NCBI GenBank assembly: GCA_965215265.1 | Contig: OZ244048.1 | Location: 192,001 to 256,000 of the forward strand | DNA from: Candidatus Poribacteria bacterium | GTDB taxonomy: Bacteria > Poribacteria > WGA-4E > WGA-3G | Direction of reading: 5' to 3' | Length of the DNA: 64,000 nt | In this document: in pieces, positions 1-64,000 of the stretch | Layout of the letters: the number at the start of each line of letters is the position of its first letter | Position numbering within the stretch: the stretch's first letter is position 1 | Made by a program: the position numbers and the translations under genes | Notes under the pieces: model-generated | Databases searched by the model: none | Told to the model about the DNA's origin: nothing | What the model saw: only the letters and a program-made list of their open reading frames with translations

Positions 1-1549
1 GGTTTCCGATGCTAGTGGAGAGGAGCCACGGCTGCGGTGTCTGTTTGTAAACGCCGTATGAAAATTGAATTTCGGACTGGTTTGACAGTTCTACGAGAAA
101 GCTGCCTCGCGGCTGGATGGCGAGCAGATCTGTCCGGTTAAAATAGTCAGCCCGCAGTCCAAACACGACTGATAGGAACGGTAGCAGTGAGATCCGGCTT
201 TGTAGGTAGCCTTCTACCCTTTGCCCCCGGATCGACTCATCTAATTTTTGGCGTTCCTCAAACCTAAAGTCGTAATCATCTTCTCCTTCATCGGGTAGGC
301 GGCTAAACGTGCCTGCAACTCGTCCGGGTTGCAAGGCAAGTACGAGTCCAGATTCGAGTTGATACTTGGGAGTTACGGTGTATGTTAGATCTTCGCGAAG
401 GACATAGTCTGGTGCTTCAACTTCAAGCGAGATTTCAGGTCCAATGGCTACGTCGAATTGGATGTCCGAGCGTGTTATGGATAAAAGAGAGGTGAGTTGT
501 TCTGAGAGTGCGGAACGAAGGTGGATGCCAGCCCCGTTAAAACCGGTCTGGAATCGTGAATCGCCTCGGAAATCTTCATCAACGTTTTGACCTGCTTGTC
601 TAAGCGCAAACCGGTCACCTGCTGCAAAAAGGTTGATGGAAAACTGATGTGTCTCGTTCAGATCATAACCGGCTCTGAATTGGTAATCCCAAAAACGTGG
701 GAAGGCAGTGATCTGGCTGGTATTGAAGGAGAGAGAATCCACAAATAAATCAATGTAACTCCGCCTTCCGGCGGCATACCAGTATCCTTTTTTACCAATA
801 CCCCCTTGCAACACAGTTTCTGAGTAAAGCAAATTTAAATTGAATTTTCCATGCAAATGCCCATTGCTACCTTCCTGTGAATGAATATCAATAACCGCCT
901 GAGAATTAACACCGAATTCAGCACCGTATCCGCCTGCGTAAACATCAATACGATTAATGATTTCGGAACTAAGAGAGGAGACGAAACCACCAAAATGATA
1001 GGGATAGCCAAACGGCACCCTATCAAAGTAGTACAGGTTGTCTTCATCAGAACCGCCACGAATATAGAGCGCTCCGCTAAAATCGCTTGATACGCCGATG
1101 CCAGGAAGGGACGGGAGGGCACGAAGCACGTCACCGCCGGTGCCAGGCAGCCGTGCCATTTCCGAGGCCCGGAGGCTCTTTTTATTCACAGTTTTGGGTG
1201 TACGTTTTTCCTTCACCTCTATTTCCTTGAGACGGTACGGTGCCATTTCAATGTAAATCTCAGGTTTAACGGTTTGACCATCCAAGACAACAATAGAAGT
1301 TCTCGCTGTTACTTCAGAATCTGGGAAAGAGACGAATAGCGTATAAGTACCTTCGGGAATGTTTGTTAAAACAAAATTGCCGTTTTCATCTGTTTTTTGA
1401 TTTACGGTAATCTTAATCAGATATACATTTGCCCCTGCTAATGGGGCACCGGTATCGCTGCGATAGACAGTCCCTTCAATTCCTCCTGTCTGTGAGAAGG
1501 CTACGATTGGCACCGCGAAAACCAACAGCACAGAGAACAAATTTTTCAT
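1..1549 (-). CDS. TonB-dependent receptor with N-terminal carboxypeptidase-regulatory-like domain (runs off the left edge)
   Basis: Not in the ORF track. Manual translation from ATG at 1549 gives a signal peptide MKNLFSVLLVFAVPIVAFSQ, then GxIEGTV...PLAGANV, and plug motifs 'GDVLRALPSLPGI', 'LYIRGG' and 'RIDVYAGGYGAEFG'. Confidence 0.85.
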   Translation of the reverse strand, partial: MKNLFSVLLVFAVPIVAFSQTGGIEGTVYRSDTGAPLAGANVYLIKITVNQKTDENGNFVLTNIPEGTYTLFVSFPDSEVTARTSIVVLDGQTVKPEIYIEMAPYRLKEIEVKEKRTPKTVNKKSLRASEMARLPGTGGDVLRALPSLPGIGVSSDFSGALYIRGGSDEDNLYYFDRVPFGYPYHFGGFVSSLSSEIINRIDVYAGGYGAEFGVNSQAVIDIHSQEGSNGHLHGKFNLNLLYSETVLQGGIGKKGYWYAAGRRSYIDLFVDSLSFNTSQITAFPRFWDYQFRAGYDLNETHQFSINLFAAGDRFALRQAGQNVDEDFRGDSRFQTGFNGAGIHLRSALSEQLTSLLSITRSDIQFDVAIGPEISLEVEAPDYVLREDLTYTVTPKYQLESGLVLALQPGRVAGTFSRLPDEGEDDYDFRFEERQKLDESIRGQRVEGYLQSRISLLPFLSVVFGLRADYFNRTDLLAIQPRGSFLVELSNQSEIQFSYGVYKQTPQPWLLSTSIGN

Positions 1550-1810
1550 AGAGGTTAGTAAATCCTACTTCTAAAGATTTGGAAAATTAACACGCCAGAT
1601 ACACCTTAAATTATATCATCTCTTTTACCTGAATTACCAATGTTTTAGCTGCACCCCTATAACGTCTCACTTATGGCTTACATTGTAGTTTCAACACGGT
1701 GAGTTCTTCTGTTATTTTATCACACCGTGTTGACTAAATCAAATGAGCGTTGCGTTCACTTCTAAGTTTGTGTTATCATTTATTAAAACATGACTCGATG
1801 AGGATGAAGA

Positions 1811-2725
1811 GTGGAAATCGTTGAATATACACCAGACATGCTGGGTCCGTTGACGCAATGCTATAATCGCTTGATTGCTGATGTTCCGCACTGCTATCCC
1901 GTAAACGAAGATGAATTGGGAGAGGAATTGTCCAATATGCCCGAAATAGGGCATCCTCAAATCCGTTACCATTCGCAAATCACCTTTATTGCTTCTTCAG
2001 AAGTCGGTGGACGACAAGATGATGAGGTGCTCGGGTTTGTACAAATTGGCATTAACGAATTGCGTCAGCACAAGCGTAACAACGGTGTGATTAGATTTTT
2101 GGGTTATCTTCCTGGCGAACGACGCGCAGGACAAGCGTTACTTGAAAAGGCAGAATCCTACTTGCAAATGTACAACGCGACGCAAATTGTGGCTTTTATG
2201 CAAGAGCACCGTTATCACTTCTACCACTTTGCACACGCATATCTATCGGATGCACTCGGACAGAACCAGGCACTCTTGGGATTCAATGGGTATAAACGTA
2301 GTGAGGGTGAGGTATTTTTGGCGTGGAAAAATTACGAGGTTACGCTGCCGCCACTACCACTACCTGTTGAAATTGCTGTTGAATGGAAATCGGGTAGAGG
2401 TAAACGCCCTAACTGTAAGGTACAAGCACGCCGCGATGGAGAAGAAATTGGTGTCTGCGAGTCTCTCTCCTGCGGGGAATTTTCAAGCCATCCGGATACA
2501 CAAGACTGGTTTCATACCGTATGGCTCGGTATTGAAGATGAATTCCAAGGTCAAGGCTTAGGCCGTTACCTGCTTCAATACACACTACATGAAATGCACA
2601 ACGTCGGGTACCGCCACGCTGCAATCAGTACAGATTGGGAAAACCATCGTGCTTTTCTATTTTACAGTAACTTCGGTTACCGGGTTTCAGATTGGACTTA
2701 TGGATTTTCAAAAACTATGTCATAA
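1811..2725 (+). CDS. GNAT family N-acetyltransferase (tandem GNAT domains)
   Basis: Acetyl-CoA motif 'FQGQGLGRYLL' and 'NHRAFLFYSNFGY'; a degenerate N-terminal copy 'RRAGQALLEKAE'. Confidence 0.85.
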   Translation: MEIVEYTPDMLGPLTQCYNRLIADVPHCYPVNEDELGEELSNMPEIGHPQIRYHSQITFIASSEVGGRQDDEVLGFVQIGINELRQHKRNNGVIRFLGYLPGERRAGQALLEKAESYLQMYNATQIVAFMQEHRYHFYHFAHAYLSDALGQNQALLGFNGYKRSEGEVFLAWKNYEVTLPPLPLPVEIAVEWKSGRGKRPNCKVQARRDGEEIGVCESLSCGEFSSHPDTQDWFHTVWLGIEDEFQGQGLGRYLLQYTLHEMHNVGYRHAAISTDWENHRAFLFYSNFGYRVSDWTYGFSKTMS

Positions 2726-2841
2726 CGGTTCTGAAAATTCATGTTGTTAGAAGTGCAGGACAGATTCACGAATATCTTGCTTGCTGTTATATGATTTGGC
2801 GTACAGCCAGTGAATGCTCGGAATGACCCAATTGCCTTCAT

Positions 2842-3396
2842 TCAGTCAGGCATTTTTGTAACATCAACGAACCATTTTGCTTCCGCCATCCGCTCGATGG
2901 CTTCGGAATTGCCTGGATGATACTTCGCGAATTTCACCTTATCACAATTAGCGAGGAAATGCTGTACCTTTTCAAGGTAAAGCCCCCCGATTTGTTGCTG
3001 TTCCAATTGCACAAGCAGGTGTGTCGTCGGCAATTCAAGCGCAGGAATGTGATAGCGTGCTTCAATATATTCGCGAATTACGTGGGAAATTTGGGTATGA
3101 TAAGCGTTCATATTGTCTTTCGCCAACCATTCTGTTGCTTCAATTGCTTTTAGTTGTTCATAGGCGATTTCGTGCGGTGTGTGGGTTTTCACCTCCGCAA
3201 CCCGAACCGGTGATGCGGGTTGTCGGCGTTTCCGGATGTAAAGCCATCTTGATATTATAATAATAGCAATGAATAGAAATCCGCCCACTAAAAGGAGAGG
3301 GAGTAAACTTTGTGGTACCTCTAAGGGAGGCTTGATATCGCGCAACCTCTGCAGATCCCCGGATCCCTGCGAAAGGATTTGATAGAGAAAAGGCAT
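2842..3396 (-). CDS. Single-TM membrane protein (DUF4381/Bat-operon-associated-like)
   Basis: 'LRDIKPPLEVP' + TM helix + 'PHEIAYEQL...ALELPTT...CDKVKFAKY'; ATG at 3396 follows the stop of the upstream ferredoxin gene. Confidence 0.6.
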   Translation of the reverse strand: MPFLYQILSQGSGDLQRLRDIKPPLEVPQSLLPLLLVGGFLFIAIIIISRWLYIRKRRQPASPVRVAEVKTHTPHEIAYEQLKAIEATEWLAKDNMNAYHTQISHVIREYIEARYHIPALELPTTHLLVQLEQQQIGGLYLEKVQHFLANCDKVKFAKYHPGNSEAIERMAEAKWFVDVTKMPD

Positions 3397-3400
3397 GGTG

Positions 3401-4039
3401 TTAGGGTAGGACGTGTGAGCCGATATGTTGAAGTGACTGGGGTTCAACAATGATAGATTTTGGATCCGTTGGGCAGACGTACTGACAGACCCCGCAACCT
3501 GTGCATCCAGGTATTATCACCTCAACAAGTCCGGTAGTTGAAAAATGGATTGCCTCCGCCCCAATAGGGCAGTTGTCGACACAGTATGTGCACGAGATAT
3601 CTTTTGTACGGAGACAAGTTTCTGCTGTGAAAACAGCGATACCCATTGCAATATCTTCAGCAAAGACACTTTGCAGTGCACCACTAGGGCAGACGTACAT
3701 ACACGCCAATGCGTCACAAATCACACATGGTTGTACATCTGGATTAATATAAGGCGTTTGTGCGAGTGTCTCATCGTTGCTTTCCATTGGCATTATTGCA
3801 TCGGCTGGACAGTTTTTGACACAGTTCCCGCACCGGAGACATTTTTCCAAGAATTCTGCTTCATGGAGTGCCCCCGGTGGCCGTAGAAAAAATGACGGAC
3901 GGTTCTGCAGACTTTCTTTCTCTAGAGTTGCACCAATAAGCCGTTCTCCTACCTGTTCATCCAAGAGTTCTGCGACGGGTTGGAGGACTTGGTGCAACGC
4001 TTCTTTAAAAAAGCCGCGTCTCCCTTTTTTATTAGACAT
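3401..4039 (-). CDS. NapF/NapG/MauM-type multi-[4Fe-4S] ferredoxin
   Basis: 'GRRGFFK' N-terminus, 'LRPPGA...FLEKCLRCGNCVKNCP' and four Cys clusters including CTGCGVCQYVCP. Confidence 0.85.
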   Translation of the reverse strand: MSNKKGRRGFFKEALHQVLQPVAELLDEQVGERLIGATLEKESLQNRPSFFLRPPGALHEAEFLEKCLRCGNCVKNCPADAIMPMESNDETLAQTPYINPDVQPCVICDALACMYVCPSGALQSVFAEDIAMGIAVFTAETCLRTKDISCTYCVDNCPIGAEAIHFSTTGLVEVIIPGCTGCGVCQYVCPTDPKSIIVEPQSLQHIGSHVLP

Positions 4040-4040
4040 T

Positions 4041-4727
4041 TTAGACCTTTCGGAGACTTTTCAACGTTCTTTCTGACTTATCTTGTTCATCTTGATTTGA
4101 ACAAGAAGCTTTAGGAATCCGATAACAACATTTGTGACTTCCCGCCATGAGATGCTCTTCGCGGGACACCTTCACTCCTAAAGCCTGCCGAAAGAGTGCC
4201 AATTCAATTTCACAGACGTGCGGATATTCTTCAGCGATTGCAGCAATGGGACAGTTGTGTTCAGTGAGGATGTAATCTGTTCCGCTCTCATCCGCCCGTG
4301 CCATGTATCCTTCTTCGTCACGGATGATGGCGAGTTCTTTAACCCGTTCCGGTAGCGGTTTACTCTGAAGGCGTTGACGGTATATCTCTATTTGGGATTG
4401 CATACGGCTCCGGAACACCTTATTAATAAACCCCGGCCCGTTGAATTTCGCTACTTCGTGCATCAATTCAACTGCAAAATTAGCGTACGTTGTCGGAAAG
4501 AGGCTGTTTGCTTCATCGGTGAGTTTATAAAGATGGTGTGGACGTCCACGTTCCTGCTTCTCTCGATCGTATTCAACCAAGCCTTCATCTTCAAGAATTG
4601 CGAGGTGCTGCCGTATTCCCATGGCACTGATATGCAGCGCGGCTGTAAGTTGATTGACGGTCATGCGAGCACGCATTTTAAGCAGTTGCAGGATTCGCAT
4701 ACGTGTGTCACTCATTTCACAATTCAT
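4041..4727 (-). CDS. SufR-like winged-HTH transcriptional regulator
   Basis: HTH 'ISAMGIRQHLAILEDEGLV...GRP' and C-terminal 'EHNCPI...CEIE...CCY' Fe-S ligand pattern. Confidence 0.8.
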   Translation of the reverse strand: MNCEMSDTRMRILQLLKMRARMTVNQLTAALHISAMGIRQHLAILEDEGLVEYDREKQERGRPHHLYKLTDEANSLFPTTYANFAVELMHEVAKFNGPGFINKVFRSRMQSQIEIYRQRLQSKPLPERVKELAIIRDEEGYMARADESGTDYILTEHNCPIAAIAEEYPHVCEIELALFRQALGVKVSREEHLMAGSHKCCYRIPKASCSNQDEQDKSERTLKSLRKV

Positions 4728-4890
4728 TCAGTTTTTCCTCTTTACGTAATTGTCTTATTGAAATTATAACACAATTGTGTCCCTTAATTCAATTATTAAA
4801 AAACTTGCATTATTTTTTTTCAACATGTTACGCTAAAAAAAACGGTGAACAAGCACAATTGCGAAGCAATTCACTAGAAAGCAATATTGA

Positions 4891-5658
4891 ATGAAATCAA
4901 TTATCCTTATATTCTGCAGTATCTTACTCCTAATTGGCTGTGGCTCCGATGAAACTGGCGTACCAACTGAGTCCATAGAGCCGCTACTCCCGAACTATTT
5001 TCCTGACGCAGTTGGGAGCCGGTGGGTATATAGGGGACCCGATGACACTTTGTGGGCCCGGGAAGTCAAGCGCGAACAGATCTTTGACGGAAATCTCTAT
5101 CCGGTTTTCGACTACACACCATTTATTGAAGAAATGGGATTTTCCTACTTGAAACCTACGTCCTATCGCGTTACGCAGGACCAGGTCTTTTTCAGTGTTC
5201 GTGAAAAGATTTACGCTTACGTTGAAACTGAGCTCCCCAAAATACTACAAGATGAATTTGAAGGTTTGGAGCTTAACGTTACCGTAGAGGACATCTCGGA
5301 ACATGAACTCGCTTTTTGTTATATTCCGCTGATGCCTAATTTCCAATGGGATGCACTTCGTATGAAGGTGAGTGGTACGCTCGTGTTACAAAATCTCGTG
5401 TTGCTGCAAATCCCATTTAAAGTGAATTTCCGAGTTGCAGCACAGGTCGTTGGCGAAAACCGTCTTCAAACGCCGGCTGGAATTTTTGAAAAAACATATC
5501 AGATTGTGTATCAAACCGAAATTATAACAACTGTTTTTGAACAAACAGAAATAACAGAGAGCGTTCAGAAGGTATGGATTGCTCCACATATCGGCATTGT
5601 CAAGGTCGAAGACGAATCGGGTGCAACAGAACTGATTGAATACGTCCTCTTACCTTAG
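4891..5658 (+). CDS. Hypothetical lipoprotein
   Basis: Lipobox 'LLLIGC'; 'NYFPDAVGSRWVY', 'TPAGIF' and 'WIAPHIGIVK' beta-rich motifs. Confidence 0.7.
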   Translation: MKSIILIFCSILLLIGCGSDETGVPTESIEPLLPNYFPDAVGSRWVYRGPDDTLWAREVKREQIFDGNLYPVFDYTPFIEEMGFSYLKPTSYRVTQDQVFFSVREKIYAYVETELPKILQDEFEGLELNVTVEDISEHELAFCYIPLMPNFQWDALRMKVSGTLVLQNLVLLQIPFKVNFRVAAQVVGENRLQTPAGIFEKTYQIVYQTEIITTVFEQTEITESVQKVWIAPHIGIVKVEDESGATELIEYVLLP

Positions 5659-5703
5659 TGTGAACGTTGCACGGTGCGATGCGCCGGTTTTTCTTATAAT
5701 GAA

Positions 5704-6768
5704 ATGAATGTTATCATCTTAAGCGACGGTAAACCCGGCCACTATAATCAATCCTTAGGCATCATTCAGCGTTTACCAGAATGTGATGCACATTGGGTAG
5801 ATGTCTGTTTCCGAAGCAAATGGCACGATAATCTTCTTCGGTGTATCATGTGTCTACTCGGTGGTGTGCCGTTACCGAAGTTTTTCATCCACGGGCTTCT
5901 CAGTTGGTGTCTCTGCGAAGAAACGGACACAGCGCTCTCTAACATTGACACCGCAGACCTGATTCTGTCAACCGGTTCATCTGTTGCTGCTGTTAACCTA
6001 TTGCTTGCTAAAGCATTGCGCGCAAAAACGGTTACTTGTCGCAGACCTTCGCCATTAGGGATTCTCTATTTTGATTTAGCTATTCTCCCAAGGTTAAAGC
6101 GGCTTAGAACGAAACGGAAAAATGTCTGCGCAACCGTGGGAGTGCCGAATCCCATTTCGCCGGCAATCCTTGATTCGATGAAAATGGAGTTGCAAACAGA
6201 GATGGCATTGCCCAATTGCCCGCGCATTGGTATCCTTATCGGCGGTACCGACCGGCATGAAACTATAACGGAACAACACGTAGAACGTCTACTTGATATC
6301 TTAGCGATGACTGCAGAGGAATTGGGTGTCCATGTTCTCTTAACAACTTCCCGCAGGACACCTGAGGCAGTCACTGCTCGTCTTGCAAATGTTTTGGCGC
6401 CGGCAGCTTGGTGTCCCTTGTTTGTTGAACCGGGGGTGGGTTCTACATTCACGAATCTGTATCAAGCCCTTCTTGCATTGAGTGACGTGATTATCGTCAC
6501 AGCAGATAGTTTCTCGATGGTTTGTGAGGCAGCGAGCAGTGGCCACCCAGTCATCGTCCTGAAACTCTCATGTACCAAGCGACCGAAACGGTATCAGGTC
6601 TATGACTATATGGAGCAACATTCTATTCTGCAACAGTGTGGCCTTCATGACTTAGCAGAACAACTCTCTAAACTGTTGACGGAGCAGATGCGTACTTGCC
6701 CCCTTGATGATACACAGACAGCGGCAAACGCGATTTGTAGTCTTTTCATGGATACGAGCCGGTGGTGA
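5704..6768 (+). CDS. ELM1/GtrOC1-family putative glycosyltransferase
   Basis: 'LSDGKPGHYNQSLG', 'TTSRRTP' and 'VTADSFSMVCEAASSG' family motifs. Confidence 0.85.
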   Translation: MNVIILSDGKPGHYNQSLGIIQRLPECDAHWVDVCFRSKWHDNLLRCIMCLLGGVPLPKFFIHGLLSWCLCEETDTALSNIDTADLILSTGSSVAAVNLLLAKALRAKTVTCRRPSPLGILYFDLAILPRLKRLRTKRKNVCATVGVPNPISPAILDSMKMELQTEMALPNCPRIGILIGGTDRHETITEQHVERLLDILAMTAEELGVHVLLTTSRRTPEAVTARLANVLAPAAWCPLFVEPGVGSTFTNLYQALLALSDVIIVTADSFSMVCEAASSGHPVIVLKLSCTKRPKRYQVYDYMEQHSILQQCGLHDLAEQLSKLLTEQMRTCPLDDTQTAANAICSLFMDTSRW

Positions 6769-7071
6769 TTGCAAATACAAAAGAATTCCATTTTTACCTG
6801 CAACAGCTCCGCGTTACTACCGTGAGAAGATTGAAGGAAAGGTAGCAGGCGTTTTTTTATCTGACGCACGTGATCCTCTCAATATGATAACTTTCTTCAT
6901 CCTGCTGCTGCTGACGGTTGGCACCATCTATGGAAAGGTTCACTACGCGATTGATGCACTTGCTAGGCGGTTTTGGCAATTTTAGTATTTTTTTGGATGA
7001 GACTATACATTTAGAATTTCTATCCATACAAGCTTATTGGGCATTAAGAGAGTTTGATCTGAAAATAAAAA

Positions 7072-7100
7072 TTGACTTTCACACAAAAATTAGGTAGAAT
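7072..7100 (+). promoter_or_regulatory. sigma70-type promoter upstream of the DegT aminotransferase operon
   Basis: TTGACT-17 bp-TAGAAT in an AT-rich intergenic region. Confidence 0.6.
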
Positions 7101-7194
7101 AGAATATCTAAGAACGTGCCTTAGAAAATTATCGCACGGTTGAATTTACATAAGTCTGGTCGCTTATACAAGTTAGTTGTCTGAGGGAAATTTC

Positions 7195-8430
7195 ATGTCT
7201 AACCGATTAGCCGTTTCGGGTGGTACCCCTGTCCGAAATATGCAGACTCATCCATGGCCTTCATGGCCGTTGAATACCGAAGAAGAGTGGGAATCTAAGA
7301 TTGAACCGCTGCTCCGTGAAGTCTATCTGAGTGGCAACGAGGGCTCTGGGGGAAAAATGATTTCCGCGTTCAGTGTGCAATACGCTCGGTATTCTGGAAC
7401 AAACCATGCTACCTTCATGCCACATGGTACAGATTCGATCAGCGCAGCGTTAGCAGGTGCACTGGATCTTGATGGATTTAGCGATGGTGGTGAAATCATT
7501 GTACCAAACTACACGTTTGTGGCAACAGCCAGTGCTGTCTTGGAACGTCGTTGTACTGTTGCGTTTGTTGATATTGATGAAGATACGTTTACAATTTCGC
7601 CCGAATGTGTAGAGGAGGCAATTCAGCCGGGGCAAACTCGCGCGATTTTGCCCGTTCATCTCGGTGGCCATCCGGCGGATATGGGAGCGTTACAGGACAT
7701 AGCTGAACGATATGACCTTGCAATTATTGAAGATTGTGCACAAGCACACGGGGCAGAATATCAGAGAAAAAAAGTCGGCTCACTAGGAGATGTCGGTGCG
7801 TTTAGTTTCCAATCCTCTAAAAATCTGACGAGTGGTGAAGGTGGCATGGTTACGACTAACGATCAAGATATCCACGATCGGGTTCATGCATTCATGAATG
7901 TCGGGCGGGCACCCGGTGGTGCCAGGTGGGAATACCCGCGTCTCGGCTGGAATTACCGTCCGTCTGAATACCTCGCTGCCATATTACACGTGCGGTTAGA
8001 ATTGCTTGAAACCCAGACAGTTCTCCGCAACCGAAATGCTTCCTATTTATCAAATGCACTGGAGACAACAGATGGGCTCACCTCTCCGAAACTCGCGCCA
8101 TGGGTTACGAAACACGGGTATCACCTCTATTGCCTTAAGTATAATTCTGACGGATTTGGCGGCAGACCGCGTGGCGAATTTATCAGCGCGCTTGCAGCAG
8201 AAGGGATCCCTTGTTCAATTGGGTATCGTTCGCCCCTCTCGCAAGAACCAGGGATGGCACGTGTCGCTGAAAAATATCCACATCTCATCCGGACTTTGTC
8301 GTCACGGCATGCAGAACAGGTGTGCCAGCAAAGCGTATGGCTATTTCAAAACCTCTTCCTCGGTTCAGAGCAAGATATGGATGACATCGTTACTGCCATC
8401 TCCAAAATTCAACATGCATGGAATTCCTAA
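7195..8430 (+). CDS. DegT/DnrJ/EryC1/StrS PLP-dependent aminotransferase
   Basis: 'IIEDCAQAHGA' and 'FSFQSSKNLTSGEGG' (PLP lysine). Confidence 0.92.
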   Translation: MSNRLAVSGGTPVRNMQTHPWPSWPLNTEEEWESKIEPLLREVYLSGNEGSGGKMISAFSVQYARYSGTNHATFMPHGTDSISAALAGALDLDGFSDGGEIIVPNYTFVATASAVLERRCTVAFVDIDEDTFTISPECVEEAIQPGQTRAILPVHLGGHPADMGALQDIAERYDLAIIEDCAQAHGAEYQRKKVGSLGDVGAFSFQSSKNLTSGEGGMVTTNDQDIHDRVHAFMNVGRAPGGARWEYPRLGWNYRPSEYLAAILHVRLELLETQTVLRNRNASYLSNALETTDGLTSPKLAPWVTKHGYHLYCLKYNSDGFGGRPRGEFISALAAEGIPCSIGYRSPLSQEPGMARVAEKYPHLIRTLSSRHAEQVCQQSVWLFQNLFLGSEQDMDDIVTAISKIQHAWNS

Positions 8431-8785
8431 ACCACTCCTTGTTTACGACGGTGCGTGCGATTTTTGCCGATATTGGGTTGCCCGGTGGCGGCACGTCACC
8501 AATGACAGGATTCACTACGCCGCTTACCAAGAAGTTGCAGAGTTGTTTCCGCAGATACCGATATCTCTCTTTGAGACTTCTGTTCTGTTGATTTTGTCGG
8601 ACGGGACCATTTTTAGGGGTGCAGCAGCCGTTTTCCATGCGCTTGGAAATCGTTGGTTATGCTGGAGTTACCGAAATCTCCCCGGTTTCGCCCCCTTAGC
8701 TGAGCTTGTCTACCGTTTTATTGCACGGCACCGTCCTCTCTTTTCTGCTTTGACACGCCGTTTTTGGAAAACCAATAATCCTTGA
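8414..8785 (+). CDS. DCC-family (DUF393) thiol-disulfide oxidoreductase
   Basis: 'LLVYDGACDFC' DxxCxxC motif; in-frame ATG at 8414 within ORF 8006-8785. Confidence 0.85.
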   Translation: MHGIPKPLLVYDGACDFCRYWVARWRHVTNDRIHYAAYQEVAELFPQIPISLFETSVLLILSDGTIFRGAAAVFHALGNRWLCWSYRNLPGFAPLAELVYRFIARHRPLFSALTRRFWKTNNP

Positions 8786-8796
8786 AGGAACCTTAT

Positions 8797-9561
8797 ATGC
8801 CGAGCCAATTTTTAACTGTCGCGCTCGAAGCCGCAAAGAATGCACAAGAGATCGTTACCACTTACTATCACAAACGGACGATAAACGTTGAACTAAAAGA
8901 GGACCAAACGCCTGTCACCAGAGCCGATACCGAAGCTGAAAGAATCATTCGCGAAACTATCAAACAGGCATTTCCTAATCACGGTTTCTTAGGGGAAGAA
9001 TATGGCAAAGAAGTCGGTACCTCACCCCACATGTGGATTATAGACCCGATTGATGGGACTAAGAATTACATCCGGAAAATTCCGCTCTTCGGAACGCAAA
9101 TTGCCCTCATGAAAGACGATCGGCTCATCCTCGGTGTTTCCAATGCTCCGCTCTTGGATGAACTGTTCTATGCCGAAGTCGGCGGTGGCGCTTTCTTGAA
9201 CGGTGAACCGGTAACCGTTTCTGACGTAGCAGACCTATCCGATGCCATGATTTGCCACGGCGGCCTAAAATGGTTTACACCGAAAGGCATTTTGCCTAAC
9301 ATGTGCAACCTGATTAACGATAGCAGCCGTTCCCGAGGGTTTGGTGACTTTTATATGTATCACCTCCTTGCTTCCGCGAGAGCTGATGTCGTAGTTGAAT
9401 CCACTATTAGCATTTGGGATATCGCTGCTTTGAGCATTATTGTGCAAGAAGCAGGTGGTCAGGTAAGTGATATACAGGGTGGTCCTATAACAAAATCAAC
9501 TGTGTCTATGATTGCAACCAATGGACATCTCCATCAGGCAGTGCAAAACTATTTTCCTTAA
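8797..9561 (+). CDS. Inositol-monophosphatase family protein, probably HisN-type histidinol-phosphatase
   Basis: 'GEEYG', 'DPIDGTKNY', 'RSRGFGDFY' and 'WDIAAL' motifs. Confidence 0.8.
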   Translation: MPSQFLTVALEAAKNAQEIVTTYYHKRTINVELKEDQTPVTRADTEAERIIRETIKQAFPNHGFLGEEYGKEVGTSPHMWIIDPIDGTKNYIRKIPLFGTQIALMKDDRLILGVSNAPLLDELFYAEVGGGAFLNGEPVTVSDVADLSDAMICHGGLKWFTPKGILPNMCNLINDSSRSRGFGDFYMYHLLASARADVVVESTISIWDIAALSIIVQEAGGQVSDIQGGPITKSTVSMIATNGHLHQAVQNYFP

Positions 9562-9672
9562 AATTCTGGCAACACTGAAATTAACATCTTGTTTGTTGTG
9601 TTAATGTCCAAACTTATGCTATACTAATTAATACAGTCTTAAGGCAAAGAGAGAGGAGGTGAGTAAGACAAA

Positions 9673-10353
9673 ATGAACCTTAATTTTCAAGAGGTTGTTG
9701 ACCTGTCTTATGTCGTAGACGAAAATAGTCCACGCGAATTGCCCATTGACCCGGTTAAAATTTACGACCAGGCGACGTTAGAGAAAGATGGTTATTTCGA
9801 GAGCCGTGTGGACATGTCTGGACACTGCTCGACTCATATTGACGCACCATGCTTGATGTACCCTAATGGATATACTGTCGCTGAAATTCCAAAAGAAAAA
9901 CTAACAGGAAACGCTGTGTTGATGGACTTTTCTGCAATTAAGAAACCTAACGATGCAGTTACTGCCGAAGATGTAAAAGCGTGGATAGATCAAAACGGCG
10001 AGATTCCGGAGGGCAGCATTGTCTTTATGAGAACAGGAATGGATCGCTTCGTCTATCAAGACAAGTTCAACCGGCAATGGATTGGTTTCAGCGAGGATGC
10101 CGCCGAGCTGCTTGTCGAAAAGGGTATAAAGGTTATCGGTACAGATGCATGTAGCATTGACTCAGTGGCTGGACATCCGCCGCTGCACGATGGCTTACCT
10201 CCTGCGCATCTTGTCTTTCTGGGTGCCGGCATCCCGCACGTTGAAGATTTGTGTAATCTGAGCCGACTGCCAACGCATTTCTACGTGGTGATTGCTCCCT
10301 TAAAATTGGTGCGAAGTTCCGGCGCACCGACGCGCGTCTTGGCGTTCGTATAG
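9673..10353 (+). CDS. Cyclase family (kynurenine-formamidase-like) metal hydrolase
   Basis: 'HCSTHIDAP', 'IGTDACSID' and 'SGAPTRVLA'. Confidence 0.88.
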   Translation: MNLNFQEVVDLSYVVDENSPRELPIDPVKIYDQATLEKDGYFESRVDMSGHCSTHIDAPCLMYPNGYTVAEIPKEKLTGNAVLMDFSAIKKPNDAVTAEDVKAWIDQNGEIPEGSIVFMRTGMDRFVYQDKFNRQWIGFSEDAAELLVEKGIKVIGTDACSIDSVAGHPPLHDGLPPAHLVFLGAGIPHVEDLCNLSRLPTHFYVVIAPLKLVRSSGAPTRVLAFV

Positions 10354-10438
10354 GGAAAGTATACATCGCGATGAGGAGTCCGTTCCCCTATTCTTGTTTA
10401 GGGTACAAGGGGTAGCTTCCTTTCACCGAGTATGAGTG

Positions 10439-11920
10439 ATGAGACTGAAAATTCCTGAACCGCTTTCATCGTGCTTGAGAGAAATTGGAGAAGTAGGCGG
10501 AAAAAGTGTGTACCTCGTTGGCGGATTTGTCCGAGACCTACTTCTGAAACGTCCCAGTTTCGACATTGATATTGTTGTGGAAGGCGATGCAATTCTGATA
10601 GCAGAAGTTATGTGTGAGCGGTGGAATGGAACTTTGCACGTTCATCGGCAATTCGGAACAGCAACCGTTACATCTGAAAATCCAAACTATCCCAAAGTTG
10701 ATTTCGTTACAGCACGCCGTGAAACTTATCAACGCTCAGGAACGTTACCTATAGTGAAACCAGCAACTATCATCGACGACTTGCAGCGTAGGGATTTTTC
10801 AATTAACGCTTTAGGGATACAGTTAGGTGGAGAAGGATTTGGAACTCTCATTGACGAAACGTGTGGCTTAGCTGATCTGAAAAACGGTATCATTCGGGTT
10901 CTCCACGCCCGGAGTTTCTTGGACGATCCAACCCGTATCTTCCGTGCTTTACGATATGCAGGCAGATACGGCTTTAAAATTGCTGATGACGATGAGCTCC
11001 GTATGCAAGAGGCACTTCCGGGGCTGGTAGAGCTTAGCGGCGAACGCATCCGGAATGAAATCAACAGAGTGCTGGAGGAGGAGAATGCTCCCGAAATTAT
11101 CCAACAGTTGGCACAACTTGGCATCTTTGAAACAATTTTCGATGGTTGGAAAATAAGCCCAATGTTTACACGCCGATTTGAGCATACACAGCAGGCATTC
11201 GTGTGGGCATTAGAACATCTCGGAGATGAACTATTTCTCCGTGAGCGCGTTCGGTGGATGGCTCTCTTCGGCAAGGAACTTCCGGTGTATCAGATCGAGG
11301 CGATTAGCTTCAGGTTGGTATTAGAACATCAACTTCGGCGAGTCATCAGCCGTTCCCACGCATCTCAGCACGGTGCCTCCCTTGAAATCACGCAAGCAAT
11401 GAATTGCCAGATTTCACACCGAGAATCCTTATGGAACGCTTTGGAAAAACTCGGCCTTTCGATAGCCCAAGATGCCGCAGTCAAAAATCAAAATGGGCAA
11501 TGGGTAATAGTAGATACCCAAAATAGGAAAACCTACGTCTGTGGAGATGGAAATCTTTATCTAGTCGAAACGCCTCTAACGGCCTATCGGCAGCTGGTAG
11601 ACGCACTTAGGCAATTAACGCCGGCGGCAAAACCCAGTGAAGTTTACCAATTGCTAAAGACTTACCCGGTGGAAGCATTGGTTTTAACGCATCAAAATCG
11701 CAGTGTACCGCATCTGCAACGGAAACAGATAGTAAATTATCTCCTGACGCTGCGGAAAATCCCTTCTCTTGTCACAGGACGAGATCTGATTGATTGGGGG
11801 GAAAAGCCAGGGAATTCTTTTGAACTGCTACTTCAAAGATTATTCGCTGCACAATTAGATGGAAAATTTACAACAAAGTCGGAGGCATATTCCCTTCTCG
11901 AAAAAATGAAAAAAGAGTAA
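10439..11920 (+). CDS. cca: Class II tRNA nucleotidyltransferase, likely A-adding type
   Basis: 'VGGFVRD...DIDIV', intact loop 'TARRETYQRSGTLP', 'RRDFSINA' and 'DDPTR'. Confidence 0.8.
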   Translation: MRLKIPEPLSSCLREIGEVGGKSVYLVGGFVRDLLLKRPSFDIDIVVEGDAILIAEVMCERWNGTLHVHRQFGTATVTSENPNYPKVDFVTARRETYQRSGTLPIVKPATIIDDLQRRDFSINALGIQLGGEGFGTLIDETCGLADLKNGIIRVLHARSFLDDPTRIFRALRYAGRYGFKIADDDELRMQEALPGLVELSGERIRNEINRVLEEENAPEIIQQLAQLGIFETIFDGWKISPMFTRRFEHTQQAFVWALEHLGDELFLRERVRWMALFGKELPVYQIEAISFRLVLEHQLRRVISRSHASQHGASLEITQAMNCQISHRESLWNALEKLGLSIAQDAAVKNQNGQWVIVDTQNRKTYVCGDGNLYLVETPLTAYRQLVDALRQLTPAAKPSEVYQLLKTYPVEALVLTHQNRSVPHLQRKQIVNYLLTLRKIPSLVTGRDLIDWGEKPGNSFELLLQRLFAAQLDGKFTTKSEAYSLLEKMKKE

Positions 11921-12018
11921 TCGCGTTCACAGACTCGTCTCCACAAAACACTCAGGAAATTCAAGTAGCAATTGCAATCTGTGCGATATAATCAAACATT
12001 GTAGAAATAAGATAAACC

Positions 12019-12702
12019 ATGCCTAATTTTAACCCTTTTGAAGCTATTCTTGTTATTACCCAATTCATCATTTTACTAACCTTTCATGAGTGGGGGCATG
12101 CTAAATCTGCCTATATGTTGGGCGATTCGACGGCTCGCGATATGGGACGCATGTCGTTCAATCCAGCCGTGCACATCGACCCGATTGGAACGTTGTTACT
12201 ACCGTTGTTGGGGACACTATTTGGAGGTGCGTTTATTGGCTGGGCGAAACCGGTACCAGTTAACCCTTTTAACCTTAGAAACCCACGAAAAGATTTGATG
12301 CTAATTGCGGCAGCAGGCCCTTTCATGAACATCGTCTTGACTTTCGTGGTTTTGGGAACCCTTAAATTGTTAGAAGTTTCTCTAGATTTTCCGGCCAGAG
12401 GTTCCGAGCTTCAAAGTGAAATTGGTAGACAATTGACTAGGACTGGACGTATTAGTGTATTTTTAGCGGCATTTAACATGCTCCCGCTTTTCCCCTTAGA
12501 TGGATTTAGCGTTTTGAACGGACTACTTCCGGATCGAGCTTCACAGTATTGGGAAAGACTTAGTCCTTACGGTATGCCGATTTTGATGTGTCTTATTTTT
12601 CTACCTTTGCTCATCGGAATCCCGAATCCAGTATTTGGGTTTTTGTCTGATATTAGTGACGGAACGTTTAATCTGATTGCTAAAATCGTGGGGTGGCGTT
12701 AA
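12019..12702 (+). CDS. Site-2 protease (M50) family
   Basis: HEWGH zinc motif, 'AAAGP' and 'FNMLPLFPLDG'. Confidence 0.92.
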   Translation: MPNFNPFEAILVITQFIILLTFHEWGHAKSAYMLGDSTARDMGRMSFNPAVHIDPIGTLLLPLLGTLFGGAFIGWAKPVPVNPFNLRNPRKDLMLIAAAGPFMNIVLTFVVLGTLKLLEVSLDFPARGSELQSEIGRQLTRTGRISVFLAAFNMLPLFPLDGFSVLNGLLPDRASQYWERLSPYGMPILMCLIFLPLLIGIPNPVFGFLSDISDGTFNLIAKIVGWR

Positions 12703-12741
12703 AAAGCGGACTTCGCAATATGTGAAAACTATACGCTAAAT

Positions 12742-13497
12742 ATGTTAGTAGACGTAACACAAACTCTTGCACAGACAACTCCGATCTATTCTGTCAAATT
12801 GGAAGGATTTGAGGGACCGCTGGACCTGCTTCTCCATCTAATTCAGAAAGAGGAAATGGGTATTCACGACATCCAGCTTGCCCAGATTACCGACCGGTAT
12901 CTGGAATATGTGAATCTCATGGAGCAGTTAGATCTTGATGTAGCCTCCGAATTTTTAGTGATGGCAGCGACGCTCCTCCATCTTAAATCGCAGAGCATCC
13001 TCCCCAAAATCATCGCGGATTCAGATTATCCAATCGGTGACAGAGCACAACTAGTGCAGCAGCTGCTAGAGTACAAGCAGTTTAAAGAGGCCTCGCAAGT
13101 TTTAGAAATCTATAGAGAGCATCGCACTGAGGTATACAGCAGACATCCTGAGCTGCATGCAGAATTGGATGACTGTAAGCAGTTTGAGATTAAAGCGACA
13201 CTGTTTAACCTTCTTACAGCTTTTAAAGATGTAAATAATCGGTTTGCTTTTGCTGAACCGGAAGAGGTTTATGAAACAGTCGAAGAAGAAACAATTACTG
13301 TTGAGGACAAGATTGCTTTTATTGAAGGGCAATTGGCAAGTACAGATCAGCTTCTTTTTGACGAGTTGTTTCCGTTATCTGCTGACACTACGGAGCGTAT
13401 TGTCACATTCCTTGCCGTTTTAGAACTGGTTCGGGTAGGAACGATTGTTACTGTCCAAACTGGCCATTTTGAAAGTATATACATCGTTAAACGGTAG
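12742..13497 (+). CDS. scpA: Segregation and condensation protein A
   Basis: 'FEGPLDLLLHLI' and 'IVTFLAVLELVR'. Confidence 0.95.
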   Translation: MLVDVTQTLAQTTPIYSVKLEGFEGPLDLLLHLIQKEEMGIHDIQLAQITDRYLEYVNLMEQLDLDVASEFLVMAATLLHLKSQSILPKIIADSDYPIGDRAQLVQQLLEYKQFKEASQVLEIYREHRTEVYSRHPELHAELDDCKQFEIKATLFNLLTAFKDVNNRFAFAEPEEVYETVEEETITVEDKIAFIEGQLASTDQLLFDELFPLSADTTERIVTFLAVLELVRVGTIVTVQTGHFESIYIVKR

Positions 13498-13627
13498 AAA
13501 GGATTGCTTCAGTCGGTAGGAACTATTGCATCAAACACGATGCATGTGGAGATGGTGCGCTGCAACAGAGATGTACGTGTTGAAAACAGAATGATTCTAT
13601 ATTTAGTTCTAAATAGGAAATTTGCTT

Positions 13628-14386
13628 ATGGATTCTGAAAACATCACAGGTCAAATGCCAATAGACAACCAACCCAGGGTTTCCCTATCTTCTAAGTCCA
13701 TCTTGGAGGCGATTCTGTTTGCGGCGAGTGAACCGATTTCCGTGAAGCAGTTTCGACATGCCCTTCCGGGACTCTCGACACGTGCTATACGGAAAGGGCT
13801 CGCAGAACTTCGTGAAGACTACCGAGAATTGAACCGCAGTTTCCGTCTCCTTGAAATCGCGAACGGGTACCAAATTTGCACCTGCCCTGAGTACTCGGAG
13901 TGGATCCAGAAGTTTTATACCCGGCAGATTAACGTCACGTTATCGCCATCGGCATTAGAAACGCTGGCAATCGTAGCATATAAACAACCTGTCACGCGTG
14001 CTGAAGTTGCCGAAATCCGTGGCGTTAACAGCGATAGCGTCCTCAATTCGCTTGTTGAGAAAGGACTCACTTACATCGCCGGTAGAAAAGAGGGAGCGGG
14101 CCGGTCTTTACTCTTTTCCACGACAGACGCGTTTCTTGAACAATTCGGACTGAAAGATGTCTCGGAATTACCTTCCTTGGAAGAAATTGAGCAACTGCTT
14201 AAAACCTCAAACGGCACAGAACATGCCCAAACCGGGGCAGAACTTTCAGCAAATACAGAATTGTCGACAGAAGAAACCGCTGCTTCTGAGGAAAAAGCAT
14301 TAGAACAAGAGATTGCATTGAGTGAAGTGGATGCCTCGGAATCTACAGAAGGAACTACCGATGCGGAACAGGAGCGTGGTAAATAA
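13628..14386 (+). CDS. scpB: SMC-Scp complex subunit ScpB
   Basis: '[11 protein letters not shown]', '[27 protein letters not shown]'; acidic C-terminal tail. Confidence 0.95.
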
Positions 14387-15714
14387 TGGACTACAATGCA
14401 TGGTTCCAGTGCAGTGAAGGCTGCAATGAATCCTATCCGCTCACCGAAATTGTCTACCGGTGTAAACGTTGTAATGGGCTGTTAGAAGTCAGACACGATA
14501 TTGACAAGTTAAAGCATCGCCAAGCTAAGGAGTGGAAATCCCTCTTTGAAGAACGTTATATGCGAACGAAATATCCCTACGGCAGCGGTGTGTGGGGGAA
14601 AAAGGAACTCGTCTGTCCAACCATTGATAACGAGAACATTGTTTCTATGTATGAAGGTGGGACGAATCTATTTTGGGCGGAACGTTTTGGCGAACAACTT
14701 GGAGTCACCGATTTGTGGATAAAACAGTGTGGAAACAGCCACACCGGTTCATTCAAAGATCTGGGGATGACGGTGCTTGTTTCAATGGTGAAACAAATTA
14801 TTGCAGAGGGTAAAGATATCCGTGCTGTTATGTGTGCTTCAACAGGGGATACTTCTGCTGCCTTGGCGGCGTATGCTTCCGCTGCGGGCATTCCGGCTAT
14901 CATTCTCTTACCGCAGGCGAAGGTCACGCGTGAACAGTTGATTCAGCCCATTGCAAATGGGGCCTTGACGTTTTCTCTGGAAACCGATTTTGATGGGTGT
15001 ATGGAGATTGTCCAAAAACTCGCGGCCCGGGAAGATTTCTATCTTGCAAATTCGATTAATTCAGTCCGTATTGAAGGGCAGAAAACTATCAGCATTGAGA
15101 TAGTCCAGCAGTTTGATTGGGAAGTTCCGGATTGGATTATTATTCCGGGTGGGAACCTCGGTAATGTGTCAGCACTTGGGCTCGGTTTTTTAATAATGCA
15201 GGAGTTGGGTATCATCAATAAACTTCCGCGGATCGCCTGTGCACAGGCGGAGAGGGCGAATCCGCTTTACCGGAGTTACGAAACTGGGTTTACAGAGTTT
15301 CGCTCGATCAGTGCGCAACCGACCCAAGCAACAGCCATTCAGATTGGGAATCCAGTTTCTATCCATCGTGCTATCCGGACTTTGAAGCGCTTTGACGGCA
15401 TCGTAGACCAGGCAAATGAAGAGGAATTAGCGGATGCTGCTGCCAGAGCTGACCGGACAGGACTCTTCAATTGTCCGCATACTGGTGTCGCTTTAGCTGT
15501 CCTCATCAAAATGGTTAAGCGGAAACAGATCTGCCCTGATGAACGGGTCATCGTTATTTCTACTGCGAATGGACTCAAATTCCCCGATTTCAAGGTAGGG
15601 TATCATCATGTTTCCCCCGGCGAACCCCCGCCGCGTTACCTTAACGTGCCCATTGAGTTGCAAGCGGACTATGATACCGTTATCAGGGAGATTGCCACTC
15701 ACCTTGATGATTAG
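14386..15714 (+). CDS. thrC: Threonine synthase
   Basis: '[10 protein letters not shown]', '[14 protein letters not shown]' and 'PGGNLGN'. Confidence 0.95.
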
Positions 15715-15849
15715 GAATTTAAGTGTTTGCAGTAGGTATGTAACATGCTTTTACCATGCCCTGCTGTCCGAAATTAAGATAAAATTACAATAAATATCGA
15801 AAATATGCTATAATAAACCTTGATGATTAGAATCAATAGGAGGAGATGA

Positions 15850-17019
15850 ATGCCAGAATTGTATCAGCCTATGTCTGAACATAGGTTTACCTTTGGATTG
15901 TGGACTGTTGGAAATCCCGGCCGGGATCCTTTCGGGGACGTAGTCAGGCCGCCGCTTAAACCTACCTATACCGTCGAGAACTTAAGCAAATTAGGGGCTT
16001 ATGGTGTCAATTTACACGACAATGACTTAGTTCCTTTTGATGCTTCTCCTGCCGAACGCGATCAGATTGTTAAAGAATTCAAGCAGGCGTTGGATGACTA
16101 CGGCATGAAGGTGCCGATGGCAACAACTAACCTCTTTTATCATCCGATTTTTAAAGATGGAGCGTTTACCGCGAATGATCCGAAGGTGCGTGCATTTGCC
16201 ATCCAAAAAACGCTCAATGCCATTGATCTCGGTGTAGAACTTGGTGCGCAGACTTATGTTTTTTGGGGTGGACGTGAAGGTGCAGAAGTTGATGCTGCCA
16301 AAAATGGTCCTGATACGATTAAGTGGAATCGCGAGGCGATGAACTTTTTCACACACTACGTCAGGGACCAAGGCTATAATCTCCGCTTCGCGTTAGAGGC
16401 AAAGCCTAATGAACCGCGCGGCGATATCTACCTACCTACGACCGGACATATGCTCCACTTTATTGAGACGCTCGACCATCCGGAAATGGTTGGCGTTAAC
16501 CCGGAATTCGCACACGAGACGATGGCCGGGTTAAGCTTCCTCCATGGCGTTGCACAAGCTTATGAAGCTGGAAAACTGTTCCATATAGATTTGAATGATC
16601 AGAAGATGAGCCGGTTTGACCAAGATTTACGTTTCGGGTCGGAAAACATCAAGGGCGCGTTCTTCCTCGTCAAATTCCTTGAAGATGTCGAATGGACTGG
16701 CTGCCGTCACTTTGACGCACACGCCTATCGCACCGAAGACGAAGAAGGCGTCTGGGACTTCGCCGCCGGATGTATGCGTAGCTATCTTATTTTGAAAGAG
16801 AAGGCACGCAGATTCAACGAAGATGCCGAAATTCAGGACATTCTGGCGGAATTACAAGCGCGCGATGAAAAACTAGAATCGTTGATCAGTACCTATAATG
16901 CCGAAAACGTTGGAAAACTGAGGAAAATTGATTTCAAGCCCGATGAACTCGCACAGAAAGGACTCGGTTACGAGAAACTTGATCAGCTCACCTTTGAGAT
17001 TTTGACCGGTGTTAGGTAA
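15850..17019 (+). CDS. xylA: Xylose isomerase (short, class I type)
   Basis: 'FTFGLWTVG...DPFG', 'FWGGREG', '[10 protein letters not shown]', 'NPEFAHE' and 'DQDLRFG'. Confidence 0.95.
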
Positions 17020-17067
17020 TATAGCACAGTCTATAAGGCTATCTTAAGAAAACTCGGAGTTTTGCTT

Positions 17068-18972
17068 ATGAACACGCTCATTGTTGCAATTTTGAGTTTT
17101 GTTGGATTCATTGTTGCTTATCATACTTATGGCAAATGGTTAGCAAGAAAGATTTTCGGATTAGATGTACAAGCAAAGGTGCCGAGCGAAGAGTTACGGG
17201 ATGACGTAGATTACGTTCCGACAAAGAAAGAGATCATCTTCGGGCATCACTTTACCAGCATTGCAGGAACAGGTCCTATAGTTGGTCCTGCCATCGCTGT
17301 CTTTTGGGGATGGCTGCCCGCATTGCTGTGGGTTATCCTCGGCTCGATTTTTATTGGTGCTGTACATGATTTCGGTGCACTGGTTGTCTCACTACGCAAC
17401 CGTGGACAGAGCGTCGGTGAAGTCGCGGGCAGAATGATTGCGCCGCGTGCCAAAATCCTCTTCCTTTTTGTGCTTTTTATGGGGTTAACCATTGTTCTTG
17501 CTATTTTCGGACTGGTTATCGCCCTCATTTTCTCCTACTACCCAGAATCAGTACTATCGGTCTGGGTGGAAATTCCGCTTGCTGTACTTATCGGTGTCTG
17601 GATCTATCGGAGAGGTGGGCATATCTTGTTTCCTTCCATCATTGCGCTCGGTATAATGTATATTGCTATGGCGATTGGTGCATACGTTCTCCCGATCGAT
17701 CTCGGGCACTGGTTAGGCATTCCGTTGCTTGGGCAGACTTACATAAGCGTTGTTGTGATTTGGACGTTAGTACTTTTTATATACTGCTTTATTGCATCCG
17801 TGCTGCCGGTATGGACACTTCTTCAACCGCGCGATTTTATCAACAGCCATGAATTGGTGTTAGCACTACTGCTGTTGGTGTTAGGGCTTGGTGTTGCTGG
17901 ATTAACAGGCCAAGCAAATTTAACGGCCTCTGCCCCTGCTATTGCCTCGGATATTCCGCCTGATGCACCGCCGATTTGGCCGTTCCTCTTCATTACAATA
18001 GCCTGTGGTGCTGTGAGTGGTTTTCACTGCATGGTGAGCTCTGGTACTTCCAGTAAACAGATTGCTTCAGAGGGGGATGCACAATACGTTGGTTATGGTG
18101 CGATGTTGCTGGAGGGTGGGCTTGCCGTTGTCGTTATCCTCGCTTGTTGTGCTGGCATTGGCATGGGGGTTTTCAATCGGACCGGCACCGGTGCGACGTA
18201 TACCTTCCAACCTATTGTCCGAGCAGAAAGTTCGCAACCTATAATGCATCAAGATGCATGGCGCACACGCTATGCAACGAGCAAAACAGTGGAAAACCCC
18301 GATGGAACAACTAGTCTCAAAGGGGGTTGGGCGAGTCATAACCTCAAAGCGAAAGTAAGTGCCTTTGTCGATGGCGGCGGGAATTTCCTCAGGAGCCTCG
18401 GCATTCCGCTCAAGATGGGCATTGCAATTATGGCGGTGCTTGTTGCCAGTTTCGCTGCCACCACGTTGGATACAGCGACGCGTCTCCAACGTTACGTAAT
18501 CCACGAGTTAGCACAAACCGCTAATATCAAACCTTTAACCAATCGTTACATTGCTACGGCTTTTGCGCTCGTGCTTGCGGCTGCTGTTGCCTTACTGCAG
18601 GGATCTAGCGGCCCCGGAAGCGGTGGCTTGACACTCTGGCCTCTCTTCGGTGCAACCAATCAACTCTTAGCTGGACTTGCATTCATGGTAATTGTCTTCT
18701 ACCTTCTCCGCCGCAATAAGCCACTCTGGTTCGCACTGCTACCAATGCTAGTTATGTTGGTGATGCCTGCCTGGGCAATGCTCCACCAAATGTTCAACCC
18801 ACAGACAGGTTGGCTCTTTACTGAACAGTACCTGCTCTTTGGATTTGGTGTTGCTGTGGAGGCACTACAGGTCTGGATGATAGTTGAAGGTGTCATCGCG
18901 TGGCGAAATGCACGCGGGAATTATCCAGAACTTCCACCTTTGAAAACCCTTGTTACTGATGCTCCAGGGTAA
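17068..18972 (+). CDS. cstA: Carbon starvation protein A (peptide/pyruvate transporter)
   Basis: 'GHHFTSIAGTGPIVGP', 'ITIACGAVSGFH' and 'WPLFGATNQLLA'. Confidence 0.93.
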   Translation: MNTLIVAILSFVGFIVAYHTYGKWLARKIFGLDVQAKVPSEELRDDVDYVPTKKEIIFGHHFTSIAGTGPIVGPAIAVFWGWLPALLWVILGSIFIGAVHDFGALVVSLRNRGQSVGEVAGRMIAPRAKILFLFVLFMGLTIVLAIFGLVIALIFSYYPESVLSVWVEIPLAVLIGVWIYRRGGHILFPSIIALGIMYIAMAIGAYVLPIDLGHWLGIPLLGQTYISVVVIWTLVLFIYCFIASVLPVWTLLQPRDFINSHELVLALLLLVLGLGVAGLTGQANLTASAPAIASDIPPDAPPIWPFLFITIACGAVSGFHCMVSSGTSSKQIASEGDAQYVGYGAMLLEGGLAVVVILACCAGIGMGVFNRTGTGATYTFQPIVRAESSQPIMHQDAWRTRYATSKTVENPDGTTSLKGGWASHNLKAKVSAFVDGGGNFLRSLGIPLKMGIAIMAVLVASFAATTLDTATRLQRYVIHELAQTANIKPLTNRYIATAFALVLAAAVALLQGSSGPGSGGLTLWPLFGATNQLLAGLAFMVIVFYLLRRNKPLWFALLPMLVMLVMPAWAMLHQMFNPQTGWLFTEQYLLFGFGVAVEALQVWMIVEGVIAWRNARGNYPELPPLKTLVTDAPG

Positions 18973-19200
18973 GTGGAATGAATCTCTCTTTTCTATCGGT
19001 GCGGTCCCCTACTCTGTAAAACCCAGGCTGACAGAATGTCCGTCAAAGATGAATCAACGATCTGAAAGGGCGAAGCCTCCAATTCTGCTCTGAAATATGT
19101 CTTGAGAAAGAAGTGGATATAGCTCGGCACTCCTAACGTAAAATTATCGCCGGTTTCCAAGTTCCTTCCATTGTGCGATTTTAAGAGATAGTTATCATTT

Positions 19201-19686
19201 TTAGTCGTTTGGTTCTGATAGTTTACGTGCTGCAGCTAAATATAATTCTTGGCCTTGCTTCTGAAATGGGCATGACTTAACTGGATTGTCAGGGAATTTT
19301 GAGAACAAAGCCGTTTGACTAACCTCATCAAGGTCTAATGGATATCCTAACTGCTTGATTTCTCCCAAGTAAGCGAGGCCCCAGTATTCAAGATCGAACA
19401 TGAAACAGTGGATGTAACACAGAACTTCAATGTTTTTTAGCGTCGCCCCGGTTTCCTCTAGTAGTTCACGGTGAGCAGCTTCCTCGGCCGATTCCCCCGG
19501 TTCAACCCTTCCTCCAGGTAACATCCAGTTTTGATTCTCACGCCATTTGCAGAACAGGATGCAATTTTGCTGATGGGCGAGACAAACCACAAACTGGATT
19601 TGCCCTATGTCTGCTGGTGGCTCTCCCCAATAGAGTAACATATTTCCTGCTTGTCCTTCAATTTTTTGAACCGTTTTTTTTCGCAC
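19201..19686 (-). CDS. NUDIX hydrolase
   Basis: Nudix box 'GGRVEPGESAEEAAHRELLEETG'. Confidence 0.9.
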   Translation of the reverse strand: MRKKTVQKIEGQAGNMLLYWGEPPADIGQIQFVVCLAHQQNCILFCKWRENQNWMLPGGRVEPGESAEEAAHRELLEETGATLKNIEVLCYIHCFMFDLEYWGLAYLGEIKQLGYPLDLDEVSQTALFSKFPDNPVKSCPFQKQGQELYLAAARKLSEPND

Positions 19687-19943
19687 TACCGTCTGAAGTT
19701 CCTTTCATTGTTATTAATCTGTGAGACAGATTCCACAGTTTTCCGTATTTTGGAATAAGCAGCGTATACGCCGGTCCGGAAAGTTCGAAACAGACATCTT
19801 TGACAAAAAGTGCCGGATGTCCTCCTAAAAGGCGACAGGTGGCATGCGTTTTTTTCCTCAAAACTTATACTTTTTATTTATAATAACACATCCGTGAATT
19901 ATTTTCAAGCAGAGATAAATCAGGCGGAGAAAAAAGAGAAAGA

Positions 19944-19985
19944 GGTGTGATGGCATTCGGCACACGGCCTACTCACCATCACACC
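19944..19985 (-). terminator. Stem-loop downstream of the FGE-domain gene, probable intrinsic terminator
   Basis: 10-bp perfect inverted repeat GGTGTGATGG/CCATCACACC followed on the minus strand by a pyrimidine/T-rich tract; the 22-nt loop is large. Confidence 0.5.
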
Positions 19986-20046
19986 CCGGGTTTTATCTTT
20001 GGCTGTTCATAAGCCTATCTGCATGCGGATCGGAACGGGTAAAGAT

Positions 20047-21567
20047 TTAAGGAGTAACAGCCCTCGCACACCGGAACCCGAAGCTGTCGAACGTGTACGT
20101 CGGTGTACCCCCGTTGCGATCGGCGACACGCAGGGAACGTGAATTAAAGTTCCAACTCCCGCCACGCAACACGCGATATGACTTAACATGTGTGAATTTA
20201 TTTACAATCAAATCCAGATTCGATATGGTGTTCACGTCGCTCAGCGGATTCCGAGACGGCGAACTAAAATAGAAATCCGAATCATACGCATCCAGACACC
20301 ACTCGTAAACGTTGCCGGCCATGTCGAACAGCCCATACCCGTTCGCCACATAATCCCCCACAGCCGTTGTATCGTTTACAGTCCTATGGTAGTTCGCCTT
20401 CGCAGGGGATATCGTATTTCCCCACGGATACTTTAACCCTACCCAACCACCCCGTGCCGCTTTCTCCCATTCCGCCTCCGTTGGAAGCCGCTTACCTACC
20501 CACACGGAATATGCCATCGCCGCATACCACGACACATACGTCACAGGATGGTTCGCCTTACCCGAAGGATAGTTATTACCACTCCAATGGTTTAGGTAAT
20601 TACCATCATGGAGGGCATCCGGAAGACGCGTCTTCTGCCACTGCGGGTTCGCCAGCACAAAACGTTTGTATTCCAGATTCGTCACCTCGTGCGTGTCCAT
20701 GTAGAACGCGTCCACATACACCGTATGCACAGGCTGCTCGTCATTATCGGCATCGGCATCATCACTGCCCATCTGGAATGTGCCGGCGGGGATGAGCACC
20801 ATCCCGGCGGGTGCCGACGGCAGCTCGGTAGTGGGGGTGACCGGCGGCGAGGTAGTGCTACCGCTTGTGGTGCCGAAATTCTGCGCAACCAACACCAGAT
20901 CCGCTATATTCACTACATTATCACCGTTCACATCCGCGCTATTTTGACCCCGCACACCCAAACGCGCCGCTACTAGTGCCAGATCCGCTATATTCACTAC
21001 ATTATCACCGTTCACATCCGCTGGATTCTGCAGAGGATTCTGGGGTGCTGGCACAACTTCCCCATTTACCACACGTGGACTTATCGTCCTACCAGTCGCA
21101 TCCACCACCAGCACATCTGTTAACGTCAATTGCGACGATTTCACAGAGACTATCGCAAACGTCACCGATGCAAGTGTCCCTCCACCGCTGCTACTACCGC
21201 CTAGTGCTGTGGCACCTACCTTCACGCTGCCCCTGCCCACCTCTTCAATCGGCGGCACTACAAACGCACCCGCTGGCAGATAGCTCCCGTTTGCCGAGCG
21301 CACATACCGCAGTGCTGAGCTGTCATACTTCACCGTCGCTTCATACCCGGCAACCTGATTCCCGCTCGCTATCTGAAGTTGAATAGTGAATTCACGCCCT
21401 ACCGACGGCGAATTCACCGTGGCAGGCAAAATGCTCACTGTTTGCGCGTATACATCCCCAACACTACCTAAACTCAGAACCATACACGCCAACATAGACA
21501 ACATCATTGAACCGTTTTTAGCACACATTAAAGGGCTCCAAACCTTTGACACGTTTTTATCATACAT
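20047..21567 (-). CDS. Secreted cohesin + dockerin + FGE-sulfatase (SUMF1/CLec-fold) domain protein
   Basis: Signal peptide ending 'VYAQ'; cohesin-like beta domain; two 'DVNGDNVVNIADL' dockerin/EF-hand repeats; 'RLPTEAEWEKAARGG', 'DMAGNVYEW' and 'RVLRGGSW...GFRC'. Exact start codon uncertain. Confidence 0.88.
   Translation of the reverse strand: MYDKNVSKVWSPLMCAKNGSMMLSMLACMVLSLGSVGDVYAQTVSILPATVNSPSVGREFTIQLQIASGNQVAGYEATVKYDSSALRYVRSANGSYLPAGAFVVPPIEEVGRGSVKVGATALGGSSSGGGTLASVTFAIVSVKSSQLTLTDVLVVDATGRTISPRVVNGEVVPAPQNPLQNPADVNGDNVVNIADLALVAARLGVRGQNSADVNGDNVVNIADLVLVAQNFGTTSGSTTSPPVTPTTELPSAPAGMVLIPAGTFQMGSDDADADNDEQPVHTVYVDAFYMDTHEVTNLEYKRFVLANPQWQKTRLPDALHDGNYLNHWSGNNYPSGKANHPVTYVSWYAAMAYSVWVGKRLPTEAEWEKAARGGWVGLKYPWGNTISPAKANYHRTVNDTTAVGDYVANGYGLFDMAGNVYEWCLDAYDSDFYFSSPSRNPLSDVNTISNLDLIVNKFTHVKSYRVLRGGSWNFNSRSLRVADRNGGTPTYTFDSFGFRCARAVTP
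20895..21021. repeat. Exact 43-bp direct repeat encoding the two dockerin halves
   Basis: CCAGATCCGCTATATTCACTACATTATCACCGTTCACATCCGC at 20895-20937 and 20979-21021. Confidence 0.9.
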
Positions 21568-21677
21568 TACATACCTCTAAATGCCGCGAAACGCTCGCCG
21601 CTAAATCGGAGTGCTTGGAGCCGGGACCGCCGCGTCAAACGCAGACGGCACAAACCCCTTTACACATCTGTCTCCCT

Positions 21678-21917
21678 TTACTTCCTTATCAACATCTTCT
21701 GCGTCGCGGAGAAGTCGCCCGCACACAGCGTATAGAAATAGATACCACTTGCAACACGCTCACCATGCTCGTTACGCCCATCCCAATACGCGGCGCGTGC
21801 CTTGCTCTCGTAGCGGCCCGCCGCTTGATGTCCCAATGCTAACGTCCGGACTAACCGCCCGTCCAACGCATAGATAGATATCTCCACATCCGATGGCACT
21901 GCCAGCTGGTATAGCAA
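21678..21917 (-). pseudogene. C-terminal fragment of a secreted protein (FlgD-Ig/T9SS-sorting-like domain only)
   Basis: 'YQLAVPSDVEISIY...GRLVRTL...AAYWDGRNEHGERVASGIYFYTL...KMLIRK'; lacks the start of the domain and any passenger. Confidence 0.75.
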
Positions 21918-22149
21918 CCACGTCTCTTCGTACGATGACGTACAGTATCTATGCCGTTATGGCAACGGTTGCTTTTATACAAGTTTATCAGAAAACAACA
22001 CTTTTTGGCAAAGTTTACAGTATCGCACAATGAACATTTTATTGTCAACTCTTTTTTTCAAATTTTTTCGCCTCTTTCAGCACGTCACCGACGGTTTTTT
22101 GGTATCTTTCAGCACATAAGACAATGCAAAACAGAGATTGGCCCTGGCG

Positions 22150-22255
22150 ACATTTGTACAACGGTTATCAAAACATCAGACGACATCGATGGACTCAAAT
22201 ACACAAAAATCGGATGTCACATCACATAAACCCGTATAGTACCGAGATAGACAAG
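22150..22255 (+). repeat. Degenerate copies of the ~61-bp dispersed repeat
   Basis: '...acatcagacgacatcgatggactcaaatacacaaaaatcg' and 'acataaacccgtatagtaccgagatagacaag' resemble units at 31150-31376; abuts the stop codon of the 22257 gene. Confidence 0.45.
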
Positions 22256-22256
22256 T

Positions 22257-22751
22257 TTATCTTGCAGGCCCAATCAGCAGCACCGCGGCTGGCAGCGATG
22301 TCTTTTCCGAGTTTTCAAACGCTCTATTGATACTGCGCATGTCAGCATCAGTTGCCAATATCTCATAAGGCAAACTCCACGCGTGCAACGTCGGCTCCAA
22401 CAATGTCGCGACTGAATCAACCCACTGGCCATTTTCATCTCGATTATGATAGCCACGATACCCGATGAAGACTACAACGGGTATCTGCATATTTATAACT
22501 GTGCCGCGGATAGCATCGCCGGATGCCAGAAAGCCTGTGTTCTGGATGATGATAACAGGTCGTTTGCCGCCGACATACAACCCGGCGGCGATGGCGAATG
22601 CCTCGCCCTCGCGGGTTACCGTGATGACTTCAATGTCTGATTCTACCCGGAGGCAGTCATAAATTTTCGCACTGCCATTATCTGGAACGCCCACAGCATG
22701 TGTGATATTCCATTTTTTCATTTCATCCACTATGTTTTGTGCTGATACCAT
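22257..22751 (-). CDS. TPP-enzyme N-terminal (Pyr) domain, ComD/sulfopyruvate- or phosphonopyruvate-decarboxylase alpha-like
   Basis: 'GVPDNGS', 'VTREGEAFAIAAGLYVGG', 'IQNTG' and 'IGYRG'. Confidence 0.8.
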   Translation of the reverse strand: MVSAQNIVDEMKKWNITHAVGVPDNGSAKIYDCLRVESDIEVITVTREGEAFAIAAGLYVGGKRPVIIIQNTGFLASGDAIRGTVINMQIPVVVFIGYRGYHNRDENGQWVDSVATLLEPTLHAWSLPYEILATDADMRSINRAFENSEKTSLPAAVLLIGPAR

Positions 22752-22919
22752 CTCGGACTCCTATGTGCGTTCTGACAAAATGCATGAGGGACAGATGTAG
22801 ATTTCTGTCCCGATTCAGGCCCCTAATATCTAGCCAAGGATTTCTGTCAAGTTATCAGAAAATCACGGACACAAGATTTTGGCTGGATCGGATAACCTCA
22901 TAACCGCTTGCAGCTCAGC

Positions 22920-24863
22920 TTACCTTCTGCCTTCAACTAAAGCGTCAACGACTGTTGCATCTGCGAGCGTTGAAATGTCGCCGAGGTCAGTGATGTCACC
23001 TTCTGCAATTTTGCGAAGAATACGCCGCATAATCTTACCAGAGCGGGTTTTCGGTAAAGCGGGCGCAAACTGAATCTTATCCGGTGTCGCGATGGGCCCG
23101 ATATGTTGGCGTACCGCTTGTTTAACGCCTGTCTCTACTTCATCGGATGGGGTTTCCCCTGTCATGAGCGTGACATACGCATAGATGCCTTGCCCTTTGA
23201 TATCGTGTGGATATCCGACAACTGCAGCTTCTGCTACTGCCGAATGCTGTCCGATCGCGCCTTCAACTTCGGCGGTGCCTAACCTGTGTCCGGAGACATT
23301 TAGCACGTCATCAACGCGGCCCGTGATCCAATAGTAGCCGTCTTCATCACGGCGTACCCCGTCGCCTGTCATATAGTAGCCGGGGAAACGTCTGAAATAG
23401 GTATCAATAAACCGCTCGTGGTCTCCGTAAACTGTTCGCATCATGCCGGGCCACGCTGTTTTGATGCACAGATAACCTGATGCGGGATTTCCTTCTACCT
23501 CATTGCCGGCTTCGTCCAAAATGACCGGTTGAATGCCGAAGAAGGGGAAGGTTGCGGACCCCGGTTTCAGCGGGGTGGCACCAGGCAGTGGCGTGATTAG
23601 AATCCCGCCGGTTTCAGTTTGCCACCAGGTATCGACAATCGGGCAGCGTTTCTCGCCCACTGTGTTATAGTACCAAAGCCACTCAGGCTCTTTAATCGGC
23701 TCCCCTACCGTTCCAAGCAGTCTGAGTGAGGTTCTCTCATACCTCTGAACCCATTGGTCTCCCTCTTTCATCAAGGCACGTAACGCCGTAGGTGCGGTGT
23801 AAAAGAGATTAATATTATGCTTTTCCACCACCTGCCAAAACCGGCTGAAGTTTGGATAGTTCGGCACGCCTTCAAACATTACGGTAATAGAACGGTTTGC
23901 AAGGGGGCCATAGATAATATAGGAATGCCCAGTAATCCAACCAATATCTGCTGTGCACCAATAGATATCACCCTCATGATAGTCAAAAATTTGTTGATGC
24001 GTATAAGAGGTGTAAACGAGATACCCGCCTGTCGTATGCAGCACACCCTTAGGTTTGCCCGTTGAGCCGGAGGTGTAGAGTATGAAGAGCGGGTCTTCAG
24101 CATCCATGACTTCAGGCTCACACTCGGTGTCTGCCTCCGCCATCGCTTGGTGCCACCATACATCACGCCCTGAGTCAAAATCAACTTCGTCGCTGGTGCG
24201 TTCCACGACAATAACCTTTTCAACGGAAGGGCATTCTGATACAGCAGCATCGGCGTTCGCTTTCATCGGAATATCGCTTCGGGGACCGCGCATTGCGGTG
24301 TCTTGGGTTATGAGTAGTTTGCACGTCGAATCCTGAATCCGGTCACGTAGGGATTCCGCCGAAAAGGCACCGAAGACGATCGAGTGGATAGCTCCAATCC
24401 GGGCACAAGCTAACATGGCAATTGCCAATTCCGGTACCATCTGTAGATAAATACAAACCCGGTCGCCCTTGTGAACGCCTTGTGCTTTTAGGACATTGGC
24501 AAATTTTTTCACTTCTGCTAAGAGTTCGTTGTAGGTGAATGTTTTATCTTCGGAAGGATGGTTTCCTTCCCAAATAAGAGACGTTACGTCGCCGTGTCCA
24601 GCTTCAACGTGCCGGTCCAAGCAGTTATAGCATGCATTTAGAGTGCCTCCTTTAAACCATTCAATGTTCGCGTTGATAAAATCATAATCGCAAACGGTGT
24701 TCCATTTCTGATACCATGTCAGTCGTTCTGCGACATTTGCCCAGAATGCCTCCGAATCTCTAATGGATTCAGCATACTGTTCGTGGTATGCTTCTAAACT
24801 ATTGACATGTGCTTCACCGATAGGATAGTCAGTCTCCATCGGCGGGAAAAGGTTATTAACCAT
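22920..24863 (-). CDS. acs: Acetyl-CoA synthetase
   Basis: '[11 protein letters not shown]', '[10 protein letters not shown]' and '[16 protein letters not shown]'; AGGAG before ATG 24863. Confidence 0.96.
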
Positions 24864-24957
24864 TCTGTTTCTCCTGTCTAGGATGGGAGGAGTTACTTCC
24901 GCCCATGTGTTGTTTTCTCTCATCCTAAAATTATACTATAACGAATTCTGGAATCTG

Positions 24958-25680
24958 TCAACTCCAACTGAGCGCCACTATGTCCATCGTCATTGCGACA
25001 AGCCAGTGTATGGCCGCCCCATAGATAAAAGAGCGCGTCTCGAGAGCCAATACACCAAGGAATATACCTGCAACGATTGAGCCAATTGCCTCCGGCAAAG
25101 GCTTAGAATAGTGCATGATTGCAAATGGAACCGTCTGGATGAGGATACTATACTTCCCGAATCGTCGTTCTAATCCGAATAACATGAACCCACGAAAGAA
25201 AAATTCCCATGAAAACATGTAAACTCCGTATGCGAGTTGGTACGGCAGGAATGTCTGCCAACTGTCCGCGACGACTTTGCAAAGGGGGTACTTTTTAACG
25301 AAGGGTGGGTAAACCATCACTGCTGCGATAACTGTTGGAATCATAAGGAACCACGCACCTAATGTCACACTCCAACCGAGTTTCTGGCTCCCCAAACGAA
25401 ACCCGTACTCGTTCAGAGGTGTCTTTGTTCCGAATATAGCAACGAGAGCGGGAATCAGTAACAGCATGAGTGCCGTAGTTAAAAACCAGTAGTAATATGG
25501 ATAACTCTCTGCCAGCGGTCCGTCTCCGAAGGCGGCTGCGAAATGGAGTCGAAAAAAACGCGGACGGCTATAATACCTGTCGAGTGTTAATAGCAGCGAA
25601 GCAGTGAGCAAAATTACTGTCACTTGCCGTTCCCAGCCTTGTACATATTTTTCTTTTAATGTTTGGCGGCGCGAATTCAC
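24958..25680 (-). CDS. CPBP (CAAX/Abi) family intramembrane metalloprotease
   Basis: 'WEFFFRG', 'FAIMHY' and 'AAIHW' motifs; multiple TM helices. Confidence 0.85.
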   Translation of the reverse strand: MNSRRQTLKEKYVQGWERQVTVILLTASLLLTLDRYYSRPRFFRLHFAAAFGDGPLAESYPYYYWFLTTALMLLLIPALVAIFGTKTPLNEYGFRLGSQKLGWSVTLGAWFLMIPTVIAAVMVYPPFVKKYPLCKVVADSWQTFLPYQLAYGVYMFSWEFFFRGFMLFGLERRFGKYSILIQTVPFAIMHYSKPLPEAIGSIVAGIFLGVLALETRSFIYGAAIHWLVAMTMDIVALSWS

Positions 25681-25821
25681 ATTGAATATCCTATGCGTTT
25701 TATGTTATTATACCATAGCATACACTTTTTCTGGAAGGCAGATATAGATGGTATATTACACACCTTAAAATCCACAGAATATGAACCTGAGAACAAAATC
25801 ATTCTACGGTACAAAAAAAGT

Positions 25822-26889
25822 ATGCGTGAGCTTGAACAAATTAACCGTATTTTAATCATAAGACTGGCTCCACTGGGGGAAACGATTTTAACAACGCCCG
25901 TTATTCGTGCGTTACGCCATCGTTTCCCAGATGCCTATATTGCCTATATGGTGGCACCCCAACGAGAAGAGTTGATTGCAGCAAATCCGCATCTGGATGA
26001 GGTGCTTACATATACATCCTCGGTACCACGCCTTATTTATCAGTTTGTGCGTAGGAGATTTCAGATGGCAGTGGTACTGCAACCGACGTTCCGTTTGGTA
26101 CTACACACATTTCTCGCCAGAATTCCTTTCCGCGTCGGATTTGAAACGAATAAGGAAGGGAGACTGCGCAAAATGCGCTTGCAAGCTGCACGCTATATGC
26201 TAAACCTGGTTGTGCCGAATAATACCGATCAGCATGAAGTGCAACGCTATCTTGATGTTGTCCGTTGGCTAGGTATTGATACAGTAAATGATGAGCCTGA
26301 GGTTTTTGTAGATAGTGCTGCTGCTGCCTGGGCAGACAATTTCTTCGAAAAACTGAACCTTGATGCCGGTCGTCCTTTAATAGGGCTTAACCCAGGGGCA
26401 GCGACAACCTATCGCCGATGGCCGAGGAATAATTTCGCTATTCTTGGTGATAGGCTTCGCAAAGCTTATCACGCACACATCATCATTACGACAGGGCCCC
26501 AGGAAGGCGAGCTCGCAGTTCAGATAGCAGACCAGATGCGGTTTTCTCCTGTTATTGTTAATGATACGACACCAATGCAGCTGGCTGCACTGCTTCAGCG
26601 TTGTCATCTCTACATTAGCAACGATACTGGTCCAATGCACTTAAGTACTGCGGTTAAGACTCCAACTATCGCGCTATTTGGCGCGTCAAACCCGCTGCAA
26701 TGGGGTCCGCCGTGGGGTAGTCATAAAATAGTTACTGCCAAAGACTGTTACTTTATGAGAACGTTATCACCGAAAGAATGGAATGCACATACTGAGATTG
26801 CACGTCAGAATCTGGAGGCGATTACTCCAGACGCAGTCATGGCTACAGTGGAGAAACTTAGATGGAAAAGCGGAATCGCGATACATTGA
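25822..26889 (+). CDS. Glycosyltransferase family 9 (LPS heptosyltransferase-like)
   Basis: 'RILIIRLAPLGETILTTP', 'LNPGA...RRWP' and 'SNDTGPMHL'. Confidence 0.9.
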   Translation: MRELEQINRILIIRLAPLGETILTTPVIRALRHRFPDAYIAYMVAPQREELIAANPHLDEVLTYTSSVPRLIYQFVRRRFQMAVVLQPTFRLVLHTFLARIPFRVGFETNKEGRLRKMRLQAARYMLNLVVPNNTDQHEVQRYLDVVRWLGIDTVNDEPEVFVDSAAAAWADNFFEKLNLDAGRPLIGLNPGAATTYRRWPRNNFAILGDRLRKAYHAHIIITTGPQEGELAVQIADQMRFSPVIVNDTTPMQLAALLQRCHLYISNDTGPMHLSTAVKTPTIALFGASNPLQWGPPWGSHKIVTAKDCYFMRTLSPKEWNAHTEIARQNLEAITPDAVMATVEKLRWKSGIAIH

Positions 26890-28385
26890 AAATCTCAGAT
26901 GAACTTTGCATCAAAAATCGCCTTGCTGCGATTCGTGGCAGAATGCGCCGGCAAGTCTTCTTGCAAACATTAACAAAGGCTGTCTTTTATGGGCTGTTTT
27001 TGCTTGTTATTCTGTTTATTGCCGGTCGGATAATTTACCTGCCAGTCCGAATTACGTACATCAGTGTTCTAGTCCTTTTAGGTGCAATTGTTATCAGTAT
27101 CAGCCTGAGTTTCAGGCATCTGAAGGATTTACGAACTGTGGCGTGCACCGTAGACCGGAAGATGGAGTTGAAGGAGCGATTCAGCACAGCGTTTGAATTA
27201 ATAGACGCTGAGACAGAGCTCGGAGACGAACGCAGCGAATTCGCGAAATTCCAAATCTCGGATGCCGCGAATGCCGTTGCCATGCTGGATATCGCAAAGA
27301 TCAGTCCGTATCGCCCACCGCGACTCCTAAAGGCATTTCCAATTCCACTTCTGTTAATTGCGCTCTCTTTTACTGTTCCACGTGTTTATGAGGTACCACC
27401 ACCACTCAATGCTGCTCAAAAGAAAGTGGTTAATCGCGCTATTCAAAACCTTGCAGATGAGGAGGTGGAAAATCAGACGCTGCAGAAACGTTTACAAGAA
27501 ACAGTCAAACGTTTGAAAACTGCATCCGATGTTAACACGGTTGAGAAGCAACTCAGTGCTTTGACGCAGGAAGTGCGCAAACAGAAATTAGCACAAATTG
27601 CTATTAATAAAGCAACCGAAGCAGTACCCCGCTTGAGTGGTATGGATCCCAAGCAACTCGCAGCGGAATTGGAAACTATGGCGGAACAACCTGAGTTGTC
27701 TCCTGAACTCCAAGGTGAACTTGCTGCCCTCTTTGCACGAATCGCTAAAACAGTCCATCAGCCTTCGCTAAGTGATGCATTGGAAGAGATTCAAGGAAAG
27801 CCGGTTACTCAGAAAACGCTTCAGGACATTGTTGATACACTGCGGCAGATAGAGCAACTCGATCGGCTTGAACAATTGGAAACTCAACTAATAGAAAGCC
27901 GCAAGGAGCTTGCTTTGGCGAATATTGACATGCAACGACAGGGAAATAGGACTGCTAATACTAGGGGTGTCCCAGGCCAAGAGGCAGGTAGTGAGAAAGT
28001 GCAAGGCACCCTTGAACAAACTACGGATGGGAAAGCAGCCTTAGAGGGTACGTCGATAAATGATGAAGTGAAGAAAAACAAGACAAAAGATGGTGAACTG
28101 GCCCCACTTATGGGTGATGCCGCCTCGGCAGGACAAGTTGTAGGGACACAAATGACTGTGACAACACCATCAACAACGGATTCGCAGCGTTTTTCGAGAG
28201 TTTTTACAGGCGATCGGCCTTTGGATGCAGGTGATGGTGATCAGCCTTATCAACGTTTTAGTGATGTTGTGCTGAGTGCAAGACGGGAATATGCTCAGGC
28301 TATTGAGAATAAACGAATTCCAGTTCGATATCAAAAACAAATTAAAGTCTATTTGGAGGTAATTACGACGTTAGATGAGAAATAG
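26862..28385 (+). CDS. Hypothetical membrane-anchored coiled-coil protein
   Basis: Two N-terminal TM helices, 'LKERFSTAFE', a long helical region and C-terminal 'IPVRYQKQIKVY'. Confidence 0.65.
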   Translation: MEKRNRDTLKISDELCIKNRLAAIRGRMRRQVFLQTLTKAVFYGLFLLVILFIAGRIIYLPVRITYISVLVLLGAIVISISLSFRHLKDLRTVACTVDRKMELKERFSTAFELIDAETELGDERSEFAKFQISDAANAVAMLDIAKISPYRPPRLLKAFPIPLLLIALSFTVPRVYEVPPPLNAAQKKVVNRAIQNLADEEVENQTLQKRLQETVKRLKTASDVNTVEKQLSALTQEVRKQKLAQIAINKATEAVPRLSGMDPKQLAAELETMAEQPELSPELQGELAALFARIAKTVHQPSLSDALEEIQGKPVTQKTLQDIVDTLRQIEQLDRLEQLETQLIESRKELALANIDMQRQGNRTANTRGVPGQEAGSEKVQGTLEQTTDGKAALEGTSINDEVKKNKTKDGELAPLMGDAASAGQVVGTQMTVTTPSTTDSQRFSRVFTGDRPLDAGDGDQPYQRFSDVVLSARREYAQAIENKRIPVRYQKQIKVYLEVITTLDEK

Positions 28386-29046
28386 TATTAAATTCATTAT
28401 TACTGTTTTAATTATTGTTGGTGTCTATTTTCTACTAAGACACTATGGGGCGACTGATGCTATCCGGTTAGAGAACGTTCCGGAAATCAAAACGTGGGTA
28501 GCGAGTTTTGGCGCGATAGCTCCGCTTGTATATATTGGGTTATACATTGCTGCGACGGTTTTCTTCCTGCCGGGGCTTCCAACAACAGTGCTGGCTGGCA
28601 TCGCATTCGGGCCAGTATGGGGTGTTATTTACGCATGGATAGCTTCTATCATCGCGGTTTCGGTTGCTTTCCTCATTGCTCGCTACACTGCACGCAGTCT
28701 TGTTGAAAGTTGGGTTGCCGGCAACGAACAATTCAAAAAAGTAGATGAAGGAGTCAAACAGCAAGGTTGGCGGATTCTGATGTTTACAAGGTTGATGCCA
28801 ATTTTTCCCTACAACTTCCAAAATTATGCCTACGGTATCACGCAAATAAGGTTTTCGACCTATATTATGGTTTCGGCAGTATTTATGTTACCTGGTACCA
28901 TCGCTTGGGTACAAATTGGGGCTTCGTTAGTCAGTGGAGAAGGCGACATCTGGAAGACGATGCTCTATCTCGCGCTCGCGGGAGTTTTTATTTTGTTACT
29001 TTCCTTCATTCCAAAGTTCCTCCGCAAACGTCAACCGGATTTGTAG
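28375..29046 (+). CDS. TVP38/TMEM64 (DedA/SNARE-associated) membrane protein
   Basis: 'FLPGLP...AGIAFG' and 'RLMPIFPYNFQNYAYG'. Confidence 0.9.
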   Translation: MRNSIKFIITVLIIVGVYFLLRHYGATDAIRLENVPEIKTWVASFGAIAPLVYIGLYIAATVFFLPGLPTTVLAGIAFGPVWGVIYAWIASIIAVSVAFLIARYTARSLVESWVAGNEQFKKVDEGVKQQGWRILMFTRLMPIFPYNFQNYAYGITQIRFSTYIMVSAVFMLPGTIAWVQIGASLVSGEGDIWKTMLYLALAGVFILLLSFIPKFLRKRQPDL

Positions 29047-29081
29047 TGGGTTCAGATGGCTGCTATCTCATAAAACCGAAT

Positions 29082-30359
29082 CTACGGTAACCGAATTAAC
29101 GTTTTAGCAGTAGCAAAGGCTTCTTCACGCGTTCGAATTTCGCCATTAAATTGGCGTTCCTCGATTTGTTTGAGGAGCATTCCAATTTCTTTCCCTTCTT
29201 TCAAGTTGAACGTGCGCATCAAATCTTTGCCTGTGATAAGTCTGCCCTGCTTGAGGATCGGAAGAAAATGTTGGTAATAAATATCCGCAATCCGGCTGAT
29301 CTGTGAGTCTGTTAGCCTATGCAGGGTAGTAGAAAAAAGCAGTACGCCCCACCACTCAGCACCTGTTCGCTGCAAAAATCGAATTATCTCCTGTTGTCCC
29401 AACTGTGCTGCTGTTAGTTGTTGGTGCTCTGAAGCGATGCATTTCATAAAACGCGTCGCTTTGCGGCTTAACCTAAGCCGTTTAGCGACATTTCCAATTT
29501 CACCTTGCAAAAGTAGACAGAGTTTAATGAGAGAACGACGGCTGACTTCTGAACCTAATTTTCCTGAGAGGTAATCCTCAATTTTAGTCTGGTAAACGCA
29601 AACTGCTTTTGGAATTGGGCATGCTTCAAAGATTTCTAAAGCTGCCCATCCTGTAGGCACAAAAATATGTTGCAACAGCTGAACTTCAAACATCTTCTGC
29701 AAATGCGTGTACGCTTGTTGAGTCGCGAGAATTTTCATCAATTCGTCACGAGTCCGTTCTGTGGAGACATCTGGTAATAGATGATGATATTTCTGGATGA
29801 GGTTAGTAGCATTTTGAGATATTTTAAAACCGAGTTGCGCTGCGAATCGGTAAATCCGCATGAGGCGAAGTGGATCGTCTTGGATAACTTGCTCACTCGG
29901 AAATTGGAGTTGACATGCTGCAAGATCGCCCATGCCGCTACAAGGGTCGATTACTGCCTGTTTTCCGGTGAATATGCTTTGCAAAGAGGCATCTTTTTCT
30001 TTTGATGTCAAAATAGCGTTGAGCGAGATTGCCATTGCATTAATCGTCAGGTCGCGCAAACGCAAATCGTCTAATAGAGATGCCGCTCGAAATTGCGCAA
30101 AGTCGAGACTAAGCGTTTTGACAACGACCCGCGCGGTAGGCGGATGCTCTTCCATAGCGATAAAAGTTCCATCGATGTGCTCGGCGAACGCTTTAGCAAA
30201 TTGAATTGCATCCCCAGCCAGTGCGAAATCTATATCTGTGATTGGGCGATTAAGTAGCAAGTCGCGAACACTGCCTCCTACGAGGTATAACTGAACCCCG
30301 CGTGCCTTTGCAAAAGTAGCTAGTGCTTCAATAAAGGGAGCATGTGTAGGTAAGATCAT
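29082..30359 (-). CDS. Second class II tRNA nucleotidyltransferase, likely CC-adding type
   Basis: 'VGGSVRD...DIDFA', 'DDLRLRDLTINAMA' and 'DDPLR'; lacks the loop between motifs A and B. Confidence 0.75.
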   Translation of the reverse strand: MILPTHAPFIEALATFAKARGVQLYLVGGSVRDLLLNRPITDIDFALAGDAIQFAKAFAEHIDGTFIAMEEHPPTARVVVKTLSLDFAQFRAASLLDDLRLRDLTINAMAISLNAILTSKEKDASLQSIFTGKQAVIDPCSGMGDLAACQLQFPSEQVIQDDPLRLMRIYRFAAQLGFKISQNATNLIQKYHHLLPDVSTERTRDELMKILATQQAYTHLQKMFEVQLLQHIFVPTGWAALEIFEACPIPKAVCVYQTKIEDYLSGKLGSEVSRRSLIKLCLLLQGEIGNVAKRLRLSRKATRFMKCIASEHQQLTAAQLGQQEIIRFLQRTGAEWWGVLLFSTTLHRLTDSQISRIADIYYQHFLPILKQGRLITGKDLMRTFNLKEGKEIGMLLKQIEERQFNGEIRTREEAFATAKTLIRLP

Positions 30360-30404
30360 TTGGGCAGCCAGTTTATTCTTTCTTATTTTTCACGATAGAG
30401 GTAC

Positions 30405-31013
30405 TTAATTTCTTTGCCGGGCTTTCCGTCTTTGTACTTTACGCGATTGGAACAAGATGCCATCAAGGTGAAGATGTGTCGCGTACCCGATAAAACTTGC
30501 GACATAAAACGGTAAACCGGTCTGGGCTGCAGCAGGAAGTTCTTCTAATGCAAGATCGAATAGAACTGAAACCGACTTCGAGGTTGTATTCCAGTCTGGA
30601 TACGCCGCGTAAATCGGAACGATCAGAAATAGACACGGTAAGAGCAGCATCGTAACCTTGGAATGTGTCCAACCGCGATGTTTACTGATAATCGGGAGCA
30701 TTGCACAGAGCCCCAGGATTGCTGATTCCAGATACCTCTGAAAAATAATGAGGAGAGCATTCAAAACGAATAGCACACGATAAAAAATTTTCTGACTTTT
30801 GCTCTTAATATCCACATCCGGCCACAGCCCGAATAAGACAGCTACTGCGAAGCATCCGATTATTTTCATAGGATTATTGATGGAAACTGTTGGGTTCCAT
30901 TCCCATGATAAGCCCGTAAGGATTGAAACGGTGATAGTAGCAACGAACGATATTGCGAAAAACGCGCTATAGGTTATTAACGCGCCGATCCAGTGTTCAC
31001 GAAACATACTCAT
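30405..31013 (-). CDS. Membrane-bound metal-dependent hydrolase (YdjM/DUF457-like)
   Basis: 'FREH', 'LWPDVD', 'HRGWTHS' and 'GYATHLHLD'. Confidence 0.85.
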   Translation of the reverse strand: MSMFREHWIGALITYSAFFAISFVATITVSILTGLSWEWNPTVSINNPMKIIGCFAVAVLFGLWPDVDIKSKSQKIFYRVLFVLNALLIIFQRYLESAILGLCAMLPIISKHRGWTHSKVTMLLLPCLFLIVPIYAAYPDWNTTSKSVSVLFDLALEELPAAAQTGLPFYVASFIGYATHLHLDGILFQSRKVQRRKARQRN

Positions 31014-31149
31014 GAAAAATAGTATAGCATGGTTTTTAACGGAAAGCAATATAGATTTGTCGTCTCATTTACCCCATTTTTTTTGAAGTTTTGTGGTGAA
31101 AGGTTTTTGTTTGTAAACGTGTGAGAAAAGCCGTGGGTTTATAATAAAA

Positions 31150-31376
31150 TACCTCTTTTCGTATCTTGAGCCCATCAACGGCTGATGTTGTGTCAATCAC
31201 TGTATAAATCTCGTTTTTTCGTCTCTTTCAGCCCAATAACTCTTTATGTTTTGAAAACCTAAGCACAAATTTCGTCAGAGGGTTCTGATGCTATGAATCT
31301 AAACAGAGAAAACCTCCGACGAGATTTACACACGAGGACTCACGACATAAGCGTTGACGGTACGGAGAGATACGAA
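31150..31376. repeat. Cluster of ~61-bp repeat units: two tandem units on the minus strand (~31150-31285) back-to-back with one on the plus strand (31311-31376)
   Basis: Reverse complement reads 'acgaaatttgtg...acataaagagttattgggctgaaagagacgaaaaaacgagatttatacagtgattgacacaacatcagccgttgatggg', matching the unit at 55115-55300; plus copy 'cctccgacgagatttacacacg...acataagcgttgacggtacggagagatacgaa'. Confidence 0.8.
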
Positions 31377-31380
31377 CTGT

Positions 31381-33116
31381 TTATTCGGTTACCACGGTTT
31401 CCTCGCCAAGCATATCAATAATCTTGATGGCAACGCGGGCATCACGGCGCGGCAGCACTACCGTGTATTGGCCCTTGATAAATTCGCTCTGCTTCTCCGG
31501 CAAATCACTCGCAACGATTCTGAAATGCCTGCCGTTGTAGTCCGTATCTATCAGCACGCAATCAATCTGCGCACGGAAATCATCAACTTGTTCGTCAAAG
31601 AGGGTGCGGGCTATCTCCAAACGCCCTAAGAGGCTCGGACTGATATAATCTACGAGGGTAATGGTGACGTGTTGCCTGTCTCTTTTGAAGGCAACTTCTG
31701 CTTCAGCAGGGGCGAAGGTGGTGACACCGTCGCGTTGGATGTCCCGCACGATGAGTTGATTAATCGGGTGCCGCTTGTTTTCTGAGTCAAGTTCGGCTTG
31801 TATTCCCAACTCGCTGCCGTTGCAGAGGACTGTAACAGCGCGTGCCTCATCCGGGCGGTGCTGCAGTTCGTCTTTGATAAGCTGAATATCTAATCGGGTG
31901 AGCGGTTTCGTCAGCTCAACGATTTTGACGAGGGTTCCGTCTACGGTGCCGTCAAAGAAGGGGTCCTTCTTGTCGGTTTCGACACCATACTTTTCGATGA
32001 GGAGCCTGCGAAGTTCCTGTTGTTCGCTAAAGTGATAGTTATTGATGCGATAATGAGCGATTCCGCGGTGTTCGGCAATAGTTGTCTGGATGCGTTTCAT
32101 TGTCGTCTGTATCGCGCCTCTGTTCAGATCTGCGGCGATCCAGCGTCTGCGGAGTTTTTCAGCGACGACTGCGGTGGTGCCACTGCCCACAAAGCAATCA
32201 AGCACGATGGAGTCTTCGTTGCTTGACGCTTTGATGATACGGGCTAGAAGAGCCTCCGGTTTTTGAGTAGGAAAGTCGGAACGTTCCCCATCCATAGTGT
32301 TAAGAGCGGGAAGAATAATTACATCATCAGGAGTTTTACCTTTTGGCATTTCTTTACCCTCTTGACCACCACTTTTGTATCGCCATTCAGTCATACTACT
32401 TTCATAAGGGACAAGTATTTCGTCACGATTGAAAATGTATTTGTCCTGCGATTTGGTATACCAGAAAATAGTCTCATGCGCATGGGCTAATCTCTTTTTT
32501 CCACGAGAGGCGTTCTTGTAGTACCAAATAATTTCATTCTGAAATAGTTCTTCGTCAAATACCTCATCCATGATTATTTTTAAATAGTGACTTTTCTCAT
32601 GGTTGCAGTGCAAGTAAATTGAACCTTTATCTGATAGCAGTTCGCGCATCAAGATTAGGCGTTCAAACATGAACTGGAGATAATTGTCATTCGCCCAGAT
32701 GTCGGTGTATTGTGTCTGTTCAATAATGGAGGGGCCTTCGCCTGTTAAAGAAGCAGGTTTACCCCCCCCCTACTCCCACCTGGGTTCCCAGCACCTTCAT
32801 CCAAGGTTGACCTGCTAATGCCGCGGAGTTTTACCTTTCGAACGTAGTCTGCACCGCTGGCAAAGGGCGGGTCAATGTAGATGAGGTCTATCTTACTGCG
32901 GAAACCGTTGACGAGTAAGGTGGAGAGGATCTCCTTGTTATCCCCGTGAAAAAGGAGGTTCGGCCCCTCCAAAAATCCATCATATAGCGGCTCTTTCTCT
33001 GCGTTTTCAACGTTACAAGTTTCCACCAATTGGGCGGGATAGTTGCTCACCGTGCCGATGGGGCGTTTGCCCACCCAGTGCAGCATTGCTCTCCCTTTAA
33101 CCGGCGTAATTTTCAT
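31381..33116 (-). CDS. Type III Mod-like N6A/N4C DNA methyltransferase, copy A; frameshifted (OFF) at a G9 tract
   Basis: N-part (ORF 32745-33221, likely ATG 33116) has catalytic 'IDLIYIDPPF'; C-part (ORF 31381-32670) has the TRD, 'PTQKPE' and the SAM motif 'DCFVGSGTT'; G7 or G10 at 32762-32770 would join them. Confidence 0.88.
32762..32770 (-). repeat. Poly-G9 simple sequence repeat in mod copy A
   Basis: C9 on the plus strand; minus strand reads GGGAGTA-G9-TAAACC. Confidence 0.95.
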
Positions 33117-33159
33117 GAGTTCTCCTCTCGCATAGGGCTTCAGGTCCTTTTTTTTGATG

Positions 33160-34930
33160 TTATTCTGTGATGAGAGTTTCCTCGCCAAGCATATCAATAA
33201 TCTTGACGGCAACACGGGCATCAGGACGCGGCAGCACTACCGTGTATTGGCCCTTGATAAAATCGGTTCTCTTCTCCGGCACATCACTCGCAACGATTCT
33301 GACATGCCTGCCGTTGTAGTCCGTATCTATCAGCACGCAATCAATCTGCGCACGGAAATCATCAACTTGTTCGTCAAAGAGGGTGCGGGCTATCTCCAAA
33401 CGCCCTAAGAGGCTCGGACTGATATAATCTACGAGGGTGATGGTGACGTGTTGCCCGTCTCTTTTGAAGGCAACTTCTGCTTCAGCAGGGGCGAAGGTGG
33501 TGACACCGTCGCGTTGGATGTCCCGCACGATGAATTTATTAATCGAGTGCCGCTTGTTTTCTGAGTCAAGTTCGGCTTGTATTCCCAACTCGCTGCCGTT
33601 GCAGAGGACTGTAACAGCGCGTGCCTCATCAGGGCGGTGCTGAAGTTCGTCTTTGATAAGTTGAATATCTAATCGGGTGAGCGGTTTTGTCAGCTCAACG
33701 ATTTTGACAAGCGTCCCCTCTACGGTGCCGTCAAAGAATCGGTCTTTCTTGTCCGTTTCTATGCCATACTTTTCGATGACAAGCCGATGGAGTTCTTGTT
33801 CTTTGCCAAAGTGATAATTATTGATGCGATAGTGAGCGATTCCGCGGTGTTCGGCAATGGTTGTCTGGATGCGTTTCATTGTCGTCTGTATCGCGCCTCT
33901 GTTCAGATCTGCGGCAATCCAGCGTCTGCGGAGTTTTTCAGCGGCGACTGCGGTGGTGCCACTGCCCACAAAGCAATCCAAGACAATGTCGTTTGCGTTA
34001 GAAGAGGCTTTGATAATCCGCTCAAGCAGCTTCAACGGTTTCTGCGTAGGATACAGCCTTTCTGAAGCCTGCTGGTTAATAATAGGAATATCTGTCCAAT
34101 AAGAAAGGACATTCCTACCTTTTCCATTGTAATACGCCTTTTTATTAGCTTTCCTAGACCAATAATAAAAGCGCTTTCCATTTTCATCTATTTCGGGATA
34201 CTGCTCAATAAGTTCATCATGTGACATTTCTAAAAATTGCCTGTTCAATGTGTTCGCTTTTCCTTTTGCGTAGAAAAGGAGAGTGTCGTGTTTTCGCGGA
34301 TATGCCCCTTCTGCAGGCTTGCCTCTATCTCCATACCCCCATACAATCTCATTCCGAAACTTATCCTCACCAAAAACCTCATCCATAATCAGTTTCAGAT
34401 AATGACTCATCGTGGGGTCACAGTGCAGGTAAATAGAACCAGCATCCGACAGCAGTTCCCGCATCAAGATAAGCCGCTCAAACATGAACTGGAGATAGTT
34501 ATCATTCGCCCAGATGTCAGTATATTGTGTCTGTTCAATAATGGAGTGACCTCCGCCTGTTAAAGAATCGGTTTTACCCCCCCCTACTCCCACGCGGGTT
34601 CCCAGCACCTTCATTCAGAGTAGTCCCTCTAATGCCGCGGAGTTTCACCTTTCGGACGTAATCTGCACCACTAGCAAAGGGCGGGTCAATGTAGATGAGG
34701 TCTATCTTACTGCGGAAACCGTTGACAAGTAAGGTGGAGAGAATTTCTTTGTTATCCCCGTGAAAAAGGAGGTTCGGGCCCTCCAAAAATCCATCATATA
34801 GCGGCTCTTTCTCTGCGTTTTCAACGTTATAAGTTTCCACCAATTGGGCGGGATAGTTGCTCACCGTGCCGATGGGGCGTTTGCCCACCCAGTGCAGCAT
34901 TGCTCTCCCTTTAACCGGCGTAATTTTCAT
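33160..34930 (-). CDS. Type III Mod-like DNA methyltransferase, copy B; frameshifted (OFF) at a G8 tract
   Basis: N-part (ORF 34574-34960, likely ATG 34930 after GGAGG) has DPPF; C-part (33160-34614) has a different TRD and 'DCFVGSGTT'; G7 or G10 at 34577-34584 restores one frame. Confidence 0.88.
34577..34584 (-). repeat. Poly-G8 simple sequence repeat in mod copy B
   Basis: C8 on the plus strand; minus strand reads GGGAGTA-G8-TAAAACC. Confidence 0.95.
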
Positions 34931-34979
34931 CGTGTTCCTCCGAATCTCCAGATTTTTCATGTGCCACAGAACGCATTTC

Positions 34980-35270
34980 CTCAGCTGGATGTGTGCGGCG
35001 GCACTCCTTTAACCCTGAGAGAATATCTAACGTTTTATCCAATGGCAATGGATGGTTGACACGAAAAAGATAAGCAAGATTCTGATAACTGAGTTGTCTC
35101 CATGCCACAAGGAAAGCAATTCCGCCTTTTGCTTCTGCTACCTCTTTTATGGCGTGCAATAGTCTTTCAATGTTCCCATCCTTGTCAAAATCGGCTCATA
35201 CAGCTTCCAGATAACCTTTGGCAAACCCCGGTTCAGCAAGCTCTTTAAGAAGAGGGGGATTGAAAGGCAC
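34980..35270 (-). pseudogene. Decayed addiction-module antidote (HI1420/HigA-like HTH antitoxin)
   Basis: Manual translation 'LLKELAEPGFAKGYLEAV*ADFDKDGNIERLLHAIKEVAEAKGGIA' with an in-frame TGA; boundaries approximate. Confidence 0.6.
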
Positions 35271-35314
35271 TGTGCACTTCTGAAGCCTGGTTTCGGTATT
35301 TGTTGTCCTTGTTC

Positions 35315-35420
35315 CTTCCTATGTTCTAAGAAGTCGTTCCAATAGTTTTGTGTTCTGGCAATGTCTTGCTGTTGTGTGCGTTTAGTTCCGCCACAAAGCA
35401 GAATAACTGGCGAATTTGCA
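35315..35420 (-). pseudogene. 5'-truncated addiction-module killer toxin (HI1419/HigB/RelE-like)
   Basis: Only the C-terminal motif 'VILLCGGTKRTQQQDIARTQNYWNDF' remains. Confidence 0.65.
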
Positions 35421-35427
35421 TATCTCA

Positions 35428-35456
35428 AGTATAGAAAATTTTTGCCGAATTGTCAA
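35428..35456 (-). promoter_or_regulatory. Near-consensus sigma70 promoter pointing into the TA remnant and the two mod genes
   Basis: Minus strand TTGACA-attcggcaaaaattttc(17)-TATACT. Confidence 0.7.
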
Positions 35457-35740
35457 GCCCTTTCTCACGGATTTATGGAACCAACGCTTTCTTATCTCGG
35501 TTTTCATGCAGAGCCACCACAGAGGCGATCCAGTCTGAGGTGATACAAGAGCACTGCTTTTCTCACAGACAAACCTAACAATATCACACATACTACTCTC
35601 AAAAAAAAATGGGGGCAAGTGAGAGATTTGTCCTGATAATACTGTTTTACTATATGGATTCAACCGGTTCAGTTTTGTGAGGTACTGGGAGGCACAACAT
35701 TCTATGCTCCGGTTACAAGCATTGACAAATTTATTTTAAT

Positions 35741-35770
35741 TTGACTTTACATTGAAAATTATGATATAAT
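35741..35770 (+). promoter_or_regulatory. sigma70 promoter with extended -10, towards the VOC pseudogene and rimP
   Basis: TTGACT-18 bp-TATAAT with TGn; a second TGCTATAAT lies at 35805-35813. Confidence 0.55.
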
Positions 35771-35864
35771 TTATGTCAAAATATTGCTTAACGATTAATC
35801 TGTATGCTATAATAGGTTTAAATTATCACGGTGTGGAGACTAAAAAATTCAGTAATGCTTGGAT

Positions 35865-36230
35865 GCGGTGTAGATCATATTGCAATCCAGACGCGTGATT
35901 GGGAAACATCCTTAGTTTTCTATAGAGATGTCTCGGAATGGAGCCTATTGCCGAATTTAGGGGGACATCCGGAAAATTGTACTGTTAGACATGGGCGATG
36001 ACAGTCACATGGAATGGTTTCAACCGGCTGCAGATTCCTCCTGGGCCCAAAGATGCGAGCCCGAATGACCCGGCGACACATTTCGCTCTTGCCACAACGG
36101 ATGTGCGCGATGCCGTCGAACAAGTTCAACAAGCCGGTACCAAAATAACGTTGGAGCTGCTCGATGTAATGCAACTATTGCTTTTTTTACGGGCCCTAGT
36201 GGTGAAGTAATTGAGTTTTTTTCAAACGCA
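35865..36230 (+). pseudogene. VOC/glyoxalase family pseudogene with several frameshifts
   Basis: Pieces in different frames: 'GVDHIAIQTRDWETSLVFYRDV', 'LGMEPIAEF', 'KIVLLDMGDDSHMEWFQP', 'THFALATTDVRDAVEQV', 'IAFFTGPSGEVIEFF'. Confidence 0.75.
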
Positions 36231-36423
36231 TTAATCACTTGGTTACAAAATGAGAAATAGTTAATATGTAATTCTTGGTTAGGTATTTTGGTAGTGCGCT
36301 TAAGATTCCCGGTTATGAGATAAAGAGAATCCATCGTCTGTTGCTTGGGTATCAGTTACTGAATTTCTCTGCGAGGAATCTCCACGATTGGGCTGTATAG
36401 CGTTTTTTGTTTTTAACAAGATA

Positions 36424-36909
36424 ATGACAGAAACCGAAAAATCCCACATTTTTGAATTGTTGTCTCCTATGCTATTGATTGATAGCATTGAGTTAGTAGA
36501 TGTTGAGGCACAAGGGAAGACGTTACGGCTCCTGATTTACAAATCCGGGGGGCTTTCAATAGCGGATTGCCAGTCCGTGAATGCTATTGTTCACCCAATT
36601 TTGGAGGTGCATCAGTATTTAAGAACCTATGCGCAGCTTGAAGTGGCTTCTCCGGGGATAGATAGACCTTTGAAAACAGCTGCAGACTTCCGTCGAAATC
36701 AAGGCAAGACTGTCCGGATTGAGACTGTGTCGAAAGACGAAAAAGGCACGAGCGGAAGCTGTAACGCCCCCTCCGTAGAAAACGCGGTAGTGCAAGGTTC
36801 TATCAAGGAAGTCCTGGATGGCACGGTCGTCGTTACTCAAAGCGATGGAAAGAGTATGCAGATTGAATTATCCTGCATTCACAATGCGTGCATACAGTTG
36901 GAGTGGTGA
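36424..36909 (+). CDS. rimP: Ribosome maturation factor RimP
   Basis: 'LRLLIYKSGGLSIADC' and 'LEVASPGIDRPL'; upstream of nusA. Confidence 0.9.
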   Translation: MTETEKSHIFELLSPMLLIDSIELVDVEAQGKTLRLLIYKSGGLSIADCQSVNAIVHPILEVHQYLRTYAQLEVASPGIDRPLKTAADFRRNQGKTVRIETVSKDEKGTSGSCNAPSVENAVVQGSIKEVLDGTVVVTQSDGKSMQIELSCIHNACIQLEW

Positions 36910-37225
36910 TGAAAATTCAAAAAACAATTTGCAGGATTAGAATACCTAAGAGGAATTGTGGCTTACCGTCTTATGGGAGGCAATTTGACAGTGTTAACAG
37001 TACACGATTTCCATTTGCACTTTGTTTCATTGAGAAGCCTATCCATTAGGTGGTGTTTGTCTCTTGACTGCCTTATAGGAGATAGGGCTATTTAGTTTTA
37101 GGTTTTGCTTCTAATTAAGTTTTTTTATGAGGTGTCGTGTGTCTTCTCTGCAATATCTGATAAAAGTAATTCACGCATATAAATCAAATTTGTAAAACTA
37201 AATAACTCTATATAGGAGATAATGT

Positions 37226-38512
37226 ATGTTAGCGAACCTTCAAAATGCTATTCGTCAAAATATAGCCCAAACCGATTTACCTGAGCAGGTTTTTGTTGAA
37301 GCGATCGAAGCTGCTTTGCTTGCTGCTGCGCGTCGAGTTTATGGTAATAATGCTGAGATTTCTGTGGAAATTAACCTTGAACAAGGCGAGATACGATGCT
37401 CCGTTCCTAAGCAGGTTGTTGATATTATGCGGGATCTCTCTACAGAAATTCCGATTGAAGCAGCGAGAAAACTTGATGCAGATGCAAAAATTGGAGATAA
37501 ACTTGAGGTAGAGATTAACCCGACTGAGTTTGGACGCATTCCAGCCCAATTAGCTCGTCAAATCTTGCGCCAAAAAATAAAAGAGGCAGAACGGGAAAAA
37601 ATCTATGAGGAATTCGCAGGGCGTGAAGGCGAAGTTGTCACTGGGCACGTACAGCGTTTTGAACGCGGCGGCATCATTCTCGATTTAGAGCAGACTGAAG
37701 CGTTTTTGCCACCGCGGGAGATACCTCGTGCAAAAAGTTACGAACGCGGCAAACGTCTACAATGTCTCATCTTAGAAGTGAAAAATGAAACCCGAGGGGC
37801 TCCTATTGTCGTCTCACGAACGCATCGTGACCTTGTGTCGATGTTATTTGAGCAAGAAGTCCCCGAAATTTATGAAGGTCAGGTGCGTATTATGGGAGTT
37901 GCCCGCGATCCGGGCAAACGGGCGAAAGTCGCTGTCATGGCAACAGAAGAAGGGATTGATGCTGTTGGAACCTGCGTGGGTGTCAAAGGCGTTCGCGTCC
38001 AAACTATTGTTGATGAACTTGATAATGAAAAAATTGATCTGATCGAATGGAATGAGGAGGCAAGCGTTTTTATTGCTAACGCCTTGTGCCCGGCTACAGT
38101 ACAGCGGGTTGAACTTAACGCTGATGAAAACAGTGCCCGGGTTATTGTTCCCGATAATGAACTTTCCCTCGCAATTGGACGACGAGGACAAAACGCGAGA
38201 CTCGCCGCAAAATTGACAGGCTGGAAAATTGATATCAAGAGTGAATCCGAGGCAACGGTTTCAATTGATGAACTTTTTAAACCTACAGCGCACAGTGATG
38301 AAAACGCCCCCCTGCACGATTCCAACGGACTTGAAGCAGAAGACAAGGTTTTGCAATCACCGGAATTGCCCTCGGAAGACACAAAAGAAGTGAAAGCAGA
38401 GACTGCCAACGTATCTACAGAAGATGTACCTGCTTTGCCAATTGATGTTCCACAGACTGAGCCGGAGAACTTGTCGCTTAAAACAGAGAAATCTGATGCA
38501 GGAGATGGGTAA
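37226..38512 (+). CDS. nusA: Transcription termination/antitermination factor NusA
   Basis: 'FGRIPAQ', 'EVPEIYEG' and 'SLAIGRRGQNARLAAKLTGWKIDI'. Confidence 0.97.
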   Translation: MLANLQNAIRQNIAQTDLPEQVFVEAIEAALLAAARRVYGNNAEISVEINLEQGEIRCSVPKQVVDIMRDLSTEIPIEAARKLDADAKIGDKLEVEINPTEFGRIPAQLARQILRQKIKEAEREKIYEEFAGREGEVVTGHVQRFERGGIILDLEQTEAFLPPREIPRAKSYERGKRLQCLILEVKNETRGAPIVVSRTHRDLVSMLFEQEVPEIYEGQVRIMGVARDPGKRAKVAVMATEEGIDAVGTCVGVKGVRVQTIVDELDNEKIDLIEWNEEASVFIANALCPATVQRVELNADENSARVIVPDNELSLAIGRRGQNARLAAKLTGWKIDIKSESEATVSIDELFKPTAHSDENAPLHDSNGLEAEDKVLQSPELPSEDTKEVKAETANVSTEDVPALPIDVPQTEPENLSLKTEKSDAGDG

Positions 38513-38561
38513 CAGAGTACTATAAGCACGACACAAGTTTAACGAAAGTAGAGCGATTGAC

Positions 38562-38795
38562 ATGGGGAAACAGCCTATCCGCACCTGTATCGGATGCCGT
38601 GGTAAATTTTTGAAAAAAATGTTAAGCCGGTTTGTATCTCAGGCAGGCCGAATATTGCAAAGCGATCCGGAAAAGAAATTGCCCGGGCGGGGTGTCTACG
38701 TCTGCCCGACTGAAACTTGTATTCAGAAAGCATTCTTCCATAAGCGAAGCCAATATCGACTTGCGTCCGATGTTTCTTTGGATGAGATATTGTAG
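38562..38795 (+). CDS. ylxR: YlxR/RnpM (DUF448) RNA-binding protein
   Basis: 'PIRTCIGCR...GRGVYVC...C'; lies between nusA and infB. Confidence 0.88.
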   Translation: MGKQPIRTCIGCRGKFLKKMLSRFVSQAGRILQSDPEKKLPGRGVYVCPTETCIQKAFFHKRSQYRLASDVSLDEIL

Positions 38796-38904
38796 TTTCG
38801 TACAAATAATTGGCAAACGGATTAATTGGGTTTGTATGTTTCCTTGAATTCACTAGAGAATTTCGATAGTTATAGGGCTTACAACCCAAAAAGGAGGAAT
38901 TGTT

Positions 38905-40956
38905 ATGAAAAGTGCCGAACAGCGAGGGCAAAAGTCAGCCAAAGAGAATCGGACGACCCGGAGAACGCGGGTTCAAGAATTGGCAAAGCAGTATGAGTTG
39001 ACTAATAGGGAACTCATGACGTTCTTGGAGAAGCTGGGCATTCGTGTCAGGAGTCAGACGAGCTTCCTCGATGAGGAAACGGTGTTACTTATTGAAGCTG
39101 AATTACAGGCTGAGGAGTCTGGATTAGCAAGTCCTTCTGCAGAAGAATTGAGGCTTGAGGGCTCGTCTACAGGGGACGAATCGGCAGGGATAAGTGACGG
39201 TTCCAATGTTAAGTTGCAAGTCACTGAAGGTATTACTGTTTCCAATCTTGCTTCAATGCTGGGTCTACAACCTACTGAATTGATTATACGCCTGATGAAT
39301 TTAAAGGTTATGGCGACTATTAACCAACAATTGGATTATAAAACACTTGAGATGCTTGGGGAGCATCTGGGTTTTGAAGTTATCAAGGCCCGGACGTTAG
39401 AAGAGGAGCTCTTAGAAGATACACCGGATACACCGGAATCATTAGAACCGCGCGCGCCGGTTATTACTATTATGGGCCACGTTGACCACGGTAAAACGTC
39501 CCTTTTGGATCGAATTCGACAATCAAATATCAGTGAATCAGAAGCAGGTAATATCACACAACATATTGGCGCGTATCATGTAACTTTAGATGGCGGAAGC
39601 ATTGTCTTCCTTGATACCCCTGGGCACGCTGCGTTCACGGCCATGCGTGCCCGTGGGGCTCAAGTCACGGATATTGTGGTACTGATTGTTGCGGCAGACG
39701 ACGGTGTGATGCCGCAGACAGTAGAAGCCCTCAATCATGCTAAAGCGGCGAAAGTTCCAATCGTTGTCGCGATTAACAAGATTGATGTGTCCGGTGCACG
39801 CCCTGACTATGTAAAGCAGCAGTTGAGTGAACACGAATTGATTCCGGAAGAATGGGGGGGACAGACAATTTGTGTTGAAACCTCCGCTATTGATGGTATC
39901 GGCATTGATTTTTTGCTTGAGATGCTTCTTTTGGAAGCCGCCTTGCTGGAACTTAAGGCGAACCCGGCAAAGCCTGCCCGTGGTGTAATTATAGAAGCAA
40001 AAGTCGATAAGGAGCGTGGTGCACTCGCCACAGTTTTGGTACAATCTGGAACGCTGCGGGTTGGCGATGTGTTCGTTTCCGGGAGATTCTCTGGAAAAGT
40101 CAGGGCAATGATGGACGACCTTGGAAAACGGATGAAGGAAGCCGGCCCTGCCTGTCCAATCGAAGTGCTTGGTTTTACAGGAGTACCCGAAGCCGGAGAC
40201 AAATTCCACGTTGTTGAATCTGAAAAAGATGCACGGGCGATAAGCGAGGCACGGCAAGACTTATACCGGTCTGCGAAACTCGGACAGAACAGCCGCGTCA
40301 GCTTAGATGCACTATTCCAGCAGATTCAGGATGGCGACATCAAAGAATTGAGTGTTGTCGTGAAAGGTGATGTGCAGGGTTCTGTCCAAGCTGTCAGTGA
40401 ATCGTTGCTCAATATGGACACTGATGAGGTAAAAATCAATATTATCCATCAAGGCACCGGCAACATTACGGAAACCGACATTCTGCTGGCATCAGCATCG
40501 CAAGCCATCGTTGTTGGATTCAATGTTGATTCGACACCTGAAGCTTTGCAGGCGAAGGAGACAGAGGGAATAGATATGCGTACTTATGACATCATCTATA
40601 ACCTCATTTCCGACATTCGTTCTGCCATGGAGGGTTTACTCGACCCGGAAGTCCGCGAGATAGTTATCGGACGAGCAGAGGTACGAGAATTGTTCCGGGT
40701 TCCCCGGCTTGGGTTAGTTGCCGGCAGTTATGTTAATTGGGGCAGAATCGCTCATGACCATCCGCTTCGCATTCTTCGCGGGAATCGCTTAATTCATGAA
40801 GGCAAGGTCAATTCCCTCCGTCGATTCAAAGACAATGTCAATGAAGTTCAAGCGAATTATGAGTGTGGCATCGGTATTGAGACCTTTGAGGACTTGAAAA
40901 TTGGAGATGTTATTGAGTGTTATGTACACGAACAGGTAGCACGATCTCTTTCTTAG
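38905..40956 (+). CDS. infB: Translation initiation factor IF-2
   Basis: 'MGHVDHGKTSLLD', 'DTPGHAAF' and 'NKID'. Confidence 0.98.
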   Translation: MKSAEQRGQKSAKENRTTRRTRVQELAKQYELTNRELMTFLEKLGIRVRSQTSFLDEETVLLIEAELQAEESGLASPSAEELRLEGSSTGDESAGISDGSNVKLQVTEGITVSNLASMLGLQPTELIIRLMNLKVMATINQQLDYKTLEMLGEHLGFEVIKARTLEEELLEDTPDTPESLEPRAPVITIMGHVDHGKTSLLDRIRQSNISESEAGNITQHIGAYHVTLDGGSIVFLDTPGHAAFTAMRARGAQVTDIVVLIVAADDGVMPQTVEALNHAKAAKVPIVVAINKIDVSGARPDYVKQQLSEHELIPEEWGGQTICVETSAIDGIGIDFLLEMLLLEAALLELKANPAKPARGVIIEAKVDKERGALATVLVQSGTLRVGDVFVSGRFSGKVRAMMDDLGKRMKEAGPACPIEVLGFTGVPEAGDKFHVVESEKDARAISEARQDLYRSAKLGQNSRVSLDALFQQIQDGDIKELSVVVKGDVQGSVQAVSESLLNMDTDEVKINIIHQGTGNITETDILLASASQAIVVGFNVDSTPEALQAKETEGIDMRTYDIIYNLISDIRSAMEGLLDPEVREIVIGRAEVRELFRVPRLGLVAGSYVNWGRIAHDHPLRILRGNRLIHEGKVNSLRRFKDNVNEVQANYECGIGIETFEDLKIGDVIECYVHEQVARSLS

Positions 40957-40979
40957 GTAAGCTTGCAAGTGGTTAATTC

Positions 40980-41264
40980 ATGCACATCGGTATTTGTAAA
41001 GTTTGTCTCAGGATCCCTCAAAGTTGTTCACTTAAGGAGAAACGTCGCGTTATCAAAAGCCTTGTTATCCGGCTCAAGAATCGGTTCAATGTTGCCGTTG
41101 CCGAAGTGGATGCATTAGATGCGCATCAAACTGCTGTGCTAGCTGCTGTATCGGTTTCTAACGATGCTGCATATCTAAATGGCATTCTTTCACGGGTTGT
41201 CACCTTTATTGATACAAATGCCGCCGCTGAATTGGTGAATTATGAAACTGAATTTTTCTTTTAG
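40980..41264 (+). CDS. DUF503 (YlxP) family protein
   Basis: 'SLKEKRRVIKSL...RFNVAVAEV'; between infB and rbfA. Confidence 0.9.
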   Translation: MHIGICKVCLRIPQSCSLKEKRRVIKSLVIRLKNRFNVAVAEVDALDAHQTAVLAAVSVSNDAAYLNGILSRVVTFIDTNAAAELVNYETEFFF

Positions 41265-41273
41265 AGGCAAATA

Positions 41274-41636
41274 ATGGAAAACAGTAGAAGACGCGATCGG
41301 GTTGGATCGCTTATCCAACGAGAATTAAGCGAGATTCTTCAGCGAGCAATCAAAGATCCGCGGCTTGCATTGTGTACTGTTACACATGCAGAGGTCTCTG
41401 CGGACTTAAAATATGTGGACGTGAAAGTAAGTGTTATCGGGGATGCAGAACAGAAGGATAACGCTATTGCCGGCTTGAAAAGTGCTACTGGGTTTCTCAG
41501 GCGCGAGATCGGGCGTCGTCTAACACTCCGATATTCACCGGAACTGCGATTCGCTTTGGACGACTCTGTTGATCATCTGATGAAGATAGATGAGCTCTTA
41601 AAATCGGCTGATTCGGGAGATGAAGATTCGGGATAA
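41274..41636 (+). CDS. rbfA: Ribosome-binding factor A
   Basis: 'IKDPRL', 'SADLK' and 'LRYSPELRF'. Confidence 0.95.
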   Translation: MENSRRRDRVGSLIQRELSEILQRAIKDPRLALCTVTHAEVSADLKYVDVKVSVIGDAEQKDNAIAGLKSATGFLRREIGRRLTLRYSPELRFALDDSVDHLMKIDELLKSADSGDEDSG

Positions 41637-41686
41637 GAATTGATAAACGGGTTGTAACCTTGTTTCTTTAGAAAAATAAAATTGAT

Positions 41687-42733
41687 ATGGAGAATTATTG
41701 TACTCTCCTTACCCTATTTGAGCAATATGAGACTTTTGCGCTCTCAACGCATATTCATCCTGATGGCGATGCGATCGGTTCGGAATTAGCCCTCTATCTT
41801 TTTCTGAAACGGCTCGGCAAATCCGTTAAAATGTTTAACAGCGACGAGGTGCCCGCGAACTATAGATTCCTACCGTTTTGGGATGATATTGAAGGCATAT
41901 CTTCTATTGAAGGGTATCGCCCTGAGGTTCTGGTTATATTAGACGCGAGCAGCCACGAACGGATTGGCGTTAAGTTATCCAAAACACTGAAACCCTTACA
42001 TATTCTCATCAATATAGACCATCACGCGACAGCAGTAGCGTTCGGCGATATCAATCTCATTGAGCCCTCAGCTTCTTCCACTTCAGAAATTATTTATCGG
42101 CTGATTAAAGCCCAGACTCCACCAATAATGTTAAATAGACAAAATCTCTCTACGGCGGACTCTCTAGATGAGGCATGCGCTCTCTGTCTCTATACTGGCA
42201 TCATGTTTGACACCGGTTGTTTTCGCCATAGTAATGCTTCGGCAGAAACGCATCGCATTGCAGCTGATTTGATTGAGCTCGGTGGTTTCGCACCGGATGA
42301 AGTCTATCGTAGTGTTTATGAACAGGTACCTATTTGCAAAGTACACCTACTGAGTAAAGTCCTTGGCACACTGCGTGTGACAAAAAACGGAAAGATAGCC
42401 TCGGTATATGCAACGCAAGCAATGTTCAATCAAACAGGGGCGACAACCGATGCGGTAGAAGGGATTGTGAATCATATTCAAACGATTGCAGGCATTGAAG
42501 TCGCTCTTTGTGTAACCGAGTTAGAAGATGGTAGTACAAAGGTGAGTTTGCGCAGTCAAGGACGCGTGGATGTAGGGGCACTAGCTGCCGAGTTCAATGG
42601 TGGCGGCCATGAGCGTGCATCCGGTTGCCGCATCTCGATGCCGTATCTTTCCGCTATAACAGCACTGGTAGCAACAGCACAACGCTACATTGGACGGACT
42701 GAAGAAACCTCTTCGGTGAGAACAAATCGATAG
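41687..42733 (+). CDS. nrnA: DHH/DHHA1 bifunctional oligoribonuclease/PAP phosphatase
   Basis: 'HIHPDGDAIGS', 'NIDHH', 'DTGCF' and 'GGGHERASG'. Confidence 0.9.
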   Translation: MENYCTLLTLFEQYETFALSTHIHPDGDAIGSELALYLFLKRLGKSVKMFNSDEVPANYRFLPFWDDIEGISSIEGYRPEVLVILDASSHERIGVKLSKTLKPLHILINIDHHATAVAFGDINLIEPSASSTSEIIYRLIKAQTPPIMLNRQNLSTADSLDEACALCLYTGIMFDTGCFRHSNASAETHRIAADLIELGGFAPDEVYRSVYEQVPICKVHLLSKVLGTLRVTKNGKIASVYATQAMFNQTGATTDAVEGIVNHIQTIAGIEVALCVTELEDGSTKVSLRSQGRVDVGALAAEFNGGGHERASGCRISMPYLSAITALVATAQRYIGRTEETSSVRTNR

Positions 42734-42896
42734 TCCATTTTTGAGTAAGGGTTTAGTGTTTTAAGGGGCACATCGCGCAAGTGACAATGAGGTTCGGGAA
42801 CTTTTTTATCCTAATTTTGGCAATATAGGAGTCAGGGTTATACAGTGTGCCTTGCACAACTTTAGTCCCGTTAGGGATATCCTGTTTATAACGATT

Positions 42897-43862
42897 TTGG
42901 AAACTTTTTATACTTTGGACGATGTCCCCCAATTTGATAGAAACGCGGCAGTCACCTTTGGCGTATTTGATGGGATCCATATTGGACATCAAACCGTTCT
43001 TAAAGTGCTTCTCCAGCGTGCCTCACAAGAAAATCTAATCAGCATCCTTGTAGGTTTCTATCCGCATCCGTTGGCGTTTCTAGATCCGGAACAGTGTCCA
43101 CCGATCTTAATGCCTCTCGCTAAGCGGCTTGAAATTCTTGAAGAAATTGGCATAGATAAAACGGTCATTCTCCGTTTTGATGAACAGATTGCTTGTATGC
43201 CACCGAGAACCTTTGTGCAGCGCGTATTATTAGAGAAATGTCGGGCAAAGCATATAGTTGTGGGCTATGCATGCCAGTTTGGGAAGGGCCGTGAAGGTAA
43301 CGCACAATACTTAGCAGAGCTCAGCAGGTTTCAACCTTTTGATGTTTCAATTGTGCCACCGACTGAGGTAAATGGTGCACCTGTGCATAGCACTCGCATT
43401 CGCGAAGCCATAGCCAGAGGAGACCTCAACTGGAGTTCGCGACTATTGAGGCGGACCTATTCTCTCATTGGACATGTAGTGCGCGGAGATGGTAGAGGGA
43501 AGCAGCTCGGTTTTCCAACAGCAAATATAGAGACACAAAATCAGGTTTGCCCACCGAATGGGGTTTACGCGATTCGGGCTAGGTTCATGCCTACAGACCG
43601 GGCAGCTGCGCCTGAATCAACTCGATACTTAGACGGTGTTTTGAATATAGGCACACGTCCTACATTTGATGGAGTGAAATTTCAAGTTGAAGCACACTTC
43701 TTCAATTTTGATCAAACCATCTATGGCAAATCTGTAGAGCTTTTTTTTGTAGAAAAAATTAGGAGTGAACGGAAGTTTCCACATCCAGCTCCTCTTGTAC
43801 AACAGATTCAGCGGGATATAGCTGCCGCCACCGAGATTCTGGCGGAGTCAGGCCACGTTTAA
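42897..43862 (+). CDS. ribF: Bifunctional riboflavin kinase/FAD synthetase
   Basis: 'GVFDGIHIGHQ', 'GKQLGFPTAN' and 'NIGTRPTF'; TTG start uncertain. Confidence 0.95.
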   Translation: METFYTLDDVPQFDRNAAVTFGVFDGIHIGHQTVLKVLLQRASQENLISILVGFYPHPLAFLDPEQCPPILMPLAKRLEILEEIGIDKTVILRFDEQIACMPPRTFVQRVLLEKCRAKHIVVGYACQFGKGREGNAQYLAELSRFQPFDVSIVPPTEVNGAPVHSTRIREAIARGDLNWSSRLLRRTYSLIGHVVRGDGRGKQLGFPTANIETQNQVCPPNGVYAIRARFMPTDRAAAPESTRYLDGVLNIGTRPTFDGVKFQVEAHFFNFDQTIYGKSVELFFVEKIRSERKFPHPAPLVQQIQRDIAAATEILAESGHV

Positions 43863-43879
43863 AGGATTCTCAATTTAAT

Positions 43880-43908
43880 TTGAATTTTCCGTCATTCTGT
43901 GATATAAT
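43880..43908 (+). promoter_or_regulatory. sigma70 promoter of rpsO-pnp
   Basis: TTGAAT-17 bp-TATAAT with TG extension. Confidence 0.6.
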
Positions 43909-43956
43909 ATATGTATCAATAATGGCTATTAGGCAATCTAAAGGAGGTGAGCGCGA

Positions 43957-44247
43957 TTGGCAATTGATGCGGCACGGAAGCAGGAAATAATCCAACAGCA
44001 CCAGATGCACAAACGGGATACCGGTTCCCCGGAAGCACAAGTGGCGGTGTTGAATGCACGCATTCGACAACTCACTGAACATTTTCGGACGCATAGGAAA
44101 GACTATCATTCCCGCCATGGACTTTTTCGCTTAGTTGGAAAACAGCGACGTTTGTTAAGGTATCTTTACAAAAAGGATATTACGCGCTATTACAGTTTAA
44201 TTAATGAGTTAAAAATTCGTGATACTATTGGATCCAGCAAAGCGTAA
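43957..44247 (+). CDS. rpsO: 30S ribosomal protein S15
   Basis: 'DTGSPEAQVA' and 'KDYHSRHGL'; AGGAGG RBS with TTG start. Confidence 0.97.
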   Translation: MAIDAARKQEIIQQHQMHKRDTGSPEAQVAVLNARIRQLTEHFRTHRKDYHSRHGLFRLVGKQRRLLRYLYKKDITRYYSLINELKIRDTIGSSKA

Positions 44248-44474
44248 GAAGCAGCTTGCAAAGGCATATTGCAACGCACCGGCCACCGTCGGCTCCCGCA
44301 AGATTCAGTCGGAGGCTTCCCCTCTTTTGCTATTGGCGAATCAACGTGCCATAGAGGGAGATTTTTCGCGCATGCAGACGCATGCCTTTAGAACAGAGAA
44401 CGTAAATAGTATTTTAATTTTGTTTCGCAATATGGGCTTGCAAGTTTTGCCCCATAATAGGAGTAGGATAAAAG

Positions 44475-46799
44475 ATGAAATTTGAAATGCAACTTGGGAG
44501 TGAGAAGTTATCTATTGAAACCGGAAAAGTTGCAAAACAAGCAGACGGTGCCGTTTGGGTACAGTACGGCGGAACAGTTGTCCTCGTTACAGTAGTAGCC
44601 GACCCGAGTGAAAATGACTTGGATTTCTTTCCATTAACGGTAGATTATAGAGAAAGGGCCTACGCCAGTGGGCGCATCCCGACTGTCTATGGGCGCAGAG
44701 AACCACGCCCCGGTACATCAGAACAACTCGTTGCACGATTAATTGACCACTGCATCCGGCCATTATTCCCAAAGGACTTTAAAGCCGAGGTTCAGGTTTT
44801 ATGCAATGTGTTATCCTCGGATGGCATCCACTCTGCCGACGTACCCGCGCTGATCGGTACATCGGCAGCACTCTCCATATCAGATATCCCCTTTAACGGT
44901 CCGGTTGCAGCGGTAACTATGGGAAAAGTAGACGGAAAACTGATTGTTAACCCCAGTTACGAGGCACTGCATGAATCAGATATGGAACTTTTCGTCAGTG
45001 GAAAGATAGACGCGGTGATGTCAGTTGAAGGCGGGGGACATGAAATTCCCGAAGACGAAGTTATTGATACAATCATCACTGCGCACGCAGAGATAAAGGA
45101 AGCTATCAAAATTCAAGAAGCCTTAGCAGCTGTTAGCAGTCGTCAGAAGCGCGACTATGCAGCAAAAAGTGTAAAATCAGAGCTCAACCGTCGCGTCCGA
45201 GATCTGGCTACATCAAAAATCCAGGAATCTATCGGAATGGCAGATAAGAAATCCCGCGAAGACTATCTCGAACAGGTACAGGAAGAGGTGTTATCGGAGA
45301 TCTTGGTGGAAATACCGGAAGAGGTAGACCCAACAGCGACGAAGGATGCAATTTCTATTTTGAGTGACATTGAGAAAGAGGAGATGCGTCAGGCGATTCT
45401 GACCGAGGGAACGCGCGTTGATGGACGGGGCGTAACCGACATCCGCTCTATTTCTGGTGAAGTCGCTTTACTTCCATACGCCCATGGCTCTGCACTCTTC
45501 ACCCGTGGACAAACACAAGCACTCTGTGCAACAACCCTTGGTACCTCCGGCGATGAAGACGTGCAACGGGGACTTGAAGGAGAAGCCAGACGCTCCTTCT
45601 TCCTCCACTACAACTTCCCCCCTTTTAGCACCGGTGAAGTCAAACGAATGATGGGCCCCGGACGCCGGGAAATCGGACACGGCGCACTCGCTGAGAAAGC
45701 ACTCGAACCGGTGATTCCAAAAAAAGAGGATTTTCACTATACTATCCGGGTTGTCTCTGAGATATTGGAATCGAATGCTTCTTCTTCAATGGCAACCGTG
45801 TGTGGCGCGACGCTCGCCCTGATGGATGCAGGAGTGCCTATTAAAAAACCCGTGGCAGGAATTGGCATCGGTTTGATCAAAGAAGGCGAGAACGAGGTTA
45901 TTCTCACCGATATGCTTGGCACTGAGGATTTCCTCGGGGATATGGATTTCAAAGTCGCAGGTACAAGCGAAGGGGTTACTGCCATCCAAATGGATATCAA
46001 AATTGATGGCGTGACACCGGAACTGATGCGCACCGCCATCCATCAAGCAAAGAAAGCACGGCTTGCTGTCATTGAACAGATGAACGCTATCATTGCTGAA
46101 CCTCGTCAAGAATTGTCGCCTTATGCACCGCGTATCCATTCTATACAGATTGCGCAGCAGAAGATTAAAGACCTCATCGGACCGCGTGGTAAAACCGTAC
46201 AAGGTCTTCAGGAAGAGACTAACACCACGATTAACATCGAAGATGATGGGACCGTGGAGATCGCCGCAACTAGCGTGGAAGATGTACGCCTCGCTGAAGA
46301 AAAAATTCGTGCAATCACCGCGATGCCGGAGATCGGTAAGGAATACACAGGCAAAGTCGTCCGCACTGCTCCTTTTGGTGCTTTTGTTGAAATCCTACCG
46401 GGTAAAGACGGCCTCGTCCACATTTCGCAGATGGGCGACGGCTATGTCCGCCGCGCCGAAGATGTTATGCAAGTTGGAGACGAAGTTACCGTGCGCATTC
46501 TTACTATAGATGAACAGGACCGGCTGGATCTGACTTTGATAGCTGCTAGGGGAATACCCGTCGAAGAACTCAACGTAGGCGGAAACTCAGACAACGATTC
46601 GGAATGGAATGATTCGAGGGAACCCCGGGACTCAGGCCGCTACAATTACCGTGACAACCGCGATTCGCGAGACTATCGTGGAGATCGACGGAATCGTGAT
46701 TCACGGGAAAGACGCGGCGGTCGCTATGATTCGTCGGATAACGAACGCGACTTCCGAAATCGTCGTACACCACGCATCCCAAAGGGACGTTCCAGATAG
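44475..46799 (+). CDS. pnp: Polyribonucleotide nucleotidyltransferase (PNPase)
   Basis: 'FFPLTVDYRE', 'RREIGHGALA', 'GDMDFKVAG', KH and S1 domains. Confidence 0.98.
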   Translation: MKFEMQLGSEKLSIETGKVAKQADGAVWVQYGGTVVLVTVVADPSENDLDFFPLTVDYRERAYASGRIPTVYGRREPRPGTSEQLVARLIDHCIRPLFPKDFKAEVQVLCNVLSSDGIHSADVPALIGTSAALSISDIPFNGPVAAVTMGKVDGKLIVNPSYEALHESDMELFVSGKIDAVMSVEGGGHEIPEDEVIDTIITAHAEIKEAIKIQEALAAVSSRQKRDYAAKSVKSELNRRVRDLATSKIQESIGMADKKSREDYLEQVQEEVLSEILVEIPEEVDPTATKDAISILSDIEKEEMRQAILTEGTRVDGRGVTDIRSISGEVALLPYAHGSALFTRGQTQALCATTLGTSGDEDVQRGLEGEARRSFFLHYNFPPFSTGEVKRMMGPGRREIGHGALAEKALEPVIPKKEDFHYTIRVVSEILESNASSSMATVCGATLALMDAGVPIKKPVAGIGIGLIKEGENEVILTDMLGTEDFLGDMDFKVAGTSEGVTAIQMDIKIDGVTPELMRTAIHQAKKARLAVIEQMNAIIAEPRQELSPYAPRIHSIQIAQQKIKDLIGPRGKTVQGLQEETNTTINIEDDGTVEIAATSVEDVRLAEEKIRAITAMPEIGKEYTGKVVRTAPFGAFVEILPGKDGLVHISQMGDGYVRRAEDVMQVGDEVTVRILTIDEQDRLDLTLIAARGIPVEELNVGGNSDNDSEWNDSREPRDSGRYNYRDNRDSRDYRGDRRNRDSRERRGGRYDSSDNERDFRNRRTPRIPKGRSR

Positions 46800-46985
46800 A
46801 ATCTTTCCATTTTAAAGAAGTGTGATAAAAAGGATTTGTGAATCGTCGCAGAAACGGTAGTATGATAAATGCTTCATTTTTCATACTACCATATCGTTCA
46901 AATTCTCTCCTAGCGGCTCACTCAGGTGGCACTTTTCGCAGAAGAAACAGACATCTTGGAAAAATAACGGAAGGGGAGGTTACTC

Positions 46986-47240
46986 ATGAAAGCTCGACTA
47001 TCCAAAAGACGACAGATTCAGAAGGCGAAAGGCGATTTGCTAGATCAGAAATGGCTAACCTATTTTTTGGTTATTATTCTCGTTCTGCTTATTGTGACAT
47101 TTGTGGTTTTATCATCCCCCGCGTATAAAAAACAGTTTATTGAAAGTGTCAAAACCGTATTTTATGGGAAGAAACAGAAGACTCGACGTCCTCAAGCTTC
47201 ACCGGCGGCTTTTCAGGGACCGACTCTGATTGGGAGGTAG
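46986..47240 (+). CDS. Small single-TM hypothetical protein
   Basis: GGAGG RBS, one hydrophobic helix with basic flanks, tightly coupled to the next gene. Confidence 0.65.
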   Translation: MKARLSKRRQIQKAKGDLLDQKWLTYFLVIILVLLIVTFVVLSSPAYKKQFIESVKTVFYGKKQKTRRPQASPAAFQGPTLIGR

Positions 47241-47243
47241 AAC

Positions 47244-47759
47244 ATGTCTAAATTGATGTTACTTTTAGCCATCCCGGTATTGCTATGTATAATCCCGGGT
47301 TGTGGATATGTTTCCAAGTCCGCTTATCTGGAGCATATTGAAACGATCAGGGTCCCACCCATTGAGATCTTGGATGCTGATTTTGCTTATGATGAAATCA
47401 CACAACGTCCTTATGATGAAGTCATTCAAGAAAAACTCATCCAACGTTTCAACCGCAAATGGCGAGATGGAAGCGACTCCCAATTTACGATGCGGATACA
47501 GGATTATAATATAAAGGAGCACGGGTTTGGCCCCAGCGGTGAAGTTGAGATGTTGCGGATGAGCCTACAAGTGGAATATGAATTTCTTGATAGAATCCGC
47601 AATAACATAATCGCACAAAGTACGAACCACGTCCAGGTTCATGATTTTTACCTTGTACCCAACCGAGGCGAACCGCCGGAAACCGTCAACCAAGCAAAAG
47701 GGCTGATAGTAGACGAATTGATAGAGGATCTTTACAATCAACTTGCTGAACAGTGGTAG
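47244..47759 (+). CDS. LptE-like LPS-assembly lipoprotein
   Basis: Lipobox 'IPGCGY', ~170 aa, C-terminal helix 'LIEDLYNQLAEQW'. Confidence 0.6.
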   Translation: MSKLMLLLAIPVLLCIIPGCGYVSKSAYLEHIETIRVPPIEILDADFAYDEITQRPYDEVIQEKLIQRFNRKWRDGSDSQFTMRIQDYNIKEHGFGPSGEVEMLRMSLQVEYEFLDRIRNNIIAQSTNHVQVHDFYLVPNRGEPPETVNQAKGLIVDELIEDLYNQLAEQW

Positions 47760-47774
47760 CATTCCCAAAAATTA

Positions 47775-47865
47775 TAGAGTCAATACATCAGGAACCTCCG
47801 ACGAGATTTATACACGAGCTGTCAATACCTAAGCGTTGATGGTACGTACGGAGATATACGAAAAA
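47775..47865 (+). repeat. Dispersed ~61-bp repeat unit with 5' extension, ending at the ATG of the next gene
   Basis: 'tagagtcaatacatcaggaacctccgacgagatttatacacg...taagcgttgatggtacgtacggagatatacgaaaaa' then ATG. Confidence 0.85.
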
Positions 47866-49011
47866 ATGAAAAGGCACGGCATAGTTTTGTTCGCAATTTT
47901 ATCGATCTCAATGCTTGGATGCGGTTCCTGTGATAGTGAACCAGGCAATTGGACAGTTGTCAACCAAATTGGTAATTATATCTACGGTGTATGGAAGGGG
48001 CCAACGGTGAAGGTAGCGTCGCAAGCAATGCGAGAAATCGCTGTGAACATTGGCGCTCAAGGTGACCGGCCGTCGGCACTAGCTACCCAAACGACTCTTG
48101 CCCCGGAGTCCCTCTTGCCTATAAAAGTGTCCGCCGGACGCGGGGCAACGGCATCTGATTGGATACAATCTAGAACACCATCAACATATCATAATACCCA
48201 AACGCTCTACCATGATAGGGCTGTAAAACCCGATATCTACTATGCCTATGGCTTCAAGCGACAAGCAGAGGTAGAGTACCAAGCATCAAGATTCGGTGCC
48301 AAACCCCTAATTTTACTTGAAATCTTCGATATGGGAACCCCAGAAAACGCCTTTGGCATTTATAGTTTTAACACCTATCCACAAGCGAAGATAGAATGGG
48401 TTGGCAGTAAGGCACTTCTTTCAGGTGGATACCTCCGGTTTTCTAAAAGTAAATATTTTATTCAGATAGAGGGGTACGAATTTGCAACCGGCATTCGCGA
48501 AGGAATGATCGCCTTGGCAAAAGTCGTCGCTTCCCAGATTAAAGAACCTCCAACTAAAGTGCCTTTACTAGCACTGCTACCAAGTCATAGAATCAACGGA
48601 AGTGAAAAACTCTTCCGCACAATTTGGACGCTAGACCAAATCTATAATGGCTTGCCGTCTCATCTCCCCCAATTTACCGACAAAAGGTTGCCCGCACTTC
48701 GTGAAGTAGATACCGCTGCTCTTCACAATGAACGGAGCAACAATACAGCAGAGTGGGCTTCAAGCGAGCTTCCAACTGAGATTGCGATGGAAATCAGTGC
48801 TGAAACTCCTATTGGTGTTTCAGCACGTTATCATGCTAAGGGGACCACAAACTGGCTGGATGCACCGATTGTTTTCATTATACGTTTTTCCGATGCCTCC
48901 ACTGCTGAGTCTGTTTACGCACTTTACCGGAACGCTGTGACAGAGAAAACCTCGTCTATCAAAATTGGAGAAGATGGGGAAATCCTAATCGATGAAACTT
49001 CTCGTTTATGA
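47866..49011 (+). CDS. Hypothetical lipoprotein (DUF6599-like)
   Basis: Lipobox 'MLGC'; 'LEIFDMGTPENAFGIYS' and 'FSKSKYFIQI'. Confidence 0.6.
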   Translation: MKRHGIVLFAILSISMLGCGSCDSEPGNWTVVNQIGNYIYGVWKGPTVKVASQAMREIAVNIGAQGDRPSALATQTTLAPESLLPIKVSAGRGATASDWIQSRTPSTYHNTQTLYHDRAVKPDIYYAYGFKRQAEVEYQASRFGAKPLILLEIFDMGTPENAFGIYSFNTYPQAKIEWVGSKALLSGGYLRFSKSKYFIQIEGYEFATGIREGMIALAKVVASQIKEPPTKVPLLALLPSHRINGSEKLFRTIWTLDQIYNGLPSHLPQFTDKRLPALREVDTAALHNERSNNTAEWASSELPTEIAMEISAETPIGVSARYHAKGTTNWLDAPIVFIIRFSDASTAESVYALYRNAVTEKTSSIKIGEDGEILIDETSRL

Positions 49012-49024
49012 AAATTCGCAGAAT

Positions 49025-49305
49025 TTTTCGTATTCGTATATCTCCGTTTTTTCGTATCTCTCGGTACTACCAACGTCTATGCTTTTGATGGTTCGTGTTG
49101 TAAAGGTTTTAACATTGCAGTGGCAGGATAGGTATTCTTTGTCTCTCCTTTCAGGAGTAAAAAAGATAACCGAACCCCGCCAAAAGTTATCAGCGGTGAA
49201 GAGAATGATGTTTAGAGTCAATACATCGAACGGCTCAGACGAGATTTATACAGTAATTTACAAAACATAATGCGTTATCGGGCTGAAATATACAAAAAAC
49301 GAAAA
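49025..49305. repeat. Repeat cluster: minus-strand unit (~49025-49105), GTGGCAGGATAGGTATTC motif, and extended plus-strand element (~49168-49305)
   Basis: 49168-49300 is near-identical to 55043-55177 ('accgaaccccgccaaaagttatcagcggtgaag...gacgagattt...acataatgcgttatcgggctgaaatat'). Confidence 0.88.
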
Positions 49306-49326
49306 AGTGAGTCAAGGAGGAATGTT

Positions 49327-50085
49327 GTGCGAGGCGATTTTGAAGCGTATCTGAATGACGATTTTCGCGATGAAAATGGAAAACTGGATTTAGGAAGTCT
49401 TTTGGAATTAGAGGACGAAGCGGACATTGATGTTGCTGTGATTATGCCGAATACCCAACCGAATCCGCAAAATGCGGCACTTGCTGATGCGATTCGTGGA
49501 AATCCACGCGCGCTTGGATGTGCCCTTATACATCCGACAGAAGCGCAACCTGTACAGCAGGTTCAGCAGGCAGCAGATACTTGGGGAATGCGTGGTATTA
49601 AACTCATGCCAACTGTGCATAATTACAATGTGGATGATGAAATAGTACAACCGGTAGTTGAAGCTGCACGTGAGCATGGGCTCATCATCTCAATTCATTC
49701 CGGCCCTAACAATTGTCATCCGAACCGTATCGGCAAAGTTGCAAGTTGGGTGCCTGAGACACCGGTCATCATGGATCATATGGGCTTGCCGGAGGATTTG
49801 GATGCAGCAATTTCGGTAGCACAACGAAACCCGAATGTCTTCCTCGGAACTACAATCCTCCGCTTTCATAGACGCTGGGGAACGGATGCAAATACGGTCG
49901 TTCCGATGGAGGTAAAGAAAGCAGTCGCTGCCGTGGGGCCCGAGCAAATTGTATTTGGCTCCAATCTGCCTGAGTACCGTCCAATTCAGGTTATCAATGC
50001 CCTAAAGAGATTGGAGCTCGGTGACGACGCAGAAACTCTTATTTTTGGTGGGAACCTTGCTCGCATTTACGGATTAGAAACGTAG
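49327..50085 (+). CDS. Amidohydrolase_2 family metal-dependent hydrolase
   Basis: AGGAGG then GTG at 49327; 'GMRGIKL', 'IHSG', 'MDHMG' and 'IVFGSNLP'. Confidence 0.85.
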   Translation: MRGDFEAYLNDDFRDENGKLDLGSLLELEDEADIDVAVIMPNTQPNPQNAALADAIRGNPRALGCALIHPTEAQPVQQVQQAADTWGMRGIKLMPTVHNYNVDDEIVQPVVEAAREHGLIISIHSGPNNCHPNRIGKVASWVPETPVIMDHMGLPEDLDAAISVAQRNPNVFLGTTILRFHRRWGTDANTVVPMEVKKAVAAVGPEQIVFGSNLPEYRPIQVINALKRLELGDDAETLIFGGNLARIYGLET

Positions 50086-50109
50086 GCACATTTGTATCAT
50101 AACCTAGAA

Positions 50110-50212
50110 AGGCTCAGACGAGATTTACACACAGGACATCGTGACATAAGTTGCGAGATAAGAATACCTATCTCGCAACCCACTGGGTGATGACGGTATG
50201 GAGATATACAGA
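50110..50212 (+). repeat. Dispersed repeat unit interrupted by a 30-bp palindrome
   Basis: 'ggctcagacgagatttacacacaggacatcgtgacataa', then GTTGCGAGATA-agaatacc-TATCTCGCAAC, then 'tgacggtatggagatatacag'. Confidence 0.85.
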
Positions 50213-50225
50213 GAGGTTTTTAAAG

Positions 50226-51305
50226 GTGAGCACGCTAAAACGCACACCTCTTTATGATGTTCACACTGCACTCACTGCAAAATTTACCCACTTCAGCGGA
50301 TGGGAGATGCCGCTCCAGTACAGCAGCATTGTCACGGAGCATCTCTCTGTGCGGCGCGCTGTTGGGCTGTTTGATTTGTCCCACATGGGAGAAATTGAGG
50401 TCCGCGGACACGGGGCAAACGAGTTGGTTCAAAAACTCAGCACCAACGACGTGAACCGTTTAACCGATGGACGTGTGTTGTACACACTCCTTTGTAACGA
50501 GACAGGTGGAATAGTTGATGATATTCTCATTTACCGCCGCACCGATAACTACTATATGCTGGTTGTCAACGCTGCCAACATTGAAAAAGATCTGGCATGG
50601 CTGGAACTCCATAATGACGAGGACGCGGATGTAAGAGATGTAAGCGAGGACACAATCCTCATTGCGCTACAAGGACCTGCAGCAATCAAAACGCTGCGTC
50701 CCCTCGTACCCAAGTTGGATGTGGGAAAAATTCCGTATTTTCGGTTTGCCAACGGCGAGATAGCAGGGATGCGGACTGTGATTTCACGAACCGGTTACAC
50801 AGGGGAAGTCGGTTTTGAGTTGTATGTGGACACCAAAAACGCAAAACGTTTGTGGGATACGCTTTATCCCGCAGTGACATCGGCTGGCGGACAACCCGTC
50901 GGACTTGGTGCACGTGATACACTACGACTTGAAGCAGGGCTTCGACTCTACGGCATGGACATGGACGAAAACACGACACCCTTTGAAGTTGGGCTGAGTA
51001 GGTTTATCAAATTTAAGAACCGACAATTTATTGGCAAGGCAGCACTCCTCGCACAGAAACGGAAAGGAGCCCTTGCAAGGCAGATGGTAGGTTTTCAGAT
51101 GCTTGGCCGCGCCGTGGCACGTGCTGGCCATCACGTCTATCAAAAGGGCAAGCACATAGGGAATGTGACGAGCGGTGCACCTTCACCGAGTCTTAAATGT
51201 AATATCGGTTTCGCGTCCATCTCTCAAAATATTGGGAAAAGCATCGAAATTGACATCCGAGGAAAACTGCACCCTGCGAAAATCGTGGAAATCCCTTTTT
51301 TATAG
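50226..51305 (+). CDS. gcvT: Glycine cleavage system T protein
   Basis: 'LKRTPLY', 'GLFDLSHMGE', 'SRTGYTGEVGFE' and 'GLGARDTLRLEAG'. Confidence 0.97.
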   Translation: MSTLKRTPLYDVHTALTAKFTHFSGWEMPLQYSSIVTEHLSVRRAVGLFDLSHMGEIEVRGHGANELVQKLSTNDVNRLTDGRVLYTLLCNETGGIVDDILIYRRTDNYYMLVVNAANIEKDLAWLELHNDEDADVRDVSEDTILIALQGPAAIKTLRPLVPKLDVGKIPYFRFANGEIAGMRTVISRTGYTGEVGFELYVDTKNAKRLWDTLYPAVTSAGGQPVGLGARDTLRLEAGLRLYGMDMDENTTPFEVGLSRFIKFKNRQFIGKAALLAQKRKGALARQMVGFQMLGRAVARAGHHVYQKGKHIGNVTSGAPSPSLKCNIGFASISQNIGKSIEIDIRGKLHPAKIVEIPFL

Positions 51306-51367
51306 ATGTTTATAATTTTGAATTTTCGTCTACAAGAGCACGATAAAGATGTTTGTGGCAGGAACTC

Positions 51368-51405
51368 TCAAAACCTAAGCCTTGATGGTACGGAGATATA
51401 CAAAA
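51368..51405 (+). repeat. 3' half of the dispersed repeat, ending at the gcvH start
   Basis: 'caaaacctaagccttgatggtacggagatatacaaaa' then TTG. Confidence 0.8.
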
Positions 51406-51783
51406 TTGTTTCCACAAGATTTGAAATACCTGGAAAGCCATGAATGGGCACGACAAGAAGGCGATATCGCAATTATCGGCATAACAGATTACGCCCAAGC
51501 CGAAATTCAGGATATCGTCTATGTTGAATTACCTGATATCGGGACCCACGTCACGCAGAAAACTGAGTTTGGCATAATAGAATCTGTCAAGGCTGCATTT
51601 GAACTCTATGCACCAGTGAGTGGTGAAGTCCTTGCAGTAAATGAATCCCTAGATGACACCCCGGAGTCTGTCAATACATCACCCTATGACGCAGGATGGC
51701 TGATAAAAATCAGAATGACGGATGCAGGGGAGCTAGCGGAACTCCTTGATGCAGAAGGATATCAGGCACAAATTGAATCATAG
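51406..51783 (+). CDS. gcvH: Glycine cleavage system H protein
   Basis: 'PQDLKYLESHEW', 'GITDYAQ' and lipoyl-Lys 'IESVKA'; TTG start inferred. Confidence 0.95.
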   Translation: MFPQDLKYLESHEWARQEGDIAIIGITDYAQAEIQDIVYVELPDIGTHVTQKTEFGIIESVKAAFELYAPVSGEVLAVNESLDDTPESVNTSPYDAGWLIKIRMTDAGELAELLDAEGYQAQIES

Positions 51784-51911
51784 AAAGTTATATAGAGGTC
51801 TTCTAAAGTTATAGGAAAGCAAAATAACAAAAATGATTGCTCATTTATGAAAAAGGCTTACTTTTTCATAAACTATAGGCAGCGACGAGCTCGCTCTTTT
51901 CAGGAATAGGC

Positions 51912-54896
51912 ATGGTTTCACAATCCACATTCGCACATCGTCATATAGGCCCACGCCCGGAAGAGATTCAGGAGATGTTAGCCACCCTCGGTTACACTTC
52001 CATGAAAGCCTTTATTGAAAATGTGGTTCCGGCAGATATTCGCCTTACCGAGCCACTCGCGTTAGAGTTAGATGAACTGTGTGCTAATGCCTTCCCCCTT
52101 TCAGAATCCGAGATGCTTGCTGCATTAAAGCAGCTTGCTTCTCATAACCAGATCTACCGTTCCTTTATCGGCATGGGCTACTATAACTGCATCGTGCCGC
52201 CGGTCATCCAACGAAACGTTCTTGAAAATCCAGCATGGTATACACAATACACGCCGTATCAAGCCGAAATTTCACAAGGACGCTTGGAAGCATTGCTCAA
52301 CTTCCAGACAATGGTGATTGATTTGACAGCACTTCCTGTCACGAATGCTTCACTCTTGGATGAGGCGACAGCTGCCGCTGAAGCCATGGGGCTGTGCCTC
52401 GCTGTAGCAAGTGCGCGTCGTCGTTCGGGTAAAACTGACGGCGGCAATATTTTTTTTGTTTCGCAGACCTGCCATCCACAGACAATAGCTGTGTTAAAAA
52501 CGCGTGCTGAACCGCTCGGTATCCAATTGAAAATCGGAAATCACCTAGATATGAATTCCCATCAACCCATTCTGGGAGCGATTGTGCAATACCCCGGAAC
52601 AGACGGGACAATCTACGACTACAGCGACTTCGCTCAGCAAGTTCATCATCTCGGTGGGTTACTGATCGCCGCCACAGACTTGCTTGCTCTGACGCTTCTG
52701 CGGCCCCCTGGTGAGTTCGGTGCTGACATCGCAATTGGCAGTGCACAACGGTTTGGAGTTCCCCTCGGTTATGGCGGTCCGCATGCAGCATTCCTTTCTA
52801 CCCGCGAAGAACTCAAACGTCGTATTCCCGGGCGTATCGCAGGTGTCTCGCACGATACCACGGGGAAACCTGCTGTCCGCCTCGCACTCCAAACGCGCGA
52901 ACAACATATCCGCCGCGAAAAAGCGACAAGCAATATTTGTACAGCACAAGTACTGCTGGCAGTTATGGCAGGGATGTACGCTGTTTATCACGGTCCTAGC
53001 GGCTTAAAACAAATTGCAGAACGCGTTCACACCTTAACCTACACACTTCGTACAGGACTTGAGAAGCTCAGTTGGAAAACCGGCGATGCTCCTTGTTTTG
53101 ATACAGTCTACATTACAGTCAACCGCCCGGAACTTGTGGAAGAACTTCTCGCGGCGGCACGCGTGAAATTGATAAATCTCCGCAAAATTGATGCAACTCG
53201 CATCGGGATTTCCCTTGACGAAACAACTACATCTACTGATGTTGAGCGGATTCTTGAAATCTTTGCGACAGCTGTCTCTCGTCCAATAAATAGAACTATC
53301 GATTCTGCTACAGCAAAAGAACATATGATTCATAGCCTCGAAAAACACACGAGTATTCATGACATAAGCGTTGATGGTACGAAGATATACAAGAATCAGG
53401 TTCCTACAGCCTTACATCGAGAAACGGCTTATCTCACTCATCCTGTTTTCAATCGGTATCATTCTGAAACGGAGATGCTCCGATACATTCACAAACTCCA
53501 AACGAAAGATCTTTCTTTAGTCCACGCGATGATTCCTCTCGGTTCATGTACAATGAAACTCAATGCGACGGCGGAGATGGTACCGGTGACGTGGCCGGAG
53601 TTCAGCGAACTTCATCCTTTCGTACCTCGCGAGCAGGCGAAGGGTTATCATACATTATTTGAACAGTTGGAAGGATGGTTAGCCGAGATTACCGGGTATA
53701 GCGCGGTATCGCTGCAACCGAATGCCGGTTCACAAGGTGAATATGCTGGACTGTTAGTTATACGCAAATACCACCAGAGCCGAAATGAGGCACGCCGAGA
53801 TGTCTGTTTAATTCCGACATCCGCCCATGGCACAAATCCAGCGAGTGCTGTCATGGCAGGGATGAAAGTTGTAGGGGTTGCATGCGATTCAGATGGCAAT
53901 ATAGACCTAACTGATTTACGGCAGAAAGCAGAGATACATCGTGACAGGCTCGCTGCTGCGATGATTACCTACCCTTCAACGCACGGAGTCTTTGAAAAAC
54001 GGATTCGCCTTCTTTGCAATATTGTTCATCAGGCAGGGGGGCAAGTCTACATGGACGGCGCCAATCTCAACGCGCTTGTCGGGCTTAGCCGTCCAGCGGA
54101 TATCGGGACCGATGTATGTCATCTCAATCTTCATAAAACGTTCTGCATTCCCCATGGCGGCGGCGGGCCTGGAATGGGACCCATTGGGGTTGCATCACAT
54201 CTCAAGCCGTTTTTGCCAACGCATCCGATTATCTCTATAGAAGAGAACCCTCAAGGAATTGGCCCCGTTTCCGCAGCCCCGTGGGGGAGCGCTAGCATCC
54301 TCCCGATTTCTTGGACATACATCGCCATGATGGGCGCAGCAGGGTTGAAAACAGCAACTGAAGTAGCAATTCTCAATGCGAATTACCTTGCCGCCCGTTT
54401 GGCAACGTACTATCCTATCCTTTATACAGGAAAAAGCGGACGGGTTGCTCATGAATGCATCATCGATTTGCGGGACTTTAAGAAAACAGCAGACATAGAT
54501 GTCACTGATGTCGCGAAACGCCTCATGGACTATGGGTTCCACGCACCCACTGTATCTTGGCCAGTCCTTGGCACAATGATGATTGAACCGACGGAAAGCG
54601 AATCAAAAACCGAATTGGAACGGTTCTGTGATGCCCTTATTTTGATACGACAGGAGATTGCCGATATTGAGACTGGCATCGCTGACCGGCAAAATAATGT
54701 ACTCAAAAACGCACCCCACACTATAGGGGCAGTCACCGCGACAGACTGGCATCATCCGTACACGCGCGAAGCAGCCGCGTTTCCAGCCCCGTGGGTACGC
54801 GAACATAAATTTTGGCCCGCTGTCACACGTATTAATGAAGTCCATGGGGATAGGAATCTTATCTGTAGCTGCCCATCACTTGATGAATACTCTTAA
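51912..54896 (+). CDS. gcvP: Glycine dehydrogenase (P protein, single chain)
   Basis: 'FAHRHIGP', '[14 protein letters not shown]', '[14 protein letters not shown]' and 'HLNLHKTF'. Confidence 0.98.
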
Positions 54897-55042
54897 AAAC
54901 AGAATTATCTCTCATCAATTCGGTTATGAATAATGTGGCAGGATAAGGTATGGCAGGATAGGTATTCCCAATGGGTGGCGAGTAAAAGGTAGTTTATAGA
55001 TGGCAGGGATAAGATAATCTTCTCTCATGGACAGAGAAAGAA

Positions 55043-55305
55043 AACCGAACCCCGCCAAAAGTTATCAGCGGTGAAGAAAATGATATTTAGAGACAATACA
55101 TCAAGAGGCTCCGACGAGATTTTCACAGTCATTGACAATACATAATGCGTTATCGGGCTGAAATATGCAAAAAAAACGAGATTTTCACAGTTATTGACAA
55201 TACATAATGCGTTATCGGGCTGAAATATGCAAAAAAACGAGATTTTCACAGTTATTGACAATACATAATGCGTTATCGGGCTGAAATATACAAAAAAACG
55301 AAAAA
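55043..55305 (+). repeat. Extended repeat element with three tandem 61-62-bp units directly before the trkA ATG
   Basis: Unit CGAGATTTTCACAGTYATTGACAATACATAATGCGTTATCGGGCTGAAATATRCAAAAAAA starts at 55115, 55177 and 55238. Confidence 0.95.
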
Positions 55306-56712
55306 ATGAAAGCAATAATCATAGGTGCCGGAGAAGTTGGTTTTCATATTGCCAAACTCCTAACCCTTCAAAGTAATGATGTCGTCCTGATTGACGAATC
55401 TGAGGAAGCTTGTCAGCGGGTAGATGAACAATTGGATCTGCTTTCACTTCGTGGCTCGGGTGCCTCGCCGCACCTACTCAAAGCAGCTGGCATTGATGAA
55501 GCAGAAATCCTCATTGCTGTTACCAACAGAGATGAAATCAATATACTCGCTTGTCAAATAGCCTCAAGATACAATGTAGAGATCAAAATCGCCCGCGTTT
55601 CAAATCCAGACTATTTCTCCTCAGAAAGTGAATTCACACCTGCTGATTTCGGCATAGACCTGCTGGTTAATCCAGAGGAACTGTGTGTCGCGGAATTTTT
55701 CCGTTTACTAAAGATACCCGAAGCCAGAGAAATTGTCGAATTTGAAGATGGGCGCATCCAACTCGTGTCCTTCCGCGTTAAACAGTCCAATCCGTTCATC
55801 GGAAAATCCCTCGCCGAATTGGATAAAAATGGCATGTTAACTGATATCCGATTCGCAGCAATTAGCCGCCGGAGAGGGGCAAACGGAACAGGGGCGCAGC
55901 AAACTTCGCGCCGGAACATCATCATCCCTAGAGGCACCGATGTTTTGCAACAAGGCGATGATGTATTTGTTATAGGCAGTGCTATTGCTGTTGAGCAGCT
56001 CCTCCGCATCAGCGGTATTCTGTTTAACCAACACCTTGAGCGGGTAATCATTGTTGGAGGAAGTGCAATTGGTATACAGCTCGCTCGCAAATTAGAAAAA
56101 AATCACACGGATGTCAAACTTATTGAAGCCGAGCCAAAGAGAGCTGAATTGGCCTCTGAAAACTTGAAACACACAACGGTTTTACATGGCAACTATCTCC
56201 AATTCCGGCTTTTGGAAGAAGCTGGAGTGGCGGATGTAAACGGCTTTGTTGCTGTCACGGGTGATGATGAAAATGACATTATGGCGTGTATGACAGCGAA
56301 AGAGAACGGTGCGCACCGCGTTCTCGCCCTTATCCAACAACCCCGCTACCTCCCACTGCTCGCACGCATCCCACGTCTTGATGGCGCCGTCAGCAGACAT
56401 CTCTCTGTCGTCAGCAATATCCTACGACTCATTCGACGTGGGAATATTGTCTCTGTCGCCTCGCTTCGTGGAATAGAGGCAGAAGTCATTGAAATTGTCG
56501 CTGGAGTCAACGCTAAAATTGTACACAAAGCACTCGTTTCCTTCAAAACGAAATTTCCGCAAAACGCTTTTATTGGTGCTATAATTCGTCGCAATAAATT
56601 CATTATTCCCCATGGGCAGACCGTCCTACAACCCGCAGATCGAGTCATCGTGTTTTGTATGCCGGATGCTATTCCTATAATAGAAGACCTGTTTGCAGAA
56701 CGGAGAAATTAG
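55306..56712 (+). CDS. trkA: Trk potassium uptake NAD-binding subunit
   Basis: Two RCK_N (GAGEVG; GGSAIG) plus RCK_C domains. Confidence 0.95.
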   Translation: MKAIIIGAGEVGFHIAKLLTLQSNDVVLIDESEEACQRVDEQLDLLSLRGSGASPHLLKAAGIDEAEILIAVTNRDEINILACQIASRYNVEIKIARVSNPDYFSSESEFTPADFGIDLLVNPEELCVAEFFRLLKIPEAREIVEFEDGRIQLVSFRVKQSNPFIGKSLAELDKNGMLTDIRFAAISRRRGANGTGAQQTSRRNIIIPRGTDVLQQGDDVFVIGSAIAVEQLLRISGILFNQHLERVIIVGGSAIGIQLARKLEKNHTDVKLIEAEPKRAELASENLKHTTVLHGNYLQFRLLEEAGVADVNGFVAVTGDDENDIMACMTAKENGAHRVLALIQQPRYLPLLARIPRLDGAVSRHLSVVSNILRLIRRGNIVSVASLRGIEAEVIEIVAGVNAKIVHKALVSFKTKFPQNAFIGAIIRRNKFIIPHGQTVLQPADRVIVFCMPDAIPIIEDLFAERRN

Positions 56713-56729
56713 CTTGCACCCAAAAAAAC

Positions 56730-58238
56730 ATGAGTCGCCGCCTAATTTTTTACACCCTCGGTAATTTATTGATTTTCCTCGCAGGAACGATGCTACTTCC
56801 TATGGTAGTTGCTCTCTGCTATGAGGTAGAATCGGGTGACTCTCAAAACGATTTGGGTGCCTTTGCTATCTCTACCGTAATCACCCTCATCGTTGGGCTA
56901 GGGCTGCGCTTCAGTATAAAAAAACGACAGCAAGAACTCAGGATTCGGGAAAGTTTCGCTGTCGTTACATTGGGATGGATAACGGTAGCACTCTTCGGGG
57001 CGTTTCCTTACATGATAGGGAATGTGTTTGAAGCAGAGGGACGCTCCCCCTGGGCAGAATTCTCCTTCTGTTACTTTGAATCTATGTCCGGATTTTCGAC
57101 GACAGGGGCTACCGTCTTAACTGAAATTGAGCATCTCTCTCATTCTATCCTATTCTGGCGGAGCTTCTCGCATTGGCTTGGTGGAATGGGCATCGTTGTC
57201 TTCGCGGTAGCAATCCTGCCCATGCTCGGTGTCGGCGGGATGCAGCTATTTCGTGCAGAGGCACCCGGGCCACAGACAGACCGGCTCACACCACGCATCA
57301 CCCAGACAGCTAAGCTACTTTGGGCGGTTTATGTCCTGGTTTCGGTTGCTGAAACACTCTTACTCATGTTTGGCGGCATGTCTCTCTTTGATGCACTCTG
57401 CCATACCTTTGGTACGATGGCCACCGGCGGATTTTCGACCAAAAACGAGAGCATCGCTTACTACGATAGTGTCTATATTGACTTAGTTATCTGCTTTTTT
57501 ATGTTCATCGCCGGCACCAATTTTGCACTCCATTTTTCTTTTATTCGCGGTAATTTCAAGGCATATCTCCGAGATACAGAGTTCCGTTTCTACTTTACGG
57601 TTATCCTCATCAGCATTGTCATCATCTCCTGGAATACCGTCAAGTTTCAGAATGATGATGGACAGATTCCTTACGATTCAATGTGGCCATCTATACGCCA
57701 CGCTATATTTCAAGTCCTCTCCATCATTACAACGACCGGATACGGTACTGCAGACTTTGAAAAATGGCCCGCCCTTTCTCAATTCGTCCTTGTGACGTTA
57801 ATGTTCTACGGCGGATGCGCAGGCTCCACCGGCGGGGGCATGAAGCAGATACGTTTCCTATTGCTCATTCAGCAGAGCAGGGCTGAAATTAAACGTCTTA
57901 TTTTCCCCCACGCCGTCCTTCCAATTCGTGTGAATGAAAAGGTCGTGCCTTCTGAAGTCATGACAAATGTTCTCGGCTTCTTTTTCTTTTTTATCGGTAT
58001 CTTCGCCATTGTCACATGCATTATGGCAACTCTAGGGATAGACCTCGTCAGCGCTGCCGCTTGTACCATTGCCACAATGGGTAACATCGGCCCCGGCCTC
58101 GGGAGTGTCGGGCCCATGGATAACTACGCACACATCCCCACCATCGGAAAGTTTATCCTATCCTTTTGTATGTTATTGGGGCGCTTGGAACTCTATACTG
58201 TATTAATTCTTTTTTCGCCAAATTTCTGGAGGAAATGA
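56730..58238 (+). CDS. trkH: Trk potassium uptake membrane subunit
   Basis: 'FESMSGFSTTGAT', 'ATGGFS', 'TTTGY', 'GNIGPG' and 'GRLE'. Confidence 0.95.
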   Translation: MSRRLIFYTLGNLLIFLAGTMLLPMVVALCYEVESGDSQNDLGAFAISTVITLIVGLGLRFSIKKRQQELRIRESFAVVTLGWITVALFGAFPYMIGNVFEAEGRSPWAEFSFCYFESMSGFSTTGATVLTEIEHLSHSILFWRSFSHWLGGMGIVVFAVAILPMLGVGGMQLFRAEAPGPQTDRLTPRITQTAKLLWAVYVLVSVAETLLLMFGGMSLFDALCHTFGTMATGGFSTKNESIAYYDSVYIDLVICFFMFIAGTNFALHFSFIRGNFKAYLRDTEFRFYFTVILISIVIISWNTVKFQNDDGQIPYDSMWPSIRHAIFQVLSIITTTGYGTADFEKWPALSQFVLVTLMFYGGCAGSTGGGMKQIRFLLLIQQSRAEIKRLIFPHAVLPIRVNEKVVPSEVMTNVLGFFFFFIGIFAIVTCIMATLGIDLVSAAACTIATMGNIGPGLGSVGPMDNYAHIPTIGKFILSFCMLLGRLELYTVLILFSPNFWRK

Positions 58239-58244
58239 GGAACC

Positions 58245-58886
58245 ATGAAGGCTGATAAACTCCGCAGAGAATACGCAGCCCACGGAGGGCTACTTGAAAA
58301 AGCCGCTGCAAAAAGTCCTTTTGAACAGTTCGAGAAATGGTTCGCAGACGCATGCTCTGCAAAACTGGATCTACCGGATGCTATGACATTGGCCACTGCA
58401 ACGCCAGACGGTATTCCTTCCGCACGAATGGTAGTCCTCAGAGGCTTTGATGAAAACGGTTTCTGTTTCTACACAGATTATGAAAGCCAAAAAGGGAAAG
58501 AACTCGCCGACAACCCACATGCCGCACTCGTTTTCTATTGGCGAGAACTTGACCGGCAAGTCCGGAGCACCGGCACCGTTCAGAAAATGTCTCGCCAAGA
58601 ATCAGATGCTTATTTTGAGAGCCGCCCACTTGGAAGCCGCCTCGCAGTCTGGGCATCGCGCCAGAGCCAGGTCATTACAGCACCAGAAGTGCTTTCCTCA
58701 GGATTCGCATCCGCCCAACAGAGATTTCTGGATGGGCAGATCCCGCGCCCCCCTTATTGGGGAGGCTATCGATTGGTCCCGGACATGTTTGAATTTTGGC
58801 AAGGCTGCCCAAACCGCCTCCACGACCGGCTCTGTTACACGCTGCAACCCCATGGTACATGGCAACTGACGCGCCTCTCACCGTAG
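58245..58886 (+). CDS. pdxH: Pyridoxamine 5'-phosphate oxidase
   Basis: 'PSARMVVL', 'YFESRP' and 'EFWQG.PNRLHDR'. Confidence 0.96.
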   Translation: MKADKLRREYAAHGGLLEKAAAKSPFEQFEKWFADACSAKLDLPDAMTLATATPDGIPSARMVVLRGFDENGFCFYTDYESQKGKELADNPHAALVFYWRELDRQVRSTGTVQKMSRQESDAYFESRPLGSRLAVWASRQSQVITAPEVLSSGFASAQQRFLDGQIPRPPYWGGYRLVPDMFEFWQGCPNRLHDRLCYTLQPHGTWQLTRLSP

Positions 58887-59335
58887 CTTGAGACGTTGGC
58901 AACCGCACTCACGCTCGGCCAGCCCAATAGCGAAGCTGCCATAATAGAGCTGGGTAACGGTATCATCATCAACCTAACTGTCATAAAAACCTTTTTTTCT
59001 AGATGGGGTAGAACTACCAGCAACGATATAAGTATTCTTTTGCGGGTGCATTTGTAACCTTAATCATACCTCTTATATGTTAAGACCGTAAGAAAAAAAA
59101 TGAGCAAACGTTGACTTTTTTGCATCCGCGCGCCCAATTCGCATTTTTTTTAGCAGAACATGTTGAAACTTGACATTATTTACAAAATATGAGAAACTAT
59201 TAAGTGCATAATAAAAAAACGTTTGGCTAATGTAATCTGGCATCATTTTCTTGGCGGAATTGCACGAACGGTGAAATTTCGTTTGAGGTTTTGATGTAAC
59301 TTTAATCTGTGTAGGAGAGAATAGACAATAAGCCA

Positions 59336-59704
59336 ATGCTAATAGATTATCTTCCGATTTTGTTGCTGGGGCTCTTCGCAGTCCTGTTTGCGGGTGTCAA
59401 TCTCGCACTAACCCATATTCTTGGACCCAAACGGCCGACACGCACCAAACTCTCCGTTTACGAATCTGGTGTTCGCCCGGTCGGGGATGCAAGACAGCGT
59501 TTTACGATTCGTTTTGACCTCATTGCAATGCTGTTTATCATCTTCGACATTGAAGTGGTCTTCCTTTATCCGTGGGCTGTTGTTTTCAAGGATTTCTCTA
59601 AAACCAGTGGATTGTTTATTTTATTTGAAATGTTAGTGTTCATCGGCATTCTCCTCCTGGGCTATATCTATGCTTGGAGGAAAGGAGGCTTAACATGGGA
59701 TTAA
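59336..59704 (+). CDS. nuoA: NADH-quinone oxidoreductase subunit A
   Basis: 'YESG', '[15 protein letters not shown]' and 'WRKGGLTWD'. Confidence 0.96.
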
Positions 59705-60228
59705 ATGTTGGAAATGGTGGTGAGCAGATGGATGGCAACATCCTGACGACTACGATTGATAAGGTAGTGAATTGGGGGCGAAAGAACTCCTTGTGGCCGA
59801 TGCCGTTCGGGACGGCTTGTTGTGCAATAGAAATGATGGCGACTTTAGCTTCCAAGTTCGATCTTTCCCGATTCGGTTCTGAAGCGATCCGGTTCTCGCC
59901 GCGGCAATCTGACTTACTCATCGTGTCTGGGCGGATTTCGATTAAGATGATGCCGGTCCTTAAACGCATCTACGACCAGATGCCAGATCCGAAATGGGTT
60001 ATTTCCATGGGTGCATGTGCTTCGTGTGGCGGCGTTTTTGATACCTATACCTTAATCCAAGGCGTGGACCAGTTTATTCCGGTGGATGTCTATATTCCAG
60101 GATGCCCGCCGCGCCCCGAAGATTTGATTGATGCCGTCATGCAGGTGCAACAGAAAATTACGCGTGGCGAGGTTCCCAAAGGGGTAGCAGGACAAAGCAT
60201 CGGTACAGGCGTGATAGCAGCGCGTTAA
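59695..60228 (+). CDS. nuoB: NADH-quinone oxidoreductase subunit B
   Basis: '[10 protein letters not shown]', 'SPRQSD' and 'PGCPPRPE'. Confidence 0.97.
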
Positions 60229-60243
60229 TTCAGGAGACAATGT

Positions 60244-60774
60244 ATGAATGAGGAACAAACCGTTCTCGTACTTCAGAAACTTCAAGAAAAATACGCTGAC
60301 ATTCTCTTAGCACAGAATGAAACACGAGATGGAGTTGTCGTTGTTGTTAGCAAAGAGAATGCTTACGCACTTTTGGAATACCTAAAAACTGAGCCTGAAC
60401 TTGCGTACACTTATCTTGTTGATGTCACCGCTGTAGACAATTCGCATCTGGAATCTGAATTAGAGCAATTTGACTATGCCCGGTTCATGGTGGTATATCA
60501 ACTCTACTCATACCAGGGCCATGGTCGCGTTCGCATCAAGGTGCCTATCCATGAACGTGACCTGAGTATCCAATCCGTAACGCGCCTCTGGAAGGGCGCG
60601 AACTGGCTTGAACGTGAAACGTACGACATGTTTGGCATCAAATTTGATGGACATCCGGATCTCCGGCGGATTTTAATGCCTGACGATTTTGATGGCTACC
60701 CGCTCCGTAAGGATTATCCGCTCCGCGGCCGCGGTGAGCGAGAGAGTTTTAATTTTGAGACGCAAAATGTCTAA
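60244..60774 (+). CDS. nuoC: NADH-quinone oxidoreductase subunit C
   Basis: '[25 protein letters not shown]...PLRKDYP'. Confidence 0.96.
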
Positions 60775-60785
60775 AGGAGGAGAAC

Positions 60786-61982
60786 ATGCACGCTGATATG
60801 GAGCGGGCAACCGGTGAGAAGATGGTTCTTAACTTCGGCCCGCAGCACCCTGCAACACACGGCACTCTTCGCATTGTGTTAGAACTGGATGGCGAATCAA
60901 TTTTGAAAGCAACTCCGCACCTCGGATATTTACACACCGGGTTTGAGAAACTGGGAGAACACCTGGATTACAATCAGTATATTGTTGTCACTGACCGGAT
61001 GAACTATCTCTCTCCGCTTTCCAATAACTTCGGGTATGTGCTCGCGGTAGAGAAACTCCTCGGTATTGAAGTACCGAAGCGGTGCCAATACATCCGTGTC
61101 TTAATGGCGGAATTGTCCCGACTCGCAGACCATCTGCTCTGGCTGGGGACTGCCGCGCTGGACCTGGGCGCGTTCTCGGTCTTTCTCTACAGTTTCAGGG
61201 AACGCGAGAAATTGTACAGCATTTTTGAGAAAACGACAGGTGCACGGCTTACTACTAGCTACACGCGTGTCGGGGGACTGCTCCGTGATCTTTACGACGG
61301 ATGTGAGGACGATGTTCGGCAGTTCATCACGAATTTCCCCAAAGCGCTAGGGGAGACGCATACCCTCCTCACACGCAATCGTATCTGGATGGATAGGACG
61401 AAGGGCGTTGGCGTAATCTCAGCAGAAGATGCTATTAATTATAGTCTCACCGGCCCATGTCTTCGTGCCACCGGGGTTGAACATGACCTCCGTAAGGCCG
61501 AACCCTACTCTTCTTATGAAGAATTTACCTTTGAGGTGCCTACAGGGACAAATGGTGATGCCTACGATCGCTACTTGGTACGCATGGAAGAAATGATCCA
61601 AAGTTGTCATATTGTACAACAATTGCTGGATAACCTCCCTGAGGGCCCGGTAAACGTAGTGGATAACAAAATCTCGCTGCCTCAAAAGACTGACGCTTAC
61701 GGACACATTGAAGGGTTAATCCATCATTTCAAGATTATCATGGATGGGCACGGTGTACTGCCTCCGAAAGGGGAGTATTATTGTGCTACAGAATCACCTA
61801 ACGGTGAACTCGGATTCTATATTGTTAGCGACGGTAGCGGCACTGGCTATCGCATTCGTATCCGTCCCCCGAGTTTCTTGAATTTCCAAGCACTGCCTCA
61901 CATGTTAGAGGGCGGCATGGTATCTGATACCGTGGCTGTCTTGGGCAGTTTAAACGTCATCGCAGGAGAATTGGATCGGTAG
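60786..61982 (+). CDS. nuoD: NADH-quinone oxidoreductase subunit D
   Basis: 'NFGPQHPATHGTLR', 'ESPNGELG' and 'GELDR'. Confidence 0.97.
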   Translation: MHADMERATGEKMVLNFGPQHPATHGTLRIVLELDGESILKATPHLGYLHTGFEKLGEHLDYNQYIVVTDRMNYLSPLSNNFGYVLAVEKLLGIEVPKRCQYIRVLMAELSRLADHLLWLGTAALDLGAFSVFLYSFREREKLYSIFEKTTGARLTTSYTRVGGLLRDLYDGCEDDVRQFITNFPKALGETHTLLTRNRIWMDRTKGVGVISAEDAINYSLTGPCLRATGVEHDLRKAEPYSSYEEFTFEVPTGTNGDAYDRYLVRMEEMIQSCHIVQQLLDNLPEGPVNVVDNKISLPQKTDAYGHIEGLIHHFKIIMDGHGVLPPKGEYYCATESPNGELGFYIVSDGSGTGYRIRIRPPSFLNFQALPHMLEGGMVSDTVAVLGSLNVIAGELDR

Positions 61983-62056
61983 AATCTGAGCGGTTAACGT
62001 GCCTATCTATACGGAGATTTCCGAATCTGGTAGCACGTTCCAAAGTTCTTTTCAGG

Positions 62057-62084
62057 TTGACCTTTTTTTTATTTCTGGTAAAAT
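62057..62084 (+). promoter_or_regulatory. Internal sigma70-type promoter inside the nuo cluster
   Basis: TTGACC-16 bp-TAAAAT with TG extension, upstream of the VOC gene. Confidence 0.5.
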
Positions 62085-62162
62085 CTTAAATGTTTGGGCA
62101 AAACATCCACTAGAATCGGGTAGACGTGTAAAATGTTATAGCGTCTACTGTCTATAGGAGAG

Positions 62163-62510
62163 ATGTGCATGGAACTTGGCAGCATCATACTTTTTGTCAA
62201 AAACATGAAGGCTGTAATCGCATTTTACAGAGATGTCATCGGGTTACGCCCTGATGACGAGCAGCCGTTCCCGGAACACCGCTTTTTTCGTTTTAATACC
62301 GGGGCATGCAAATTGTGCCTCCATAGCGCAAGTAAACCGAATGAAGGAAGACAAAAGATCGTCTTTCACGTTGAGAGTGTCAATGCCGTTCATCAGGAAC
62401 TGAAGGCGAAGGGGTTGCGATTGCGAAAACTTCAGAATGAAGACGGGCTCGCGTGCTTCGATATTTCTGATCCGGAAGGTAACCGTATTCAGTTTGGCGG
62501 AAAGTACTAG
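62163..62510 (+). CDS. VOC/glyoxalase family protein
   Basis: 'ILFVKNM...FYRDVIGL', 'IVFHVESV' and 'DPEGNRIQ'. Confidence 0.88.
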   Translation: MCMELGSIILFVKNMKAVIAFYRDVIGLRPDDEQPFPEHRFFRFNTGACKLCLHSASKPNEGRQKIVFHVESVNAVHQELKAKGLRLRKLQNEDGLACFDISDPEGNRIQFGGKY

Positions 62511-62748
62511 CCAAGCCTTGAACTTCAGAGAGCACGGGTATCAGCCCAAATAACCTGAAAAGAGGAACAAACTCCTGACAAATACATTTACTTTGGACAT
62601 TAGGCCCATTCAGCTCTCGAGGATTCATTCAAACCTACTTAGCGTCATTATTCTAATTGCGCTCTTGACAATTGTCCGGAACAAACCGATGTATTGTTCC
62701 AATGTAAAGCGAAGATAAATTCTGCTAAACGGATGAAGGAAAACATAG

Positions 62749-63267
62749 ATGTCAGATGAAATCATCCAAATCGAGACACCTTTTCGGTTTACCGAAGAAA
62801 ATCAACAGGAATTTGAGGAACTGATCGGGCGTTACCCGGTTAAGGAAGCAGCAATGCTGCCCACACTTCACCTCGCACAAAAGCAGGCAGGCTACATCAG
62901 TCCTGCTGTCATGAACTACGTGGCATCACTTCTGGAGGTGCCCCTGATGAAGGTTAAAGATGTGGTAACGTTCTATCCGATGTTTTTTGAGGAGCCAGTA
63001 GGGCAGTATGTGATTCGGGTATGCCAGACGTTGCCTTGTGCTTTACGTGACTGCAAAGTCGTTTTGGAACATCTAAAGGCGAAACTTGGGACGGATGTCG
63101 CCTCCGAAACAAATCTTGCTAAAGGTACGACTGCGGATGCTAAATTCACCCTCATGAAAGTCGAATGCCTCGCTTCATGCGATGTTGCACCTGTTATCAT
63201 GGTGAACGACGATTTACATAAAAATTTGACCCCCGAAAAAGTTGACGAAATTTTAGATAATCTGTAG
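62749..63267 (+). CDS. nuoE: NADH-quinone oxidoreductase subunit E
   Basis: 'VVTFYPMF', 'CQTLPC' and 'VECLASCDVAP' [2Fe-2S] ligands. Confidence 0.95.
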   Translation: MSDEIIQIETPFRFTEENQQEFEELIGRYPVKEAAMLPTLHLAQKQAGYISPAVMNYVASLLEVPLMKVKDVVTFYPMFFEEPVGQYVIRVCQTLPCALRDCKVVLEHLKAKLGTDVASETNLAKGTTADAKFTLMKVECLASCDVAPVIMVNDDLHKNLTPEKVDEILDNL

Positions 63268-63300
63268 AAGGAGAGCTCCTGACAATACTGGAGACGATTT

Positions 63301-64000
63301 ATGGTTCAAGAAAGACGCATTCTTTACGAACACTTGGATGTGCCCAATATTAATACCTTTGATGTGTTTCGCCAGTACGAGGGATATACCCGTTTTGAGA
63401 AGACAATCGCAGAGTACCAACCTGATGATATTTCCAAAATCGTGATGGATTCAGGATTGAAAGGCAGGGGCGGGGCAGGGTTTTCCACCGGATTAAAATG
63501 GAGTTTTGTCCCTAAGGATATCAAACCTTGTTATCTCTGTTGCAACGCTGACGAAAGTGAACCTGGCACTTTTAGTAATCGCTATGTGCTGGAAAAGAAT
63601 CCGCATCTCCTCATTGAAGGCATTCTTATCTGTTGCTATGCCATGGGTATTGAGACTTGCTATGTCTATATCCGTGGTGAATTTACGCTCGGGAAAAAGA
63701 AGTTGGATGCCGCCATCAAAGAGGCCTACGCCCACGGGTACCTCGGTAAAAACATTCGCGGTACAGGGTTGAACGTTGATATCTACACGCATCCAGGTGC
63801 CGGTGCCTATATCTGTGGTGAAGAGACCGGGCTCATTGAATCGCTTGAAGGGAAACGTGGACAACCACGGAATAAGCCACCTTTCCCTGCTGTTGAAGGC
63901 GTGTTTAGAAAACCGACCGTCGTACAAAATGTGGAAACCTTGTGCAACTTGCCATTTATTGTCGGAAACGGGGTTGAATGGTACACACAGATGGGCCCAA
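63301..64000 (+). CDS. nuoF: NADH-quinone oxidoreductase subunit F (runs off the right edge)
   Basis: Manual translation from ATG 63301: 'SGLKGRGGAGFSTGLKW', 'CNADESEPGTF' and 'GAGAYICGEETGLIESLEG'. Confidence 0.95.
   Translation, partial: MVQERRILYEHLDVPNINTFDVFRQYEGYTRFEKTIAEYQPDDISKIVMDSGLKGRGGAGFSTGLKWSFVPKDIKPCYLCCNADESEPGTFSNRYVLEKNPHLLIEGILICCYAMGIETCYVYIRGEFTLGKKKLDAAIKEAYAHGYLGKNIRGTGLNVDIYTHPGAGAYICGEETGLIESLEGKRGQPRNKPPFPAVEGVFRKPTVVQNVETLCNLPFIVGNGVEWYTQMGP

Follow-up and report, generated by a model that had tools for sequence, protein, structure and literature searches.

Poly-G runs split ten paralogous Mod-like methyltransferase genes in a sponge-associated Poribacterium and may act as default-OFF contingency switches

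Results

The window analyzed here, a 64,000-nt stretch of contig OZ244048.1 (assembly GCA_965215265.1, forward-strand positions 192,001–256,000), belongs to a member of Candidatus Poribacteria that is a sponge symbiont, in agreement with the organism proposed by an earlier sequence-only reading. It contains two adjacent, co-oriented and paralogous Mod-like methyltransferase genes on the minus strand, copy A (31381–33116) and copy B (33160–34930). Motif positions and translation confirmed the earlier description of both genes as broken after the DPPF catalytic motif and before the target-recognition domain (TRD). The break occurs at a homopolymer run in the context GGGAGTA-Gn-TAAA, present in gene sense in both copies. 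The run is G9 in copy A (32762–32770) and G8 in copy B (34577–34584); given the minus-strand orientation of both genes, they appear as C9 and C8 on the plus strand. Both runs leave their gene out of frame. Translation at different run lengths showed that the N frame meets a TAA immediately after the run at G8, continues to ..GGVNLLL* at G9, and is joined to the long C frame at G7 or G10 only, so that the positions, lengths and restoring lengths proposed earlier all held. The N frame of copy A begins at 33116 and terminates with ..GGVNLLL*, and its C frame extends from 32760 to a stop at 31381; this confirmed the extent of the gene and moved its start by one base from the one implied before. 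In copy B, the N frame (34930–34577) comprises 118 codons followed by TAA, and the C frame is open from 34614 and continues from 34575 to the stop at 33160.

The C fragments of copies A and B matched PF01555 with E values of 4e-48 and 7e-44, respectively. The DPPF motif (motif IV) lies upstream of the run, at 32862–32873 in copy A and 34676–34687 in copy B, and the AdoMet-binding motif FVGSGTT (motif I; FxGSGTT) lies downstream of it, at 32173–32193 and 33952–33972. Between the two motifs, blastn breakpoints, alignment and identity matrices delimited a variable middle, the target-recognition region, at 32273–32523 in copy A and 34054–34338 in copy B (all features on the minus strand). A PF01555 match with motif IV before and motif I after the TRD represents the architecture of a beta-class Mod protein. 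The Mod-like identity was supported by a full-length profile of 66 intact orthologues, which matched EcoP15I Mod best (7.8e-33) and M.MboIIA at 8.5e-31. Comparison with Type II beta methylases nevertheless gave a mixed picture: M.MboIIA was the best match of the C fragment alone, and PADLOC scored its MTase_II models slightly above MTase_III. The C-terminal 236 aa of the Mod protein, a domain of ~240 aa, remained without a Pfam match when the E-value limit was relaxed to 1.

Both flanks of the pair recur elsewhere in the genome. The ~700-nt upstream flank (34931–35630, minus strand) was found by flank blastn at most paralogue loci; it contains degenerate small ORFs, which we take to be toxin-antitoxin remnants, and a promoter-like site at 35456–35428 suggested by a consensus scan alone. 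Neither of the two small ORFs that precede copy B matched Pfam. Alignment showed that the ~310-nt downstream flank (31072–31380, minus strand) is common to six of eight paralogue loci, and the contigs from four other sequencing runs all diverged at 31072. Inspection of the flank alignment by eye revealed no evident terminal inverted repeats and no evident target duplications bordering the repeated unit.

Copies A and B proved to be two of ten full-length paralogues dispersed over the genome, all broken at the same site by runs of G8 (seven copies) or G9 (three copies) and all out of frame. The pair, previously regarded as a two-switch unit, is a small part of a set of run-broken genes that extends over the genome and numbers at least 36. 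The constant parts of the ten copies are 88–98% identical and their TRDs are distinct, with 26–55% identity; the 28% identity between the TRDs of A and B suggests different specificities for the two, as had been proposed. Apart from the run, no stop or frameshift was found in any of the ten copies (~1.7 kb each). Over the 45 paralogue pairs, dN/dS was 0.147 for the 115 codons that precede the run, and 0.128 and 0.177 for the parts that follow it, at dS of 0.18–0.39. The coding sequence on both sides of the run is under purifying selection (dN/dS ~0.15), and copies A and B are not decaying pseudogenes. These data bear directly on the view that the runs expanded from an in-frame G7 and left ten silent relics, possibly kept alike by gene conversion. 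The out-of-frame state of all copies and related alleles found, and the degenerate small ORFs in the flanks, would fit such inactivation. However, a second lesion is lacking in all ten genes, dN/dS is only 0.13–0.18, and the TRDs have stayed open despite being too diverged for repair by conversion, making silent relics a quite improbable outcome. The further inactivating mutations by which the sequence-only reading would have recognized simple pseudogenes are absent from all ten.

To place the two runs in the context of the whole genome, we counted all G/C runs of at least 8 nt and found 100, compared to roughly 25 expected by our own extrapolation from the decay of run counts at lengths 3–6. 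The window contains two such runs only, those of copies A and B, and their presence is more than chance. Thirty-six runs split genes, all in methylase/restriction families except one in ComEC, with the families assigned by Pfam for representatives and by shared flanks or tblastn for the rest. In 34 of these 36 genes, covering about nine of 11 unrelated families, the run is in frame only at 7 or 10, a single frame class. Runs are also found at the 5′ end of a 13-copy LRR family. Overall, the runs cluster in gene classes typical of contingency loci.

A shared frame class could also arise if the true runs were G10 (or G7) and the genes intact, with the lengths miscalled. One common length, 10, would mend 34 of the 36 broken runs, G10 is very rare among the runs of the assembly (4 of 100), and the genome consists of one long contig, which makes a long-read assembly probable. 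Four observations speak against sequencing or assembly error. In long intact genes, in-frame runs are called correctly at lengths of 8 (in rpoC and in an ABC-associated gene), 9, 10 and 11. Run richness followed lineage rather than contiguity: a 210-contig genome had 20 exact G9 runs, and three 1-contig genomes had 0–2. Independent contigs from four runs of three studies gave G8 or G9 and no longer form, in contrast to the uniform G7 or G10 that the earlier account had named as the mark of such an error. Finally, at least nine N-fragment alleles from other, fragmented assemblies were also truncated. The run lengths in the assembly are trustworthy, since in-frame runs of 8, 9 and 10 are called in long genes and the broken genes need length changes in both directions, and we consider error a very improbable source of the out-of-frame state.

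Comparison of tract lengths across relatives showed that run length differs between strains, with G8, G9 and an 11-equivalent represented. Paralogue types that are G8 here were found elsewhere as the 123-aa (G9-type) N fragment, with the 118-aa form also present, and one allele from elsewhere was 3 nt longer. In the contigs of the four runs from three studies, both G8 and G9 occurred in each of two tract contexts; part of copy B was uncovered in the X5 contigs. The 113-nt context of the A run is identical in paralogue C7 and differs in C6 in run length only, and the 132–177-nt context of the B run is identical in C10, so that these variants can be assigned to a context but not to one copy. An in-frame allele was found neither among the ten copies of the genome nor in the species group across the assemblies and the protein collection searched. 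The 11 best C-fragment clusters (72–96% identity, 26 member sequences) were all fragments of 425–497 aa, and the N-fragment alleles listed from other contigs were all truncated. A scan of metagenome contigs with the tract-flank pattern returned 0 stretches, and a shorter tract pattern returned 28, none related to the gene. The loci thus share with contingency loci an in-ORF repeat that sets the frame, a repeat length that differs between strains, and a gene that is otherwise intact and under selection. As regards the ON/OFF switching proposed from the window, run length varies between strains, but alleles of both states were not recovered, the in-frame form being confined to a same-genus orthologue. 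A classical contingency locus would be expected to show a mixture of ON and OFF among isolates; no ON state appeared among the alleles found here.

The position of the run within the protein was examined using related loci. In 66 of 79 such loci the orthologue is intact and has a short loop without a run at this site. In-frame hexanucleotide GN repeats occupy the same loop in 15 of 79 loci, indicating that the loop tolerates insertions. In the same-genus orthologue, the homologous insertion contains a G9 run, and the gene is in frame, encoding 609–612 aa, with a different downstream indel. Members of the family in other Poribacteria genera have runs of independent origin, located at the loop (G9 and G6) or in the N-terminal region (C9), and all of these genes are broken. 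The insertion was absent from 119 of the 120 best longer relatives, the remaining one falling outside the motif pattern used.

The lack of an in-frame allele, together with selection on both sides of the run, raised the alternative that the out-of-frame DNA is the normal state and that RNA polymerase or the ribosome slips on the G-run, which would then serve as an attenuator of expression rather than a heritable switch. Full-length Mod would then come from the small share of transcripts in which the polymerase gained or lost a G, or of ribosomes that shifted by +1 or −1. Polymerase slippage is known for A/T runs, and runs of 8–9 are about as long as the RNA-DNA hybrid. Such decoding would account for an out-of-frame state that is universal in the species group (none in frame among ten copies and the alleles of other contigs) and for a single frame class in 34 of 36 broken runs from about nine of 11 unrelated families. 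At G8, moreover, the zero frame meets TAA right after GGG, with a GGAG-like stretch just upstream, an arrangement that, as we see it, resembles the prfB +1 shift site. Programmed frameshifting typically combines a conserved out-of-frame state with a selected downstream frame, as observed here, and one conserved shift direction, which these genes lack: G8 needs −1 or +2 and G9 needs +1 or −2, and no single direction serves all copies. The same-genus orthologue is plainly in frame at G9, and slippage is better documented for A/T runs than for G/C runs. Taken together, these results make slippage decoding an unlikely explanation, although one that deserves weight.

We also considered that the N and C pieces of G8 genes are made separately and assemble across the permissive loop into a split enzyme. 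In each of the seven G8 copies, the C frame opens with MKVLG.. or VKVLG.. (ATG/GTG), 13 codons ahead of the last base of the run, and extends across the stop of the N frame, and the break falls within a loop that accepts long insertions. In contrast, the G9 copies, including copy A, have a TAG directly before the run in the C frame, and their next start loses conserved sequence. Fragment-only relatives were not seen outside the lineage, and a split enzyme seems very unlikely.

To address whether the Mod-like proteins have a restriction partner, we searched the genome with PF04851 and obtained 40 matches. None lies in the window, the nearest being at genome positions 146,021 and 292,560, outside 192,001–256,000, which agreed with the earlier statement that no res gene adjoins the pair. 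As a candidate for the Type III res gene sought in the genome, there is one intact Res-like copy ~970 kb from the A/B pair. It encodes an 899-aa protein with ResIII and PD-(D/E)xK domains (Pfam ResIII 7e-7, TnsA-like 2e-4) and conserved DEAH and PD..ExK columns. The gene overlaps the start of paralogue C5, beside the pair C5/C6, in the order res then mod, whereas the canonical order is mod then res. The protein matched the NCBIfam BPTD_3080 restriction endonuclease model at 1.6e-16, far below its cut-off, and had no PADLOC match. The REase_III model matched only one of 21 homologues, and no solved relative was found by sequence. An adjoining Res-like gene is thus absent at A/B and present at C5/C6 and in the family, where a Res-like homologue adjoins Mod in 55 of 79 related loci. 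In four genomes, one Res-like copy each accompanied 10, 4, 3 and 2 Mods.

According to the sequence-only reading, A and B are stand-alone orphan methyltransferases whose two switches give four methylome states for gene regulation, with no restriction partner. The window indeed has no Res-like gene, eight of the ten Mod copies have no helicase within 13 kb, and Mod can methylate on its own. In the available part of a survey of Type III mod genes, simple sequence repeats (SSRs) are common, occurring in 662 of 3805 genes, with up to 4 phasevarions per genome (PMC5909438). On the other hand, the pair is two of ten paralogues and not a unit, and no ON state occurs among the alleles found. The denial of a restriction role became doubtful because the conserved neighbour of the family is a helicase with a PD-(D/E)xK nuclease, of which the genome holds an intact copy. 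The constant parts of A and B are 91–98% identical to those of C5/C6, which adjoin this gene (92–98% over the N-terminal part and core, 91–95% over the C-terminal part). Judged by this gene neighbourhood, A, B and their paralogues are probably not true orphans, and the ten Mod copies probably share one restriction enzyme; the orphan scheme appears improbable.

Discussion

We propose, with about even confidence, that the G-runs are real and mutable and serve as contingency switches, OFF by default, for alternative Mod subunits of a Type III-like family. According to this model, the ten paralogues are Mod subunits for methylation and specificity. Each has its own TRD, and each G-run sits within a ~19-residue insertion in a permissive loop just after DPPF. 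Slipped-strand changes in run length would determine whether a single polypeptide is made that links the catalytic N part to the TRD, the AdoMet-binding part and the C domain. Since the commonest lengths, 8 and 9, are both OFF and 7 or 10 alone ON, the genes would be OFF by default in the bulk population, and the ON state would be confined to a minority of cells, one or two slips away. A Mod in the ON state would methylate its own motif and, acting in trans with the single Res-like helicase-nuclease, might also restrict DNA of that specificity. Any benefit of switching within the population would presumably come from the resulting bank of alternative specificities.

A broader version of these contingency switches is homopolymer-gated restriction of a combinatorial kind, which we offer more tentatively as a possible but not the expected arrangement. 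In this version, one helicase-nuclease would serve ten dispersed Mods, each specificity being expressed in rare cells, and the same 7-or-10 rule would extend over ~34 methylase/restriction genes. Because both mutationally favoured lengths are OFF, each Mod would stay one or two G-slips from ON. If true, no larger epigenetic and defence phasome would be known, and none would have been described before in an uncultured animal symbiont. It would also suggest a new restriction layout, in which many specificity subunits, each gated separately, share one nuclease, bearing on how defence and methylation diversify in dense, phage-rich sponge microbiomes. Annotation of metagenome-assembled genomes would be affected as well, since dozens of apparent pseudogenes might be switches, and the loci would offer a case for whether slippage reads out-of-frame runs.

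Phase-variable Type III mod genes include modA of Haemophilus and Neisseria and modH of Helicobacter pylori. The Poribacteria genes resemble these phasevarions in encoding a beta-class N6/N4 methyltransferase whose variable TRD lies centrally between conserved ends, in the in-ORF simple-sequence tract that sets the frame, and in the presence of several alleles or paralogues with different TRDs. They differ from modA and modH in their host, an uncultured sponge symbiont, in having both common lengths OFF and no ON allele found, in a Res that is intact, single and mostly unlinked, and in a tract located after motif IV, in contrast to a position near the 5′ end in the known genes. To our knowledge, methylases switched by homopolymers have been described almost exclusively in host-adapted pathogens, with only a few in each genome. 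The present genome shows this device in a phylum of uncultured sponge symbionts, on approximately ten times that scale. The genome contains ten such copies and ~24 further run-broken methylase/restriction genes, compared to the maximum of 4 in the part of the survey available (PMC5909438). This set of defence genes gated by slippery runs is far larger than any described in one genome, and it follows a simple rule in which two common lengths are OFF and nearly every broken methylase/restriction gene shares one ON length. In a literature search, Poribacteria were not the subject of any paper found on phase variation, homopolymer tracts or methylomes; the sole paper found with both "Poribacteria" and "phase variation" is, from the part accessible, a single-cell methods review.

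EcoP15I (PDB 4zcf) is the best solved relative of the Mod profile, matching over the N-terminal region and core (7.8e-33), and its partner is likewise an SF2 helicase with a C-terminal PD-(D/E)xK nuclease. Unlike EcoP15I, the system described here has a partner that matches no solved chain, the gene order res then mod, an extra ~240-aa C-terminal domain on Mod, and one Res for many Mods.

Conserved out-of-frame arrangements with purifying selection downstream of a slippery run are shared with programmed transcriptional slippage and frameshifting in Thermus dnaX, IS elements and prfB. The runs described here, known from DNA alone, differ from these in being G/C rather than A/T and in having two lengths that need opposite shifts.

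Switchable specificity is also known from Type I hsdS shufflons, such as the pneumococcal SpnIII locus. Like these shufflons and the TRD "domain movement" in H. pylori, as presented in the available part of PMC3983042, the family would combine one nuclease or motor with alternative specificity modules, with TRDs exchanged between conserved genes. Unlike in the shufflons, specificity would be selected through homopolymer slippage in complete genes at separate sites, rather than through site-specific recombination within one locus.

As far as the accessible portions of two reports go (PMC6321876, PMC2823697), the poly-G phasomes of Campylobacter jejuni and Helicobacter similarly comprise dozens of G/C runs of 8–11, with modal lengths of 8–9, concentrated in restriction-modification and host-interaction genes. 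Compared to the phasomes in those portions, the genome analyzed here comes from another phylum and lifestyle and has ~100 runs, and its gene-splitting runs are nearly all in methylase/restriction genes and almost all OFF in the consensus.

Poly-G runs interrupt two tandem Mod-like genes

Copies B and A, two Mod-like methyltransferase genes read from the window sequence, lie in tandem on the minus strand at 34930 to 33160 and 33116 to 31381, respectively, with a spacing of 43 nt. Each is interrupted by a homopolymer in the gene-sense context GGGAGTA-Gn-TAAA, in B at 34577-34584 (C8 on the plus strand, G8 in gene sense) and in A at 32762-32770 (C9 and G9), and these are the only G/C runs of at least 8 in the 64-kb window. 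The N frame of copy B, the part before the run, comprises 118 codons ending ..GNPRGSRGG and meets TAA immediately past the run; that of copy A continues past the run to ..GGVNLLL*. The long downstream C frames number 471 (B) and 459 (A) codons from the first codon past the run onward, and are joined to the N frames only with G7 or G10. The C fragments match PF01555 N6_N4_Mtase (E 7e-44 for B and 4e-48 for A) at profile positions 17-220 of 221, and the domain start missing from this match, DPPF, was found in the N fragment. Window sequence and translation thus bore out the sequence-only reading on the two co-oriented broken genes, their common context and the lengths restoring them. A split enzyme working as two pieces would be possible for the G8 copies only, and we regard it as highly improbable. 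The neighbouring genes at 29082-30359 (minus), 30405-31049 (minus) and 36388-38512 (plus) look ordinary and none is broken; among the neighbours are a nucleotidyltransferase that, as read from the sequence, resembles a CCA-adding enzyme, a YdjM-family membrane protein (Pfam), and then rimP-like and nusA-like genes.

Ten paralogues carry the run and remain otherwise open

The two-switch pair of the sequence-only reading proved too narrow, A and B being two of ten full-length, run-bearing paralogues detected by blastn in the single 4,833,177-bp contig (48.1% G+C) that contains the window, with a second tandem pair at genome position 1,195,280-1,198,849. The run occupies the identical site in 10/10 copies (G8 in seven, G9 in three), and all ten are out of frame. 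Their constant parts share 88-98% protein identity and the middle region between DPPF and motif I only 26-55% (28% for A versus B), therefore representing ten different target-recognition domains (TRDs). Flanks are repeated at most of these loci, for ~700 nt upstream and ~310 nt downstream.

The further inactivating mutations that would mark simple pseudogenes were absent, with no additional stop or frameshift in any of the ten paralogues (each with 115 N codons and 459-485 C codons). Over 45 paralogue pairs, which are mutually non-independent and whose constant parts may undergo gene conversion, dN/dS upstream of the run (115 codons) was 0.147; downstream it was 0.128 over the initial 45 codons and 0.177 over the final 285, at a dS of 0.18-0.39. 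Gene conversion cannot account for the diverged TRDs remaining open. Low dN/dS on both sides of the run, together with the lack of other lesions, indicates that, as the copies diverged, both halves were being translated in their respective frames, and it seems quite improbable to us that genes with this pattern are silent relics. Upstream of each Mod copy lie degenerate, overlapping small ORFs, apparently broken (window 34911-35428, minus strand; 2401-2829 in the paralogue locus L115), which gave no Pfam match and which we take to resemble a HigB/RelE-like toxin and an HTH antitoxin.

The run lies in an insertion at a variable loop

The nearest related loci belong to Candidatus Poribacteria MAGs, and the family occurs also in sponge-associated MAGs of many other phyla; 66 of the 79 related loci are intact, defined by our own criteria as one ORF of 540 aa or more. 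Intact relatives read ..DPPF(A/D)SGADYVRKV.LRG, ~8 residues and GHS.IEQ.QY.., without a run, and compared with them the ten copies have ~19 added residues (I(R/S)..EGAGNP.GSRGG) at this loop, with the run inside them. GNGNGN.. repeats occupy the same loop, at about 2400-2500 in each locus, in 15/79 loci (L038, L045, L046, L052, L053, L056, L060, L065, L066, L069, L071, L074, L077, L093 and L095), where the coding sequence is a hexanucleotide array such as (AATGGC)n (13 and 7.8 copies in two examples); in sponge symbionts of other phyla these stretches are in frame and vary in length between genomes. Their presence shows that the loop after DPPF is tolerant of insertions and prone to repeats.

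A same-genus genome carries G9 in a homologous, longer insertion, in frame within a 609-612-aa protein, and this orthologue shows that a run does not preclude an in-frame Mod. Two other Poribacteria genera have four independent runs in the Mod family, all out of frame: G9 and G6 at the loop in one genus (L039, L027) and, in the other, C9 within the N-terminal region of each member of a tandem pair (L022). PF01555 queries gave 40-49 matches in several Poribacteria genomes versus 42 here, an unusually large methylase complement that occurs also in genomes with few G-runs.

Run lengths are real and vary between strains

Assembly error would require miscalled run lengths, and we consider it most unlikely. 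Long intact genes contain runs called in frame, among them runs of length 8 (rpoC, 1917 aa, and an ABC-associated gene), 9 (a DUF5916 gene), 10 (an LRR/LTD gene) and both 8 and 11 (further methylases), and the corrections needed by broken genes go in both directions. When contigs from four public sequencing runs of three studies were aligned to the window, the A context showed G9 in X1 and X5 (in the latter on a gap-free 226-nt piece), G8 in X6 and G9 with minor G8 in X3; the B context showed G8 in X1 (a 177-nt gap-free piece) and G9 plus one base change in X3. No form longer or shorter than G8/G9 was among the matches listed, and because the contexts are identical in the C7/C6 and C10 paralogues these variants are not assignable to A or B. 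We conclude that the runs are real and mutable.

Protein searches covered both fragments. With the N fragment as query, 2487 longer relatives were obtained, of which the best 120 were at ≤88% identity; 119 of these 120 have a short 13-residue loop, and the remaining one fell outside the motif pattern used. Proteins of similar length formed one cluster of 16 N fragments, 15 of them listed. Of the 15, nine derive from contigs beyond this chromosome, and every one of the nine is 123 aa long with the ending ..SRGGV..LL, among them paralogue types having G8 in this genome. Another cluster, drawn from other sources, comprises two ..SRGG* alleles and a ..SKGGG* allele, which is 3 nt longer without a change of frame. 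The 123-aa forms and this longer allele therefore show that run length differs between strains. With the C fragment, the top 11 clusters (26 sequences, 72-96% identity) consisted entirely of 425-497-aa fragments, and full-length forms started at ≤65% identity. Thus, the tract comparison across relatives proposed by the sequence-only reading revealed length variation, but neither search yielded an in-frame consensus allele for this species group.

A Res-like gene accompanies the Mod family

The search of the genome for res, the helicase-nuclease partner of Mod, led to an 899-aa ORF at the second tandem pair, where it overlaps the start of paralogue C5. Its product gave a weak ResIII helicase match (7e-7), a C-terminal TnsA-like PD-(D/E)xK match and a distant match, far under the cut-off, to an NCBIfam restriction-endonuclease family; there was no PADLOC match, no solved structural relative was found by sequence, and REase_III matched 1/21 homologues. 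When these 21 homologues are aligned, the DEAH box and PD..E.K columns vary little or not at all; both are present in this genome's copy. A homologue adjoins the Mod gene in 55/79 related loci (upstream in 53, downstream in 2) and also in L002, L003 and L007. The Res-like gene is single in the window's genome G000, in the same-genus G001 and in the related G004, G006, G007 and G015, which have 10, 1, 4, 1, 2 and 3 Mod-family genes, respectively. The best match for a profile built from the 66 intact Mods was EcoP15I Mod (7.8e-33), N-terminal region included. From the adjacency, the per-genome counts and the EcoP15I match we read the family as a putative divergent Type III-like system with one Res common to several Mods. 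The constant parts of A/B are 92-98% (N-terminal part, core) and 91-95% (C-terminal part) identical to those of C5/C6 beside Res, and A and B might act with Res in trans. The pair had been called orphan; no Res lies within the window, but given the gene beside C5 and its counterparts in related loci the Mod family is probably not orphan, and a two-switch orphan phasevarion appears improbable.

Nearly all gene-splitting runs share one frame class genome-wide

Runs of G/C of lengths 5 to 11 number 3152, 500, 66, 44, 46, 4 and 6 in the genome. A run lengthens by one base with a probability of 0.17-0.25 at lengths 3-6 and of 0.54-0.63 at 7 and 8, and by our own extrapolation roughly 25 runs of at least 8 and roughly 5 of at least 9 are expected versus 100 and 56 observed. 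Length 10 is nearly absent compared with 8, 9 and 11. Oriented as G, the runs of at least 8 are preceded by A in 77/100, followed by T in 76/100 and followed by TAA in 30/100, whichever strand codes. Exact G9 runs number 44, 29, 28, 20, 17, 13 and 11 in some other Poribacteria genomes versus 46 here, and 0-5 in most remaining ones (0-2 in three single-contig genomes); run richness tracks lineage, not assembly type.

By an ORF-geometry rule (two long same-strand frames), 36 runs split genes; representatives were classed with Pfam, and the remaining copies through shared flanks or tblastn. Besides the ten Mods, the 36 comprise a Type IIG-like family (Eco57I/TaqI_C/MmeI type, seven copies of about 4 kb; genome positions 434253, 1723390, 2336721, 3871605, 4074228, 4198973 and 4369280), an MmeI/Eco57I family with three copies, several PF01555 families (one with a TypeIII_RM_meth domain, one with a fused Mrr nuclease domain) and one ComEC gene. 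In the 7-copy family C8 or C9 about 1 kb from the start splits every copy, and only 7 or 10 would put these genes in frame. Since 23/24 splitting runs of length 9 need +1 and 11/12 of length 8 need -1 or +2, 34/36 come into frame at 7 or 10 alone, and these span about 9 of 11 unrelated families. The comEC gene (Competence and Lactamase_B domains; genome position 3229028, L105), split by C8 and needing +1, is the sole one of the 36 outside assigned methylase/restriction genes.

The genes are under selection and the classes involved are typical of contingency loci. Together with real, mutable runs and the in-frame same-genus orthologue, this leads us to favour, with middling confidence, slipped-strand switching of alternative Mod subunits that are OFF by default. 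Given ten alternatives, each rarely ON, the consensus of a population would read OFF at every locus. Decoding of the out-of-frame genes by slippage would fit the universal OFF state and the frame class common to the splitting runs, and we view it as a rather unlikely, though tangible, alternative. Repeat-gated Type III mod genes are themselves well known: they account for 17.4% of the mod genes in REBASE, at most 4 in one genome (PMC5909438), compared with ten run-bearing Mods here. The host phylum, for which our literature searches found no account of this phenomenon, the scale, the one-Res/many-Mods layout, in which Res would act in trans, and the rule that both common run lengths are OFF are new.

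Runs were also seen in two further settings. An LRR family of about 13 loci (e.g., genome positions 80858, 1370713 and 2278266; L102, L151) has C8 or C9 at the 5′ end, just after a possible ATG and before two ATGs in different frames (..gaATGcaC9tATGtATG..), an arrangement resembling a start-site switch. At five paralogous ORFs (1609-1637 aa), G8/G9 with TAA on both sides is located about 0.8 kb upstream of the ResIII domain (genome positions 147411, 905173, 3160206, 1462078 and 3432067).
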